This document shows positions 1 through 64,000 of a DNA stretch of 64,000 bases, piece after piece (within the stretch, counting starts at the first letter, position 1; every line of letters begins with the position of its first letter). Source of the DNA: an uncultured Nitrososphaeraceae archaeon (GTDB lineage Archaea; Thermoproteota; Nitrososphaeria; Nitrososphaerales; Nitrososphaeraceae); contig CAVZZA010000003.1 of the NCBI GenBank assembly GCA_963779615.1, positions 1,024,001 to 1,088,000 on the forward strand, in the 5' to 3' direction. A program made the translations under genes and the position numbers. Under the pieces are notes generated by a model that saw only the letters and a list, made by a program, of their open reading frames with translations, was not told the DNA's origin and did not search any database.

Positions 1-327
1 ATGCAAAACTCCAAGACATCAAAAGATGATGCGTGGCAAGTTATAGATAAAACGCCAATATCCTATTTAAAAGACATAAATGGATTGTATCTCCACAAAC
101 GAATATTGAGTTGTTTGGAGTGCCAAACTGCAGTTTGACTCAACCCAGGCATCACTGTTCTATCCGCGTTGAAAGCATTTAATGTCACTTATTCTCAGAC
201 ATCGGATAAAGACCAGGTTTTCTAGTCATTGCAGGCAAAGACTTTGAAACAGAAACGCTTGAAGGCAAAATCTATACTCAACGCAGGCGTTCTCAATTAC
301 GCTAATCTAATTTTGAGGAAGGGCCGC

Positions 328-692
328 ATGGAGCACAATCAGGTACATGTTAGAGCAGAATTTACAATAGAAGAAGGAAAAATAGAAGAATGCAAGAAGA
401 TGGTGCAAAAAATGAGCAGAGTTGTGGAAGATAGCGAGCCAGGTACAATAAACTACCGGTTTTATCTTAATAGATCAGAGAAAAGTGTGTCGTACACGAA
501 ACATACACAAATTCAGAGGCGGCACTGGCTCACATTAGAGGCGTTGCATCGCAAACAATACTCTCAAAGATTTTCAGTGTCACCAGAATGAGCAGGCTTG
601 ATGTATACGGGAACCCTAGCGAGGAATTACAAAAGGCGCTGACAAGTTTTGGTTCACATATTTATAACATATTTGCAGGGTTCAGTCGTTGA
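328..692 (+). CDS. Antibiotic biosynthesis monooxygenase (ABM)/quinol monooxygenase-like protein, one frameshift near 481
   Basis: MEHNQVHVRAEFTIEEGKIEE...EPGTINYRFY continues in another frame as CVVHETYTNSEAALAHI...VYGNPSEELQKAL...FAGFSR* (TGA 690-692). Confidence 0.75.
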
Positions 693-1087
693 CAGGTTGG
701 CAGTACTTTTTTAGAATTGTCTATTTTACGTATCAGACTCCAGTATACACAATAGCAAAAGGCACAACCATTTGCAAACTTATTGCAGTTTTGTAAATCC
801 CTTGATATCTAGTAAACCACGATGATGGACGCGTTTTATTTGCCCTTGTAATGAATTAACCTTTCCACAACAGGTTGGAATTTTTACTGACAAGCCTGTA
901 AAACCCACTTATAACTATATTTACTTTGAATTCAGATTCCAGGAAGTTAAGTTTAAAGGTAAACCATCTCAGAGCAGCAAAATCAATAGCCGAATTTATG
1001 CTTTTAGGGGTGGATCAGCATAAGTTTGTGTATTCAACTTTTCCATAATATTCAAAGCAATGGAAGAATATGAATTCCCATTGTTAA

Positions 1088-1210
1088 TGCGGTCACCGGG
1101 ATTTGAATTCCCGCCCTGTTTTATAAAAAAACAGGGTCCCGGGTTACGGGCTTTCTCCACGCTTTCGCATATGGAAGGCCAGTGTCCTAACCAAACTGGA
1201 CGATGACCGC
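1088..1210 (-). tRNA. tRNA-Gly(TCC) with two introns (37/38: 1153-1171; 53/54: 1108-1137)
   Basis: Acceptor GCGGTCA/TGACCGC, D-stem GTCC/GGAC, anticodon loop CT-TCC-AA after removing a 19-nt intron, T-arm CCGGG-TTCAAAT-CCCGG after removing a 30-nt intron; both introns form bulge-helix-bulge-like structures. Confidence 0.93.
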
Positions 1211-1300
1211 GTTGTATTTGATATCATTTTATTCTGATATTAAACTTTTCCAATTTTTATAAACTTTAACACCATAAAAATATAATATCTATATCCATTG

Positions 1301-1930
1301 TTAACTGATTTTGTTTTTGTTTTTTGGAAAAATGTAATTCAATAAGGCATCAATAGCTTTATTGGTCATTTTACGCTTATAATATACGGTTCCTTTTTTT
1401 GGTGCTTCAACAGCCTTTTCTTTTTGAACAACATCATATGGTCTGTCATCTAATGCCCCTTCAAAAATAACCTTATGTTGTTTAAGTTTGGAGTCAACTA
1501 TAGAATCAAAAATTTCCTTTTGCCAAACAGACCCTATAAAATAAATACAAGGGGGATTGACAAGCTTTGTTATTCGCGTAATAACATTATTGAGGGCAGA
1601 TTCAATGCTTTTTGAGTTGGTATCATATTCCAAATATTGCTCCAAGATGCCACCTGCAATCAATTTTTCTTTTATTTCTTTAACATGGCTATCTTTTGAT
1701 ATTATCAAAATTGATGTATGAAACTTATCAGGTTTTGAATTCATTATAATACCAAAAGTTTCTATACACAGGTTTATTCTTCCGATAATGTAATTTGGAA
1801 GATAACCATCACGATTCAAATCTTCATTTTGATCATCAGCATCTGGTAATGGTTGTGTTGATTTATCTTTATTAAAGACGCAATAGAGTAACAAAATATT
1901 ACCATAGGTAAAAGAAGCAGCATTAGTCAA
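1301..1930 (-). CDS. Hypothetical protein
   Basis: 209-aa ORF, no family recognised. Confidence 0.7.
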   Translation of the reverse strand: MTNAASFTYGNILLLYCVFNKDKSTQPLPDADDQNEDLNRDGYLPNYIIGRINLCIETFGIIMNSKPDKFHTSILIISKDSHVKEIKEKLIAGGILEQYLEYDTNSKSIESALNNVITRITKLVNPPCIYFIGSVWQKEIFDSIVDSKLKQHKVIFEGALDDRPYDVVQKEKAVEAPKKGTVYYKRKMTNKAIDALLNYIFPKNKNKIS

Positions 1931-2007
1931 TTTATTATAATAAATACATAAAATTACAAATTTATAGCTAACTAAAAGTGATGGAGGGAGGAGGGGGAGA
2001 GAGGGAG

Positions 2008-2781
2008 TTATTTGACTAACTGATATTTTGATCTGTAGCCACGTGGATTTATCATCATATCATCATAATTAAAAGATGACGAATTGCCGATAATGATAGT
2101 GGTTATCATTCCCATCATATCAGGATAGTCTAACATTTTTTCCAGATCTGTAATAACTACAGATTGACTTTCTCTAAATGCACCCTTAACTATTGCTACA
2201 GGGGTTTGAGGTGTTCTGTACCTAAGGAATATATCTCGAGCGTCTTGTAGCTGATGAATTCTTTTTTTGCTAGATGGATTGTAAACCACAGTGACAAAAT
2301 CGCCTGATGCTGCAGCTTCGACTCTTTTTACAATTATCTCCCAGGGAACAAGAAGATCACTCATGCTAACAACAGCAAAATCAGTCATAAGGGGAGAGCC
2401 TATTAATGCGCTACATGAATTAAGAGAAGAAACCCCCGGAATGCATTCAACATATAGCCCATTGTTTTTTTTCCAGCCCTTCTCTGCCAGTATTTCATAG
2501 ATTAAGCCAATCATCCCATAAATTCCAGGGTCGCCTGATGAAACTAACGATACAATGTTTCCTTTCTCAGCAAAATCTATAGCTTGGTTGGCACGATCAA
2601 CCTCCTGGGTCATTGGATATCTATACACTTCTTTACCATCAATCAGATCTCCTATCAAGGAAACATAGGTTTCATACCCTACAATGATTTTACTTTCTTC
2701 AATGACTTGTTTAGCACGAAAGGTCATGTGGTCATGATGACCTGGCCCTACACCAACAACATATAATTTTCCTGAACTCAT
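2008..2781 (-). CDS. cobJ: Precorrin-3B C17-methyltransferase (CobJ/CbiH)
   Basis: KLYVVGVGPG, VSSGDPGIYG, IPGVSS, SMSDLLVPW, NPRGY motifs; likely start MSSGK at 2781. Confidence 0.93.
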   Translation of the reverse strand: MSSGKLYVVGVGPGHHDHMTFRAKQVIEESKIIVGYETYVSLIGDLIDGKEVYRYPMTQEVDRANQAIDFAEKGNIVSLVSSGDPGIYGMIGLIYEILAEKGWKKNNGLYVECIPGVSSLNSCSALIGSPLMTDFAVVSMSDLLVPWEIIVKRVEAAASGDFVTVVYNPSSKKRIHQLQDARDIFLRYRTPQTPVAIVKGAFRESQSVVITDLEKMLDYPDMMGMITTIIIGNSSSFNYDDMMINPRGYRSKYQLVK

Positions 2782-2893
2782 GATAAAAATACCGCACCCA
2801 TTTCTTTTATTTTTTTCTTTAGCATTATCAAAATCATTAGAGTGACAATACATTATGCCACAAAGTTAACTGAATGACAAAAACACAATATTC

Positions 2894-4306
2894 CTATTTA
2901 CCTGATTTTTCTAACCCAAACTCCTTATGAAGAGATTTTACCGCTTTTTCACAATCTCATCTACAACTACAAACGCCAGGTTTAATTCTGATGAGCCCTG
3001 AGCAATCATTATTACGTTTATATTTTCTTTCGCTATAGAAGTAAAGATTTTTCCAGCGATACCTTTAATTCCACGCATTCCGGAACCAACTACGGTAACA
3101 ATTGATACTTCGTCCAAAACGCTCAAATGTTTTATCACTTTGCCAAGTAGCTTTAACTCCAAGGCGGTAATAGCTTTACCCAAATCGTCTTTGTTTAGCA
3201 CCATGGAAATGCTAGATTCTGATGGGCCCTGAGAAATCATCATTATATTGACTTTATTCTTAGCTAATGTATCAAAAATAATAGCAGCGGTTCCCGGAGA
3301 GCCCACCATACCCCCACCCCCTACATCCAATAGAGCCGTATTTCTTATAGCAATAATAGATTTGATAAATTTTTAGAAATTTTTACATCACGAGCGATAG
3401 TAGTTCCAGGGTGAGATAAATTAAATGCATTTCGAATTTTTAAAGGAATATTAGAATCCATTACCGGTTCCAAAGCCCTTGGATGGATATACTTTGCACC
3501 AAATAATACCATTTCAGCCGCCTCGGCAAAAGATATCTCATCAAGCACCTGGGCCTCATCCACTATAGATGGATCTGCGGTAAGCAATCCATCACATCAC
3601 TCCACAAATATACTTCATTTGCATTGATGCAGGAAGCAATTATTGTAGCTGTGTAATCAGAACCACTCCTACCTAAAGTTGTAATGTGTCCGTGCTGGTC
3701 AGCACCAATAAACCCGGTTATAACCGGTATTATGTCTTGTTGAATTAATGGAAGGATTTTGGAATTTACTCTAAGTTTGGTGGTATCCATCAAAGGTCTG
3801 AGCTTCTCCAAAATTAGAGTCCGTAACTATTCCGATATCCTTACCTGTAAAATACTCAGATTTTAAATTTGAATCTCTTAGAGAATAACATACAATTGGA
3901 GCTGATAAACGCTCTCCAAATGACAACATATGATCCAAAGAACGTGCAGTTATTTCAGAAATCAAAACCAAGCCATTGAGTATATCGTGGAACTCATTTA
4001 TAATGTCTGAAACAAGGCTTTTAGTTTCAAACTGCAATGCCTTGTTTGTTATTGTTCTTTCTATCAAATTCATATGAATGAATTTCATTTCATCTACAAA
4101 GATCATTATTGCGTTGCGATTGCCTTTCATTATCAAGCCAGTCAATGATAAAATTTTATCAGTAACTCCAGACAAAGCGGAAACTACACAAATTATATCA
4201 TTTTTTACATCATTTACATTTTTAAAGGATTTAATATTTTTACAACATTATTTATTTTGGATGAATCATCTAAAACAGAACCACCAAATTTCATTATTAT
4301 TTTCAT
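2894..4306 (-). CDS. lysC: Aspartate kinase with two ACT domains, split by several frameshifts
   Basis: MKIIMKFGGS start, SFGERLSA, TTLGRSGSDYTA, TADP, FGAKYIHP, ACT motifs MISQGPSE and IAQGSSE across ORFs 3771-4175, 3563-3811, 3345-3587 and 2938-3330. Confidence 0.92.
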
Positions 4307-4422
4307 ATATATCCATTTTTAATTTAAAATAGGGTAAAATATAAATAACTATTTTATTATTAGCCTCAAAAATATTAATCTATTTTTTTACATTAGTCTA
4401 TCTTTTTTGTCGACACATTTTT

Positions 4423-5176
4423 TTAATCCTGAACTCGGGGTGCAAGATAAAAATGAATTCGTCCTATATTCGTTATTCGAAATTCAAGTCGTATCGGCAT
4501 CTTAGTAGAATACTCAATTGCTGCGGAAACCCCAACAGAACTTACTGATTTTACAATTTTTAACAAATAATCAAGACTGTATGTTGCCTTAGATTCCTCT
4601 TTGACCTCAATTTCTTCTAAACCTTCACTGTTGGGCTCCATAATGACGTCAGCTTCACCGGTATCACTTTTACCTAAAAACTCTATTTTATCAGGATAGG
4701 AGGAAATTTCTACATATTCTGAAACAACCTCTATATCCGATAAAATTTTATCAAAAGAAGACAAAGATAAGACCAATTTGGAATTAAAAGACAATTTTGG
4801 TAATGGGGTGGAGCGCAGATGAGCTTTCAATTAACCTCATTTTGTATTCTCTTTTGTAACTCCCAATTGTTTTTATTTGTAACATATCCTCATCGCTAAT
4901 AGAGACTTCAAGTTCATCTTTTTTATCCGTACGCTTGATTAATTTAGAAAATTCAGAAATTCTGACACCAAATTTTAATTCCGAATCACACTTGTAACTG
5001 TCAAATGCAGAATTAGGCCAAAAAATATCAATCAATGCAACATGCGATGGGTCCATACCTCTAAAGGAAATACCTTCAGTGGTGGCTTCAAATGTTGCTT
5101 CATCAACTAAAGTTGAAATAGCTGAAGTAATTATTTTCCATTGATCAGGAGATTTTGTTTTTGCTGCAAACATCAA
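4423..5176 (-). CDS. pcn: PCNA DNA polymerase sliding clamp, frameshift near 4810-4830
   Basis: GMDPSHVALID, YSLDYL, FYLAPRV across two ORFs. Confidence 0.95.
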
Positions 5177-5255
5177 GTTATATCATTTAGATTGATTTTG
5201 ATTTCAGATTTTAATATTACTAAAAAAAATCATGATGTAATTTAGCTAATCATAG

Positions 5256-5600
5256 TTAAGAATAATTTCTCCAGGTATGATTACATTTAGTGCACCGATA
5301 GAATTGAGTGGTAGCTTCATCAGCCGATCTTGTTTGCAGCATCCACCAAAATGCCAAATTATTATAACATTTGGGGCATTCGATATTAGTGGTTGGTAAA
5401 GTTTCTATAGGTTTTTCCATATCCATTATTTTTAAAGTGTTTTCAGAGTAACCATAATTTGAAACAGTTTCAACAATATTATTCGAGTTAACAGAACCTG
5501 AAACCTCGTTATCAACATTATGTCCGCATTTTACACATATTAGTATTTTTTCCTCCGGTTTATTTCTCATTCGGGTATCGCACTTTGGGCAAAACTTCAT
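5256..5600 (-). CDS. tfs: Transcription factor S (TFS/RpoM-like)
   Basis: MKFCPKC, CPKC...QTRSADEATTQFYRCTKC. Confidence 0.95.
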   Translation of the reverse strand: MKFCPKCDTRMRNKPEEKILICVKCGHNVDNEVSGSVNSNNIVETVSNYGYSENTLKIMDMEKPIETLPTTNIECPKCYNNLAFWWMLQTRSADEATTQFYRCTKCNHTWRNYS

Positions 5601-5647
5601 TTGTTAATCACTACCACTATCACATAACACATCATCAACTAATTAAT

Positions 5648-5926
5648 TTAATTTCCTAATGTTAATTTTAACATTCCCGATAAGTCGTTTGTATATCGTA
5701 TAGCTGAATCAACAGATTCTAAAAGAGATTTTTGCGGATCACTTTTAGTTGTCAATATTTTTAGCATGTATTCCCTGATTAAAGGATGTTTTAGTATTAC
5801 ACCAGCAAATTTGACATCGATGTTTTTTTGTATTTCGTGTTGAATAATGTATAAAACCGAAATATCCAAATCAAGAATCCTAAATTCTAATTCTTTGTCC
5901 TTTGCATGTGTAACTTCAGCATGCAT
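5648..5926 (-). CDS. rpoL: RNA polymerase subunit Rpo11 (L)
   Basis: VKFAGVILKHPL motif; lies upstream of tfs and pcn; likely start MHAEV at 5926. Confidence 0.8.
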   Translation of the reverse strand: MHAEVTHAKDKELEFRILDLDISVLYIIQHEIQKNIDVKFAGVILKHPLIREYMLKILTTKSDPQKSLLESVDSAIRYTNDLSGMLKLTLGN

Positions 5927-6021
5927 ATATAAAAGACAACTACATATTGAGGATATAAATGATACCTTCTCAGTATCTAAATTGTCTAAATTGAACAAAG
6001 AAGGAAAGTTTTATCACGGAC

Positions 6022-6510
6022 TTGATTTTAAAGAAATCACAGGACACACCCACAATTGGAGACTCGATAACCTTAAGTTTGAATTTCACCATTAATGGAA
6101 ATGTAAGAGAGATATTTACCCAAAAAAATTGGGAAAAGGCATATAACAAGCACGATAACGTATTTCGATTAGTAATCAAATTAGACATTAAAAACAACGG
6201 ACAGACTATTGATTCAAAAAAATTGCGTAGAAAAGCTATTCTATTTTGGACGCGAAATCCCAAAATTGATCATAGAATATGGATAACCATTGTAAAAGAT
6301 GAAAGTCCACATTATCCTCTAGAGGAGGAGGAAGCAAGAAACTTATTGTTTGATTTTCAAAAAAATATAGAGATAGAAGCAAGCAAACTGAAAACAGGCA
6401 AAAATAAGATCTCTGTTACAATTAACCTGTCATGGGGAAAGCATGAATATATAGAAAAAAATCAAATAATAAAAGAATCAAATATTGAAGAAATAGAGAT
6501 AGCGAAATAA
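6022..6510 (+). CDS. Hypothetical protein
   Basis: 162-aa ORF with LFWTRNPKI and LSWGKH segments; no family recognised. Confidence 0.7.
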   Translation: MILKKSQDTPTIGDSITLSLNFTINGNVREIFTQKNWEKAYNKHDNVFRLVIKLDIKNNGQTIDSKKLRRKAILFWTRNPKIDHRIWITIVKDESPHYPLEEEEARNLLFDFQKNIEIEASKLKTGKNKISVTINLSWGKHEYIEKNQIIKESNIEEIEIAK

Positions 6511-6614
6511 GCGAAATAAATTTGAAATACTGGCTAACGGGGTAACTATAGTAATATTTATTACGACAAAATGCTGTAATTCAATTTAAATATAACATAT
6601 AATAGCTTTTTCAC

Positions 6615-6761
6615 ATGACTAAATTTGATGGAATCAAAGGACAAGAACTATTAGATGTGGAAGAAGCACCCAATGAATTAACTTTAATCTTTAAAGACAA
6701 CAGGTTTTTATTTATCAAGATGGAAAACGGAAAGATAGTTTGCGACTCTGTTCCAGAATAA
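6615..6761 (+). CDS. Small protein, 48 aa (not in ORF track)
   Basis: MTKFDGIKGQELLDVEEAPNELTLIFKDNRFLFIKMENGKIVCDSVPE*, preceded by TATA-like TTTAAATA about 25-30 nt upstream. Confidence 0.7.
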   Translation: MTKFDGIKGQELLDVEEAPNELTLIFKDNRFLFIKMENGKIVCDSVPE

Positions 6762-6787
6762 TTTCAAATAAGAATTAAACACCCGTG

Positions 6788-7145
6788 TCAATTTATTTCT
6801 ATCAATATTTTTCCATTTTTTTCATAAGGGTCATAAGTTTTCAGGTCACCAGAATATCTCCAAGCCAATGTTTGTTCTTTCCACGTATCATCCCTTTTCC
6901 ATGACTTCATGTTTTCTAATTTGCCCGTGAACACATCATATTCATAACCATGCATGTAACAAACTATATTGTTTCCATGTAGATTTCCCTTTGATAAAGA
7001 TGCACCCTTATGCGGACAGACGTTATCAAATGCAAACAGCTTATCATTTATTTTACCAACAACAATTTCTAAGTTTTTTAAAGTGATTCTTCTTAAATGA
7101 ATCATTGACCAAATCATCAGACAGAATACCCGTGTCCAAAATCAC
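6788..7145 (-). CDS. Rieske [2Fe-2S] ferredoxin-type protein; N-terminus probably frameshifted
   Basis: CPHKG and CYMHG Rieske ligand motifs. Confidence 0.85.
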
Positions 7146-7219
7146 AACAGCATAATAAAAAAAATCTGGTTTATAAATTAACCATTAAATAAAAATACCT
7201 GTATTGGCAAACAAAACGG

Positions 7220-7483
7220 CTATAATATAGGTTTCGTCATTGATATTGATTCAGTCATTTGCTTATATAGTGCAAGAAAACGTCGTCCTTTGTCCGTAAT
7301 TTTATAAATTTGCGCACGATCGTCGTATACAATCAACCCATGCTCCGTTATTTGAGACAGATATTCTTTCATTTGAAGAAATGAAAGATATACTTTGTAC
7401 ATAATCTTAGCTTGTATTGCACCACTATCCCCAACAGTTTCCAGAATCATAGCAATTATCTCTAGGCGACTTCGATTTTTCAT
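7220..7483 (-). CDS. Winged-helix transcriptional regulator (DUF4364/ArnR-like)
   Basis: RSRLEIIAMIL...IMYKVYLS...YKITDKG pattern. Confidence 0.85.
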   Translation of the reverse strand: MKNRSRLEIIAMILETVGDSGAIQAKIMYKVYLSFLQMKEYLSQITEHGLIVYDDRAQIYKITDKGRRFLALYKQMTESISMTKPIL

Positions 7484-7797
7484 ATAATCCAGTTTTATAT
7501 ATATATTAAAAAATAAAAACAGAGCAACACTAAGAATAATAGATATGTTTTAGTGATTTTTATACTGTTATGACATTTGTAGTATCATATAGAAAATACT
7601 AATCATAAAAAAGAACGGGTTTAGCTCTAACATAAAGAGAGACTATATAATCTTAAATCACATTAAAATCAAAAGAGCAGAATCCATATCCACAGATACA
7701 ATGATGATATGCAATCAACATTTAGGTCACAGGTTAAATATTGTTCCGGCAAACAAGTATATAAAAATATAACGAATATTTTCATCATACAAATATA

Positions 7798-9109
7798 GTG
7801 TTTAAAAGAATTGCGGACATAAAAACTGATGAAAACATTGGAGAAAATATAACATTAAGAGGGTGGATACACAGATTACGAAAACAAAAAGAAAAAACAT
7901 TCATTATTTTAAGGGATGACCGCGGCGATATCATCCAAGTCATATGTCCTTCAAAGTTATGTGAAAATTTAACCATAGAGTCTTCCATTCAAATTACAGG
8001 AGCGTTAAGAAAAGATTCAAGAGCCCCCGAGGGCGAGTATGAAATAAAAGCAGATAAAATAGTGCCATTCAACATAGCAGACATAGACTATCCGATAGGG
8101 GAATACCAAAGTGAGGAGACACTTCTTGATCTATAGGCATTTGTCCCTGAGGACACGAAAAATGATAAATGTTGGAAAAATAAGAAACTCTTTATTAAAA
8201 TATTCACGTGATTGGTTTTACAAAGAAAATTGGATGGAAATAAATCCGCCAATAATAGTCAAGAGCGCAGTAGAAGGTGGGTCCACCCTATTTGAAGTAA
8301 AGTATTTTGACGATATGGCATATCTGTCACAGAGCTCACAACTGTACCTTGAATCAATGATTTATTGTTTGGGTCCGGTCTGGAGTATTACCCCATCTTT
8401 TAGAGCGGAGAAATCAAGAACCGTCAGACATCTTGCAGAATTTACCCACCTAGAAGCAGAGGCTCCATGGATTACAATGGATGACCTTATCAACATTCAG
8501 GAGAAATTGGTTTTTGACTTGGTCAAGAACATTAGGGAAAATAACATTAAGGAAATAGATTTTTTGAATAAAAACTCCAAGGTAAAATTAGAAAGAATTT
8601 CATCACCATTTGAGAAAATAACTTATAACAAAGCAATAGATGTTTTAAGATCTAAAGAGTGTAAAATAAGGGAAGAAGATAAAAAAGATCGCATAATTGA
8701 GTGGGGCGATGATCTTAATATCGAATCAGAGAGGGAACTAACAAAAGACAAAGAAAACCCCATGTTTGTTACAAATTATCCATTAGAAACCAAGCCTTTT
8801 TACGTGAAGCAAAATCCGGAGGACCCTAAAGTTGGAATGGCAGTTGATTTACTGGCACCGGAAGGATATGGAGAAATATCAGGAGGAGGGATAAGGGAAG
8901 ACAATTTGGAAAAAATAAAACTTAGAATACTTGAATCCAATCTCGAACCCAAAGACTACCAATGGTACTTGGACCTTAGGAAATATGGTTCAGTACCGCA
9001 TGGGGGTTTTGGTCTTGGGATAGAGAGAATTCTCAGATGGATTTTGGGTTTTGAAGATATCAAAGATGTTGTACTCTTTCCAAGAACGATGTCGAGAATA
9101 ACGCCATAG
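7798..9109 (+). CDS. asnS: Asparagine--tRNA ligase (class IIb), frameshift near 8130
   Basis: OB-fold GWIHRLR...ILRD; YLSQSSQLYLE; FRAEKSRTVRHLAEF; GFGLGIER; FPR. Resembles AsnRS more than AspRS. Confidence 0.8.
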
Positions 9110-9235
9110 GTATTTTACTCAATATGAGCATTTTTTAGCCCGCCAAAAGGGGTTGTATGTGAAAAATGAATACACACACCATAGCAAGGATACAATATAG
9201 TTTATACACAACAAAATCAGCAATTACACTCATTA

Positions 9236-10396
9236 ATGCAACTAACACGTGAAGAAGAAAAAGCGATTTCTGGAGAGAATGGGGAAGCCACTGCTATAGC
9301 TTATAGGGTTTTGGTTGCCATAGGAGAAGCTACAAATGCTCAAAACCTCATTCCAATCAAATGGGCGCACATTTCAGGTGTTAATTATAACACAATAGGA
9401 GATAGCGGATTAGATTTTTTAAAAAAGATAAGCAAAGATGGCAAAGTAAAAGTCAAAACTTCATTAAACCCAATGGGATTTGACAGAAAAAACATACCAG
9501 AATTGTCACAGGATTTTATAGATAAACAATTCGAAATAACGAAAATATATGAAAAGATAGGGGTTACCCCAACTTTTTCGTGCATTCCCTATGAGATATT
9601 ACCCATACCAGAATCAGGAACCCAAGTAAGTTTCGCAGAGAGCAGCGCAGCAGTATTGGCAAATTCATATTTGAACATAAAAACCAACAAGGAGAGTGCA
9701 TTAAGTGCTCTTGCTAGCGCAATTGTAGGAAAGGCACCGTTTTCGGATCTTAGAATGGAGGAATTGAGGGACCCCAGTTTTGAAATAGTAAATGAGTTAA
9801 AAATTGAAAATGAATTAGATTATGGATTGTTAGGATATTTTATTGGAAAAACAGTGAAAAAAAGCTGTACCGGCCTATGCAATGTTTCAGGAAATACAGA
9901 TTTTTGGAACATTAAATCACTCTCGGCAGGTATAGGGACATCTGGGTCTTGTGGAATGTTCCAAATCAAAGAGCAATCAAAAAACACTGAAAAAATAAGA
10001 TATGGGGACAAAGAAATGAAAAAAACAAAAGACGAGTTAAACACTTCTGAAGAGGGTCAAATGATTACATTTGGAAGCCCTCAGCTGGGCTTGGAAGAAA
10101 TTTGTAAGATCACATCCCTAATTGAAGGAAAAAAATTTACAAAACCCTGTAAAATTTTTTGCCCAAGATCGGTATTTAACAAGATTGAAGAATGTGGCAT
10201 TGCATCGACCTTACAAAAATCAGGTGTAGAGTTCATATGTGACGCCTGTACATGCCTGACTCCACTGATAAAAAAGGAGAATTGCGACAGCATAATAACA
10301 AATAGCGTAAAGGCGGCTTATTATATGAAGACATCAAACAAGGTATCAGTAGCGTTAAAGGATGTAAAAACGATTGTAAAAGACTACTCAAATTAA
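9236..10396 (+). CDS. Aconitase X large subunit (DUF521), probable phosphomevalonate dehydratase large subunit
   Basis: AHISGVNYNTIGD, FSCIPY, AESSA, GSPQ, DACTC, TNSVKAAYY. Confidence 0.88.
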   Translation: MQLTREEEKAISGENGEATAIAYRVLVAIGEATNAQNLIPIKWAHISGVNYNTIGDSGLDFLKKISKDGKVKVKTSLNPMGFDRKNIPELSQDFIDKQFEITKIYEKIGVTPTFSCIPYEILPIPESGTQVSFAESSAAVLANSYLNIKTNKESALSALASAIVGKAPFSDLRMEELRDPSFEIVNELKIENELDYGLLGYFIGKTVKKSCTGLCNVSGNTDFWNIKSLSAGIGTSGSCGMFQIKEQSKNTEKIRYGDKEMKKTKDELNTSEEGQMITFGSPQLGLEEICKITSLIEGKKFTKPCKIFCPRSVFNKIEECGIASTLQKSGVEFICDACTCLTPLIKKENCDSIITNSVKAAYYMKTSNKVSVALKDVKTIVKDYSN

Positions 10397-10422
10397 AATA
10401 CAACGGTAAAGAAATTAATAAA

Positions 10423-10848
10423 ATGGAGATAAAATGCAAGAGAATTGTAGGGGGCGTAACAAAAGGAAAATTACTTTTTTCCGAACAACCTCTAAATTTC
10501 CTTGCAATGCTAAATGTAAAAACAGGTCAAATAAATGACATAAATCATGATTTAAACAATCAAACTTTGAAAAGTAATATTCTTGTTTTTCCCAATGCTG
10601 TTGGAAGTAGTGTAGGAGCGTACACAATTTTTTCTTTAAAAAATAATAACACATCTCCAAACGGAATAATTTGTACAAACTCAGTGGACATTACAACCGC
10701 GTCAGGATGTGCAATATCAAACATTCCACTAGTGCATATAAATGAAAACGATTCAGTAGAATTAAAAAACTATTGCAAAGAAAAGAAAAAACATAGTGGT
10801 AGTAAAGAAGTAACACTGGATGCTGAAAAAGAGATTATTTTTTTATGA
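10423..10848 (+). CDS. Aconitase X swivel/small subunit (DUF126)
   Basis: ILVFPNAVGSSVGAY motif; directly follows DUF521 gene. Confidence 0.88.
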   Translation: MEIKCKRIVGGVTKGKLLFSEQPLNFLAMLNVKTGQINDINHDLNNQTLKSNILVFPNAVGSSVGAYTIFSLKNNNTSPNGIICTNSVDITTASGCAISNIPLVHINENDSVELKNYCKEKKKHSGSKEVTLDAEKEIIFL

Positions 10849-11048
10849 TGACAAATCTATATAATCGATTACAGCATTAAAAACATCTCGGCATATGGCT
10901 TTCGATGGGCGAACTGACCATCATGATGGAATGAAGATAAAAGTCCATATGCCGGGATACATCTATTAAAAAACAACAAAAGCATATACAATAGAGAAAT
11001 ACGGCAAGAAATTCCTTTCATAAAAACAAATAAAAAAATATAGTTACA

Positions 11049-11309
11049 ATGACACAAACATTTTTGTATAATTCTTTTTTAATTATACTATTGGTAAAAG
11101 TTTGCCCCGAATGCGGAGGAAGTTTAAGATTAGATTCAATAACAAAAAATTTTATCTGCAAAGGATGTGGTCTTTATGCACCTAGGGAAAAATTTGAAGA
11201 GTTACGTGAAAAACTAAACAAAGGTGACGAAAAAAATGAAAAAAAAGAAGAGTATCTGGACTGGTGGCAATCCTCCAAAAAAGATAAAAAAAATCAAGGT
11301 AGTTTTTAA
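11049..11309 (+). CDS. Small zinc-ribbon protein (true start probably near 11091)
   Basis: CPECGG...CKGCG, C-terminal YLDWW. Confidence 0.7.
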   Translation: MTQTFLYNSFLIILLVKVCPECGGSLRLDSITKNFICKGCGLYAPREKFEELREKLNKGDEKNEKKEEYLDWWQSSKKDKKNQGSF

Positions 11310-11311
11310 TT

Positions 11312-12253
11312 TTATTGGGACTCCAACAAAAAAATTGTTTTGCAAACAGAGCAAACTTCATTGGTGGAGGTACTACCACATTTTAAACAGGTCCTTTTTA
11401 AATATGGGGACAAGTTTTGATTTGAGTCCCTTATCATTTTAGAAAGCTTATTTACAGAAGCATAACAATTATACTTTATCCCGGGGTGAGTTTTTTCTAG
11501 ATCATTGAAAAATTCACGAAAATTCGATCTAATACTCTCATTCATATAAGGACATTGTTCTGCCTGAAACTCGATTCCTGAAAGAAATGCATAAAATACG
11601 ATCTCATTTTCATAAAGCTCCAAGAAAGGTTTTATTTTTTTTAATCCGCTATCATATTCTATAGGTGTCGGATACATCCATCCGATCCTATCTGCATCGC
11701 CAGAAATTAGATTTATCATAAAGGTTTGGATGTGATCATCAAGATTGTGTGCAGTTGCCATTAAATCAGCATTAACAGATTTTGCGGCAATATCAAGCGC
11801 TCTTCTTCTAAAAGCCCCACATATTGAACATGAACTGAATTTTTTTTTTGAAGATCTCTTAAGCATTGCCTCATCCATGCTCATTCCAAATAACTCTTTA
11901 TAGCTAAAAATCTTAAATGGGATATTAATTTTCTCACAGTGATTTTTGACCATATCAAGAGACTCATCACGATAATTTTCTATGCCTTCATCTATAGTTA
12001 TTGCTACAACATCATTGTCATTGCTCTTTTTTAAGATTTTTTTTAAAACAGACAAAAGTGTGAGGCTATCTTTCCCTCCAGACACCCCTACAGCTATACG
12101 TTGCCCATAGCCGATCATAGAGTATTTAGAAATTGTATGCAATGTCTTAGTTTCAATCGAATTCAAAAAGCAGGATTTACACAAGAGCTCTCCAGAATAT
12201 GCCCTCTTAAATACACTAGCATTTTCATTACATTTACTGCAATTGATCAACAA
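11312..12253 (-). CDS. tRNA 2-thiolation protein (NcsA/TtuA/Ncs6, TIGR00269 type)
   Basis: PP-loop SGGKDS, CSICG, HNLDD, QCPY and terminal CxxC pairs. Confidence 0.9.
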   Translation of the reverse strand: MLINCSKCNENASVFKRAYSGELLCKSCFLNSIETKTLHTISKYSMIGYGQRIAVGVSGGKDSLTLLSVLKKILKKSNDNDVVAITIDEGIENYRDESLDMVKNHCEKINIPFKIFSYKELFGMSMDEAMLKRSSKKKFSSCSICGAFRRRALDIAAKSVNADLMATAHNLDDHIQTFMINLISGDADRIGWMYPTPIEYDSGLKKIKPFLELYENEIVFYAFLSGIEFQAEQCPYMNESIRSNFREFFNDLEKTHPGIKYNCYASVNKLSKMIRDSNQNLSPYLKRTCLKCGSTSTNEVCSVCKTIFLLESQ

Positions 12254-12325
12254 TATAATAAAAACAAATAGGCATGCCGTTTAAAAGTTTAATAAAAATA
12301 AAAACAAAAATAAATGTGAATCGTT

Positions 12326-12835
12326 TTAGGGATTGTTGGAAAATGATTTGGCAAATGAAATCCATGCATTAAAAGTATTTGTACTATAATCATTATAGGC
12401 GTCGATTGCTTTATTGTAAATTTTTAGGTTTTCTCGTGTGTTATCTATCGTGTCAAAATTATAATTATTGCTAGCGTTAAAAGCGTTAACAAAATTATCA
12501 ATATTTTCGCTTGATTTTTTGAATAGTTGTTGATATGTTTCATTTGGCTGGGATTGTGACACATTGACAAATTCCCTTATGAAACGTTTTTGGTGAGAGA
12601 TGGTTTTATTAATTGTATCCTTGGCCGCCTGAATAGCATCCAATTGAAAATCAGACATGGACTGTAAAAATCTTGGTTGAATTTTAACATATTCATCAAT
12701 TGACTTAATCAAATTCTCCTTTATAGCATCAAGAGTTTTTGCCATTGTTTGCTCGGTTAAATTAATATAGGTATTTGAATTTTTTTGCACATTTTCAACA
12801 TTACTCGAACTCTTTAGGTCATTGGAATGGCTCAT
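12326..12835 (-). CDS. Helical hypothetical protein, possibly phasin-like
   Basis: 169 aa, N/Q/S-rich and amphipathic-helical, no Cys; family is inferred only. Confidence 0.6.
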   Translation of the reverse strand: MSHSNDLKSSSNVENVQKNSNTYINLTEQTMAKTLDAIKENLIKSIDEYVKIQPRFLQSMSDFQLDAIQAAKDTINKTISHQKRFIREFVNVSQSQPNETYQQLFKKSSENIDNFVNAFNASNNYNFDTIDNTRENLKIYNKAIDAYNDYSTNTFNAWISFAKSFSNNP

Positions 12836-12870
12836 AACATATTAACAATATAATCCTTTATAAACTTATA

Positions 12871-12921
12871 CAGAAAAAACCTTTATTTTCCAGAAAAAGC
12901 CTTTATTTTCCAGAAAAAACC
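12871..12921. repeat. 20-bp tandem repeat, about 2.5 copies
   Basis: CAGAAAAAACCTTTATTTTC CAGAAAAAGCCTTTATTTTC CAGAAAAAACC. Confidence 0.9.
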
Positions 12922-12946
12922 ATAAATTGGCTACAACAAAAAAAAA

Positions 12947-13375
12947 TTAAATTTTTGTTCCGCAGTTTGCGCAGAACTTTTGTGAGTCCCCAGCTTGGGT
13001 ACCACAGTTGGTACAGAATTTACCGCCTCCTGTGCTAGAACCATCATAAGATGCTTGGATTGTTCTTTTCTTACCTTTTGTACCGGCAGCAAAGAATGCA
13101 GCTGCAACTCCCCCTATAATTACCCCTATTATAATCATCAGTATCAATGAATTATCAAGATTGGAGCCAAACATTGCAGTACCAGAACCATATGCACCCT
13201 GTTGTTGAGCATTTGAAATCTTTTCTTTTGCTAATTGAAGCTGTTCCTCAAGGGTTACTCCCCCTTGACCGGATGGAGCAGAATACTGTGCGAATGCAAT
13301 ATTGAGAGAGGGTACCACCACTAAAGCGCCTAGTACCAATGAAAAAGCGGCCATCATTGAATGAGCCTTGTTCAT
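12947..13375 (-). CDS. Membrane protein with C-terminal double zinc ribbon
   Basis: Signal-like N-terminus, TM segment, FCTNCG...FCANCG. Confidence 0.8.
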   Translation of the reverse strand: MNKAHSMMAAFSLVLGALVVVPSLNIAFAQYSAPSGQGGVTLEEQLQLAKEKISNAQQQGAYGSGTAMFGSNLDNSLILMIIIGVIIGGVAAAFFAAGTKGKKRTIQASYDGSSTGGGKFCTNCGTQAGDSQKFCANCGTKI

Positions 13376-13999
13376 ATTAAAATTTACTCAATTAGGAATT
13401 ATATAACCTTTATGTTAATCAACAATGCGCTTCTGCAAAGTAATGTTATGAAACATAAGCCCAAGCCCTTCTATATACGCATACGAAGTAAGCATTAAAA
13501 CAAACATAGAACAACCCAAAGTATATGAGGTTGTAACATCCATATTTTTTAACAGTTTTTCAATAGCAACACAAAATTTAGTGATAATTTCATAGTGATG
13601 ATAAATCAAATTTGTTGATTTTGAACATTCGCATAGACACGCAAGAGAAAGCAAATAAAAAACCCCTATTGGATGCGCCATCTGCAAATAAAAACATGGC
13701 AATTCGTTGCATAACGAATGTAATAAATTATTGAAACTCGATCACTATTTTCGTTTTCGTTGGAGAAAACCAGAGATAAAAGAAAAAACTCGGTTCATTG
13801 AAGATAAGTTGGAGCACCCAGCGGGTGTTGCTTTACATGCAACATTTTTTTTTATGTACAAAAATAGAAACCAATTGCCCAATTAACCTGGTAAATCTTT
13901 TTTTGAAATTACATAACAAAGGGACGAATGTCAAGATACGGTCCCGTAAAAAAATAATAACATTTAAGACATGCAATTTTTTATAAGAAATAGAGAGAA

Positions 14000-14446
14000 A
14001 TGGCGCGAACTCATGCTCACACACATGGAAAATCCCACACCATTAGACCCACCTCAAAAAATGCACCATCATGGACCATTGCAAATGAAGACATAATATC
14101 AAAAATAGTAGATTTTGGGAAGGAAGGACTAACCGCAAGTGAAATTGGCCTAAGACTTAGAGACGAATTTGCAGTTCCATTGGTAAAACCAATAATAGGA
14201 AAAACCATTACTCAAATTCTAGAGGAAAATAATATAAACAAGTCTATGCCTGAGGACCTAGAACGACTTGTTCGCAAGGCCTTGGGTTTACAAAAACATT
14301 TGTCCATTCATAACAGCGATAAAAGAAATGTAAGAGCATTGGAACTTATTGAATCAAAAGTCCACAGATTATCAAGATATTACAAGAAAAATGACAAAAT
14401 ACCCAAAGACTGGAAATACAAATCAGTAATTGCAAAACTAGAATAA
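14000..14446 (+). CDS. rps15: 30S ribosomal protein S15 (uS15, archaeal type)
   Basis: MARTHAHTHGKSH, PEDL, IESKVHRLSRYYK. Confidence 0.96.
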   Translation: MARTHAHTHGKSHTIRPTSKNAPSWTIANEDIISKIVDFGKEGLTASEIGLRLRDEFAVPLVKPIIGKTITQILEENNINKSMPEDLERLVRKALGLQKHLSIHNSDKRNVRALELIESKVHRLSRYYKKNDKIPKDWKYKSVIAKLE

Positions 14447-14450
14447 TAGT

Positions 14451-15891
14451 ATGGGGGTTAAAGAACTAAAAAATAATTTATTCAGTAAAAGTCAAAAACT
14501 AATAAAAGAAATAGAGCAAAAGAAAGACATTTTCATTCTTGCAAATTCCACCATTGATGGAATATTAAGTGGATCCATTATTTTAAAGTCTATATTTAAC
14601 AATATGGGAAATGCAACAATACGGTGCTCCTGTAAAAAAATCAAAGACACTCTATCTGAGATAATCGACGAAAAACATGAATTTTACATTTTTACAGATT
14701 TTGATTCAAATGCGATTGACAATGTTAACAAATCATTTAACGAAGGCAATTATCTCTTTATTAATATCGATAAGATCACCAAATCAGATAATCTAACCTA
14801 CGAAAATATCATAAACCCATGGCTGTTCAATGTGAATGGAAAAGAAGAAATTAGTTCGGCCGGTTTAGCTTATTTTTTAATTAAAAACTTTGATAGAAAT
14901 TTCAATAATTTATCACAACTACCAATAATTTCAGCAATTTCAAAGGATCAGGATATTGGGGAAAATCAGATCATTGATAAGCTTAAACAATGAAATTTTA
15001 CAAGTATCCATAAATGAAAACATAATAGAACAAAAGAAAGGATTGACCATTTCTGAGATAGAGACAACCCCTATAACAGATGTTTTGGAAAACAACATGA
15101 TCCATTACATAAAAGAAATAACATGGAACAAGGAATCAAGTTTAAAGATAATCAAAGATTCACATTTATCCCCTAGTAAAAAAGGGAACAGAAAACTGTT
15201 TAACGAACTAGACGAAAAAGAATCCATCCAGTTAGTTGAGTCAATCGAAGGATTCTTGCAGGAAAATTCAAAATCAAATAATAAAAAAACAATTAAAGAT
15301 GTGCTATTTGGGTATAGATATATCCTGATTAACGAAGAAAATGAGGGCTTATTGAAAAACTCTAGGTCTTTTGTAAAGGTAATGGAGTCCTTGTTAAATG
15401 CACAGAAAACCGGACTTGCTTTAGCGCTATGCCTAGGCGACAGAGGGGAAATATTAAAAGATGTGCATGACATAATTACAGAATACAACAATCTGATAAG
15501 GAAAATAAGTTCCCAACTTTTTGGCGAAAAGTGGAGATTTTATGACAACAAAGAAACAATATTCATTAACGGCGAAGGAATCCTCGACGATCAAAATGTC
15601 AAGTCATTTATTTCATTTCTTGAAAACTCAGTTTCATTTGGCGACAGGCTAATATGCGTAAGGCTGCTGGATTCCGAAGAATTTTATAAATTCATAATAG
15701 CAAAAACAAAGTTTTGTAATTTTAATTTAATGAACATAGAGGAAAAAGTAACACAGGGAACGTTTGATAAAGGGGATGTTAAAATCATTGATAAAACCAA
15801 GATAGAAATTAAAATTTCAGCCAGTAATTTAGAAGACTTTTTATCAACTATAAAAAAAATAATCATAGATGGAAAAATTTCCCAATCTTAA
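14451..15891 (+). CDS. DHH/RecJ-like (GAN/Cdc45-related) protein with degenerate motifs, frameshift near 14965
   Basis: Position between rps15 and pcc1; IDG motif I, INPW, EISSAGLAY, ALCLGDRG; DHH replaced by DKI. Confidence 0.75.
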
Positions 15892-16147
15892 TATCGACGC
15901 CACCATTGAAATAGAGTGCAAAGACAATAAGGAATCAAAGGTAATTTATGATTCATTGGTGCCGGATAACATAAATTTTCCAAAAAACTTGGAACTTGAA
16001 ATGAAAACAATCAATTCCTTAATTTTATTAAAATTAAAATTTTATTCAGATATTGGAAAAGAAAACAGCACAGGGGCCCTGTTAAACACAGTTGATGAAA
16101 TATTGGAACACATAGGAATCATTAAAAATGTGATAAAAAATGATTGA
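15869..16147 (+). CDS. KEOPS complex subunit Pcc1-like
   Basis: IYDSLVPDN and LLNTVDEILEH; typical size and gene context. Confidence 0.7.
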   Translation: MEKFPNLNIDATIEIECKDNKESKVIYDSLVPDNINFPKNLELEMKTINSLILLKLKFYSDIGKENSTGALLNTVDEILEHIGIIKNVIKND

Positions 16148-17484
16148 TCCAAAAGTATTAAGAGAAATTCCAAACTCCATTAAAGAATTGGTATTCAAAA
16201 GGAACATGGAGTTTCCTTTAGATGAACTTTTAAAGTTAGACAAAAAAAGAAGGCACCTTATAACAGAATTACAAGTTGCAAATCATAATAAAAATTTAAT
16301 CGCCAAAGAGATTGCAGCAAAAAGAAAAAGCAATCAGGAGACAACCAATCAAATTCAGGAAATGAGTCAGATAGGTGAAAAAATAAAAGCATTAGAAAAA
16401 GAAAATAGAGAAAATGAAGAGAAGATACAAAAAACTTTTACACAATGTTCCTAACTTTTTTCACGATTCAGTCCCCATCGGAAAAGATGAAAACTCCAAT
16501 AGAATAATCAAGATTTTCAACAAAAACGAATCATTGGAAAATTTGGATATTGGCTATCATGATAAAACAAGCATGCAGAAGACCCCCGATACAACCCACA
16601 CAGCATCACAAATAAAAAACCATGTCCAAATATCAAATGAGTTAGATCTACTGGACTTAGAAAGAGCTGGAAAAATAGCTGGAGCTCGTTTCTTTTTTTT
16701 AAAAAATGATCTGGTGAGGCTGGGACTAGCTTTAACCAGTTTTGCGGTAGACCATTTGACTGAAAGAGAATTCTCAATAATACAACCCCCATACATGATA
16801 AAAAAAGAAGCGATGGAAGGTGCGGTAATTTTAAGTGATTTTGAAGAAACTATTTACAAAATTGAAAATGAAGACTTGTATATGATAGGAACATCCGAGC
16901 ACCCCATTGCGTCCATGCACATGAACGAAATTTTAGATGGGAAAAAACTTCCATTGCGATATGCGGGCATTAGTCCATGTTTCAGAAAAGAGGCTGGAGC
17001 CCACGGTAAGGACATGAAAGGAATCTTCAGGGTTCACCAATTTGAAAAAGTAGAACAATTTGTTTTTGCTGAACCAGAAGAATCCTGGAACGAGCACGAG
17101 AGATTATTGAGCACAACAGAAAAATATTATGAAGCTTTGGGAATACCATTTAGAACGATAGTTTTATGTTCTGGTGACCTAGGAAAAGTTTCCGCAAAAA
17201 CTTATGACATAGAGGCGTGGTTTCCAGCTCAAAATGCATATAGGGAAATTTGCTCTTGTTCTAACTGTACAGATTATCAATCCAGAAGCCTCAAGATAAG
17301 ACACAGAAATAACCCAAATGAAGATACGACTCTTGTTCACACATTGAACAGCACGTTGGTGGCAATACAAAGAACAATGGTAGCAATAATTGAAAACTAT
17401 CAGACTGAGAAAGGAACGGTAAAAATTCCACAAGTGTTGCAAAAATATATGAATAACCAAGAAGAGATTGGTCACAAAACGTAA
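16140..17484 (+). CDS. serS: Serine--tRNA ligase, frameshift near 16430
   Basis: MIDPKVLR, GTSEHP, FRKEAG, FRVHQFEKVE, SCSNCTDYQ, HTLNST. Confidence 0.96.
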
Positions 17485-17579
17485 ATATATGTTTTTTTTA
17501 CGTTGCTTCACAAGTTTTTCCAGGTTTAACCATCATCTTTTTTCTAAAAAGGAAACCAAAATGTATATATTTTAGTTAT

Positions 17580-17870
17580 ATGGCTCATAGTATAATGAGC
17601 TTGTTAAGCATATTTTCTCAAACAAGTAGTATGTTCCAAAACGTAGGCTTGCAAATTGGTCCACAATATGATCCACTATTTTACGATGTAATGATATACA
17701 TATTTGGAACAATGTTATTTGCAGTATTTTTACTTGCGGTAATTTCATTCTGGCTAAGAAGAAAAGGTCTTGGTGGCAAATCTGCAAAAGAGAGATGGAC
17801 CCAAGAGCTAGAAAAGTATTTCCAAAAAGAGCAGATAGGCTTAATACCTGACGAGACACACCACTGGTAA
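17580..17870 (+). CDS. Small membrane protein
   Basis: One TM segment followed by RRKG. Confidence 0.65.
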   Translation: MAHSIMSLLSIFSQTSSMFQNVGLQIGPQYDPLFYDVMIYIFGTMLFAVFLLAVISFWLRRKGLGGKSAKERWTQELEKYFQKEQIGLIPDETHHW

Positions 17871-17935
17871 TAATATAAAAAGGGATTACCCTTTTTTTTA
17901 ATCATTTTTTAATTAAATAGCTCGTTATCAAAGGT

Positions 17936-18526
17936 TTGTATCAAATCAGGATTAACCATACAGGCCTTTCAACTGGAGAAATAGAAGCGATAAATAACCT
18001 TTTTTCCAAATACACCATTCTTGAACCTAAAACCGATCATGATTTTGAGTATGCAAGCATTTTAGAATTTGAATTCATTAAACATAACCAAATCGCGTTT
18101 TTTGATTTTATCTCAATCGATAAATGGGCTTTTTTGATAGAAATAATCAAAAACATCAAAAAAAGAAGGGGAAAAAAAGGGTTAAAATTCAAATTATCCA
18201 TCACAGAGGTCAATAAGCACAATGGCAGCAATAGCTGTTATGATGAAGAACCAGTTGTTTTAAAAAAAATAGTTTTTTTATTGAACCACAGAAATGATTT
18301 GGATTTTATCAAGGGACTAGAAAGAATCGAAATAACGATAGAAAACTTTACTGAGACGGATAATTTTCAAAAAATACAAGAAAAAGAAGAACAACCAACA
18401 AATAACAGACCCATTGAAAAAAATAAAAGAAAGCATGAAGAAACGGAAAGAATTGAAGGCGGGGGATCAATAATTTTTACATATGACGAATATAAAAGAA
18501 AATGGATTAGATCCACTTTGCAATAA
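17936..18526 (+). CDS. Hypothetical protein
   Basis: 196-aa ORF, no family recognised. Confidence 0.6.
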   Translation: MYQIRINHTGLSTGEIEAINNLFSKYTILEPKTDHDFEYASILEFEFIKHNQIAFFDFISIDKWAFLIEIIKNIKKRRGKKGLKFKLSITEVNKHNGSNSCYDEEPVVLKKIVFLLNHRNDLDFIKGLERIEITIENFTETDNFQKIQEKEEQPTNNRPIEKNKRKHEETERIEGGGSIIFTYDEYKRKWIRSTLQ

Positions 18527-18748
18527 ACCCATAGCACACGCAAAAATAAAAAATGCGTTAGATCTCAAATCAAACAGAATTACCTAATAAAAAATAAATG
18601 TGATGATGCGTTGTTATTGATTTTGTAAACCAATGGCATTCACCCAATACAAGCATTCACTAAAAATCATGTAAAAGTAAACAAACAAAAGGTCAAGCTT
18701 GCACCAAAATTTAGGCCAATCCAAACGGTATAGACAGTTTACAGACAG

Positions 18749-19222
18749 TTGAAACCACAGGAACTAACACATTTTAAGTTTGCAACCAACAGCAACATAA
18801 TAATACACAAAACTAAAAAAACGGCAAAAAAAAACAAACACATGTTGCGTAAAAATAAGGATGAGGGCAAAAATATTGATTTATCGATCACAGAAAAAGA
18901 AACCAATGGAAAGAAAGAGATTGACGGGGAAATAATAATAAACTACCCTGGCAGGTTTGACAGCATAAGCATAAATTCACAAATAGAGGACTCGTCAGAC
19001 GTTTTTACTTATATTGAAATTAATAACAAAAAAATAGATCATCCCTATGCAAGACTATCAATTTTCAAAAAGGAGATTCAAGACCACAAAACAATTAAGT
19101 TCAAGGCGTTTACAAATCACACACCCAAAAATAATGAATCAAACGTAAAGTTCAGGGCAACACTAATCCAAGAACACAAAGAAATAGCATCGGATATAAA
19201 GTTCATTAAAATTAAAAAATAA
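18749..19222 (+). CDS. Hypothetical protein (start probably 18842)
   Basis: Beta-rich ORF with KFRATLIQEHKE. Confidence 0.6.
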   Translation: MKPQELTHFKFATNSNIIIHKTKKTAKKNKHMLRKNKDEGKNIDLSITEKETNGKKEIDGEIIINYPGRFDSISINSQIEDSSDVFTYIEINNKKIDHPYARLSIFKKEIQDHKTIKFKAFTNHTPKNNESNVKFRATLIQEHKEIASDIKFIKIKK

Positions 19223-19234
19223 ACAGGAAATTTC

Positions 19235-19708
19235 CTAACTGAAGTTTTTTTCGATGGTCACTTTACCAGTCATCCAGGGATGAGGCTCACAATGATAAAG
19301 ATATTCCCCATCTTGAGTGAAGGTATACTCAAATGTGCCTTTTGCGGGAATTAGGCCTACAGAAGACAATGAGTCAAATTTTCCGTTTATTGGGTCCACG
19401 TAATTATTGTCTGTAGAAACGGTGTGAGGCGTCACATCATCGTTTGTCCACACAACTTTATTCGATACACCCAGCACGCCCCTTGCCACCTTGGGTTCAA
19501 AATTCTTTGTTTGTGATGGCTGGGAGGAGCCAGCATCTATTGAAACCTTAACTGCTTGAGCGGGATTTAGAATTTCTTTAGATACTTCAGGCTTTGCGCT
19601 TAAAGTAGGCAAGAACACAAATTGATAATACGATAAACTAACAACCACAACCACTATAAAGGAAACAATACTAATGCCACCAATTTGATAGTTTTTGACT
19701 TTTTGCAA
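19235..19708 (-). CDS. Membrane-anchored cupredoxin (plastocyanin-like), probable complex III third subunit
   Basis: WTNDDVTPHTV and YHCEPHPWMTG type-1 Cu ligands; downstream of cytochrome b. Confidence 0.9.
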   Translation of the reverse strand: MQKVKNYQIGGISIVSFIVVVVVSLSYYQFVFLPTLSAKPEVSKEILNPAQAVKVSIDAGSSQPSQTKNFEPKVARGVLGVSNKVVWTNDDVTPHTVSTDNNYVDPINGKFDSLSSVGLIPAKGTFEYTFTQDGEYLYHCEPHPWMTGKVTIEKNFS

Positions 19709-20371
19709 TCAAATTTTAAAAGCAATCAACATAATAAATATTTTTATTATTCAATGGATTGTGTTCACTTGACTATCCATCCACAGGTAATGTTCCATTT
19801 TATCAATTACCTCTGGTATCAACACCCACTTTCGTTGGGGCAGGCATACGATTGATTGCGCTTTAATATGCAAATGTTCATAAATTGAGGGTATTGGATT
19901 CCTACATATCAATTGTTTTACCTAGTAAAGATTATCGCACACAATGCGAAATCGCAAGTAAAAAAAAGAAAATACCAGTAAAAAAACAATTAAAGTTATA
20001 CTTTTTATGGAGCAAAGATATGGCTCTACTACTCAAATACAATTTTATCGTCATAGCTACTATGTGGTCTTTTACAAATTGTGTTATAGAATTTACTGAC
20101 AAATCATATTCAGGTTAATAATATCTAACACCTTTGTTTATGCAAGCCCACACATTGTGGCAAATATACTAGCAAAGCATAAATGAACATGCCCACAATA
20201 GTCTTCATTTTTTAAATAGAGACAAGCAAGTCATCACCGTAACCGATAGATTAGAAATTATGTCGGATCTAAAAAACTGATAGACTCAAGCAACATAGAA
20301 TAATAAAAATATAACCTCAATTTAGTTTCATAGCAAAACAATAAAAAATTTTGATTGTTTTTTATAAATAA

Positions 20372-21998
20372 TCAGGATGAGGAGGTGGAGGATGCTGTTG
20401 AGGATGTGGAGGATGCTGTTGAGGATGTGGAGGATGTGGAGGATGTGGAGGATGTGGAGGATGCTGTTTTAATCTCTGGAGCTTTTAGTGATTCAGCCTC
20501 TTTTGTTGTTTTATCAGATAGTGAAGAGATACCGGATCCTGCCAATGCTTCCTTCTTTAATGGTTCTTTCCTGAGCAATTTATTTCCAAAAGAGGGTAAG
20601 CCAGGACGGTATTTTCTGGAAGACACAACCTCTACATTTGATTTTGGAATATTTTTACTGTATCTGTAAAGATGGAACATCCCCGCAAAAACTAGCATTA
20701 TTATACCGACCAAAAACAAAGAAAAGTTTTTCATCCCAGTTAACAATGCGTAGTAGGTTGCAATATTCAAATACACCTGGAATCCTATCAAACAAACAAA
20801 TATGATATAAAGCCATTTTTCAGGTAATTGTATTGGGCTTTTCTCGGGGGATTTCTTTTGGTTTTTAGCATTCGTTTCAGCATTTTTGGCAATTTTTATC
20901 ATCATGTAAGTGAATGCAAAAGACAATGGAACTATCAACGCCATGACGGTATAAAGAAAAATAGGATCTATCACCAATCGGTCTAGCAAAGACTTTGTCC
21001 TATCAGGATCTATGTAAAAACCCCAATAAGTTGTTACCATTATCTGAGCTATGCTCGTTATACCCAATGCAGACTATGATGGGTCTATCCTTCCAGGAGA
21101 ATTTTTTATATTTGTCTATAAAGGGCATGATTAGCAGCGTTAGAATAAAGAGTCCAGGCCAGGCCACCCCAGTTGTAAATTTATCAAATCCACTTCTTAA
21201 AAACGCGTATAGTCCTGTAAGATACCACTCTGGAACTGTAATTCCGGGCGGAACGTTAGGGTCAAATTTGAGTCCCATGTCTACAGGGAACACACCACCA
21301 GTTAGCATTATAGCCCCAGATACAGCCATAACCATAGGAACATCAAATACTAGGAATCTAGGAAAATGCACTACCATTAACCCCAATAACACTATGGGTA
21401 AAAAGAACACATGAAAAGCATAGAATCTAAGTATAAAATCATGGAAACCTGCGCCAAAAAACGCTTGCATCATATCGGGCCCTAATATAGGAATCGAGTT
21501 CGTCAGCGATGCCGCAATCGAAATAGCTAATTCCGCCCGCTCGCTAAAAATGATATCATATCCAGTAAAGGCTTCAAGAATGGTTAAAACTCCTAAAATT
21601 ACACCGGTTACCCAAAGCATTTCATTTCTAATCTTGTACCTGCCACTGAAAAATTGATAATACATATGCAAAATAGCCAGCATAACCATTGCATTAGAGG
21701 CATGATAGTGGATATTACGCATATGAAAACCATATGGAATGGTATCGTTTATTTTATCCACACTATCCCAGGCCCTATTAAGAATTGGTTCATACCACAG
21801 CATCAAAAGGGCACCCGTTATGCCCAGAATAATGAAAATTACAAAAGTCAACATACCAAGGAATCCAAGGGGACTTACAAACTTGGCATGGAAATGTAAA
21901 CTTTAGATCCCATGAAAATGGTACGATCGAAACCGGCAGTAAATCCACTTAAATAGCCTTACTAGGCTGTTGTCTTGACTATGTAAGGTAGCGCCCAT
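20372..21998 (-). CDS. petB: Cytochrome b of complex III, frameshifts near 21900 and 21060
   Basis: RNIHYHASN, AILHMY, FTGY, FYAFHVF, PEWY motifs. Confidence 0.93.
20388..20468. repeat. In-frame 9/12-bp tandem repeat (GAGGATGTG / GAGGATGCTGTT)
   Basis: Encodes the S/T-rich C-terminal tail of cytochrome b on the minus strand. Confidence 0.9.
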
Positions 21999-22596
21999 AT
22001 CCTACCACTCCATTTCCTGACGGACTCCAATTAGGCGGCTTTATCCAAACATCACCCTTATCATCCACCTCCAGATCCAACATGGGTAAAACATTTGAAG
22101 GGGGTGCCTGCAATGCATGCTGGACCTGCAAATGCCAATCCATTCATTGGATCATACATGGAACCATGACATGGACATTCACCACGTTTTCTTCCATCTT
22201 CTGGCCAATATTTCCATAGACACCACAAATGCAAGCACACCATACTATACATGCGAAAAGCAGTACGAATCATTTTTATCCCCACCCAATTCTGCAGGAA
22301 GACTTATAAATTGCCAGGTTCTAAATGCCTCTTCATTTAAAACAGGATCATCAGTCTTAGGGATAAATAACTGCTTCAGAGTAATTGACCTTAAATGTTT
22401 TTACATTTGCTTGAGAACCATCAGGCAGCATAACTTTTGCCCTCTCACCACTAGCTTCTTTGGGATTGGGCAAAAACTTTCCCCAGTCAACAAACGGAGT
22501 AAAAGTCATGACAGTCCCTGCAGCAGCAAGCAATTTTAAGAAATCCCTACGTGAAATCTTTCCTCCACCAATATTAGGAGGTTGATGCTGAGCCAT
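21979..22596 (-). CDS. petA: Rieske iron-sulfur subunit of complex III with Tat signal, several frameshifts
   Basis: SRRDFLK Tat motif, CLHLWC, CPCHGSMY; ends GNGVVGYGRYLT* and overlaps the petB start. Confidence 0.9.
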
Positions 22597-22671
22597 TATG
22601 ATGACAAAATGCGACTAACATATCTTATAAATCTATTTGATATTATTTCATCTGTCCAAATCCGATAGAAT

Positions 22672-23658
22672 CTATGAGAGTTGCTCTAACCTTATTCTGA
22701 TAATGCCGTTAATGACAGAAATCGATGTAACGTTAAGGATGGAGTTTTCAGACTTTGGAATTTGGACCGAATAGGTTTTGTTTAGCACAGGCACTTTTAC
22801 ATACAAAACATTATTAGAATTATCAAATTTAACCTGAATATCAGATTTTGAAACAATACCTCGTTGTTGGATGATCACATCCAGAAAACCATTTCCAGGG
22901 AGAACTTCTGGGGAGACATCTTCCTCTGCCAGGTCATTTTTCACGGGTTTGAATTGGGTTGTTTTGTTTATTTTTGTTTCGTTAAAAGGTCTGCAAAAAA
23001 ATGGGGCAAAAAACTTCCAAGAATACGCAGTGCCAACCCCTGCCAAAAATCCACCTATATGCGCAAGATATGCGACTCCTCCGGACTGGCCAATTAACGC
23101 AAAAATCAGTTGCAGTATGAACCAAAAGGGGATATACGCCAAAGCAGGTATTCTCACGGTAGTAATAAAAAAGGCCAAAATCATGGTATGTATTTTAGCG
23201 TGAGGGAAAAAAATCAAATATCCACCAAGAACACCAGATATTGCGCCGGAGGCACCTACTGCGGAATATTTCCATCACCAGTTGACACTGCATATATGCT
23301 ATGAGCAAAAGAAGCGACAACACCCCAAAGTAAATACAGCATTAGATATTTGTAGTGGCCAAAACGGCCTTCCAAGTTATCACCGAAAACATAAAGGAAA
23401 AACATGTTTCCCAATAAATGAGCTATGCTGCCATGCAAAAACATAGAGGAAAAGAACGAACAAAGATTTTGGCCGGACAAAATGAGGTTTGGAACAGCAC
23501 CATAGTTAGAAAACAAGATAAGGATTGTGCAAAATATTGGAGAAATTAGAAGTAATGATCATTTCATAAATGAAAATAAGAATATTTACAGCGATTAATC
23601 CATAATTAATAAATGGCCTTCCTATGGTGCTTGGGGCATCATCATTATATGGAAACAT
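22672..23658 (-). CDS. Rhomboid intramembrane serine protease with C-terminal Hsp20-like domain, frameshifted
   Basis: MFP start, [32 protein letters not shown]. Confidence 0.88.
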
Positions 23659-23702
23659 ACAGTAACTCAATCTAATAAATAAAATAAAACAAAAAGAACA
23701 AA

Positions 23703-23864
23703 TTATGTTCCAAAGGGATTAAAATTTGGCATATCACTATTTTTTTCACTATGAGCTTTTCTAGTATGACGTCTTAATCTTTCATCATCTTCAAAAACCA
23801 TATCGCAGTATTTGCATTTTTTCTTACCGCCATCTTTTTCATTCTTTTTAGAAAATAATCGCAC
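23703..23864 (-). CDS. 53-aa C2H2 zinc-finger protein (not in ORF track)
   Basis: GTG start; MRLFSKKNEKDGGKKKCKYCDMVFEDDERLRRHTRKAHSEKNSDMPNFNPFGT*. Confidence 0.8.
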   Translation of the reverse strand: MRLFSKKNEKDGGKKKCKYCDMVFEDDERLRRHTRKAHSEKNSDMPNFNPFGT

Positions 23865-23935
23865 AATTAATTAGAAAATAAGGGCGTAAATTAAAGTTAC
23901 TGTCAGTTGAAAATAAAAGAAAAAGTAAGCTGAAG

Positions 23936-24166
23936 TTACTCCATGACAATCATGGTTAGGGTAGATTTAACTCCATTTAATTTTCTTAGATTCCATGTAA
24001 TGGTCTCTTTAACCTTATCCATAGTTTCACCCTCCACAAGAGCCACTATATCATACACACCATACACTTGATAAACATTTTTTATTAAATCTATTTTTTT
24101 TAATTCATTGATGATTGATTCCTCACTACCTAATTCCGCATTCATTAGCACAAAAGCTTCTGGCAC
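23936..24166 (-). CDS. Lrp/AsnC ligand-binding (RAM) domain protein
   Basis: AFVLMN, VYGVYDIVA, GVKSTLT. Confidence 0.9.
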   Translation of the reverse strand: MPEAFVLMNAELGSEESIINELKKIDLIKNVYQVYGVYDIVALVEGETMDKVKETITWNLRKLNGVKSTLTMIVME

Positions 24167-24227
24167 ATATCTATAAAACTAAAACAAATATAAAAAGATG
24201 ATTTAGTTTAAAATCAAGAAAAAGACA

Positions 24228-25038
24228 CTAGATTTCCGGGCTTAATTTGGATTCATCAAATTGTTTTGCGCGAATCCACTCATAACAAAAAAAATCCTCG
24301 CACCATTCGTGAAAGGATTCATCTTTACTATAAAACATGATGTTAAGATCAGGGACCCCTTTAAGTGTAGGAAAGGAAACGCAAGACTCATTCTCATTAA
24401 AGATAGTCACAATACTCACTTTATCAACCAGTCGGCGTTCCACCATTCCTTTGAATATCATATGTATTCCATCCTAGTTTTTTTAGGAGTTCATTTCTTC
24501 CTTTAGGAATCACAACATCATTGGGAAAAATGTAGGAAAACTTTACATTATTATTGATACGCTCTGCAATGGGTTCTATCAAATCTATTGGAACTTGGGA
24601 CAGAATTTCCTTGATATAGATACGAGAGTTATTATAGACCATTTTCCACCGCTGGAGAACTGCCATCACGCCTACAACAACTTCACAATTGTTGAGAGAA
24701 CCTATTCTTTGAACAAACTTTAACGGAAGACTACTCAGAGTATGCTCTTGAAAATATTCTTTATGGATAAAAGGAAAACGAAAGTTAGGAATCAAAGATA
24801 CAATAATTTTTCCATACGATGTCAACAACAAATCGCCTTCCCCAGTTTTTTTTACCAGTCCAGAATCAATTAGTCTATTGACGTTTCTATGAGATTCTTG
24901 CATAGTTGTATTTAGATCACCTGCCAATTGGGATAGACGATAAGGTTTGGATGATAGTTTCATTAACATATACAGCCTTACATCTCCAGCAAGCTCAAAG
25001 AACACGGAATGAAAGTCATCACCAGCCTGGCCCAGCAT
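24228..25038 (-). CDS. ArsR-like wHTH transcriptional regulator with DUF1724-like C-terminus, frameshift near 24460
   Basis: FFELA, ESHRNVNRL, LTSYG; C-terminal FHEWCEDFFCYEW. Confidence 0.8.
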
Positions 25039-25185
25039 GAGTTAAAAGTTATAGAAACTTAAATTTAAACTTGCTAAAGTCGGACAATTTCATTAATCGG
25101 CTTATTTATTTATTAGTGAAAAAACAACGATGTGGAAGAGAAACCAAAACGTTTTAATTGGTTTACAAGTTACAAAATTTGAAGT

Positions 25186-25285
25186 GCCCGGGTAGTATAG
25201 AAATGCATTCGTTTGCATTGTAAAGTCCGGTCCAGTATGGGGGACTGTCACTCCTTCGACCCGGGTTCGAATCCCGGCCCGGGCG
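25186..25285 (+). tRNA. tRNA-Asp(GTC) with a 25-nt D-loop intron (about 25201-25225, position 15/16)
   Basis: GCCCGGG acceptor, anticodon arm GGGGA-CTGTCAC-TCCTT, T-arm CCGGG-TTCGAAT-CCCGG; intron hairpin AATGCA/TGCATT. Confidence 0.92.
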
Positions 25286-25690
25286 CTTAAACAATTTTTT
25301 TATCCCTTTTTCAAGTGTTTTTGAAATTCCCTGACAAGGTTACAGCATTACAAAAGTAATGAAGGTTGTATTTAAAATGAAAAGATATGGTTGTTTACAA
25401 GTACATTTTAACTTTAACAGGTAGCCATAAACACAATATCAAGAGTAAGATAGAGAAAGATAAAATCAATTTTTAGATTAATCACTGTCAACAAAGTATT
25501 AGACGCATATTTTGATCTAATTCTTCATACAGCATGCCCGAAATGTTCGGGCTCACATCAAAACTAAATCATTACTAGGCAATTCAATTGCATAATACTA
25601 AATAAAATTGAATGATTTTTTCACACATCAACAGCAGATAAACAAAGAAAAAATTAGGAAACAATATTGTGCCATTATTTAAGAATCAGC

Positions 25691-26200
25691 CTATTTTGAG
25701 GTATTGTTTCCAAGGTTCAATATGCCGCCTACACCTTTATTCAATGCATCACCAATAGCCTCTGGAGCTTTCTTCAAGGTCCCTTCAAGGGTATTATTTG
25801 CAGCGTTTACTTTATTATTTGTATAATTTACAGTATTGGGCACCTCGTTACTAGGATATTTAGCAGCCTCGGATTGAACATCAGTCCCATTTCCACCAGA
25901 AACAGCAGTTAATGTATTATTAGCAGGCAAAGATCCATTGCTTGGGTATCTAGTATCGGGCACTGTTACACCTTTTTCGGCTTGTTGAGCCAGGTCTACA
26001 GCATTATTTACAGAATTGGGGCCGGTTTTTACTGGGATGTCTGGTGCTTGTCCAGATTGACCGACTTGACCCGTATCCATAGAACCACCTGCATTGCCTG
26101 GTGCTTGCCCATGAGCAAATTGTATTAAAGGTATTAAAAATACCGAAAGTAACAACACAGAAATTAATTTTATCATTATTACTTTAGTACATGCAATCAT
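25691..26200 (-). CDS. Secreted low-complexity protein
   Basis: Signal peptide ending AHG-Q; N/G/Q/T-rich body. Confidence 0.7.
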   Translation of the reverse strand: MIACTKVIMIKLISVLLLSVFLIPLIQFAHGQAPGNAGGSMDTGQVGQSGQAPDIPVKTGPNSVNNAVDLAQQAEKGVTVPDTRYPSNGSLPANNTLTAVSGGNGTDVQSEAAKYPSNEVPNTVNYTNNKVNAANNTLEGTLKKAPEAIGDALNKGVGGILNLGNNTSK

Positions 26201-26588
26201 TTAAATCTCTTGCTGAAAAAATAATGCATTATTGAAACTGATGCAAGCATCGATTCATCATTACAATACAACCACTTTGTACATTGTTCATGTCATGAAT
26301 CATGAATAAACTAATCACTAAAATCTGTCATTCCGTCATGAAACAAACCCAAAGTACGTGTCATGTTTATACAAGATGGTCATAACAAAAATGGCGTATT
26401 TGCAATAATGTCATGATGATGCAAAACTGTTACCAATAGATTTTCTCTCATTACATGTGATTACTAAATCAATTGCAAAGATAACAAAAACAATGTGTTA
26501 TCACCCAATAGCAAATGGTTGATAAATGGAAAACTCAAAAATGCAAAAATAATTTTTTTATTATAACAAAAAATAATAGATGTTTTTT

Positions 26589-27584
26589 TTAGTTTTTAGT
26601 ATTTTTTATCATGTGATTGTAATTCAATCCACTTCCTGATTGTTTAGCAGACCATTCTGTAAACTGCCTTAAACCGTGTTCAAAGGTTACCTGGGGATGA
26701 AAATTAATTATTTTTTTAGCCTTTATTATTGAAGATATACTTGCTTGTATATCGCCTAGCCTGCTTTTGAAAAATTCATGTTTTATTCTCCCGTTACCCA
26801 TCAAACGCGACAATATATTAATTAGATCTATAACTGTGGTGCCCTGCCCCGTGCCTATATTAAAAACCTCTCCAGCGGCATTTTTTGATGACATGGAAAG
26901 CATATTTGCTTTTACAATATCAGCTACGTTAATAAAGTCCCTTATTTGCAGCCCGTCGCCAAAAATTACCGGATTTAGGTTTTTTAACACCCTGTTCACA
27001 AAAATTGTTATTACACCACTGTAGGGATTGTTACTTTGTCGGGATCCAAATACATTAAAATATCTCAAGGACACACATTCAAGCCCATAAGTTTTCCAAT
27101 AAGAATGAAGGTAATTCTCGACAGCGAGTTTAGAAGAACCATAAGGCGAAGTTGGCCTGCAAATCATATCTTCATGCAGTATATTTGATTTAACATCACC
27201 ATAAACTGCGGATGACGATGCAAAAATCAATTTTTTTACTTTTGATTTGACACAGTAGTCCAACACCTCCATCGAAGAGCTAACATTCGCTTTAAAGACA
27301 GATTTGGGATCCTGTACAGATTTGACAACGCTAGCGATTGCAGCTTGGTGAAAAACAACGTCAATATCTTTGACATCTTTTAAAATTTGGCTTATATCAG
27401 AAATATTGCCTACCATTGTATGCAATAACCTGTTATTCTTGTTTTTTGACAAGTTATTGATATTTCCGCTGCTTAAATCATCAATGACATAAGTTTCTAT
27501 TCCCCTATCAAGTAATTCATCAACTAAATGGCTTCCTATAAAACCCGCTCCCCCCGTAACCAATGCGCGATTAATAGATTTCAT
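26589..27584 (-). CDS. NAD-dependent nucleotide-sugar epimerase/dehydratase (GalE/WcaG family)
   Basis: TGGAGFIG, SSSAVYG, YGSSK, RYFNVFG, GDGLQIRDF. Confidence 0.93.
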   Translation of the reverse strand: MKSINRALVTGGAGFIGSHLVDELLDRGIETYVIDDLSSGNINNLSKNKNNRLLHTMVGNISDISQILKDVKDIDVVFHQAAIASVVKSVQDPKSVFKANVSSSMEVLDYCVKSKVKKLIFASSSAVYGDVKSNILHEDMICRPTSPYGSSKLAVENYLHSYWKTYGLECVSLRYFNVFGSRQSNNPYSGVITIFVNRVLKNLNPVIFGDGLQIRDFINVADIVKANMLSMSSKNAAGEVFNIGTGQGTTVIDLINILSRLMGNGRIKHEFFKSRLGDIQASISSIIKAKKIINFHPQVTFEHGLRQFTEWSAKQSGSGLNYNHMIKNTKN

Positions 27585-27625
27585 TTATCGCATCCACCCT
27601 TGAAAATAGAATAAAAAAGATATCT

Positions 27626-27835
27626 TTAGGATATATTCCACTGTGTATTCACCATTTGAAACTCAAATATAATTGACAATAAACTAATGAATAGAGTAAA
27701 ACTAATGATCAATATTATTGTATAGTACGTTTGTTCGCTTTTTAATTTCTTACCTTTTGAGGTACAAATTCCAACTATAAGCATCACCATATAGAATAAC
27801 CCCCCAATTCCAGATATCGAAGATCCTGCAGACAT
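27626..27835 (-). CDS. Small two-TM membrane protein
   Basis: 69 aa with two hydrophobic segments, 10 nt downstream of the GT2 gene. Confidence 0.65.
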   Translation of the reverse strand: MSAGSSISGIGGLFYMVMLIVGICTSKGKKLKSEQTYYTIILIISFTLFISLLSIIFEFQMVNTQWNIS

Positions 27836-27845
27836 GTCCTATTCA

Positions 27846-28949
27846 CTAATGTCCCTTTTCATAAATCGTTAGCCTTTTTTTCAGCACAACTTCTGAAATA
27901 AACGCTTCATAAGTATAATAGATATTTACTATTTTAAGGAGGATAAAAGATGGCAAGCAAGCAATAACTTTTTTAAGATATTTTATTTTATATCCAATTA
28001 TCATAGACGGTATCAAAAAAAGTAATATATCTATCACAAATGTAAATACCATCAATGAATAATTTTGCGAAAGTATAGATATCAAAGGCAACACAATCAG
28101 TAACAATAGTGATCCCAATACCGCATCTATTGTTCCCACCATAACTTGCTCCCTTAAACCAGGGATTTTCATTATCTTCTTTCTATGCAACATCACATTT
28201 TGAAACCAACCGTGGGACCAACGTTTAAGTTGTTTAGACATTAATTTGAAATTATCAGGCTCTAATGGAAAGCAGAAAGATTCAGGAAAACATTGCACAG
28301 ACTTTCCACTTTCATAAAATGACCAGGTTAGGTCTATATCTTCCAACATCGTTCTTGCGCTCCAACCTCCAATTTTCTTTACATCATCGGTATTAAAAAT
28401 AGAAAAGCAACCTGAAATGGTCAACGGTCTCCCATACCATTGCTGAATCCTTTTTGAGAAGGAGAATACAAACATATATTCGATAAATCTGGCGCGTTCC
28501 CAAACAGTCTCGATTTTTTGTGGAAGAACAAAATTGCAACAGGCTGAGGTTTCAGGATGCTGTTCCATAAACTGAAACATTTTTTCTACAGTATCCTCCT
28601 TTATAATAGTATCAGCATCAATAGATATTACATATTTGCTTTTTATGAAAGGAAGTGCAAATGACTGAGCTTTTGCTTTATTTCCAGTATTTTCTGGTGT
28701 TCTTATAACAGTAGCGCCATAAGACTTTGCAACGGCTCCAGTGTTGTCAGAAGAAAAATCATCAACCACGATAATCTCTTCAGTTAAACATGTTTGGTTT
28801 TTTAAACTATCAAGTGTTTTATGAATAGTCGCTTCTTCATTGTAAGCTGGTATCACTATAACAACAGGTAACACTTTAGTCTGTTCATATAAAACTGAAT
28901 CTGCAGGCTGTTTGATATTCAACGATCGACTCTTATCCTGTCTATTCAC
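27846..28949 (-). CDS. Processive GT2 glycosyltransferase (PgaC/IcaA-like)
   Basis: IPAYNEE, VDD, DAD, ED, KQLKRW (QxxRW), C-terminal TM helices. Confidence 0.88.
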   Translation of the reverse strand: MNRQDKSRSLNIKQPADSVLYEQTKVLPVVIVIPAYNEEATIHKTLDSLKNQTCLTEEIIVVDDFSSDNTGAVAKSYGATVIRTPENTGNKAKAQSFALPFIKSKYVISIDADTIIKEDTVEKMFQFMEQHPETSACCNFVLPQKIETVWERARFIEYMFVFSFSKRIQQWYGRPLTISGCFSIFNTDDVKKIGGWSARTMLEDIDLTWSFYESGKSVQCFPESFCFPLEPDNFKLMSKQLKRWSHGWFQNVMLHRKKIMKIPGLREQVMVGTIDAVLGSLLLLIVLPLISILSQNYSLMVFTFVIDILLFLIPSMIIGYKIKYLKKVIACLPSFILLKIVNIYYTYEAFISEVVLKKRLTIYEKGH

Positions 28950-29795
28950 ACACTATTATAATAATAAAAATATATATAAAGGTATTATACCAAACACGTA
29001 TTTTATAGTTCCTAACACTAGAAATCAGTCCAAGACATTACAAAAAGCTAAGAAGAAGCGCATAATAAAAACGATTTTCAATGGATAAACATATTATACT
29101 ACAAAAGACGATTAAATACAATTGTTATCCATATTTGTCTGTTAATATAATTGAAATGATTGAAGTCTTGAGTAACTTTCTTTTTACCATCAACAGGTTT
29201 TTGCAATTTTTCAAAATCCAACCAATAAATTGGTTTAAGACAAAGGTAGGTTTGATTCTTTAGTTAATTAGTTTAATAGCGTTTACTAAATGATGACATA
29301 TGATATCAGAGAGAAACATCCTTAAATGAATAAGAACAACATGACATATTTTAGTTATAGAGTTAATCTAATTTTGAGCCTCTATTGATTTTCCAATTGT
29401 ATATAAGGTCTATACCTTTTTGTATATATTTATCATCTTAAAAATGGTATATGTCTTTCATTGTACATCGGGTTAATTAGACATTTTCAATAGCATATTC
29501 ATATTGCCATTTTTTACCGCCCGGTATGCTAAATTCTAGTTTATTACATTAACACATGATATCAATCAAAACCTACAGGTTATCCAAATCTTTACTTTGA
29601 ACACAATTTTGATAATTCAAATCATTTTGAGTTGACAATACACAGCATCATCAAAAATCGACAGATGCAAAGGATGTTTAATTGCGGGTTTTTAGATTTA
29701 CAATGACATAAAAACAAATAAAAATAAATTAATTAAATTCATTAAAAAAGGCTGGATTTTTATTTGTCTCGTGTAAGGTATATCTCATTATTTAT

Positions 29796-30353
29796 TTATT
29801 TGTTACCCCCAAATAGACCACTTAAAGTTTGACCTATCTGATCTAGAGGCCCCTTACTCTGATTTTGCCCTGATTGTTGTTGACCTTGGCCGGTTTGATT
29901 TTGCCCTGATTGTTGTTGACCTTGGCCGGTTTGATTTTGCCCTGATTGTTGTTGACCTTGGCCGGTTTGATTTTGCTGAGGTGTTGATTGATCTAGAGCT
30001 GGTCCAGCTTGACCTTGTGGATTATGACCAAGTTTTTGTTCATCTGTTTCTTGTCCTGCTTTGGATTTATCAGTGTCTTGCTCCAATTGCATACCAGAAG
30101 ATAATGAACTGTTTGAAATAGAAGTGTTATTAGCAAGCAAATCCTTATTTCCTTTGGAACCTGTCAAATTCTGGAGTTCCTCAAATGTTCCTGCGCCTTG
30201 TTGTTGTGAGCCATTACCAGTATTGGTAGTGTTTTGTGCAAAGACAGATGGCAAAAAGCTTGAAGTATAAAGCAAACCAGAAATTCCTACAATGATAAAT
30301 ATCGCTATTGTATGTTTGGCAACGTTCATTTTAAATCTCATTGTATTAAGCAA
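29796..30353 (-). CDS. Secreted Gln/Gly-rich repeat protein
   Basis: Signal peptide ending VFA-Q; QNQTGQGQQQSG repeats. Confidence 0.8.
   Translation of the reverse strand: MLNTMRFKMNVAKHTIAIFIIVGISGLLYTSSFLPSVFAQNTTNTGNGSQQQGAGTFEELQNLTGSKGNKDLLANNTSISNSSLSSGMQLEQDTDKSKAGQETDEQKLGHNPQGQAGPALDQSTPQQNQTGQGQQQSGQNQTGQGQQQSGQNQTGQGQQQSGQNQSKGPLDQIGQTLSGLFGGNK
29860..29976. repeat. 36-bp tandem repeat, about 3 copies, in frame
   Basis: TGATTTTGCCCTGATTGTTGTTGACCTTGGCCGGTT repeated. Confidence 0.92.
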
Positions 30354-30481
30354 TATAATAAAGTTTTTATTTTTATTTTATGACATAGTATTTTAACAAA
30401 ACTATATTAAATTTTAATATAAACTATAAAGAATAAATAAAAATTTTTAGCATATGCATATAATATTCCATGGGATAAAAA

Positions 30482-31021
30482 TCATTCTGCCTTAATTTCT
30501 AATTGGACTTTTATTGAATGATCGGTAATTTGTATTTCGCAATCCTTCTCAAGCATGTTTGTGAATAACGATTTTAAAAACCCAAGCAAAAATTTTGAAC
30601 CCTTAAGCCCTAATCTATGCCTAATTACGATTATTTTATTATTTGATTCTGTTATTTCATCATATGTCCCGATTCTTCCATATGTACACAATACTTTCTC
30701 AATATACTCAATAACTGATTCGACTGTTACATGTTTTTTCCAAAATAAAATGGTGTCATTGGGCAACTCTTTTCCCATTTCCAATCCTAGGTTATAAGCC
30801 TGATCCTCATCACCACATTCTAACATGCTCCTAAAGATTTCACGATTAATAACAATCATATCCAGTTTGGATTGGAATCTGGTAAACTCGGTATATTGTT
30901 TGAGAATAGAATTCATCATTGCATTAACAGATATCCCCATTCGATCGGATTCATTCTGTAAAATGTCGGAAAATACCTTATCTATACGAAAAGATCTCAC
31001 AGATGATGACGAGGGAGACAA
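30482..31021 (-). CDS. Putative regulator with ribbon-helix-helix-like N-terminus and V4R-like C-terminus
   Basis: VRSFRID...ESDRMGISVNAMMNSILKQY; IRHRLGLKGSKF. Confidence 0.6.
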   Translation of the reverse strand: MSPSSSSVRSFRIDKVFSDILQNESDRMGISVNAMMNSILKQYTEFTRFQSKLDMIVINREIFRSMLECGDEDQAYNLGLEMGKELPNDTILFWKKHVTVESVIEYIEKVLCTYGRIGTYDEITESNNKIIVIRHRLGLKGSKFLLGFLKSLFTNMLEKDCEIQITDHSIKVQLEIKAE

Positions 31022-31060
31022 ATGCTGTCAATACTATAGGGTATATCAATACCTTAAATT

Positions 31061-31115
31061 TGTAACTGTATGTAATCAATTGTAACCTGATTTAACAATT
31101 TGTAATTAATGTAAA
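31061..31115. promoter_or_regulatory. Phased array of six TGTAAY-like hexamers at about 10-bp spacing
   Basis: TGTAAC 31061, TGTAAT 31071, TGTAAC 31081, TTTAAC 31091, TGTAAT 31101, TGTAAA 31110. Confidence 0.7.
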
Positions 31116-31129
31116 CATTGTCTTAAATA

Positions 31130-32101
31130 TTGACTATTACCATTGTCTTAATTGTGAAAAGCAGTCAACAACGCCTCCATCTCATGCACAAAAGTACAGA
31201 TCATAAGCACTCCATTATATATGACTATGAAAATGGTGAAAAAATTTGCAATGTCTGTGGCACAGTGGTTAAAGATAAAATAGTTGATGAGGAACTAGAA
31301 AATGGATTTCCTAAACGTAAGAGCGAATGCAACACCATTTTGCCATATTCACTCACACTATATGATCAAGGAATATCCACCACAATGGCTGATTCATATA
31401 GATTCAAATCAAATGAATGGTCAACCAATCAAAAAGACCATTATAAGATGGATTTTCTAAATAAGATTGTAAGTTACTCCAACGAGAAAAGAAATTTGAA
31501 GATAGCCATAGATATGCTAAATCGCTTAAAGGATAAGATCCACCTCACGTCCGCGTGTATTGAAGAAGCTTTTTCATACTATCGAAAGGCATTGGAGACA
31601 GGTTTGATAAAAGGCCGCTCAATCAAAGAGATGATCATAGCTTGTGTTTACATAACCTGTAAAAAAATTAGTCTCCCAAGAACTTTATCTGAAATTTCAA
31701 AAATAGTCAATGGAAATGAAATTTTTGCAGCCAGATGTTATCGCCTTCTTGCAAGGGAGTTTAAAATCGTGTATACCCAATCCGATCCAGTTATCTTTTT
31801 GCATAAGATAGCCAATGAATCAAAGGTAAGTGAAAAAACCACCAGAAAAGCTTTAGATATATTGCTATCCATAAGGAAAAATGAAATATTTGTTGGAAAA
31901 GACCCTCTATCAATCGCTGCGGCAATTTTGTATGCTGTATGCAGAAAAAATAAGGAAAAAGTATCTCAATCAAAGATAGCGTATTCTGCAAATATTAATA
32001 TAATCACTTTGAGAAAGCGTTTGTTGGAGTTTAAAGGCATTTTTGGCGACACAGACCTTCTAAGTAACACCACAGTAGCCTCTAATGTAATATCAGCTTA
32101 A
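31130..32101 (+). CDS. tfb: Transcription initiation factor B paralogue (start may be 31184)
   Basis: GEKICNVCG, EKRNL, KGRS, PRTLSEI, GKDP, two cyclin folds. Confidence 0.9.
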   Translation: MTITIVLIVKSSQQRLHLMHKSTDHKHSIIYDYENGEKICNVCGTVVKDKIVDEELENGFPKRKSECNTILPYSLTLYDQGISTTMADSYRFKSNEWSTNQKDHYKMDFLNKIVSYSNEKRNLKIAIDMLNRLKDKIHLTSACIEEAFSYYRKALETGLIKGRSIKEMIIACVYITCKKISLPRTLSEISKIVNGNEIFAARCYRLLAREFKIVYTQSDPVIFLHKIANESKVSEKTTRKALDILLSIRKNEIFVGKDPLSIAAAILYAVCRKNKEKVSQSKIAYSANINIITLRKRLLEFKGIFGDTDLLSNTTVASNVISA

Positions 32102-32306
32102 GGTAACACGCAAGGCAAATACCTTTTTGCTTTGGCAACTTGACAGTTATTGACACAGTCTGTTTTTTTATTTTGTTTTGACAAATAACCATAATATTTT
32201 ATGGTTAGCGACTGTGCAAAGATTCACCATCAACAAGCACAACCCTAAAGACAGTAAAGTGCCATGAAAAAATTATGTGTAAACAATACAAGAAAAACGT
32301 AACGTT

Positions 32307-32522
32307 TTACTTGTTGTTTAACAGGGAATTAACAGTGCCTGAGACATCCACTTGCTGTATTTTATTAATTTCTTCATCAAACCACATTTCAACTTCTTTT
32401 GGGTTGTCATAAATTTTATCCTTGATTGAATTTAATTCGGCTATCCTCGTTTGGGAAAGATTCTGAAGCGGATAAAGGTGGTCATTGACTAATTTGGTTA
32501 TAATGTGCTCGAACATCTTCAT
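32307..32522 (-). CDS. Small hypothetical protein
   Basis: 71-aa ORF with GAGGGA just upstream. Confidence 0.6.
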   Translation of the reverse strand: MKMFEHIITKLVNDHLYPLQNLSQTRIAELNSIKDKIYDNPKEVEMWFDEEINKIQQVDVSGTVNSLLNNK

Positions 32523-32526
32523 TCCC

Positions 32527-32607
32527 TCATATTAGCCCAAACAAAAATTTCAACAAAATTATTAATACAATGATCCCAATTACAATCCATATTATGTTCC
32601 ATATCAT
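32527..32607 (-). CDS. 26-aa single-TM microprotein (not in ORF track)
   Basis: MIWNIIWIVIGIIVLIILLKFLFGLI*; stop 4 nt before the next ATG. Confidence 0.55.
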   Translation of the reverse strand: MIWNIIWIVIGIIVLIILLKFLFGLI

Positions 32608-32782
32608 GTTTTTTTATGATAAACAAACTTTATTAATATGATATTGAGTCTATGCTCGGATCATAAACCATAAAACAGTTCTTTAATTTATAAACACCGC
32701 AAATAATTGTGATATAGGACTGATCGAATTACAATAGTTATCAAAAAGAAACAAAAACAAAACAGGCAAAGTATAAGAGAAA

Positions 32783-33172
32783 TCAACCATTAACAAGATC
32801 TTTAATTAATTTGTTCAATAAAAATAATTTTATTGGCTTAACTACCAATGCTATTTTTTTATCCTTAAACATATTTTCACTGTTAAAAACACTTTTAATA
32901 GAATCATAAGCAGTAATCATCAATATGGCTACTGTGGGGTGATTTTGTAAAATTTCTTTTGCAGCGTCAATACCGTTCTTCTCATCAGGTAATCGATAGT
33001 CCATAATTATCAGGTCAGGTTTAAACTCCAAATAGTCATCCATAATATGAGTTGCAGTAGTATTTGTAACCAATACAGTGTAACCTTTATTTTTCAAATA
33101 GTCCTTATACAGAATTAAAAGGTCGTGCTCGTCCTCAACAATCATGACCTTGATGTTGTTTTTATCACTCAT
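32783..33172 (-). CDS. Single-domain response regulator receiver
   Basis: IVEDE, PDLIIMDYRLP, ITAY, VKP; likely start MSDKN. Confidence 0.9.
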   Translation of the reverse strand: MSDKNNIKVMIVEDEHDLLILYKDYLKNKGYTVLVTNTTATHIMDDYLEFKPDLIIMDYRLPDEKNGIDAAKEILQNHPTVAILMITAYDSIKSVFNSENMFKDKKIALVVKPIKLFLLNKLIKDLVNG

Positions 33173-34909
33173 ATCACGATATAAGATTGGCAGAGCATCA
33201 TTATTAGGCTTTACGCAACAAGCGATAACACAAATAGGATGATGTACCTCCAAATTCTTCCATTTCATTTTGTCCAGATACACCACATGCCACATATCGA
33301 CATTTTTTGACATAGATAAGCAAGCCCGTTCCATTTTCTTGGCGATTATAATTTCTCAAACAGTGTTGAAATATTTTTATACTGAATATCGTTTCAGCAC
33401 CTATAACCAAAACATCAAGAAAGTTTCAGGTGGAATTATCAAATATGACCTTTACCCTACTAAAACCCCTATTATCAAACTCACAAATCAACAAGATAAA
33501 TAAAGCCCTACTAATCAGAATTTCATCTGAAAAAATACCAAGGCTCTGTACTAGGCTTCAAGGTGTATTTTATTGGATTTTTAATAGAGGCATTCTTCAA
33601 CGTAATTTGTATTTTTTTATCATTACCAATCGTTTTTTATAAAACAAACGTCACCTTCAAATAGTCATGTTTATCACATTTTGAATTGGCATGCATTCTG
33701 AATGGATTTCTGGAAATTGCATGCTCATGTCCAACATTCTTGAATCTATTTTATTAGCATTCAGATAATCCCGGTATTGCGTCAAACGGGTTAAGGACAT
33801 GAGCAGCAACATTCATAAAATTTGGGCATTGTTTAAGTATGAATGTATTTGCACAACAGAAATTTTTTTTAAAATTAAGCAATTTTTTTAATTCGATAAT
33901 TTTTCTGTCAACAACTTGATTTCAGATTTTCATCCAATCTAACTGCAGAAGAGACACTTGAAAAGATGATAACTATTACAAATAAAATCATCAAAACATA
34001 AGGCAATGTTTTATCATCAATAATTTCCTTTATTAAAGTAAATATACCTTTTTGACAGATAAATGCATATGTAAAAAGATAATTTGATAACTTCTACAAA
34101 TATGACCACAGTTCATAACAAATAGTATCACCAACACCATTTATTAAAACATTTAATATGTGAAGACATCAATTTAAAAGCGTTGTTGATCAAGTATCAT
34201 TTAGTAAATTAAGACATATAATTAGAAGAAATCAATCAGGTAAAAATAACCTATATCTATCAAATATCTTTTAAGCGGCCATTGCATAAACGTATTTTGA
34301 CCCTCACCATCATACCTAAAGAAGTGTATGGGCATGTAAATAATATGTGAGTCACTTATTAGAATAATTTTTCTAATCCACATGTTTAGATTTTTATTTT
34401 TTCCCATATCACAACACCCAAGAATAGAACACTGTTACTAGGAACAATTTTGCTGGCTGGGATAAATTGTTGATATTAAACCAGTATAAAAAGAAATACC
34501 CTATTGCGAAAAGTGTGCCAATAGGAGAACATGCAGGGGATGGAAAAAACTATCGCCAATATTATCAAAGTACATGATAACGATAAAACGTCCCAGTTCC
34601 ACCGATTGTGTCAGTGACAATTGGTATCCACAATGCCACAAACTTTTGGAAATAGTGCCACACTCATAACCATTCGCAGCATGATAATAGCATGGCATAG
34701 AGAACTGCTATTCAGAACATCAGCAAGGCATAAAACTGATGATTTTACACCATTTCCCCGTGTAGGGAGGAAATGTAAACTAAAACATATACCCCTAATC
34801 GGTCGTATCTATTTGCAGATAATCACAATAAGGAATTAAAGACGCTTAGATAGAGTTAAAACAAAGATATCGATATATTTATTTATACTTTGTATCATAA
34901 AGCTAACTA

Positions 34910-35350
34910 ATGATTTCAAAAATAGCATTATTTGGAATAGTTGTAGCAGCTTTGTTTTCAATAACTCTAGGCATTCAGTCAGTCGATGCTGCACCTGTTA
35001 CATTTAATTTAACCAAGTCTAAAAATCCAGGTCCTGGTTTTGGTGACGAAAAAATAGGAACGGTGAGCATTGATACAAAGGATAATAAAACATACATTTC
35101 AGCAAATTTGTCCGATACTGCCCCTAAGCAAGACAAAGTGTTTGAAGCATGGCTGGTAGATGCAGGTGGATCAAATTATAAATTGAGTTTGGGACAAGTC
35201 ACAGAGGGTAATTTACAGTTTACAGAAAAATTAGTTAACCCATATACCTACAAACAATTCATAATAACAGAAGAACCTGCAAACGATAAAGATCCCAATG
35301 CTGCTGATACATATGGAGGGGTTGAATTACCAATCCCATATGGACAGTAA
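34910..35350 (+). CDS. Secreted protein with RskA C-terminal-like domain
   Basis: Signal peptide; VFEAWLVD...LSLG...IITEEP. Confidence 0.7.
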   Translation: MISKIALFGIVVAALFSITLGIQSVDAAPVTFNLTKSKNPGPGFGDEKIGTVSIDTKDNKTYISANLSDTAPKQDKVFEAWLVDAGGSNYKLSLGQVTEGNLQFTEKLVNPYTYKQFIITEEPANDKDPNAADTYGGVELPIPYGQ

Positions 35351-35675
35351 TCTTCTTTTTTTTTACAATCAACTTTAAGATGTATCTCTGCATTAACTGA
35401 AATAAATAATTATAAGCTCGGGCTTAAACACTATTTCAATAATATAGGCAACCCATTCCAATACAGTTAACGTCTTAGATGGCCCCGTTTACTTTAGGTT
35501 TTATTTTGTTATTTCATATCAAGCTCAGTTGATAACATCAGCATGAAAACAGTCATTTTTGAAAATTAGTTCTCCCCAATTAATACAAAATTATTGTGCA
35601 TATTACTTGAAAGACTCCAATCAAATATCAAATAAACCAAATAAAGGACAGTCCCCAAAGTGAGAGTCTGAATTC

Positions 35676-35950
35676 GGCTCTGTCAACTTAACGTTTTTCT
35701 ATATCACCCAGACAGCTATTAGTATGTATAACGAGAAAGTTTTAGGAGACTCTAGACTAATGAAGGATGAAGGGTTACAACACCAAGACAAGTTTGAGAA
35801 AAACGGAGCGTAAAAGATGGAGATTTCTTGACTTGTTTGACAACTAGGAAAGGTTATGTATATAAAAAAAATTAGAATTTGATTCTGATAAAGCATTTAA
35901 ACAGATAGGGAAATTTAAAAGAGAGAAATTACTGTTAAGTTGACAGAGCC
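35676..35950. mobile_element. 275-bp non-autonomous IS6-type MITE
   Basis: Perfect 17-bp TIR GGCTCTGTCAACTTAAC, near-identical to the TIR of the IS6 at 51867; flanked by GAATTC on both sides. Confidence 0.85.
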
Positions 35951-36000
35951 GAATTCAGATTGATTTGTTTAAATACAAAAGTTGATAACTTTAAATAATT

Positions 36001-37248
36001 TTGACGAAATATGATGATGCAATCGAGCTGCATAAAATGCTTAAAGGTAAAATAGAGGTTTGCAGCAGGATTTCTCCGAACAAGATTTTTGAGGACGAAG
36101 CAACAAACAAAGGCATTTTGGACCTCATATATACTCCGGGAGTAGCCTTTGTTGCCCAGGAAATATACCGCAACAAAGAACTTGTTTATGACTATACATC
36201 AAAGTGGAATAATGTTGCAATAATATGCGATGGAACAAGGGTTCTTGGGCTTGGAAACATAGGGCCTGAGGCGGCATTAACAGTTATGGAAGGAAAATCA
36301 ATATTATTTAAGATACTAGGCAACATAAATGCATATCCTCTTTGCATATCCACACATAGCAAAGAAGAAATAATCAAGTTTGTTAAACTAATAGAGCCAA
36401 ACTTTGGTGCTATAAACATTGAGGATATAGAATCCCCGAAGGTTTTAGAGATAGTGGAAATATTGCAAAAGGAAATGTCTATTCCAATTTTTCATGATGA
36501 CCAACACGGAACAGCAGCAATAACACTTGCTGCACTTATAAATTCACTCAAGATTGTGAACAAAAAGATGGAAAACTCCAAAGTAATAATTGCGGGGGCA
36601 GGCTCTGCAGGATACGGAATATTCAAGGTGCTTTACAAAGCAGGATGTAGAGAAATCATCGTAATCGATAAAAAGGGCTCAATCCACAAGGATAGAGAAG
36701 ATCTTCATAACCACCCTTCACACAATAATGAAAATAACGACAGTTCAAACGGTAAAAATAATTACACCAACTCCTTTAAGACAGAAATTGCAGCCAAGAC
36801 AAACTTAAAAAAGATATCTGGAGACCTGGAAAAGGTTATCCAAGGTGCAGATGTTTTTATCGGGACAACAGGAAAAGGGAAGATATTAAACGACAAAATG
36901 ATAAAATCCATGAATTGCGATCCCATTATCTTTGCTCTAAGCAATCCTGATCCTGAAATACTTCCTGAAAACGCGTTGGCTGCAGGAGCCAAGATTATTG
37001 CTACCGGTAGGTCGGATTTTCCAAATCAAATAAATAATGCGGTAGTATTTCCTTCCATCTTCAGAGCGCTTTTAGATTTAAGAGTAAAAAATATAGATGA
37101 GGACATACTCATAGCGGTCGCCCAATCAATTGCAAATCTAGTAGATTCAAAGCTTCTAAAAGAAGACTACATCATACCAAAAATTAATGATCCTCGGATA
37201 CTACCAATAGTAACTAATTCCATAAAAGAATACATTTTGAATCGATAA
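36001..37248 (+). CDS. NAD(P)-dependent malic enzyme
   Basis: YTPGVA, DGTRVLGLG, VMEGK, NIEDI, FHDDQHGTA, GAGSAG, ATGRSD, NQINN. Confidence 0.95.
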   Translation: MTKYDDAIELHKMLKGKIEVCSRISPNKIFEDEATNKGILDLIYTPGVAFVAQEIYRNKELVYDYTSKWNNVAIICDGTRVLGLGNIGPEAALTVMEGKSILFKILGNINAYPLCISTHSKEEIIKFVKLIEPNFGAINIEDIESPKVLEIVEILQKEMSIPIFHDDQHGTAAITLAALINSLKIVNKKMENSKVIIAGAGSAGYGIFKVLYKAGCREIIVIDKKGSIHKDREDLHNHPSHNNENNDSSNGKNNYTNSFKTEIAAKTNLKKISGDLEKVIQGADVFIGTTGKGKILNDKMIKSMNCDPIIFALSNPDPEILPENALAAGAKIIATGRSDFPNQINNAVVFPSIFRALLDLRVKNIDEDILIAVAQSIANLVDSKLLKEDYIIPKINDPRILPIVTNSIKEYILNR

Positions 37249-37527
37249 AGAAATCATGTTGAAAAGACAGTGAAAAGACAGGTTAACCATGCGAAGAAGC
37301 ATCAATTGCTTGTATGGGATTGTTTTAGATAACACAGGATTTTATAGAGATATCATGCAGTGTTGACACCTTGTTGAAACTTTTGGTCAATGGACTAAAA
37401 AGAACCAAAATCTATATTTTTATCCACACATTGGTTGATCATAAACATTACAGCAAAAAACAATTATTCTAATATGGAATACAAGATTTATAATTGCATG
37501 CGATTAGTACAACTTCATGATAGATGA

Positions 37528-38940
37528 ATGGAACAAGGGAGAGAAAAACCAATAGGCAAATTAGATAATGCAAAAGAAACAAAAATTTTGGTGACAGGTG
37601 GAAGCGGTTTTATAGGAAGTGGACTGATAAAAAACCTAATAGATAAAAAAAATTCCGCAAAATATCCATATTTCATACGTTGTCTAACAAGGAATAAAAA
37701 ATCTATAAGCAATTTAAAAATTAGTGAGAAGGACATACAGATTGTCGAAGGAGATCTATCTAATTATAATGACTGCTTGAATGCCTTAGATGGGATAGAC
37801 ATAGCATACTATCTTGTCCACTCCATGGAAGGGTCCACAAAAGATTGGAAAAAGTTCTCTCAGAAAGAACAAACCACCGCCGAAAATTTTTCTCGTGCAT
37901 CCTCCCAGTGCAATGTTAAAAGGATCATATATCTTGGTGGGCTAACCCATGGGCAGGATAACGAAATATCCCAACACATGTTAAGCAGAAAACAGGTAGG
38001 AGAGACACTTGCAAAATCAAATGCAAAGGTAACCATTTTCCGTGCAGCAGTAATTCTTGGAAGTGGAGGAGGGTCCTTTGAAATGTTAAGGTATCTGGTT
38101 GAGAGGTTGCCAGTAATGGTTTGCCCAAAATGGGTTTTGACCAAATGTCAACCAATATTTATTGGGGATGTGCTGAATTACCTTTCAGGGTCAATTGAAA
38201 TAGAGGAAACAGAGGGAAAAGCATTTGATATCGGGGGCCCTGACATTTTAACCTACTCTGACATGATGAAAATATATGCCAAAATAATTCATAAATCGAT
38301 AAAGATTATAAGAATACCGGTTTTAACCACTAAACTATCATCCTATTGGGTAGATTTAGTAACACCGGTGGAAGCATCTCTGGCAAGGCCACTTGTGGAA
38401 AGCCTTAGGCATGAAGCTGTTGTAAAGGAACACTCCATCGTAAAGCTAATTCCTTTAAAATTAAAAACTTTTCAAGAATCATTGGAATATTGTTTAAAAG
38501 AAGAGAACAGATATAAAAGGATAAACAAAAATGAAATTAAAAAAGAGAGAACTTCAGTTTCGCTAAATTACAAAATTCTTTTGGTATCACTATCTTTGTT
38601 ATTAATAATAGGCACCACCTATTATTTCCTCGACAGCAGGCAGGTGTTTCTAAAGCCATTTTGGTTAGCGGTGGCATCGCTTTGGTATTTATCCATCATA
38701 TTTTCGATCTATTTCATAAGATTCGGTGCAAGGTTGGGGGCATTGGTAGCTGGGATAGTTGGTTGGGCAACACTAATATTCTGGATATCGGATAACTATT
38801 ACATTATTTCAGGGTATTCCTTGATATTAAGCAACCCAAACTCCAATGAGACATGGAGAAACATAGTGGGCATAATAATTGCATCCTTTACCATACTTTC
38901 GTCTCACAATATTTTTAACAAGATAAAGGTGCGGCATTAA
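37528..38940 (+). CDS. YbjT-like atypical SDR (NAD(P)H-binding) with C-terminal TM domain
   Basis: TGGSGFIG, AYYLVHSM, IYLGGL, RAAVILGSG, SFEMLRYLVERLPVM, LARPLVESL; about four TM helices. Confidence 0.85.
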   Translation: MEQGREKPIGKLDNAKETKILVTGGSGFIGSGLIKNLIDKKNSAKYPYFIRCLTRNKKSISNLKISEKDIQIVEGDLSNYNDCLNALDGIDIAYYLVHSMEGSTKDWKKFSQKEQTTAENFSRASSQCNVKRIIYLGGLTHGQDNEISQHMLSRKQVGETLAKSNAKVTIFRAAVILGSGGGSFEMLRYLVERLPVMVCPKWVLTKCQPIFIGDVLNYLSGSIEIEETEGKAFDIGGPDILTYSDMMKIYAKIIHKSIKIIRIPVLTTKLSSYWVDLVTPVEASLARPLVESLRHEAVVKEHSIVKLIPLKLKTFQESLEYCLKEENRYKRINKNEIKKERTSVSLNYKILLVSLSLLLIIGTTYYFLDSRQVFLKPFWLAVASLWYLSIIFSIYFIRFGARLGALVAGIVGWATLIFWISDNYYIISGYSLILSNPNSNETWRNIVGIIIASFTILSSHNIFNKIKVRH

Positions 38941-39160
38941 ATAAAACGCCGAACACACTACAAAGATCACAAAGCAATGAAAAAAAGGAAACAGGTTTTT
39001 TTAAAATCTTACCTTTACACTTGCAGACATGGGAAATTTCTAAAAAACACTTTTTTAATTAAAACAATAGACAGGAAAATCAATTTTCACCATACATGTT
39101 AAAAAAGTAATTAGCACCAGTATACAATATTAGCACTATGTTAATATTTTAGCGAAACTG

Positions 39161-40075
39161 ATGTTAAATACGGCATACATAAGATTGAAAAAGGTTAAAG
39201 GCACCGATTACCTTTATCTGGTTCAAAGCAAATGGGACCCACTTTTGAAAACATCTGGGCAAAAAACAATAAAATATCTTGGCAAGGCCTCCAATGTCAC
39301 TGTTGAAAGTATTCCTCAAGAGTATAGGGATAACCCCAGAATTTTGTCAGCGATAAGGTCAAAAACTGGAAACCAGTCAAAAAAAACATCGGCAGTTGGA
39401 GGGTTGAAAAAACAGGTTTTCAACGCCCTAAAAAATGGTGATGCGGAAAAAGTATTGACGATAGCTCAACTGTACGAAAAAGAAACTAGCCTTGCGGAGT
39501 TCTACGATGACATCCTAAAACAGGTTTTATATGGGATTGGATACCTGTGGGAACACAATATATTAGACATAGCAACTGAGCATATATGCAGCAATATAAC
39601 TAACGAAATAGTTCACAAGCTAAATACGTATCATAAAAAGGACAGGAAAAATTCAAGTATTTTACTATGCACCCCAGAAGGAGAAATTCACAATATTGCA
39701 TGCAATATAATAGAGTCAATACTATTACAGAAAGGATACAAAGTACACAACATCTCACCATCGGCTCCTGCCGAATCGGTTATTATGCACATCAAAGATA
39801 CAAATCCATCACTAATAATGATTTCTGTGACCCTTAAAGAAAACATTGGAACATCAAAACGGCTCATGAAAAGGATAAGTACAGAATTCAACATACCTGT
39901 TCTTTTAGGAGGATTGGCAATAACAGAAAACAGTGAAAAGGAAAGGAAAGATATCGAAATGATGAGTAACAATATTAAGGTTATAACTAACGGAACTCTA
40001 AAAACATTGGTACGTACAGTTGGATTGATGACAAAAAATAGCACATTAACCAAAAACATCAAATCAACTCAATAG
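39161..40075 (+). CDS. CarH-like cobalamin-binding protein with basic N-terminal beta domain
   Basis: W-x9-EH (WEHNILDIATEH), EIHNIA, ISVT, LLGG. Confidence 0.82.
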   Translation: MLNTAYIRLKKVKGTDYLYLVQSKWDPLLKTSGQKTIKYLGKASNVTVESIPQEYRDNPRILSAIRSKTGNQSKKTSAVGGLKKQVFNALKNGDAEKVLTIAQLYEKETSLAEFYDDILKQVLYGIGYLWEHNILDIATEHICSNITNEIVHKLNTYHKKDRKNSSILLCTPEGEIHNIACNIIESILLQKGYKVHNISPSAPAESVIMHIKDTNPSLIMISVTLKENIGTSKRLMKRISTEFNIPVLLGGLAITENSEKERKDIEMMSNNIKVITNGTLKTLVRTVGLMTKNSTLTKNIKSTQ

Positions 40076-40186
40076 ACTGAACACCTGATACAGAATTCTC
40101 AACCATGATGCCATAATTTTAGATCAAACAACAATACATGCAAATCAGTTTATCATAAAAATAAAATCACAAACAGGCGACAAAGA

Positions 40187-40489
40187 TTAAAAGTTATCCC
40201 CAAAGTTTTTCATGTTAGAGTTGACTCTTTCTTGTGCGTTTCCCTCACCTTCACCTTTACGTTTATGTTTATGGTCATTTTTATGGACCCGTGCGTCCAT
40301 TTCTTTTCCGTGTTCCTCACGCACATGATGCAATCTATCTTTTTCATGGAGGAATTGTTTTCCGCATTTAGAACACTTTAAAATTGTAGAGTGATGAATT
40401 TTCCTTGAGTGTTCAATCAGTTCACTAAACGAACCGAATTTTTCGTTGTCTGCCTCGCACTTATATTTTTTTTTATGAAAGAAATCCAC
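40187..40489 (-). CDS. Tandem C2H2-type zinc-finger protein
   Basis: CEAD...F...L..H...H and CSKC...F...HVREEH. Confidence 0.8.
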   Translation of the reverse strand: MDFFHKKKYKCEADNEKFGSFSELIEHSRKIHHSTILKCSKCGKQFLHEKDRLHHVREEHGKEMDARVHKNDHKHKRKGEGEGNAQERVNSNMKNFGDNF

Positions 40490-40681
40490 AAATTCATTGA
40501 TGAAAAGAAGTTATTAAATTTTTTATTAAATTTGTTGATTTGTCTAAAGTATGTTGGTTTATTTAGATGATTATACAATTATTTCAATAAAAACACATAA
40601 AAAGGAAAATCGGCGCGGCTAAATCTCGGCTCGGATTTGCCACAAAGATAAGATTTGCAGCCAAATTATCTTTTGCTGAAA

Positions 40682-41482
40682 TCATTTTATTAAACTATAT
40701 ATCCAACTGTACATTTCAGAATTTGAAACAGCTATAAACGACATTCTTGAATCCACAGAAAGATCACAATTCAAATCATTACCACTCATATCAAAAACAA
40801 GTCCACCGGCTTCCTTGGCAATCAGATAACAGGCAGCCATGTCAATAGCCCTAATTTTGTTTCTGATATCAATATATGCGTCTATTGAGCCTTGTGCAAA
40901 ATAACATACCTCCAGAGCATTGGCACCTAGATGTCTTACATGGTTAACTGAAGATACCAGTTTTGAAATTGAAACAAAAAGACTTTCAGGCAAACCTGAT
41001 ATATTCAATCCTACGACCAATTCTTTTGCAGATTTTGTTGGTTGTTTTGTTAAATCTAACTTTTTTTCATTAATAAATGAGCCTTTATTTTTAGATGCGT
41101 GATAAAGGTCGCCCGATAAAAGATTAAAAACTACTGCATCGGTAACAGATTGAAGCTTTGTATCAGAAGAATAGGCCAGTGAGCAGCAATAAAAAGGAAG
41201 GCCACAATTTGCATTGGTGGTTCCATCTATCCCATCCATCACAATCAATCCAGCGTCATTGCCTTTTACTAAACCACATTCTTCCCCCATAACATCAGGA
41301 ATAAAATTATTCCTCTTTAAGGTATCAAAGACAGACTTTTCTGCCACAAGGTCTATTCTAGTCGAAACATCACCTCCTGCGCCCATATTAAATTTTTGTT
41401 GTCCCTCAATGGTTCCTATTATATTTTTAGTGTTATCATAAACACTATTAGCACACTCTTTTAAAATACCTAAAACCGACAC
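40682..41482 (-). CDS. suhB: Inositol monophosphatase / FBPase family protein
   Basis: GEE, DGIDGTTN, RHLGANALE, DMAA...EAGG. Confidence 0.88.
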   Translation of the reverse strand: MSVLGILKECANSVYDNTKNIIGTIEGQQKFNMGAGGDVSTRIDLVAEKSVFDTLKRNNFIPDVMGEECGLVKGNDAGLIVMDGIDGTTNANCGLPFYCCSLAYSSDTKLQSVTDAVVFNLLSGDLYHASKNKGSFINEKKLDLTKQPTKSAKELVVGLNISGLPESLFVSISKLVSSVNHVRHLGANALEVCYFAQGSIDAYIDIRNKIRAIDMAACYLIAKEAGGLVFDMSGNDLNCDLSVDSRMSFIAVSNSEMYSWIYSLIK

Positions 41483-41831
41483 TTTTTGATCACATCAACG
41501 TTAATTGTATAAAGTAATAAAAACTATCAAGCAAATGTTAAAACATCCAAGTGCATTATCCATCCCAATTAAAAACATCATTTCATAATTGTGGCATATC
41601 AGGACATAAAGCAACCATTTGCTAAAAATATCAGTTAATGCAAATGAAGATAAAGAGCAAACTAGTTGCTTAATACAAATCACACACATATAATCATTTA
41701 AAAATGCTCACATCGCAAGCTTTGGGCATAATTTGCATTTCCACAGATCAAAGACATCATTATTCACAACTTTAGCCCTACAAGCAAAAAAGACAACAAA
41801 ACATAATAGAATAGAACGCAACAACAAACAC

Positions 41832-43425
41832 ATGTTAGACGGTTCAGAACCCTCATCATCCATATCACAATCATCAATAAGCAATGATCTTTTAGGAGTA
41901 GTCATAGGAGTTACTAATTCAGGATACGTTATTTTTGAGGGAAAAGAGCCAGTGGGTCTCGGAGAATACATAGTTATAACAAATACCGACAAGAAAAAAA
42001 TATTGGGCGTTGTAGAATCATGCCTTATTAAAAGTGATGCCTTAGACGATATTTCAAATTTTCAAGAAGCTTTGGAAAGTAAAACTGTTGCCGAAATAAA
42101 TAAAAGAGACAAAAGTTTTAAAATTAGCGTTAAAATCTTAGGTTTACTGAATTTACTAAAACAGTCCAAGGTAATTTTACCCGAAATTCCGCCATTGCCA
42201 GGAACAGAGGTTTACAAGGCAAATAAAAATGATCTAGAGGAAATATTTAATCCTGAAGACGAATCATGGCTAAAAGTTGGAACCCTTTTACGAAACAGTA
42301 ATGTCAATGCAAAAATAAACATCAACAAACTTACTACTCGGCACCTTGGAATTTTGGCGATGACAGGCATGGGGAAAAGTAATTTGGTCAGCATAATAGC
42401 TAAAGCAATATCAGAAATACCCGGGACAATGGTTATCTTTGACTATCATGACGAATATCACTTCTTAGATGGTGAAAACATTAATTTTGTTCAGGCCCAA
42501 ATAAATCCAAGGCTCCTTACTGCAGAAAAGTTTGCAGAAGTGATTGAGGTCAGAGACAATGCAGATATTCAAAACACAATATTACTAAAAGCATTTGACA
42601 ATGACGATTTGAAGAATAAAACGGAAGACAATTTTTGGGATTTTTTAGAAAGCAATATTCAGGAAATAGGCCATAAAGAAAAAAGATTCACAACTTCTGC
42701 AGATAGGGTATTAGACAAAATAAAAGAGGCAAGGAAAAGGTTTGACAGCATTTTAATCCCTAATTCATCGGATCCTGTTTCACAAATCAAGGAAGGAAAA
42801 GTAAACGTAATTAATTTGATAGAATTCACAGAAAAGCAAGCTAATGTTGCAATTGCTTTTTATTTAGAATCGATATTGTATCAAAGAAAGTTATCGAAAA
42901 GCAAGGGCAAGGGTTTAATAGCAAAGAAACACCGGAAAAAATCAGGTTTTATTTCACAGTCCAGTTATTGTAGTAATAGAAGAAGCCCATGTATTTATTC
43001 CAAAAAATGAGAATACGGACACAAAATACATTGCATCAAAAGTGGCAAGGGAGGGCAGGAAATTTGGCGTAGGCCTAATAATAGTTTCTCAAAGACCCAG
43101 GTCACTCGATCCCAATGTTTTAAGCCAAATGGGTTCTTTATCAATAATGAAAATAGTTCAGCAAGAAGATCAATCACAGATAGGATCGGCTAGTGAAGCC
43201 ATAAATGGGAAAGTCATAGAGCAACTGCCTTCGCTGAATCCAGGAGAAGCTCTTTTTGTAGGCCAATGGGTAAATTTACCCTCATTTATAAAAATAGATG
43301 AAATTAAGGAGAGAACGATGGGAAAGGACCCCGAGCCTGTAAAAGAGTGGAAAAACAATCAAATAAGCAAGGAACTGTCGATAGAAGACTGCCAGTTTTA
43401 TATTCGGGAAGAATACATAGATTAA
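41832..43425 (+). CDS. herA: HerA DNA-repair ATPase/helicase, frameshift near 42940
   Basis: HAS barrel; RHLGILAMTGMGKS; FDYHDEY; IEEAH; AREGRKFG; SQRP. Confidence 0.9.
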
Positions 43426-43447
43426 ACAATTGTTTTTACAAATATAA

Positions 43448-43762
43448 ATGGAACATCAGATATTTTTTCATCTGATGAACATTGCTTTAATAACAAAAGG
43501 TGAAAAACAGATAAGATTAAAACTATTTGACGAAAACTTGAAAGAACTGGCCGAAGAACAATTTCAAGACACATACACTTTGAATTTTTTTTTGCAGATA
43601 ATTCCAAAAAAATACAACACCAGCAAAACATTGATGATTCTCAATGATTTAGAAAGATTGAAAGATGTTAATGACGATAACGACAACAACAATGTTGAAT
43701 TAATATTAGCTAAAGATGAAAATTCGTATTTTATAAATGAATCACAAAACAACTGCCAATGA
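43448..43762 (+). CDS. Hypothetical protein
   Basis: 104-aa ORF 22 nt after herA. Confidence 0.5.
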   Translation: MEHQIFFHLMNIALITKGEKQIRLKLFDENLKELAEEQFQDTYTLNFFLQIIPKKYNTSKTLMILNDLERLKDVNDDNDNNNVELILAKDENSYFINESQNNCQ

Positions 43763-43775
43763 TTAACAGGCTGCA

Positions 43776-44051
43776 TTAATCACTGGGATCATTGTCAATA
43801 GTGTAAGATTTCCTTTCATTGGACACCTTGCCAAAAGTGTAAGATTTTCTTGCGACAGATACCTTGCTACTTGAATGGCAGATTGGACATTCTGCCCAGT
43901 TTTTACCCCCAGAATATTGCCAACAATGACTGCATTTTTGATAGGTACACTGAATCCATAACGACTTCTTTGGGTATTTTACCCAATTTGGTTGTTTGGG
44001 CTTTCTGGTCCTTCTTGCTTCTCTAGGTAAACGAGATAGCCTCATAGTCAT
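43776..44051 (-). CDS. Small basic zinc-binding protein
   Basis: CTYQKCSHCWQYSG...ECPIC; downstream of rad50. Confidence 0.65.
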   Translation of the reverse strand: MTMRLSRLPREARRTRKPKQPNWVKYPKKSLWIQCTYQKCSHCWQYSGGKNWAECPICHSSSKVSVARKSYTFGKVSNERKSYTIDNDPSD

Positions 44052-44126
44052 CTATCACACATTTTAAATGGTAATGCAAATATTAACCTTATCCAAAAGA
44101 AAGCAAAGAGGCAAAGAATATGTTGG

Positions 44127-46277
44127 CTAACATGGTGTAACAATAGATCCTTTGTCACTCATCGAAAATCTGTAAATTTGCTCTATTTCAGAGTTTTCAA
44201 ATATCTCCTCATCATGGGTGATAATTATAATTTGAGACAAAGGTCCAACACCTTTGCTAAAAACATCTGAAATTATCTTGACAAAGGAACGTCGACGCTC
44301 TTCATCCAAATTAGAAGTGGGCTCATCCAGTACAATAAAATCGATTTTTGAGGATCCCATCAAATACGCAATTCCCATCCTTAATGCCAACGATACAGCC
44401 ACTTTTTCGCCGCCGCTTAATGAGATTATATCTATTTCTCCACGCTTACCGTAACACAGAACCTTTATCTCCCTAGGTTTTTCTATCAAAGATATTTTAG
44501 ATATACCAACATTAAAGGTATTGATATAATCAGAGGATTTGACAGATATTAAATTTAATGCCCAAGTCCTTAAGCTAGAACTTACTATGCCATCCCTGTT
44601 GAAAACATTTGATCTGATTTTCTCAAGATCAGAAATAAAACCAGAAGCTGAGTACAATTCAGACTTCAAGCTGTCAAATTCAACAATCTCAGTTTCCAGA
44701 TCTGAGATAGTTTTTTCCAATATTGCTTTTTGTTTTTGTGTTTCGATGAATTTGGATGACAGTCTATTTTTTATGTCTTTCTTTTGTTTAAGAACGTTCG
44801 GGTCAACGTCAACAAGATCACTCTTCATTTTTGTTATAACATCAATCAAGTTTCCTGAATACTCATCAACTTTATAAGACAACCAGTTAGCAGTGCCTTT
44901 AAAATCATTAAAATCCAGCCTGGAAATAATTTGAAAATCTTTATTTAAAGACGTGAGCCTTTCTTCAAGAGCATCTACGTTTTGATTTACAGAAATGTCA
45001 TAAGATGACAAGGTCTTTTCTGCAGATATTATATTTTTTTCTTTTTTTCTGAAATCGAGTTCCTCCATATTTAACTTCAGTATATCAGATGCGATCAATG
45101 CCTTTTCTTGTTGTTTTTTACCTAATTCCTGCCTGATGTGAGAAATATCAAACATATCATTTATTGTGGTTATTTTGGAGTTACACACAGGGCATTTACC
45201 ATCCTTTATTTGGATTTTTTTTGCAAACTCGGTAAATCCATTTAACCTCCCAATTTCACCTTCTAACTTATTTGTCTTTTTAGTTAGTTCTTCTTTCTCC
45301 GATAGGACCATTTGTAGAGTAATAAAAACCTCATCTTTATTCTCCAGAACTGAAAGAGAGTTTTTTACTTCGAAAATCGTCTTTTTGATTTTCTCGATTT
45401 CAATCTTTAGGGAAAATGATTTTTCTTTTAAATATTTTAATAGCGTAGTCTCCAATGCCCTTATTTCTTGAAGTTTGGATATTTTAGGTTCCAAATCGTC
45501 TATTTCTTTTTCCACCACCAACATCTCATCAGTTATTTTAGATAAATCCGAATACACCGTATTAAGGGATATTTTTGATTTTTCAATTCTGTTTCGATTT
45601 TCTTCAGCTTTAGTTATCAGCATATTTATATGATGATCATCGTAACCTCCAGTCTTTTCCCTCAGTGAATTTCTAAACTCATCAATAATTGAATGCATAT
45701 ACGCAAATGACGTGTCCAAACGGTCCAGGCCCATCATATTGTTTAACAATTCCTTAAACTCCTTTGGTTGAGAGTCAATTATTTTATTAATTTCGCCTTG
45801 TTGTATTATACTAGCGATTTGTAACTTTTGATAGTTTATTCCCAATATTGTTTCGATTTCACCGACAACTGATTCTCCAAGTTGTTTTCGTTCCCCCGAT
45901 ATTACCGATCGGTAATCAGGTTTACTTTTTTCATTCCTACCAATTAGAACATTTTGTTTAAGTTGATCTAACTTAACAGACACAAGGTGTCCCGAGTTAT
46001 TGATTTGCCGGTGAATTTTATAATTAACAGAACCAACAGAAAAGTCCATAACAACAAAGGAGCCCGACTCATCAGACGATATTTGATTAATACCCTTGGT
46101 AACTAAATTTTTATTGGATTTGCGGGTATGTTCATCGAACAGCGCAAATGTGATGGAATCTATGATGCTGGATTTTCCGGATCCATTATGGCCTACAAAC
46201 ACAGTTATGCCAGGGGTAAACTCAAGGCTGGTATTTTTATGAGATAAAAAATTATTTAAAATTAATTTCTTTATCAA
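44127..46277 (-). CDS. rad50: Rad50 (SbcC-like) ATPase
   Basis: GHNGSGKS, QQGE, zinc hook CPVC, LSGGE, LDEPT, ITH. Confidence 0.93.
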   Translation of the reverse strand: MIKKLILNNFLSHKNTSLEFTPGITVFVGHNGSGKSSIIDSITFALFDEHTRKSNKNLVTKGINQISSDESGSFVVMDFSVGSVNYKIHRQINNSGHLVSVKLDQLKQNVLIGRNEKSKPDYRSVISGERKQLGESVVGEIETILGINYQKLQIASIIQQGEINKIIDSQPKEFKELLNNMMGLDRLDTSFAYMHSIIDEFRNSLREKTGGYDDHHINMLITKAEENRNRIEKSKISLNTVYSDLSKITDEMLVVEKEIDDLEPKISKLQEIRALETTLLKYLKEKSFSLKIEIEKIKKTIFEVKNSLSVLENKDEVFITLQMVLSEKEELTKKTNKLEGEIGRLNGFTEFAKKIQIKDGKCPVCNSKITTINDMFDISHIRQELGKKQQEKALIASDILKLNMEELDFRKKEKNIISAEKTLSSYDISVNQNVDALEERLTSLNKDFQIISRLDFNDFKGTANWLSYKVDEYSGNLIDVITKMKSDLVDVDPNVLKQKKDIKNRLSSKFIETQKQKAILEKTISDLETEIVEFDSLKSELYSASGFISDLEKIRSNVFNRDGIVSSSLRTWALNLISVKSSDYINTFNVGISKISLIEKPREIKVLCYGKRGEIDIISLSGGEKVAVSLALRMGIAYLMGSSKIDFIVLDEPTSNLDEERRRSFVKIISDVFSKGVGPLSQIIIITHDEEIFENSEIEQIYRFSMSDKGSIVTPC

Positions 46278-47502
46278 TCCAAAGAATCATCATCCTTTTC
46301 TTGATAATTTTTTTTGTTATTTTCATAATATTTCCAAAGGTAATCAACAATTTTCTTGTTCTTGCCTTTGTCGATGTTCATGTTATTGGTGAGTTGTTCC
46401 TCATCATTTATCATCTGCACAAGATCTAAAGACAAGTTTGTCAGGTTTTCAGACTTTAGCGTATTTAAAACCAATTTTGAAAGCTCCTTATCGATTTTAA
46501 AATCGTTTGCATAGTCATAAGAATTGCCAGATACTGACTCCTCATCAAACGTGTTCCAGGCATAATACAAAAAGTAGTCGTTTAGTTTAGATAGTTCACC
46601 AGATAACATTTTAGGATCAATTTTTGCCCCTTTCACTTTTAGATCGAGTATAGGTTTTTTTTGGCAGTTCATGGATAAATCTAAAAGATATTTTAGATGC
46701 CTATCCAATTCACCATAATCTAGTGAGTGGCTTATTTGAAGTCTTCTTTTTTCGATCTTGATCCATTGTGTGGTAACATTTTCAGGGCTGTTTGAAACAT
46801 CAACCATAAGAAACCCTTTTTCCACATCTGAAATAGGCTCATTATGGCCAAGGTCAAGCGATCCGGGATAGGCAACCAAATGGTTTTCAATTTCAGGAAA
46901 GTTTTTTTGTATATGATCATGATAATGGCCCATTGCGTAATAATCAAACCCCAAGGGCAAATCGCTTGCAAAAATCTCACCTGCAAATTTATTAAAGTCA
47001 GATAATCCCTGATGGAGAACCAAAATTTTCTTTATCTTTTCCCTCTTATTTTGTCATTTTTTACCATTTTTTCTAATTTTTTAAATGGTTTAATTAATCC
47101 ATTATCAATGTTGGATCGTCTTTCCTTATTAAATCCATATATCAACAGGTCTTTTATTTGAGCAGGCGAATCTGGCTTAAGTCTTTTAGCTAATCCCAAA
47201 TTATGAAACAAAAATAGAAGGGGCACATCATTGGTTCTGCTTATATCATGCTCCCCAAGTATAAAATAAACAGGAATAGATTTTTCCTTTAGTTTTTTTA
47301 ATTCACGCGCTAATCTTATAACAGAGGCGCCATTGGGTTTGGGATTATGGAAAATGTCCCCAGCAAGAATTATTGCTTCAACGTGTTCATGAATAGATTT
47401 ATCTACTGATTCTTCAAATGCCGCGTAAAGATCTTCTTCACGCTCTTGTAGATTAAACTGGGCGTAACCTAAATGAATATCCGAAATATGGGAGATAAGC
47501 AA
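46274..47502 (-). CDS. mre11: Mre11 (SbcD-like) nuclease, frameshift near 47030
   Basis: SDIHLG, AGDIFH, GEHD, VLHQG, MGHYH, YPGS; overlaps rad50 start. Confidence 0.92.
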
Positions 47503-47570
47503 TCAACATAATATGTAAAATCCATATTTTATATATTATTTATCAAATTAAATAAAGACTTGCCGTTTAA

Positions 47571-47753
47571 TCAACCACCACCAGCATTCGCACCTATTGT
47601 ACCCCAAATTGTTTCTTGATAGTTATCAATTAATTCATTTAAAAGGTCATTCATATCTAGATCTTGTTTTTTTAAATCCACATAATCAATCAACAAGGAA
47701 TTTAATCTTTTGTAGGTGATGTCATCTACTTTTAAATATTGCATTAACAACAT
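47571..47753 (-). CDS. Small hypothetical protein
   Basis: 60 aa, RHH-like pattern LKVDDITYKRL...MNDLLNELID. Confidence 0.5.
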   Translation of the reverse strand: MLLMQYLKVDDITYKRLNSLLIDYVDLKKQDLDMNDLLNELIDNYQETIWGTIGANAGGG

Positions 47754-47843
47754 TTTTGTTAAAGATGTCTATATATAGATTTAAAACAGATTTGTTGAAA
47801 TAATATTAATATGGATAAAATTTATCCATTCATGTGTATATAA

Positions 47844-48146
47844 ATGAGCGATCAGGTTGAGATAACTTCAAATGACAAAAAAAGGAAATTTCTTTTCAAT
47901 ATACTAAAGTTTGATAACGGATATTTTATTTCGATTTCTGAAGAGAAATTGAGGATTGGCTCCATTTCGGTATCTTTAGCGACGACCAACCAAACGAATA
48001 CGGCTAAAGTCATACAGGATAAAAATGATCAGTTATTCATAGACACCCTGTCAAGAAGAATCTCATTGATGATAAATGGAATTTGCATCGTGTCATTTTT
48101 CACAAAAAACAAGTTGCAGTTTGATGACATGAGAGACAATCAATGA
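47844..48146 (+). CDS. Possible proteasome assembly chaperone 4-like protein; 3' end likely frameshifted
   Basis: FDNGYFISISE...IGSISVSL; upstream of ubiD. Confidence 0.55.
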   Translation: MSDQVEITSNDKKRKFLFNILKFDNGYFISISEEKLRIGSISVSLATTNQTNTAKVIQDKNDQLFIDTLSRRISLMINGICIVSFFTKNKLQFDDMRDNQ

Positions 48147-48178
48147 CAAAATATTAAAAACAATAGAGGACAAAAAAG

Positions 48179-49607
48179 ATGAACAATGAGATCAATAACA
48201 ACAACAAAGAAAAAACAAGTAGCGAAAGAAGCAGCATAACCATAGATGCGAATGAAAAAAATACAACAAATACGATCTCAGGGGCTTTATATCCATTTTA
48301 AAAGACAAAAAAGAATTATTGACTATAGACAAAAAGGTAAAAGGAAATTTCAACTTGCAGCAATTGTGGGCAAACTTGACAAGAAAGAAGCAATACTATT
48401 TACCAATGTAGAGGACTCAAAATTCAAAGTTGTATCGAATATACTGGGGACAAGGAAACGCTTTTTCTATGACTTAAAAACAAGCAGTGAAAACAGCAAA
48501 ATTGATTTTTCCAATTTTGCGAACATAAATAAGGAAAGCTATCCGGTTAAAATATCATCTGATGCCCCATTTTATAAAAACAGTTCACAAAACTTGTTAG
48601 ATCTTCCAATCATAACCCATTTTGAGAAAGACGCAGGACCCTTTGTTACATCATCCATAATCTATGTGAAAGATGAGGAAAGTCAAAGTCAAAATTCATC
48701 AACCCATCGCATGTTATTATTAAACAGCAAGGAAATGATAATAAGAATGGTGGAGGGAAGGCACCTCCATAAATGTTTTGTCCACTCTAAAGAACACAAA
48801 GAGGATTTGAAAATAAATGTGGTGATCGGAGTGCATCCTGCTGTGAATTTAGCCGCAGCCTACCAAGCGGCATACGGCATCGACGAAATATCAATAGCGA
48901 ATTATTTGATGGACGGGAACCTGGAATTGGCAAAAAACCAGTTTTCAGGACTGGATGTACCAAAACACAGTGAAATAGTGCTGGAAGGAAAAATACTTCA
49001 CGACAAATTCGCCGAAGAATGGATGGTAGAGATGCTTAGAACATACGACTTTAAAAGAAAACAACCAGTTTTTGAAATTAACAAAATATGGTATAGGGAC
49101 GATCCAATATATTATGACATTTTACCTGGATATACCGAACATAGGTTACTCATGGGGCTGCCTATCGAATCAAAGATATTTGGATATGTCAAAAACACCG
49201 TCCCCACAACAAAGTCAGTCCACCTAACAGACGGTGGAAGTAACTGGCTTAATGCGGTAATTCAAATCAAAAAAAGACTGGAAGGGGAGCCCAAAAATGC
49301 GATTCTTACCGCATTTTCAGCCCACCCTTCCTTAAAGACTGCAATAGTTGTTGACGAAGACATCAATCCAGAAGACCCAGTGGAGGTAGAATACGCAATT
49401 TCCACAAGGGCCCAAGCCGACAAAGACATTTTAATAGTAACCAATGCAAAGGGATCCAGTTTAGACCCATCGAGTGATCAAAACAACCTGTTAACCACAA
49501 AATTAGGGATAGACGCCACCATTTCTTTATTAAAAGACAAGGAGAGGTTTGAAATAGCAAAAATCCCGGGGTTGGAAACAATAGACATAGATGAATTTAT
49601 TAGGTAA
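48179..49607 (+). CDS. UbiD-family decarboxylase (probable anhydromevalonate phosphate decarboxylase); N-terminal frameshifts
   Basis: DAGPF, HR, EIVLEG, EH, VVDEDI, GSSLDPS, KLGIDAT. Confidence 0.9.
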
Positions 49608-50158
49608 ACAACAATAAACAACATGCAAAACTAATTTTGTATTGAGCATGGATAGAAGGCACCAATGATTTTTTATTATTGATATGCAGCGTATGGCAGT
49701 TTTGGTAATACAAAATTTCACCGAAAATATCCGATAAGCTTCAATTTACTAAACACATCTGACCATAAATTGCGTCCATGCATAACAACAGACAGAATTA
49801 ACAAGTTTTGATTTGGCCATGTGTATACAATGCAATGCTGACAAAACAGCAGATACAGACAGACACAATCCTGACTGTACAAAACACAAGTCGCAAAAAG
49901 TTTTTGAGGTACATGCAGCAGCCGATAGAATGCGAAATGACAAAAAGTGAAAGGTCCCCTTTTGGGCGGGTGATTTTGGTTTTCAGTGTTTGAAAGTTCA
50001 GCAATTGACCAAATGACCAGAACACGCAAAATCAAAACTCAAATAAGCGCTTTAAGTCAACCCCTGCTGGATGAAACACTCAGGTCTAAAGGGGTAGCGG
50101 CTTGAAAAAGTAGAACATAAAAGATGTTAGATAAATACTAGGATATCTACATCATAAT

Positions 50159-50362
50159 ATGGACCGCCTAATCGTTGAATCATACAATAATTCGACCATA
50201 AATACAATTTTAGACGACATTGGTAAAAAGTATGCAATAGACACCTCCAAAGAACAATTAAGCGAAGACATTGATGTACAAGAAGTTAAGTTCAAATACA
50301 GAACATATTCAGAATGTATAAGAATATTGTATAAAAGCGTAGGGTATATGAAAGCAGTCTAG
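50159..50362 (+). pseudogene. Short ORF, possibly a remnant of a viral tail/baseplate-type gene
   Basis: 67 aa; pattern resemblance only. Confidence 0.3.
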
Positions 50363-50517
50363 GTCCTTACTTTCATTAATTTGATGTGTCCTGTAGTACA
50401 GTTCTGTGGTCCCCCCACATGAGCATGTAAAAGATCTTTCGCTTTCTCTTCAGATAGTTTTTCCGTGGAGATGTAACCACATTTGTCACAAATAACAATA
50501 AAACTCCATTTCACCAA
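50359..50517 (-). CDS. 52-aa Cys/His zinc-binding microprotein (not in ORF track)
   Basis: MVKWSFIVICDKCGYISTEKLSEEKAKDLLHAHVGGPQNCTTGHIKLMKVRT*, with GAGG upstream. Confidence 0.65.
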   Translation of the reverse strand: MVKWSFIVICDKCGYISTEKLSEEKAKDLLHAHVGGPQNCTTGHIKLMKVRT

Positions 50518-50688
50518 ATATCCTCATGCTAATTATTATCTCACGATATTTATCTATATGTAATAGCGTTATACCTTAAAATGATCTATACCAACAGAGA
50601 AAGGCAATTATCAGCATTAAACGGATTTGGAGTAAATAAATTCTATTTAAATTGTTTATTTATTTAAAGGGATCATGATAGTCAAACC

Positions 50689-51463
50689 ATGAGAGAAGTT
50701 GGGAAAGGAAACTTTCCAAAAGACATTGACGTCAAAATTGCAGAGACGGGTAATGGGATATACAGAATATCAGGGTTTGACGACACATTTGGCATCACAT
50801 TTAACCAATTTTTAATTGATGATGACCAACCAATGCTCATCCATACAGGCCCTATCGGGATGTACAAGAAAATAGAAGAAAAAGTAAAGGAAATAATTCC
50901 ATTGAGCAAATTAAGCTATGTCGCATTCCTACACTTTGAAAGTGATGAATGGGGAGGGATGGCATTTCTTGATTCTGCGGATGCCAAATTGGTATGCAGT
51001 GATTTGAGCTCGAAATTAAATTTGACGGGATGGTACAACATCCCTGTTGACCACATTTCGTTTTGGGACAATGAAACTCTAAAAACAGGCAAGAGGAGGT
51101 TCAAATTCATCATGACCCCCCATGTTCACCATTGGGACAGCATGATGGTTTTTGAGGAGTCGACACAGTCACTTTTCCCATCAGACCTGTTTATTCAGCC
51201 AGGCAACAACAGAACAGTTACAGAAGAGGACCTATCAGACAGCATGCTTGCCCTCTATAGAGGCGCAGGAATATTTGCAAGCGAAGGCCCAGTACAGGCA
51301 AACAACCAAAAGGCTTGAAAGGTTGAATCCAAAAATGGTATTTCCCATGCACGGCTCTTGCATTGATGGCTCCATCTTTCCAAAATATGTGGATGCGATA
51401 ATGGACAATAAATTTGCGTATTCGGGGATGGTGCTTGGGCAGGAATTGGAAACAGTCAGCTGA
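50689..51463 (+). CDS. MBL-fold di-iron protein (FprA N-domain/ODP-like), frameshift near 51298
   Basis: FNQFLI, HFESDE, PHVHHWD, SDLF, PMHG. Confidence 0.82.
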
Positions 51464-51866
51464 TTACGGTTTAAACAGGAAAAACAGCAAAGGAGAGCGA
51501 GATAAACAGACCATAAAATATTTTGGAGTTGCAGCAAAGGTGAAAAAAGAGAGTGAAAATAAGGGGTCTAGAGGAAAAAATGCAAATCAACAACATGATT
51601 CGAGCAAACCAACGCCATTTGATGCATCAGATCAGTCAAAATTCTTGGTTTATCTCCAAGCATTTCTTTATAAAATCTCCTTCATTGTTCCCCCCACATT
51701 ACGCGTAGGAGAAACAAATATGCCTTGGACAAAAACAAGAGTGAAAAGGAATAATACAAAAAAAACATGCAGAAAATAAATTATTTTCTATGCCGAGAAA
51801 AAAATTACACCCATAAAACAGATGATGGAACAAAACATTTTATTAAAACCTTTTGAACATCATAAT

Positions 51867-52534
51867 GGCTCTGTTAACTTAAGAGATTATTTCGCTATTG
51901 TGGTGATAAGCAAACAGATTCAACCATTGTTTTACGTGCTTTAGTTTGCATTTCTTCCTTCTACACGGAAAATAATCGTCAAATCCTTCTGTCCTGTCCT
52001 TGATGTACTGCACAGTCCTCTCTATCAGGCTTTTCTCAAAAGGGGAATGCAGATGATGCTTTAGTTTCAGGAACCTGCATGCTTGTGGATACCAAGTTCC
52101 CCCATCTGTTGAAACCGGATGCTTTCCATACCTATTTGTCAGAGACGCAATAAACCGTTCGGCTACAAGTATTGCTCTTTCAACTGACACATCAATCCAA
52201 AGGATTTTCCTGTGTTTTGGTTCAATTGCAACCCAAGGCCATGTGTGTTGGGAGCCAACCTTAATCTGGGTTTCATCAACAACATACCCATGAACCTTTT
52301 TTTCTCTTGGTTGATAGTCTCTTTGGCCTGTATTTTTGAATCCATTTCCAGACTGACCCCGGGCTTCTTTCCACAAATCGGTTTAACGCCTTTGCAGTGC
52401 TTCTATAAGAGAGACCAAGGAAGTAAAGATATAGTGAATAGGCAATATCCTTTGATTTAGTTCTCTGCATTAGGCACATCAATATCGCTTATGGCATAAC
52501 CGCAACTATAGCTTTTTCTTAAGCTAACAGAGCC
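51867..52534 (-). mobile_element. IS6-family insertion sequence, 668 bp
   Basis: 18-bp TIRs GGCTCTGTTA(A/G)CTTAAGA; DDE transposase inside. Confidence 0.92.
51879..52482 (-). CDS. IS6-family transposase, frameshift in an A7 run near 52300
   Basis: LYFLGLSYR, VWKWIQK, VDETQIK, STDGGTWY, IER...KDRT. Confidence 0.9.
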
Positions 52535-52971
52535 ACATAATAATTCATAATAATATGAAGGCTAATTCAAGTTTTTATTTATTATTTAAAGTCTAGTCAT
52601 AAAGGTATGAGTTTAGTGAGAATAAAATGTAATTCATATTTTTCGTGCCAATAAATAGAATATACTATTTAAAAGTGAAAGTATGAATATCTTTATTACG
52701 ATCGCATTATTCTACAACCACCGCATCTAAAAAAATTATCTGGAATCAGGATCAATACAAGATATTATATGTATACATGGTATCAAATCATTCAACCAAA
52801 TATATTCAGGATAATTGTATAGAAGCCTGAAAGGATAAATTCGCGGTGTTGTTGTATAGTCCCATTTAAATCATATTCACACCTGTATCATTGTAAACAC
52901 CACTTACCCTTTTTTAAATGAAACCCCCTCAATGTGTGTTATTCGGGTTCTTCCCTAATCCTGGAATAATG

Positions 52972-53005
52972 TACTTATAAGCAATACTTATAAGCAATAC
53001 TTATA
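52972..53005 (+). repeat. 13-bp tandem repeat containing a TATA-like motif, about 2.6 copies
   Basis: TACTTATAAGCAA TACTTATAAGCAA TACTTATA, ending 35 nt before ATG 53040. Confidence 0.85.
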
Positions 53006-53039
53006 TCACATATCGACAACAGTTTACTATTAAAGTTAT

Positions 53040-54170
53040 ATGAGCATCATACAGAAAAATGTAGAATATTCAACCAGATCTAACCCCATTAATATGAATT
53101 ATGGTCAAATAAAGTGGTCATGGGCAAGTAGATTGTTACGCAGCGATCATGAATATGAAATTACTAAAGCAAAAGAATATAGTGACACGCCTGTTGTAGG
53201 GGATCTGGGATTATTCAGGGTTATTCGTGTTGGCTCTCACACCAGACTGATAAATATGGATAGTAGGAAAATGAGAATTTATGAAGGAGATTTGTTCGTG
53301 GGTATTTTTGGCAATAGATATGCAACAGATGCTTTTGAAGCAGAAGTAGAAGGGTTGAAAGATCTTTCATTGTTGACTACTGCAGGCATGGTAGGAAGGA
53401 TAAAATCCAGTCATAACTCAACTGGTAGATCTACAGAGGTTTCATTTTTGGGTTTTCTGAAGGACAAGACATCAAACCAAAAAAAAATAAATCTCAAGCA
53501 AACAATATTTAAAAAAAGGTATCTTGATCATTCTTTATCAAGACCTAAAGGACTAGGAAATCTATTGGCTATAGTAGGATCAGGAATGAGTTCCGGAAAA
53601 ACAACCTTTTGTAGAAAATTAGTAAAATCGCTTTCTCAAAAGGGATTATCGGTAGCCGCCTGTAAATTGACAGGGAGCATTTCCCCAAGGGATTTTGATG
53701 AAATGGTTTCGGCAAGTGCCATTTATGTAACAGATTTTAGCGACTATGGTTTTCCTTCCACATATAAATGCGAAGAGAAGGAATTACTTAAATTATTTGA
53801 AATCATGTTATATGATATAGAAAAGTTAAATCCAGATATCATAATAATGGAAATAGCAGATGGTGTTTTACAACAAGAAACCAATTTCTTGTTAAATGAA
53901 CCCTTATTTCAAAAAAGGGTAGGCGGATTAGCGGTTGCAGCAGATAATGCGCCTTCTGCTCTATACACAGTAAACCATCTTGCGAGTTTAGGGTACAAAA
54001 TACTTGCATTATCCGGAGCCATAACATCATCTCCTCTATACGTAAGAGAATTTGAAAAAATGTCTGCTATACCCGTGATATCCTCTGCGGCTAACACCAT
54101 AAGAGTTGGTTCGTTATTTAACAATTTAATAAAGAAAAAAGAAAATATTCACCATAGTTTGGTAGAATGA
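53040..54170 (+). CDS. DUF1611-like P-loop protein
   Basis: GDLFVGIFGNRYATDAFEA, GSGMSSGKTT, CKLTG, DFSDYGFPSTY, EIADGVLQQET. Confidence 0.75.
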   Translation: MSIIQKNVEYSTRSNPINMNYGQIKWSWASRLLRSDHEYEITKAKEYSDTPVVGDLGLFRVIRVGSHTRLINMDSRKMRIYEGDLFVGIFGNRYATDAFEAEVEGLKDLSLLTTAGMVGRIKSSHNSTGRSTEVSFLGFLKDKTSNQKKINLKQTIFKKRYLDHSLSRPKGLGNLLAIVGSGMSSGKTTFCRKLVKSLSQKGLSVAACKLTGSISPRDFDEMVSASAIYVTDFSDYGFPSTYKCEEKELLKLFEIMLYDIEKLNPDIIIMEIADGVLQQETNFLLNEPLFQKRVGGLAVAADNAPSALYTVNHLASLGYKILALSGAITSSPLYVREFEKMSAIPVISSAANTIRVGSLFNNLIKKKENIHHSLVE

Positions 54171-57100
54171 GCGGCAGTAAAAAAAACGGAAGGAAAAACA
54201 AATCAATTATAAAATACGGGCTGACTTTCCTAAAGCGATACAGAACCAAACTTTCTTTTGCAATATTTTGGTCCATCCTTTTTGTTATAATTCCAATGCA
54301 AATACCAGTAATTACGGGCACGTTAGTTGATGGATTGGGTGCAAGCGGTGAAAATCCAATTTCATTCTACAGTATTGAAATTGGCAAGACTCCTTATGAT
54401 GCTTTAAAGTTCGGCATTGTCAGCCTGTTGAGTGTTTCTTTGCTATATGGCATTACAGCTTATATGAGAATTTCCCGTGCATCAATTGTTAGCAGGAAGT
54501 TTGTTTTTGAGCTTCAAAGGGCAATAGTTCAAAAATTAGAATTCCTATCCTTGGATGTCCATAGAAAATATGGTTCTGGCGACCTTTTAAACCACATAAT
54601 AGTGGATACCAACAATGTAAGGCCCTTTGTGGAAACAACAGTTATAAAAACAATAACCAACATTGCCAGAATATCATATCCTCTTGTTATACTTGTTCTT
54701 ATTGATCCCTTTCTGGCAATGGTTGCATATTCAATATTGCCTGTTCAATATTTATCCATAAGAAAGATTCAGTCAAAAATAAGCCATGTGTTGGCACAGC
54801 AGAGAAATGATAAATCAAGGTTAACCACACTGTTAAAAGAAAATCTTGACAATATCGAAACCATCCAATCGTCCAGTGCTGAAAAAAACTTGATAGGAAA
54901 AATAACAAGCGATATTGGACAGATTGAGTCATCGCAAATAAAGGCTCAACGCCAATATGGAATTATGATGGGTTGTGCATACGGTTTAACAGCATTGGGT
55001 ATGGCATTGATTTGGTGGTTCGGAGGACAAAAAGTTTTGCATAATGAAATCACTCTCGGTCAACTTGTAATATTCTCAGGGTTTCTTCTCTTCGCTTATG
55101 AGCCAGTCCGATACTTTACCAGGAACGTAAAAGATCACCACAGGAGCATTATCGCATTGAAACACATACGAGCGGTTTTAGAGATACCCTCTTCTATTAA
55201 TGAGGAATATGACGCTCCAGGTTTAAGAGCATCAAACTGCAACATAGTTTTTCAGCATGTCTCTTTTTCCATTGGTAAAAAAAATAAAAGCATACTAAAG
55301 GATGTTTGTTTAGACATAAGCCCCAAAAGCATTACGGTGCTTGTTGGGAAAAGCGGATCTGGGAAAAGCTCTATTTTGAAATTGATTATGCGATTATATG
55401 ATCCCTCTGAAGGGAAGGTATTGATTGACGGGCAAGACATTAAGCATGTTTTGGTATCTTCCCTAAGATCACAAATTGCCCTGGTGCCTCAGAGTCCTGT
55501 AGTGTTTTCTGGAACAATCAAAGAGAATATTCGCTTGGCAAACCCTGATGCCTCAGACAAGGAAATTGAAGAGGCATGCATTGCTTCGGATGCTTTATTG
55601 TTTATTAATAAATTTGAAAAGGGATTAAGTACAATCGTTGGTCAAGGGGGTGTACATTTGTCGGGTGGGGAAGTTCAAAAAATAGCTATTGCAAGAGCAT
55701 TGCTGAAGAAACCAAAAATATTATTATTGGACGAGCCCACATCTGCAATAGATACTGAATCTGCAAAGCACATCATGAATACATTGAACAGCTTAAGAAA
55801 GTCCATGACAATCGTCGTTGTAGATCATAGCATAAATTCAGTTGTTCAAGCAGACAATGTGATTACCATAAATGACGGGGTTGTGGTCGATACCAAAAGT
55901 AGAACGATGGTAAAAGAACTTTACAATGGATCGTATCTTGCTTACTCTCAGGACAATTTTAGCTATACGCTTTTAAATCATAATCAAACTAATATATTCC
56001 CCAACGGAATAAGTGGTATGGCATCAGATGTGGATGTTCCGCAGGGTGGAAGCATTGAAGGAAATAGCATAGATTACAGGGTCATTGGTAGAACCACCAA
56101 TAAACGGCGGATAGATGTTGTCTTTGTCGGTGATCAAAATAATCCGAAATTAAAGGTTTTCGTCTTTGCAGGGCAACATGGTGATGAAAAAGGTAGCAGG
56201 CAGTCGGCCCTGAGGCTAATCGATCATCTGATAAAAACCAAAGAGTTCCCCGATATCTGTGTCGGTGTTTTGTCTAATGCAAATCCTGATGGAGCCTTCA
56301 AAAACAAACGTCAAAACACTGCAGGAATTGATTTGAACAGAGACCACTTGTTATTAATGTCGGAAGAAAACCGCGCAATACATTCCTTTATTCAATCTTG
56401 GAAGCCAAATGTAATAATAGATGTCCACAACTATCCGCCTGTAAAGGAATACTTGAAGAAGAATAACTATGCATTTTACCAGGACGTGCTCATAGACGGG
56501 CCCACCAATCCCAGCATTATCAAAAAATTTGATAAAGATCAATTTGGTAGTTTATTGAATCATTTGCAATTGGATCTAGGCAAGTTTAACTATAGTTGTG
56601 ACAGGTATGTGTTAATCGATCCAGAGGGCAGGGCAAGGCATAGTACAGACGATATTGTTGATGCAAGGAATTTTTTGTCGTTAAGGCATAACGCTTTAAC
56701 CATCTTGGTTGAAGGAAAAGAACCCCTGCCTGGAAAAGATAAGGATCAGCAGTTAGAGCGCAGTATTTCTGCGCAATATCTTGCTCTCGTATCTATCCTA
56801 AAGTGGATCACCCAAAACAAATCCATCATACTTGAGAATCCCCAAACTGCAAATGAAAAAGCAGACAGGATTTCAATTAGATACAAGTTCAGCGAACCTG
56901 AAAAAAACTTTAAAATGAAATTTCTAAATACAGTTTCTAATGAAATTGAAGAATTTGCCATTCCTGCTTATGAATCATCTTTGGAAGACAGGAGAACTGT
57001 TAAAATGCCTTATGCGTATGCAATTCCAGGCAGCAAAGACAAATTGTTGGCCATTTTGCATGGTCACGGTTTTACCTCCACTAGGCTGGATAAATCAGAA

Positions 57101-57403
57101 TTATTCAAAGTACAGAAATATCTCGTGCTAGCATGCGAGCCTTCAAAAGCCAGCACAAAAAGAAAACCAAGGCCGCCTACAAACGTCCGATTGATAACCC
57201 TTGAGGAAGAAAAAGATTTATCGGGTTATGTTATTTTTAACACCAGTCAGGAGGGAGGATATTCACTGCCGCTCTTATTAGAACCTCAATCAGAATATGG
57301 GCTCACACGGTATGAAGAGTTGGGTTTAGACGTTACCCCAACGAAAGATTTTGATGCTTTAAGAATAACAGACAAAAAGTTCAGAGACATCCATAATAAT
57401 TGA
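54167..57403 (+). CDS. ABC exporter (TMD+NBD) fused to a C-terminal M14 zinc carboxypeptidase
   Basis: TMD with several TM helices; GKSGSGKS, LSGGE, LLLDEP, H-loop; then QHGDE, NPDG, RQN..GIDLNRD, IDVH, LVEG. Confidence 0.85.
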   Translation: MSGSKKNGRKNKSIIKYGLTFLKRYRTKLSFAIFWSILFVIIPMQIPVITGTLVDGLGASGENPISFYSIEIGKTPYDALKFGIVSLLSVSLLYGITAYMRISRASIVSRKFVFELQRAIVQKLEFLSLDVHRKYGSGDLLNHIIVDTNNVRPFVETTVIKTITNIARISYPLVILVLIDPFLAMVAYSILPVQYLSIRKIQSKISHVLAQQRNDKSRLTTLLKENLDNIETIQSSSAEKNLIGKITSDIGQIESSQIKAQRQYGIMMGCAYGLTALGMALIWWFGGQKVLHNEITLGQLVIFSGFLLFAYEPVRYFTRNVKDHHRSIIALKHIRAVLEIPSSINEEYDAPGLRASNCNIVFQHVSFSIGKKNKSILKDVCLDISPKSITVLVGKSGSGKSSILKLIMRLYDPSEGKVLIDGQDIKHVLVSSLRSQIALVPQSPVVFSGTIKENIRLANPDASDKEIEEACIASDALLFINKFEKGLSTIVGQGGVHLSGGEVQKIAIARALLKKPKILLLDEPTSAIDTESAKHIMNTLNSLRKSMTIVVVDHSINSVVQADNVITINDGVVVDTKSRTMVKELYNGSYLAYSQDNFSYTLLNHNQTNIFPNGISGMASDVDVPQGGSIEGNSIDYRVIGRTTNKRRIDVVFVGDQNNPKLKVFVFAGQHGDEKGSRQSALRLIDHLIKTKEFPDICVGVLSNANPDGAFKNKRQNTAGIDLNRDHLLLMSEENRAIHSFIQSWKPNVIIDVHNYPPVKEYLKKNNYAFYQDVLIDGPTNPSIIKKFDKDQFGSLLNHLQLDLGKFNYSCDRYVLIDPEGRARHSTDDIVDARNFLSLRHNALTILVEGKEPLPGKDKDQQLERSISAQYLALVSILKWITQNKSIILENPQTANEKADRISIRYKFSEPEKNFKMKFLNTVSNEIEEFAIPAYESSLEDRRTVKMPYAYAIPGSKDKLLAILHGHGFTSTRLDKSELFKVQKYLVLACEPSKASTKRKPRPPTNVRLITLEEEKDLSGYVIFNTSQEGGYSLPLLLEPQSEYGLTRYEELGLDVTPTKDFDALRITDKKFRDIHNN

Positions 57404-57709
57404 AATGATTGTTAACCGCACTTTTTGGTTTGTTCAATGAGACTCTAAAGCACAATTATCATTATTTAGACTCAAGTTTAGACGGAATAACTTCCCCATA
57501 GAAACGAATGGTAATTTTAATAAGAATACGCAGGTGCAGCCAGTCTCCTTGACCTTGTGTTCAGTATGACCTCAAGCTAGTGAACTCAGGCCAGCCTGCA
57601 ATCCATATCCTCCCACAATCAGAGTAATCACTCAAGTGACTTTGAAAATGTACCAATTAGCATAAACACAAAAACAATCTACAACCTTCATTTATCTAAC
57701 GTGTTCTCA

Positions 57710-58300
57710 ATGATGTTGACGACCAAATCCAAATTGGTTAGTTCCTACAAAAAGGAAACAGACTCAGAGGTTAAGGAAAGACTGCCATTAGTTATCAGGT
57801 AAGAGAAGACGGACGCATTCCTTTTCTTGTTGTTATGGTGATGAAAAGAAGCTACCCTTGGGCGGGGCTGGCTAAAAAGATATGATAAGGAAGGCATTGA
57901 GGGACTGAAGGATAGGACAAGAAGCGGCAGAACACCTGAGATATCACAAGAGACTTCCAGTCAAATAAAAAAAGAACTAGCTGGCTCCAAACAGGGCGGG
58001 ACAACAAAACAGGTGGAAGAGCTGTTTGTGGAGAAAAGCGGCACAAAATACCATTATACCCACACATACCGCATACTTCGCAAATGGGGTTTCAAGCAGA
58101 AGGTGCCAGGAAAAGCGCATGTCACCACGGCATCCAAAGATGAGAAAGAGGCTCTCAAAAAAAGGCCACAGAGCATCGCCGCACCACAGGCCAAGGAAGG
58201 TTAGGAAGTATTTTGGCAGGCATAAAGGCAGCCTGATATCAGTATACCTTCCAACCGCATCACCAGGGTTTATGGTGATGTAGGGCGGTATGGAACATGG
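57710..58300 (+). pseudogene. Degraded IS630-family transposase
   Basis: WLKRYDKEGIEGLKDRTRSGR, YRILRKWGFKQKVP and YLPTASP segments in broken frames. Confidence 0.8.
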
Positions 58301-59035
58301 CCAAACGAGATTTGTTTATCCTAGAACACTAGTCATCATTTACCGATTTTAAAAACAAGATATCTCTTTTTCAGAACAAAAAGATTCGGTCTTGATGCGA
58401 GAAACTATCTTCTTAGGAATACACTTTAGGAAACTAAGGCTAATCGGTATGTCATCATCAAATTGACATATGGTGGGCGGGCAAGGCTATTGCCAACAAC
58501 AACTAAGGCTAATAACGGAATACATGCATACAGTGCTTTACTAAAATCCTTTACCCCAATTTAAACACCATCAGAAAGGCTCGAATCCTCAGCAATCACA
58601 TATACCCTGGGTAATAGGGTTTGACCGCTTATCCGAGCAGTTTACGACTGAAGGTATGGACTTTACAACAAAACCCAAACAAAATGATATGGCAATAATT
58701 AGCATACAGCAAGTATTTTCATAGACACGGGCTTTGGGCGCTTGCTTGGAAATGCTGGTATCGTTGCGGTAGTTTCAACAGGCATTGCTGCAGAATTCGG
58801 TTAGAATCCAGTGCCAGGGATGCGTTCAACAGAGGGTTCTATTCTGTAGTAGTTGTTTTGAGAGCACTGTACATGTTTTTCCAGTCCACCTCCTTTTTCT
58901 TTTCTGGCCGTTGTTTATTGCCAAGCCTTCCTGCGACTTGCCTTGGGCCCAAACCCATGTTCTCTGGCATTTCGGAGGATTCAGGGGTTTGCGGGTTGTC
59001 GGTGGCAGACAACCATCCACAGTTGACCCCCTGAA

Positions 59036-61006
59036 TCACCTTGGCAGCAATGCCCTGTGCATGTCCCACAGTATCAGTGTGTATTCGGACAGAAATGGCG
59101 GTCCCCCGCCAAAGTTTCGGGGCTCGCCACCGCGTGCAAACTGACAAGATTCGTCTCTTACCTGAACTGGCGCAGAATCCAGCTTTACCGGCTTGCTTGC
59201 CTCCTTGAAGACAACAGTGCTCTTGCTGTCATAGTTGCAGTCACCAGTCCTTGTCAGCGGGAGGTTGATTTCATCTGCAACGGATTGCTTTTTGAGCACC
59301 AGCCTCTTGTCGCCTGTGTTGAGCCCAAACCAATCCTCAACTCCGGCACCAGTGGATGGGTTTATGAAATCTACACGCATCCACTGCCAGCCACTTGTTG
59401 GGGTGCCATCCCTGCGCTGAAGGTCCGGCAGGGTTATCAGTTTGCCTGCGTCTGCCAACTCGGGTATCGGGACATCCCTTAGCCTGAGCGTGGTCTGTTC
59501 ACTGGTGTACACCATTGATATTTGTGTCAGGATGTTTTTGACCTCTAGGAGTGGGTACCTTGCCGGTGGTGGCTGCTCTCTGAACAGATCGTAATGATCT
59601 TTGTCCTGCACCATGACTGGCAGGTCAAACTCCCCATCCAGCCCCGCAATTCTGATTTTTCCTGGTTGCTCTTTTCTCTTGGATGAGTCATCTCCCACCC
59701 CATTAGGCCCGTATCCAAATGCAGACAGGAATTGAGGCGCCACGTCTGTGGTCGTTGCCCCAGTGTCAAAATTGTATTCCACTGGTTGGCTCCACGTTCC
59801 ATCTGGCAGCTTCAATTGAATAGGCAATATAGTCCTGGTTTCTGAACTTGTGAGGTTATAAACAAGAGTACTCTTTGGTTGTGACAGTATCCGAACCTCA
59901 GTTATTGAGGCCCATAGATTTTCAGTATTTCCGTTAACAGTTATCCTCACATATTTGGCATGTAATGTAGAGTTTGGAATAAGATAACGCTCCAGATAGT
60001 TAGTCTTTCCGCCGCTTTTGGACGAAAACACATTCACAAAGTTAGAGCCATCGTTAGAAGCAGAGACAGTAAACGCACTTGTCCTAAGATCGCCCCTTTG
60101 CCAGGCAATGTCAATGGCGCATACCACTGTACTGGGTTCAAGTTCATACTGAATATAAGATCCAATACCATAGTCACCCCATCTGGTGTCAAAGTTTTTG
60201 TCAAGGGTATTTTGCGGAACCTTAGTGCCATCATAACCACTTGAGCGAACTCCAAGTATCTTTGACTCGCCACACCCGGCAGTGGGAACAGTTGAGGACG
60301 GCTTTGACAGTATTTGAACCTCAGTTATTGAGGCCCAGTTATTTTCCGTGTTCCCATTGACAGTTATCCTTATGTATTTGGCCTGAAGATCGGGGTACTC
60401 AACAACATAACGCTCATAAGAGTTTGTCTTTCCGCCGCTTTTGGACGAAAACACATTCACAAAGTTAGAGCCATCGTTAGAAGCAGAGACAGTAAACGCA
60501 CTTGTCCTAAGATCGCCCCTTTGCCAGGCAATGTCAATGGCGCATACCACTGTACTGGGTTCAAGTTCATACTGAATATAAGATCCAATACCATAGTCAC
60601 CCCATCTGGTGTCAAAGTTTTTGTCAAGGGTATTTTGCGGAACCTTAGTGCCATCATAACCACTTGAGCGAACTCCAAGTATCTTTGACTCGCCACACCC
60701 GGCAGTAGGATCCGAGGCTAAAGATGCAGAAGGAGATATTTGGGAAGATGATGATGGGGTTTTGTACTGCAAAGGATCAGCATCAGAAGGTAAAGGTGCA
60801 GAGCGGGTGGATTTGGGGGAGGATGATGGGGTTTTGTACTGCAAAGGATCAGAGTACCTAAAAATAGGGACATCAAGATACTTGTCAAATAATTCAGAAA
60901 CAGATGATGCGGCATAAATCTTGGTAACAAGATCAGGCATGCCAGGCATAGCAAAGATTAACATTAAAACAACAGATGCGGATAACAAGCGGTTATATTT
61001 TATCAT
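59036..61006 (-). CDS. Secreted protein: two F5/8 (discoidin/CBM32) domains plus a bilobed aspartic-protease-like region
   Basis: Signal peptide; NTLDKNFDTRW and KY(I/V)RITVNGNTEN.WASITEV twice; FDTGAT and LNTGD motifs. Confidence 0.8.
   Translation of the reverse strand: MIKYNRLLSASVVLMLIFAMPGMPDLVTKIYAASSVSELFDKYLDVPIFRYSDPLQYKTPSSSPKSTRSAPLPSDADPLQYKTPSSSSQISPSASLASDPTAGCGESKILGVRSSGYDGTKVPQNTLDKNFDTRWGDYGIGSYIQYELEPSTVVCAIDIAWQRGDLRTSAFTVSASNDGSNFVNVFSSKSGGKTNSYERYVVEYPDLQAKYIRITVNGNTENNWASITEVQILSKPSSTVPTAGCGESKILGVRSSGYDGTKVPQNTLDKNFDTRWGDYGIGSYIQYELEPSTVVCAIDIAWQRGDLRTSAFTVSASNDGSNFVNVFSSKSGGKTNYLERYLIPNSTLHAKYVRITVNGNTENLWASITEVRILSQPKSTLVYNLTSSETRTILPIQLKLPDGTWSQPVEYNFDTGATTTDVAPQFLSAFGYGPNGVGDDSSKRKEQPGKIRIAGLDGEFDLPVMVQDKDHYDLFREQPPPARYPLLEVKNILTQISMVYTSEQTTLRLRDVPIPELADAGKLITLPDLQRRDGTPTSGWQWMRVDFINPSTGAGVEDWFGLNTGDKRLVLKKQSVADEINLPLTRTGDCNYDSKSTVVFKEASKPVKLDSAPVQVRDESCQFARGGEPRNFGGGPPFLSEYTLILWDMHRALLPR
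60003..60706. repeat. 281-bp direct repeat (60003-60283 and 60426-60706), apparently identical
   Basis: Same sequence at 423-bp offset; the shadow ORFs 60034-60273 and 60457-60696 are identical. Confidence 0.92.
60750..60852. repeat. 31-bp direct repeat at 72-bp spacing (DPLQYKTPSS)
   Basis: GATGATGGGGTTTTGTACTGCAAAGGATCAG twice. Confidence 0.85.
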
Positions 61007-62512
61007 GGGTATCCACCCCCAATTATTTTTGTATTTATTTGTAAATATTTACCAATTCCGATTGGCAATAGTGCACTATTTATACTCAACTTAAAGAGGT
61101 AAGATAATTTGATATATATGGGACGCTTGATTATATTACAAAAAAAAGGTTACATGGCCTGTTCCCTAGATTTTAGGTTTAATAATTCTGGTTATTATGA
61201 AACTGTATAACTATTACTATAATTTAGAATATAAAACAAACATTGTAAAATTTTAATGCATAATCCATTATGCTTCAATGACCACATCCTCTCATCAAAC
61301 TCTGGCTCATTTGCGGGCTGATTGTTTTTGTTTGTCCACACCATTCTATTCCTTGCTAATCAAATTTTGCAGTGTCCTTTTGGCCTTCAAGGATTGGATT
61401 TCTGACTTGGAAGGAAATGACACATTTGAGGTAGACAAGCAAAAAGTGTTGAAAGGTGTAAAATATGGTCTAATTATTAAGTGGTCTTGATGGAATTATT
61501 TTCTATCCGAATACACCAAAAAACAGTTATCAAACATATTTCACACATCCAAAACTAATCGCCTTCGAAATTGATTTACTTGTATTATTGATTTGCCATA
61601 AGGAGTAGAGGCAATAATCGGGTGGTTCCAACGTTTCTCAAGGCAATTGACAAACAGAGAATCAAGAGTGTTTTTGACTCTGTCTTTCCTTCTGGTCCCT
61701 CAACCAAATAAGACGGAATCATATTTTTTTGAATTGTGCAAAATTCTTATGGTTTCTAAACAAAGTAACAAATTTATTTTCTTCGAGTTCCAATGTATGG
61801 AACTATGTGTTGATTTTAATGTAACGTGTTTTTCTACCCTGTCCCTATTCAAATGTGAGTACACATTGATAGAATATATGAACATGTTCATTTTACTCAA
61901 ATGAATTGATATGTACATATATTATCAACACTAATTCCATTACATAACCATGCTAAAGGTAACAGATTATTAGATTTACAAATCAACATGTCACACATAA
62001 CACAACATATGAATATGTTCTTGTTAACAACGTGTTCTAATAAGATTTGCTACCTTCAACAATGACCAATCTAACTATAAATTTGGACGATTAGAATACG
62101 TAAATAGTTGTATTATATCAATGACACATGTATTATCCTGTGTCAAATTCCTTATTTCGAGAAATTAAAAAGACAAAGACCGGTTCTCGGGTCTTGACAG
62201 ATAATATTTATTAGAAAATGAGAATCAAGTTTCTTGGTTTTATGTGTTTTCAAGCAGATTATAAAATTTATATATAAGGGATCATCATGATAATCGTTTT
62301 TCATCGCTTTTGTTGTTGTGGATGTTGATACTGCTAAAGATGCGGCCATCAATATCATATGCAAAGGTATTTTCTGATAATTAAACACACCATATCATTG
62401 ATTTAAACACATTAAACATGAACCAAAAGAATAATATTATACCCATTATATCTAAAGAGGTTACCTAAAGAATACAATCATCGGACAGATTAATAAATAG
62501 GAGGTAGACAAA

Positions 62513-63763
62513 ATGAAAGGGGTAGTAAAAAAAATTCCGGATAAGTTAAGTAATGATTTAGATCTCAACTATGATAAAAACATTGGAAATGAATTCAAAA
62601 TCCTTTTTGTTGGTGATACAACTTTTGGAGAAAACTATGTTAATGATTATGGATCCCGAAAGGATATCGGATATAATCCCTTAGAAAGGTTTGACCGCGA
62701 CTATTTTTTCCAAAAGGTAAAGCCCATTTTACTTGAATCCGATTTGGTTATTGCAAACCTTGAAACACCACTGATAGATGTGAATAATACCGTGAGACCC
62801 ACTTTTCCAGTTTCCTCCACTAACCGTTACGGCAAAAAGAATGGTGTATATCAGCACTGGACAGATAAAACGAAAACTGTCAAATATTTGAAAAAATACA
62901 ATATCCTCAATGTGTCATTGGCAAATAACCATGTGCTGGACTACGGAATTGACGGTTTACACCAAACTCTGGATAAGCTGGAAGAAAGCGGAATAAGATT
63001 CTTTGGTGCAGGTGTTAACAGAAGGCAAGCTGGCACACCATATACAAAAAACATCTTTATCGGGCACACAACGGTGAAACTTGCGGTTATCTCCGCCTTT
63101 GAATACCGCAAGGGATATGACGAGGACTTCTCTTTTTACGCAAGTGACATGAAAGGAGGAGTAAACAGGCTTTCACTTAATAGAATCCACCAAAAAATAA
63201 AAAAACTAAGAGAAGACAACAACAATGTCTTCGTTGTTGCATTTCCCCATTGGGGGGGACGCCGTAACTATGGCTGGAAGACAGACAAGCAGACAAGACT
63301 AGGGCACCAACTTGTAGACGCGGGGGCAGATCTTGTGATTGGTGGTGGTCCCCACAATATGCAACAAATCGAAGAATACAAAGGACGGCTGATTTTATAC
63401 AGCATTGGAAATTTTCTGTATAATTCTTGGGGCAATTATGGTAACTTCAACGCCATTCCTTTCAGTTTGGCAGTAAGGTTGGTATTTCAAACAAACGATA
63501 TAAAAAACCCGACCAATCAACCTGAACAAGATAATGCTGACAATGACATCCCCTTAGCAAAAGTAAAAAAAATACTCAAGGTATACCCCATTAAGACAGA
63601 CAATAGTGAGACGAATTTCCAAGGAAGATTCTTGGAAGAACAGGAGTTTAAGATTGTCCATGATATACTGACAGACAAAAACTCTTTTCTAAAATCCTCA
63701 AAAAGACCTACGAAAGCAGGGATTGACAAAATAGGCCGATTTGTAGAAGTGCACTTGGATTAG
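62513..63763 (+). CDS. CapA/PGA_cap-family metallophosphoesterase
   Basis: VGD, NLETP, LANNHVLDYG, PHWG, GGGPH, YSIGNF; GGAGG RBS. Confidence 0.88.
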   Translation: MKGVVKKIPDKLSNDLDLNYDKNIGNEFKILFVGDTTFGENYVNDYGSRKDIGYNPLERFDRDYFFQKVKPILLESDLVIANLETPLIDVNNTVRPTFPVSSTNRYGKKNGVYQHWTDKTKTVKYLKKYNILNVSLANNHVLDYGIDGLHQTLDKLEESGIRFFGAGVNRRQAGTPYTKNIFIGHTTVKLAVISAFEYRKGYDEDFSFYASDMKGGVNRLSLNRIHQKIKKLREDNNNVFVVAFPHWGGRRNYGWKTDKQTRLGHQLVDAGADLVIGGGPHNMQQIEEYKGRLILYSIGNFLYNSWGNYGNFNAIPFSLAVRLVFQTNDIKNPTNQPEQDNADNDIPLAKVKKILKVYPIKTDNSETNFQGRFLEEQEFKIVHDILTDKNSFLKSSKRPTKAGIDKIGRFVEVHLD

Positions 63764-64000
63764 GATCCATAAAAAACTATATCAGCAATGAAACAAACCA
63801 TTTGTAAAAACCACCTTTTAAGTATAAGATACTCGCATCTTTTCCCGTAACGCCCAAAAAAAGTGATACAAATGTTCCAATAATTAATAAGTTTATGTTG
63901 ATATCCCCATAGTTTCAGTTTCCTGAAACACAATTATGTATAAATTTAATAATAGTAAAATTTGGCTAATTAGAGGGTCATCTTTCAGATTATCTGTGCA

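Follow-up and report, generated by a model that had tools for sequence, protein, structure and literature searches.

The gene at 39161..40075 (plus strand) of the window, the 64,000-nucleotide stretch of a Nitrososphaeraceae archaeon contig analyzed here, encodes a 304-residue B12-binding regulator (P0001) in which a CarH-type B12 module is joined to an N-terminal domain of IS1634 type. We consider it likely, with a probability of about 0.65, that this protein is an adenosylcobalamin (AdoCbl) light sensor and a dark repressor of its own and of photoprotection promoters, acting through a 10-bp word that was likely taken from a transposon terminal repeat. The initial annotation had read the gene as an archaeal light or B12 sensor with a domesticated DNA-binding module, and this reading is supported at the sequence level: the operator tracks the gene, UV-repair genes co-occur with it, and the operator word recurs in IS1634 repeats. 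By analogy, we infer AdoB12 photolysis and DNA binding by the N-terminal domain.

The gene is defined by an open reading frame, by its homologues, and by a predicted structure with a pLDDT of 87. The search returned 385 homologues at E ≤ 0.001; those with names come from Nitrosocosmicus and other ammonia-oxidizing archaea and are called ‘cobalamin-dependent protein’, ‘MtbC1’, or ‘MerR family, light-induced regulator’. Contigs from RNA libraries of close relatives overlap parts of the gene at ≥85% identity in four of four runs, a weak match from which strand, start, and level are not readable (word shares ≤0.15); a second placement of these contigs fell short of the regulator start codon. The position of that codon is uncertain because the start methionine of 109 of the 121 homologues corresponds here to an ACG codon at 39170, at the usual 30 nt behind the operator, whereas the ATG at 39161 lies only 21 nt behind it and may precede the transcription start. 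Eight of the 121 sequences, the closest relatives of the query, have replaced the ancestral Met with Thr and added three residues in front (M-L-x-T). For window positions 39161–39172, either the start site has moved or ACG is used as a start.

Residues 5–44 (39173..39292, plus strand) form a three-stranded β domain of IS1634 type, a predicted DNA reader on the grounds of homology, model, and charge, with nine Lys/Arg against two Asp/Glu. In agreement with the first reading of the sequence, there is no MerR helix-turn-helix: no Pfam family matches the first 80 residues, and the model places antiparallel strands at residues 3–12, 15–26, and 31–42, followed by short helices. These helices (IPxEYR; residues 45–68, 39293..39364, plus strand) form a linker to the B12 module that is present in regulators and absent from transposases. 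Within the domain, R8, K10, Y17, Y19, W25, Q34, Y39, and G41 are invariant, and the NF052513 match of the protein is limited to residues 79–262. Known three-stranded DNA-binding folds include the AP2, MBD, and integrase N-terminal types. An MBD match was seen at E 0.12 in one of 26 members, a profile of the domain had zero matches among PDB sequences, and a fold search with residues 1–66 returned a best Z of 5.2 (a ribosomal protein) and no Foldseek match at E ≤ 0.001.

The resemblance of this N-terminus to that of IS1634 transposases, also remarked on in the initial annotation, proved to be real homology in profile searches with shuffled and reversed controls and in an hhalign comparison. Searching 1.84 billion proteins with a profile of the domain gave 545 matches at E ≤ 0.001 and recovered an IS1634 transposase (P0254) at E 1.4e-8; this DDE transposase scores 215 bits on the IS1634 model NF033559, whose cut-off is 100. 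A second profile, built from 24 transposase N-termini with P0254 excluded, assigned 40.6 bits to the query over residues 5–44 and more than 20 bits to 117 of 121 homologues, compared with 0 of 121 shuffled or reversed controls (maximum 2.9). Because a transposase-only profile scores the query and its homologues and the controls fail, we take the resemblance as homology; direct hhalign comparison of the domain with the IS1634 N-termini gave a probability of 99%, an E-value of 2.3e-18, and 40% profile identity. The regulator itself has no DDE catalytic domain and no NF033559 match, and an NF033559/DDE search of this genome found no IS1634 elements. Companion domains were scanned in 90 of the 150 matches listed, out of the 545. 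Long proteins in this sample are mostly B12 fusions, and the other carriers are HNH nucleases (P0229, P0246, and P0265), an AbiEii-type protein (P0243, a toxin–antitoxin nucleotidyltransferase), stand-alone proteins of ~170 amino acids (P0221 and about a dozen more), and the DDE transposase P0254.

The B12 module consists of a four-helix cap (PF02607, B12-binding_2; residues 84–152, 39410..39616) and a Rossmann B12 domain (PF02310, B12-binding; residues 167–260, 39659..39940), both on the plus strand and above their Pfam cut-offs, the first also recognized by its motifs and the second by its fold. The AdoB12 photoreceptor signature W-x9-EH and the base-off ExH motif (EIHNIA) that the first reading had reported are indeed present in the ORF, as W130-x9-E140-H141 and E175-I-H177. 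In the cap, G127xxW130 (39539–39550, plus strand) and E140-H141 (39578–39583, plus strand) correspond to the upper-face adenosyl pocket of CarH-type proteins, a role described in the accessible part of PMC11796333, and G174-E-I-H177 of the Rossmann domain (39680–39691, plus strand) provides the predicted lower Co ligand. Residues G127, W130, E140, H141, G174, E175, and H177 are invariant in all 121 aligned sequences (the query and 120 listed homologues), and the W/E/H/H combination is found in 78 of 79 class-wide sequences. The light-response signature of CBDs, as far as PMC11796333 was accessible, comprises GxxW, EH, GxxH, and GxxxP. The query has the first three of these SignatureFinder motifs; at the position of the fourth (S199xxxP203, 39755–39769, plus strand) it reads SxxxP, and class-wide the G is found in 27 of 79 sequences and the P in 79 of 79. 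The position equivalent to His132 is Glu131 in the query and Ala in 44 of 79 class-wide sequences, and the H+3 position is Ala in the query (ExHxxA) and Gly in 64 of 80. By sequence, the top PDB match is 8JBS (CtMerR) at E 3.9e-12, and the top fold matches of the model are the photocobilins 8J2W/8J2X, 8JBS, and CarH. CtMerR is a green-light AdoCbl receptor whose tetramer is dissociated by light, and it has an Arg at the His132 position with the light response retained (PMC11796333, in part).

A tree of the B12 module, with uneven letter composition and a long-branched MetH row placed inside, separates the fused proteins from 12 archaeal B12 proteins that lack the fusion; this fits a single fusion event. 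Of twelve B12 proteins from Thermoplasmatota-phylum genomes that do not have the N-terminal domain (L236–L247), eleven have GxxW-x9-EH and are additional candidates for archaeal B12 photoreceptors, joined to other partner domains. A paralogue in genome G115 (L104:5005-5865) adjoins a photolyase; like P0151, P0152, and P0160, it has the same N-terminal domain and GxxH without the W and EH. Such a paralogue could be a light-blind partner, by analogy with CarA beside CarH. Each of G115, G221, G233, and G234 contains a second, weaker regulator match.

The database label MtbC1 would make the protein a corrinoid carrier of a methyltransferase system, as would the JGI names of its homologues and weak NCBIfam matches to MetH, MtbC, and MtaC (35–43 bits). 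We regard this assignment as scarcely credible. All NCBIfam matches lie far under their cut-offs (215–1011 bits), the lower-ligand motif is ExHxxA rather than DxHxxG and is accompanied by W-x9-EH, no methyltransferase partner cluster is found among the common neighbors of 80 loci, and the operator tracks the regulator gene.

Upstream of the regulator gene lie two candidate operator half-sites on the plus strand, TTAGCACCAG at 39111..39120 (14.5 bits) and TTAGCACTAT at 39130..39139, 19 bp after the first and at the BRE position. The second is directly followed by a TATA-like box, GTTAATATT (39140..39148, plus strand), whose putative function is assigned by position. A third half-site behind the TATA box (39149–39158) was rejected because it scores −13.9 and is not general across loci. 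Aligned upstream regions define a direct repeat, TTRGCACTA-N9-11-TTRGCAYTA, with a TATA-like box at once behind it; the repeat period is 19 in 143 of 198 sites, 18 in 41, and 20 in 14, and columns 11–18 behind the second half-site are A/T-rich. The window site is the best of the 3.17-Mb genome at 32.8 bits with TATA, compared with 20.6 for the next and none above 20 in the reversed-genome control.

With up to two mismatches allowed, the repeat is found before 62 of the 80 regulator genes and likewise before 48 of 61 members of an exported-protein cluster, 16 of 24 FAD oxidoreductases, 11 of 39 SDRs, and five of eight members of one membrane family. At the same tolerance, it is absent upstream of the neighboring GTPase (0/17), CoA-binding (0/15), and BirA (0/10) genes. 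Directly upstream of the photolyase (0/11) and of the pyrimidine-dimer glycosylase (0/10) no repeat was found, nor, in its own direction, before the periplasmic binding protein next door (0/12). TFB, taken as a negative control, is not clean, with the repeat in 0 of 28 but a single half-site in 14 of 28. The commonest operator-bearing target is an exported protein of ~290 amino acids (L042:3888-4769 and 60 related ORFs), often divergent from DUF1722; it has thaumarchaeal IPxW repeats, and its C-terminal domain contains Cys and matches no Pfam family. Distant operator sites with TATA stand before small membrane proteins and, in G044, before a photolyase on another contig. Soil lineages have Gly-rich membrane proteins of ~65 amino acids without a Pfam match (L113:1608-1802, L114:3756-3950, L117:380-580, L118:4060-4257, and L119:3143-3340) that follow perfect operator–TATA sites and are remote from the regulator gene. 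In G159, of the same genus, each of three regulator copies (L036, L037, and L038) has at least one half-site upstream.

The start codon lies 27–31 nt behind half-site 2 in 53 of 61 scored genes. Given archaeal promoter geometry, this spacing would place half-site 2 on the BRE and fits leaderless transcripts, and the direct repeat of the predicted operators abuts the core promoter, as in CarH. DUF1722 promoters have a second layout, in which an inverted half-site stands about 21–22 nt before the TATA-like box in 29–30 of 34 cases, a position that is more typical of archaeal activators. These single inverted sites, together with the fixed distance between half-site and TATA and the 27–31-nt start spacing, would also suit a light-controlled activator or dual regulator, with the half-site replacing a proper BRE and the bound protein recruiting TFB/TBP. 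We think this quite improbable as a general mode of action, since half-site 2 lies over the BRE position itself in the main layout, activation of photolyase in the dark would make little sense, and all characterized CarH-type DNA binders covered by the accessible part of PMC8156234 repress in the dark. At the inverted sites, activation may occur.

Our preferred reading is dark repression, for which the CarH mode of action (PMC8156234, in part) serves as a template. AdoCbl would be held between the cap and Rossmann domains, with His177 below and Trp130, Glu140, and His141 above, and the bound cofactor would keep the oligomer together in the dark. Two N-terminal domains would then sit on half-sites separated by about two helical turns, with half-site 2 over the BRE position, and TFB would be kept off. 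Light would cleave the Co–C bond, the oligomer would loosen, and transcription would start. In marine relatives, the predicted output includes DUF1722 and photolyase operons, the SDR, the FAD oxidoreductase, and small membrane or exported proteins.

The regulator, counted as a full-length match with a best E < 1e-30, is present in 119 of 301 class genomes, and the exact repeat in 93 of 301, compared with 14 genomes for the reversed-pattern control. Carriers and non-carriers differ sharply in the repeat (89/119 vs 4/182), in counts that show coupling and not independent trials because the genomes are kin and independence is overstated. Carriers outside the set from which the motif was derived have the exact repeat in 27 of 41 cases, one of them (G070) inside an ORF. 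The four non-carriers with a repeat comprise G032, with a broken regulator gene and its site, and three genomes whose TATA-less sites lie inside ORFs. The broken gene (L128, G032:C1:1500072-1500450) carries a stop within its N-terminal domain and is truncated, its operator is kept, and a second operator-bearing gene lies nearby. The regulator accompanies photolyase in 36 of 39 genomes and DUF1722 in 57 of 59, and 83 of 119 carriers are without a PF03441 photolyase. Within the largest genus (67 genomes), carriers exceed non-carriers in the repeat (29/39 vs 1/28), in photolyase (15/39 vs 0/28), and in DUF1722 (36/39 vs 0/28). Outside the phylum, the full fusion occurs in two of 351 Thermoplasmatota genomes; neither has a photolyase or an exact repeat. 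Of two Thermoplasmatota fusions checked for inverted sites, one has a single such site upstream (12.6 bits) and the other has none. Viral contigs gave 58 pattern matches, of which none was confirmed.

Neighbors were surveyed in 80 loci of about 11 kb (79 from relatives, and the window); locus L111 has no called regulator ORF. Recurrent neighbors are the SDR (39 loci), DUF1722 (34), the FAD oxidoreductase (23), the pyrimidine-dimer DNA glycosylase (12), and the photolyase (11). A photolyase or pyrimidine-dimer glycosylase lies within about 5 kb in 23 of 80 loci, and these or DUF1722 in 48 of 80; photolyase directly follows DUF1722 in four loci. Ammonia-oxidizing archaea are light-sensitive, and the initial annotation had pointed out that they are photoinhibited. 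A tie between the sensor and the photoinhibition of ammonia oxidation itself is not supported: the motif-linked genes are repair, stress, or unknown genes, with no amo gene seen among them. DUF1722 genes are reported to be frequent in light-responsive operons with photolyase and LitR (PMC11417400, in part), and photolyases of ammonia-oxidizing archaea have been linked to surface waters (PMC13591554, in part).

The circuit looks reduced in the present genome, where the autoregulatory site is the only one detectable. The assembly (92.5% complete) contains no homologue of photolyase, DUF1722, pyrimidine-dimer glycosylase, or the FAD oxidoreductase, and its other sites do not stand clearly above the reversed-genome control (25 real against 21 control sites). 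Two candidate regulon members were discarded: C1:33003 (18.7 bits, before an unknown 199-residue ORF) lies within the control range, and the best inverted site, C3:1023564, falls within an ORF on the reverse strand, and no gene follows it. The neighbor upstream in the window (37528..38940, plus strand), assigned by Pfam as an NAD(P)-binding SDR/epimerase-like protein and bearing a membrane tail, belongs to the family that 39 of the 80 loci have within about 5 kb, and neither its upstream DNA nor the genome scan gave an operator for it. Two near-identical UvsE genes (PF03851; G000:C3:985948-986721 and G000:C2:21445-22218) have near-identical upstream DNA, one lies beside an IS, and no half-site of ≥7 bits is found near either. 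The cobJ gene reported earlier in the window was confirmed as cobJ/cbiH (TIGR01466, over cut-off; 2008–2853, minus strand), 36 kb from the regulator gene and not linked to it. A CobA-type adenosyltransferase (C5:760908) is intact, and a PduO-type cobalamin adenosyltransferase (PF01923, G000:C4:67381-67885) was matched in two pieces with a stop. At 41733–43425 of the window, a HerA-like helicase is split into two ORFs of 425 and 127 residues, the relatives having one of about 530, through either a frameshift or an assembly error.

A soil/rhizosphere-type lineage without photolyase and with an autoregulatory site alone raises the question of whether the same protein and operator respond to something other than light on AdoCbl, such as B12 supply, redox, or a partner protein that took over after photochemistry was lost, as in CarA and class II LitR. 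The altered GxxxP and His132 positions would agree with such an input, and there are precedents in CarA, which binds B12 without needing it (PMC8156234, in part), and in class II LitR, which works with a LOV partner (PMC9758184, in part). We nevertheless hold a non-light input to be unlikely. W130, E140, H141, and H177 are kept in 78 of 79 sequences across the class, and the L104 paralogue shows what relaxation looks like; the repeat-bearing neighbors include no B12 synthesis gene family, the adjacent periplasmic binding protein has no repeat in its own direction (0/12), and UV-repair genes co-occur with the regulator.

The origin of the operator word was approached through the ends of the transposons themselves. 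The related IS1634 branch provided 80 loci, of which 60 near-complete ones were examined and 20 partial or redundant ones left aside. Of the 60, 13 did not satisfy the CCT[AG] end rule, and 11 of them were checked separately; the other 47 loci, which reduce to 27 distinct elements, have paired terminal repeats starting with CCT and often 5–6-bp target duplications, matching the description of the IS1634 family in the accessible part of PMC2266710. When scored with a matrix built from archaeal operators only (threshold 8 bits), 18 of 54 terminal repeats, from nine of the 27 distinct elements, contained the operator word, all at offset 17 or 19. Shuffled terminal repeats gave a mean of 0.06 matches and a maximum of two in 1000 runs, compared with the 18 observed; column-permuted matrices gave a mean of 0.44 and a maximum of 11, with 0 of 2000 reaching 18; and 21 of 2328 32-bp tiles of the same IS loci, repeat tiles included, have such a site. 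Five words are shared letter for letter by IS1634 ends and operator half-sites: TAGGCACTAT and TAGGCACTAG serve as half-sites 14 and 7 times, and TTAACACTAG, TTATCACTAG, and TAGTCACTAG 13, 23, and 2 times, respectively. The nine matching elements fall on four branches of a 44-column tree (L155 being placed by its likeness to L154). The remaining 18 of 27 elements score below 8 bits, including lineages whose N-terminal domain scores as high; domain likeness and TIR score are weakly correlated (Spearman 0.36, p 0.065), and the word is absent from the ends of L153, a member of the transposase branch that matched first.

Because the operator word occupies a fixed place in IS1634 terminal repeats, these comparisons point to a joint recruitment of reader domain and binding word from an IS1634 transposon. 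The simplest reading is that, as part of the transposase, the domain would recognize the inner terminal repeat and, as part of the regulator, the same word, and transfer probably ran from transposase to regulator. As the domain is shared with IS1634 and the word lies in the transposon ends, a transposon's DNA reader and its binding site were likely built into the host light switch. More tentatively, at somewhat short of even odds, we propose the full account: IS1634 donated its end-binding domain and a terminal-repeat word to a B12 photoreceptor that became the light switch of a UV/photo-stress regulon in about half of ammonia-oxidizing archaeal genomes. It would be a prokaryotic transcription factor derived from a transposase, its operators still matching transposon-end words letter for letter, and the first B12 light sensor known to control transcription in archaea.

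A different origin, leaving the circuit as it is, would draw domain and word from a reservoir of DNA-binding domains that are mobile and stand alone, or have them captured by the IS1634 branch. The domain does occur on HNH nucleases and on an AbiEii-type protein, as well as in about a dozen stand-alone proteins of ~170 residues. Of the 36 transposase rows in the 44-column tree, 35 fall on one side, and the regulators stand beside the transposases, grouped with the other fusions, and are not nested inside them. This genome has no IS1634, and in the phylum sample the domain is found in 29 of 301 genomes, exclusively those of ammonia oxidizers and exclusively on the regulator gene. Set against these points, distant IS1634 transposases (P0306–P0312) have a diverged version of the same N-terminus, which suggests a greater age for the domain in the transposase family than the narrow range of the regulators implies, and terminal-repeat words vary widely across IS lineages, with the operator equal to one subset. 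We therefore judge an origin outside the transposase to be rather unlikely, and favor recruitment from an IS1634 transposon.

In the literature covered, which largely omits subscription journals, neither an archaeal CarH-type regulator nor this operator nor the IS1634 N-terminal domain was found described, and the supplement of PMC11796333 could hold unnamed members of the family; nor was a light sensor or light regulon of ammonia-oxidizing archaea found. A protein, a candidate binding site, and a list of candidate targets are now at hand for these organisms. The match between operator and transposon end identifies, by inference, the end-binding domain of IS1634 and its site, and makes this an uncommon example from prokaryotes where one can follow back to their source the reader of a transcription factor as well as its operator. 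With its small non-HTH reader, 10-bp word, and green-light module, the regulator could serve as an optogenetic part.

Among known systems, CarH and class I LitR (Thermus thermophilus CarH, 5C8D/5C8E; Myxococcus and Bacillus CarH) share with the query the cap and Rossmann module, W-x9-EH and ExH, the N-terminal position of the (here predicted) DNA-binding domain, and, as predicted features of the query, a direct-repeat operator overlapping the core promoter, autoregulation, and targets of the DUF1722/photolyase type. They differ in having a MerR winged helix in place of the three-stranded IS1634-type domain, and a tandem 11-bp operator (nAnnTnnACAn) in place of half-sites 19 bp apart with the word TTRGCACTA. 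The query has no His132 equivalent, uses an archaeal TATA/BRE promoter, and scores 35.6 bits on the NCBIfam CarH model (cut-off 400). The closest solved B12 modules, by sequence and fold, are CtMerR of Chloracidobacterium thermophilum (8JBS/8JBT) and the photocobilins (8J2W, 8J2X, and 8J2Y), which respond to light without a bis-His switch (PMC11796333, in part). In these proteins GxxxP is present and the partner domain is of MerR, bilin-binding, or cyclase type; none has the present N-terminal domain.

IS1634 transposases (NF033559, archaeal branch) are homologous over residues 5–44 and have the operator word in the inner terminal repeats of nine of 27 elements, whereas the regulator lacks the DDE domain and is a stable gene with conserved neighbors and the extra IPxEYR helices. 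FHY3 and FAR1 of Arabidopsis act in light signaling. In these proteins, the DNA-binding part of a transposase serves a host regulator (PMC6000157, in part); they derive from an unrelated transposon family, are eukaryotic, and have no chromophore domain, and no homology is claimed. The regulator described here is neither a transposase nor a methyltransferase corrinoid protein; it would work like CarH but, lacking the winged helix, falls outside the MerR-type family.

Follow-up and report, generated by a model that had tools for sequence, protein, structure and literature searches.

What does a soluble P-loop enzyme do when its gene overlaps that of an exporter with a built-in peptidase? The question was raised by two genes of a soil ammonia-oxidising archaeon, analysed within a stretch of 64,000 nucleotides (the window). 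The original prediction was of a horizontally acquired unit that builds or acylates an amino-acid or peptide product, trims it and exports it. The unit and its borders are as follows (window positions).

51866-52535, no strand assigned: IS6/IS240-type insertion element, upstream border of the unit
51879-52376, minus: DDE transposase ORF in this element, 165 aa (DDE_Tnp_IS240, E 8e-7)
52972-53005, plus: perfect 13-nt tandem repeat TACTTATAAGCAA, 2.6 copies, containing the TATA-like TTATAA
53040-54170, plus: gene 1 (P0001), ORF of 376 aa, soluble two-domain P-loop enzyme
54167-57403, plus: gene 2 (P0002), ORF of 1078 aa, ABC exporter half-transporter fused to an M14 carboxypeptidase
57845-58204, plus: IS630-family transposase remnant (NF033545, E 1.3e-15), downstream border of the unit

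The genes meet at GTAGAATGAGC, where the ATG of gene 2 and the TGA of gene 1 overlap as ATGA. No frameshifts were seen in either gene when lengths were compared with those of relatives: gene 1 lies inside the range of its relatives (362-380 aa) and gene 2 inside that of most fused forms (1060-1114 aa). The overlap and the intactness of both genes, read initially from the sequence, were thus borne out by the ORFs, the junction and these lengths. Bracketing by IS6 and IS630 remnants was confirmed upstream by 19-nt terminal inverted repeats (51866-51884 and 52517-52535, 95% complementary) together with the transposase match, and downstream by the NF033545 remnant, which is an N-terminal third only (model positions 29-133 of 299). 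The repeat claimed upstream of gene 1 is also present. It stops 35 nt 5′ of the gene 1 ATG, and its region is a candidate archaeal promoter predicted for gene 1; the repeat showed no conservation upstream of gene 1 in the four relatives compared.

Linkage was surveyed in 82 related loci with gene 1, 63 of which have at least 300 nt downstream. Near-duplicates are included, so the following counts overstate independence. In 60 of the 63, the first 1.5 kb 3′ of gene 1 contains the start of an ABC or M14 gene on the same strand; the exceptions have both genes on the other strand (L014), an overlapping ABC ORF (L066) or neither gene (L036). Where sequence extends 3.5 kb or more past gene 1, an M14 gene is present in 31/32 loci, and where it extends 6 kb or more, in all 21. 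Within the order, ABC follows gene 1 in all ten other genomes that carry it, and M14 was seen in nine of these, the contig of the tenth ending inside the ABC gene. These loci span archaea, Acidobacteriota, Binatia and others. Three separate genes are the form in most lineages, and the ABC-M14 fusion occurs in a single archaeal clade only. In 11 of the 32 loci that extend 3.5 kb or more past gene 1, M14 comes straight after gene 1 without an intervening ABC gene. In eight loci M14 is succeeded by an OEP gene and, where contigs reach, by HlyD and AcrB; in one bacterial clade this RND pump replaces the ABC pump. The pairing proposed from the single locus therefore clearly passed the linkage test, and gene 1, exporter and M14 peptidase are a conserved functional unit, one form of a widespread three-function module that extends from archaea to soil bacteria.

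The module is patchy, occurring in 11 of the 401 genomes of the order and, within the genus, in 3 of 22 other genomes, and it is visibly decayed in one genome (G619). It is dispensable, being absent from most relatives in the genus and decayed in that genome. Patchy spread and IS flanks fit the claim of horizontal acquisition, but gene 1 falls inside an archaeal clade of its family, so the unit did not arrive recently from bacteria. Pieces of both genes were found at 95-99% identity in contigs of four soil RNA-library runs (four studies), which is weak evidence because DNA carry-over is possible.

An accessory distribution of this kind, flanking IS elements and a pump type that is interchangeable between ABC and RND would also suit detoxification or self-resistance, in which both enzymes modify and cleave a toxic peptide-like compound, incoming or self-made (e.g. 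a Trojan-horse antibiotic), and the pump expels it. Some bacterial versions adjoin PKS, adenylation/carrier-protein and phosphopantetheinyl-transferase genes, as expected of self-resistance inside biosynthetic clusters; most loci, however, are the minimal module without any such cluster. Gene 1 identity of 45-81% from archaea to bacteria points to a single constant substrate and not to a variety of antibiotics, and neither protein matches a known NCBIfam resistance family. This explanation is considered unlikely.

Gene 1 was assigned no Pfam or NCBIfam family in profile searches. Its parts are:

53109-53465, plus: N-terminal beta-rich domain, residues 24-142, strands only in the AF2 model
53307-53330, plus: FGNRYATD loop of the N-terminal domain, residues 90-97, invariant
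53553-54137, plus: P-loop domain, residues 172-366
53577-53606, plus: Walker A, GSGMSSGKTT, residues 180-189
53658-53678, plus: lysine motif ACKLTGS, P-loop domain
53847-53864, plus: MEIADG motif, P-loop domain

The predicted GNRYA-bearing N-terminal domain and P-loop were both found conserved in an alignment of 31 relatives, with the FGNRYATD and GSGMSSGKTT columns invariant or nearly so. No family or fold match was found for the N-terminal domain, which is strongly conserved and holds many polar residues invariant in the family. The top structural matches of the P-loop domain were dethiobiotin synthetases (Z 16.4, 16.1 and 16.0; the best, BioD, at rmsd 2.8 Å over 184 residues). The GTGxxxGKT Walker A of Mycobacterium tuberculosis BioD and the CK lysine motif that follows it align with the gene 1 family profile. 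CTP synthase (Z 14.5) and formyl-THF synthetase (Z 12.2) were also matched, and likeness to C-N ligase domains (CTP synthase synthetase domain, CbiA/CobQ, formyl-THF synthetase) extends to weak family-wide profile matches, to CbiA in 26/31 relatives and AAA_26 in 22/31. Unlike BioD, gene 1 adds a beta-rich N-terminal domain of ~150 residues that bears an invariant motif of its own, and it is partnered with a peptidase and a pump instead of biotin genes; identity to BioD is only 14-17%, with no BioD family match in NCBIfam or Pfam.

The label ‘DUF1611-like’ held at the level of fold but not of sequence. Gene 1 itself has no DUF1611 match at E≤0.01, and 19/31 relatives match DUF1611_C weakly. 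DUF1611 proteins share the two-domain layout and a similar size, and their C-terminal P-loop domains superpose (2g0t, Z 15.4; 2obn, Z 14.1; 7xrj, Z 13.5), but the alignments begin at model residues 98-115 and leave most of the N-terminal domain unmatched. The suggested comparison with DgcN (7xrj) thus gave a matching fold, with dethiobiotin synthetase scoring higher. DgcN acetylates D-glutamate, and its PDB entry is titled N-acetyltransferase DgcN, so the fold of gene 1 does not dictate ligase chemistry.

Non-ligase NTPases also lie near this fold (SRP GTPases, HypB and ApbC, Z 14-15). Were gene 1 to act, in a nucleotide-dependent way, as metallochaperone or regulator of M14, loading it with zinc or gating it, the functional pair would be peptidase and pump only. 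Fold neighbours at Z 12-15 include HypB, UreG, ApbC/Cfd1 and MeaB-like domains; C208 is invariant in the family, conservation reaches 90% or more at C30, H67, H125 and C244, and in the linkage survey gene 1 always adjoins a zinc enzyme. Against this, dethiobiotin synthetases are the top matches, with the BioD-type lysine motif aligned, and the large conserved N-terminal domain with its invariant polar residues resembles a substrate site. Distant gene 1 paralogues stand beside RimK-type ligases in two of three genomes, and no M14 gene was seen beside them in the three. A role of this kind, as chaperone or regulator, is judged improbable.

In gene 2, a disordered linker connects a complete ABC exporter with an intact M14 domain, after which comes an extra C-terminal domain:

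54257-55090, plus: transmembrane domain, residues 31-308 (ABC_membrane, E 1.8e-30)
55295-55744, plus: ATP-binding cassette, residues 377-526 (ABC_tran, E 1.1e-32)
56039-56833, plus: M14 catalytic domain, residues 625-889, cytoplasmic
56867-57400, plus: C-terminal mixed beta/alpha domain, residues 901-1078, confident model

The reading of gene 2 as an exporter with an M14 peptidase was upheld by the two ABC matches and by Peptidase_M14 (residues 638-728; 38.8 bits, cut-off 21.6). Walker A (GKSGSGKS), the signature (LSGGE) and Walker B (LLLDEPTS) of the ABC part are all intact, as is the H-loop VVVDHS at residues 550-555, after the ABC_tran match. All hydrophobic segments lie in the transmembrane domain, none past residue 330 by hydropathy, and the M14 domain follows the cytoplasmic ATPase domain with no later membrane segment, which places it in the cytoplasm. 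This anatomy fits the enzyme-peptidase-exporter logic first proposed.

The M14 domain is preceded by a linker of ~40 residues with low model confidence and was itself modelled by AF2 at pLDDT 87.6. No NCBIfam family was found for it. Fold matches at Z 24.9-19.7 came from carboxypeptidases, from MpaA and from a bacterial cytosolic-carboxypeptidase-like (CCP-like) enzyme (Foldseek E 1e-12). The best PDB sequence matches were CCP-like M14 enzymes (Pseudomonas aeruginosa 4a37, E 2e-10, Z 24.0), followed by murein tripeptide amidase MpaA (5hxd, E 4e-10 for the M14 part, Z 19.7). Zinc ligands (H671, E674, H754), the NR pair (N724/R725) and a cytoplasmic location are shared with both; these residues, R834 and the catalytic E849 are invariant in 24/24 sequences. 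Unlike 4a37 and MpaA, the domain sits behind an ABC ATPase in the same protein or is encoded by a neighbouring gene, and it carries its own C-terminal domain of ~180 residues, conserved in fused and stand-alone partners to the end of the alignment and covered by no match in the M14 structure search; the N-terminal domain of CCPs is lacking. In the alignment and AF2 model, R834 starts a helix 15 residues before E849, the same interval that separates residue 255 from Glu270 in carboxypeptidase A. From this spacing and the predicted secondary structure, R834 would occupy the S1′ specificity position, where its arginine presumably matches the acidic-specific CCP group; an invariant arginine there suggests specificity for Glu/Asp.

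Peptidase-containing ABC transporters are bacteriocin exporters with an N-terminal cytoplasmic C39 protease domain. Gene 2 likewise has a covalently attached cytoplasmic peptidase, and the join suggests that processing is coupled to export; the peptidase here, however, is a zinc M14 enzyme at the C-terminus, after the ATPase, with no Peptidase_C39 match. As their C-terminal counterpart, the pump could serve a ribosomal peptide whose precursor, modified by gene 1 (with the CapA-family enzyme described below), is trimmed at its C-terminus by the tethered carboxypeptidase. The ABC part scored 215-236 bits on bacteriocin-exporter models, but MsbA-type and cyanophycin-associated exporter models scored higher (281-292 bits). 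A six-frame search across the loci, covering the 900 nt upstream of gene 1 only, gave no small ORF common to distinct clades and hence no precursor gene. Ribosomal peptide maturation is judged rather improbable.

A further gene had been taken as a hint of a polyglutamate-like surface polymer:

62513-63763, plus: CapA/PGA_cap-family gene, 416 aa, soluble (PGA_cap, E 2e-54)

It is the sole copy in the genome and is separated from gene 2 by ~5.1 kb of inserted DNA. In L005, L006 and G619 the CapA-family gene lies directly beside the ABC-M14 fusion, and it occurs in 5 of the 11 genomes that carry gene 1 and in 0 of 7 that lack it, so it is likely a third partner in the fused clade. Such synteny, this co-occurrence and the acidic specificity suggested for the M14 domain would fit a polymer built and exported by the unit with this gene. 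The known system nearest to that idea is the poly-gamma-glutamate synthesis set PgsB/PgsC/PgsA (CapBCA), with which the fused form has a CapA/PGA_cap-family gene in common. PgsB and CapC, however, were not found in this genome (92.5% complete) and no membrane segment was found in the CapA-family protein by hydropathy, so the polymer is not supported. Most module lineages entirely lack the gene, and such a half-transporter, joined to a carboxypeptidase, would suit small cargo; the polymer is regarded as very improbable. The protein's only NCBIfam match, and nearest named model, is the lasso-peptide C-terminal epimerase MslH (E 3e-14, far below cut-off), a weak resemblance that would favour the ribosomal route. 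A beta-aspartyl-peptidase-family gene often travels with the module in the fused archaeal clade, and both partners point to acidic amino-acid unit chemistry.

Neither a paper describing the module nor a characterised pathway matching it was found; together with the lack of an NCBIfam family for gene 1 or the M14 part, this agrees with the novelty originally proposed. The favoured reading, at about an even chance, is that a small amide-linked metabolite is handled by a C-N ligase driven by ATP, a carboxypeptidase specific for acidic residues and an exporter. Gene 1 would act like dethiobiotin synthetase or CTP synthase, spending ATP on the activation of a carboxylate, or a comparable oxygen, of a small substrate, possibly bound by the beta-rich domain with its FGNRYATD loop, and would then form a C-N (amide-type) bond. 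The M14 domain, a catalytically complete zinc carboxypeptidase or amidase attached to the pump at its cytoplasmic end, would release, or act next to, a Glu/Asp-type acidic residue with a free carboxylate. Ligase and hydrolase alone would be futile, so an extra step or second substrate must exist; none was identified in the minimal archaeal form. All enzymatic steps would take place on the cytoplasmic side before the ABC half-transporter exports the product from the cell. The module probably makes, trims and exports a small peptide-like compound.

Genes 1 and 2 are joined by an ATGA overlap and are intact: neither contains an internal stop and both have the same lengths as in relatives. The original prediction was right on these points and on the insertion elements at either side. 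The features of the locus and of the gene 2 product are listed below.

51866-51884 and 52517-52535: 19-nt inverted repeats of an upstream IS6/IS240-type element
52972-53005: perfect 13-nt tandem repeat with a TATA-like TTATAA, ending 35 nt 5' of the gene 1 start codon
53040-54170, plus strand: gene 1 (P0001), two-domain P-loop enzyme, 376 aa
54167-57403, plus strand: gene 2 (P0002), ABC exporter fused to an M14 carboxypeptidase, 1078 aa
Gene 2 residues 31-308: membrane domain (ABC_membrane)
Gene 2 residues 377-526: ATPase (ABC_tran)
Gene 2 residues 625-889: M14 domain
Gene 2 residues 901-1078: C-terminal conserved domain
57845-58204: IS630 transposase remnant downstream
62513-63763, plus strand: CapA-family (PGA_cap) gene

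The tandem repeat upstream of gene 1 was specific to this genome. The G+C content of the unit (35-39%) was near that of its surroundings, and rose to 44-50% at 58.5-60.5 kb. The gene at 59036-61006 (minus strand), encoding a secreted-looking 656-aa protein with two near-identical F5/8 type C (discoidin) repeats, lies in this 44-50% G+C stretch, compared with about 35% around it, and the stretch probably came in as foreign DNA, separating gene 2 from the CapA-family gene. On its upstream side the IS6-type element adjoins a seemingly broken ODP-family metallo-beta-lactamase-fold gene (50689-51463, plus strand; overlapping ORFs 50689-51318 and 51152-51463). An IS240-type DDE transposase gene was also seen about 6.6 kb upstream of gene 1 in the closest genus relative (L003, 67-681, minus strand). 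Further upstream in the window, at 44127-47502 (minus strand), a Rad50-like SMC ATPase of 716 aa is followed by an Mre11-type phosphoesterase whose gene occupies two ORFs that differ in frame (46274-47023 and 47032-47502, the latter coding for the Metallophos N-terminus) and is either frameshifted or genuinely split.

Linkage was assessed in 82 related loci holding gene 1 (80 on metagenome contigs, 2 on genome contigs). A single-protein scan of the genome collection gave two close loci, and an alignment-based metagenome scan was needed for more. An ABC or M14 gene started within 1.5 kb on the same strand in 60 of 63 loci with at least 300 nt downstream, and an M14 gene was present in 31/32 loci with at least 3.5 kb and in 21/21 with at least 6 kb; near-duplicate loci inflate these counts, yet four distinct architectures recurred. 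The linkage on which the original prediction depended is thus conserved. The three misses were L014 (both genes divergent), L066 (an overlapping ABC ORF) and L036 (neither gene).

Architectures of the module in loci holding gene 1
First: gene 1, then fused ABC-M14 (window, L002, L005, L006)
Second: gene 1, ABC and M14 as three genes (commonest)
Third: as the three-gene form, with a membrane-anchored protein of about 190 aa and an HTTM+DCC1 protein before M14
Fourth: flavin reductase, gene 1, M14, then an OEP/HlyD/AcrB pump replacing ABC; opposite a polyketide synthase

Gene 1 and M14 form the constant core, and some kind of pump comes next in nearly every locus; detoxification is one rival reading of the module. 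The third architecture stands, in one lineage, behind adenylation, carrier-protein and phosphopantetheinyl-transferase genes. Seven bacterial loci (L024, L031, L039, L042, L044, L046, L049) carry a fusion of about 458 aa, HTTM with a DCC1-like thiol-disulfide oxidoreductase, between pump and M14; beside it, except in L044 and L049, lies the membrane-anchored protein of about 190 aa, which has a DSFPLSYYPMFSAKR motif and no family. Several archaeal three-gene forms (L015, L017, L018, L020, L021) are flanked by DsbD, thioredoxin/DsbA, cupredoxin, cation-efflux, DUF302 and ArsR-type genes, which may indicate a thiol or metal context or may only mean that genes of these kinds abound in these archaea. 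In one bacterial clade (the L068-L084 group, e.g. L073, 1456-20000) the core pair sits between the flavin reductase and the OEP/HlyD/AcrB efflux pump, divergent from a group of large genes (polyketide synthase, thioesterase, DUF6200 and DUF6312).

The window's genome is archaeal (3.17 Mb, 92.5% complete). The gene 1 protein of a genus relative (G575) was identical to one named Candidatus Nitrosocosmicus at NCBI, which makes it probable that the host, too, is a soil ammonia oxidiser belonging to that genus. In the phylum sample, gene 1 was detected at E<=1e-20 in 2/401 genomes, the second being a distant paralogue; within the order it was detected at E<=1e-30 in 11/401, including the window's own. 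Carriers among other genomes numbered 9/111 in the family and 3/22 in the genus. All 10 other carriers of the order had ABC next to gene 1, with M14 seen in nine. A decayed module was found in one family relative (G619:C28, L105, 4857-11404), where gene 1 is intact but the ABC part is broken across two ORFs, a 186-aa fragment is all that is left of M14, and the CapA-family gene is also broken up. A quick tree of 48 rows, unrooted save for the midpoint, placed the window in a 10-row clade (SH-aLRT 97) with all fused forms, nested in a mostly archaeal group (SH-aLRT 86-94); the genus relative G589 fell elsewhere in that group. Given the patchy carriers and this placement, the module is an accessory, mobile-looking trait in these archaea and not a recent bacterial import. 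Horizontal acquisition, as first proposed, agrees with the scattered carriers and the flanking insertion elements, though not as a recent transfer from bacteria. Contigs from soil RNA libraries (four runs from four studies) matched pieces of both genes at 95-99% identity, which hints weakly that a close relative transcribes them; the contigs reached neither 52500-53167 nor several stretches of gene 2, and such contigs cannot show absence.

Searches of Pfam and NCBIfam with gene 1 returned a sub-threshold MobB match to the P-loop and nothing else. The family comprised 618 proteins by word-indexed search, and by exhaustive search 1097 clusters at 50% identity at E<=1e-3, 620 at 1e-10 and 177 at 1e-30. 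Thirty-one sampled relatives (archaea, Acidobacteriota, Binatia and others) were 45-81% identical to the window's protein and gave weak matches to MobB (31/31), CbiA (26/31), AAA_26 (22/31) and DUF1611_C (19/31, best E 1.5e-6). Invariant motifs of the family included FGNRYATD, the Walker A motif, CKLTGSxSxRDxDE, DFSDYGFPSTY, MEIADG and TSSPL. The AlphaFold model (pLDDT 81) comprised a beta-rich N-terminal domain (24-142) and a P-loop domain (about 172-366). The N-terminal domain, compared as part of the whole-protein model, had no structural match; in the protein atlas it gave alone a single match at 0.85, under the useful range, and the whole protein gave nothing beyond clusters that were unnamed or weakly labelled by family.

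The P-loop domain was closest to dethiobiotin synthetases (Z 16.4, 16.1, 16.0), followed by the DUF1611 structure 2g0t (15.4), CTP synthase (14.5), a second DUF1611 structure, 2obn (14.1), DgcN (7xrj; 13.5) and formyl-THF synthetase (12.2). SRP GTPases, HypB and ApbC matched at Z 14-15, and a metallochaperone role for gene 1 is a rival to one in ligation. DgcN, titled an N-acetyltransferase in its PDB entry, is reported to acetylate D-glutamate. The DUF1611/DgcN proteins share the P-loop fold with gene 1, at scores (Z 15.4-13.5) about 1-3 units below dethiobiotin synthetase, and their structural alignments to the whole model start at residues 98-115. P0001 had no DUF1611 match at E<=0.01 and did not reach the Pfam threshold for DUF1611_C (PF07755). 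The description of gene 1 as DUF1611-like is therefore true of the fold (2g0t, 2obn, 7xrj) and not of family membership.

GSGMSSGKTT (180-189) and ACKLTGS (207-213) of gene 1 form a GTxxxxGKT-type Walker A and, past the next strand, a conserved lysine. The family profile aligned to Mycobacterium tuberculosis BioD (E 0.001) with the Walker A and CK lysine motifs on GTGTGVGKT...VCK; MEIADG aligned to VEGAGG, where BioD has its acidic residue and glycines (EGAGG) past the Walker-B-like strand, only in a second stretch scoring below zero. The BioD group, ATP-dependent enzymes that form C-N bonds via phosphorylated intermediates, provides the closest working model for gene 1. Identity with BioD itself was rejected: the BioD equivalog model was absent among gene 1 matches in NCBIfam and Pfam, and gene 1 has an extra N-terminal domain and other partner genes. 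Distant paralogues (31% identity) adjoin RimK-type ATP-grasp ligase genes in two of three small archaeal genomes, near purine-synthesis genes (L115, 7657-9617, minus strand; L122, 261-2353, plus strand; no such pairing in L121), an anecdote that fits amino-acid ligation chemistry.

In gene 2, which begins 30 residues ahead of the membrane domain, all ABC exporter motifs (Walker A, signature, Walker B, H-loop) are intact. Hydrophobic segments were absent past residue 330, so the whole of the protein after the ATPase is cytoplasmic. The first 41 modelled residues (591-631) had pLDDT below 50 and constitute a linker. Peptidase_M14 matched at 38.8 bits (Pfam gathering cut-off 21.6). Structural comparison of the M14 domain gave carboxypeptidases at Z 24.9-19.7, including a P. 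aeruginosa CCP-like enzyme and MpaA; the best match covered 236 residues at an rmsd of 3.1 Å. Foldseek likewise recovered the M14 fold (E 1.8e-12), and sequence-level PDB alignments spanned the first half of the domain only. The zinc ligands H671 and E674 (HxxE) and the distal H754 were invariant in 24/24 fused and stand-alone homologues, as were the pair that binds the substrate carboxylate in M14 enzymes, N724/R725 in DLNRDH (722-727), R834 in a DARN motif and E849 in LVEGK. E849 was assigned as the putative catalytic glutamate by its position in the fold. It lies within model strand 254-261, and R834 opens model helix 243-251, 15 residues before it; in carboxypeptidase A, the S1' specificity residue 255 stands in a like topology and at the same distance from Glu270. 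An arginine at this putative S1' position suggests acidic specificity. The C-terminal domain (901-1078), compared as part of a larger model, had no structural match. The predicted complex of the gene 1 protein with the M14 part scored 0.00 against a mark of 0.32, which speaks neither for nor against contact.

Fused ABC-M14 proteins formed 19 clusters of 681-1114 aa, with 43-100% identity across the M14 part. Unlike M14D CCP enzymes, which have an N-terminal beta-sandwich domain before the catalytic domain, gene 2 has upstream of its catalytic domain the ABC ATPase and low-confidence linker and nothing else; of structure 4a37, only the catalytic part (chain residues 123-375) aligned. It also differs from C39-type peptidase-containing ABC transporters, whose cysteine protease is N-terminal, in having no Peptidase_C39 match. 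Literature searches covering listings and abstract openings found no description of the fused exporter-M14 architecture or of the module of gene 1, pump and M14.

The CapA-family gene directly follows the fusion in L005 and is its neighbour in L006 and G619. In the window 5.1 kb separate it from gene 2, and as the gap holds the IS630 remnant and the G+C-rich F5/8-type-C gene, an insertion probably split the two. The gene is single-copy in the window's genome and was present in 5/11 carriers of gene 1 versus 0/7 checked non-carriers, a small sample of related genomes. A beta-aspartyl-peptidase-family gene lies near gene 1 in L005, L006, L027 and G619 (divergent from gene 1 in the last) and 14.6 kb past gene 2 in the window's genome. 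A polyglutamate-like polymer, to which the CapA-family gene had been taken to point, was weighed as a rival product. PgsBCA/CapBCA systems need the PgsB/CapB ligase and PgsC/CapC beside CapA, whereas only the CapA-family gene is present here: neither PgsB (TIGR04012) nor CapC (PF14102) turned up in the 92.5%-complete genome, while both controls matched in Bacillus subtilis. Since the CapA-family protein is moreover soluble, it is read as a tailoring enzyme of the fused clade and no sign of a polyglutamate capsule, and the polymer reading is unlikely.

The first interpretation is thus partly supported: the conserved logic of making, trimming and exporting a product is well founded, unlike the family-level DUF1611 label and the polyglutamate hint. 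There is an even chance that an ATP-dependent C-N ligase, an acidic-residue carboxypeptidase and an exporter act together on a small amide-linked metabolite. Ribosomal-peptide maturation is a rival to this. A six-frame small-ORF screen covering, in every locus, the 900 nt ahead of gene 1 gave no precursor candidate common across clades, and similarity was confined to closely related loci. A further reading, rather improbable as it stands, is an export system based on a new enzyme family that caps its cargo and uncaps it at the gate. Gene 1 would be the founder of an undescribed BioD-fold ligase family, capping a small metabolite with an acidic amino acid in the cytoplasm, and the pump-tethered carboxypeptidase would take off the cap only at the moment of export, so that the active compound would never build up inside the cell. 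Such a system would be the C-terminal, zinc-dependent counterpart of leader-cleaving bacteriocin exporters and, if true, would be common to ammonia-oxidising archaea and soil bacteria.

The gene 1 family is large and without a Pfam or NCBIfam model, and its coupling to a carboxypeptidase and a pump offers a direct experimental handle. The fused form suggests that a pump can couple hydrolysis physically to export, at its C-terminal end. To our knowledge, the secreted metabolites of soil ammonia oxidisers, which are among the hosts, are poorly known, and a peptide-like compound that they export could play a part in acquiring metals, in redox balance or in competition in soil.
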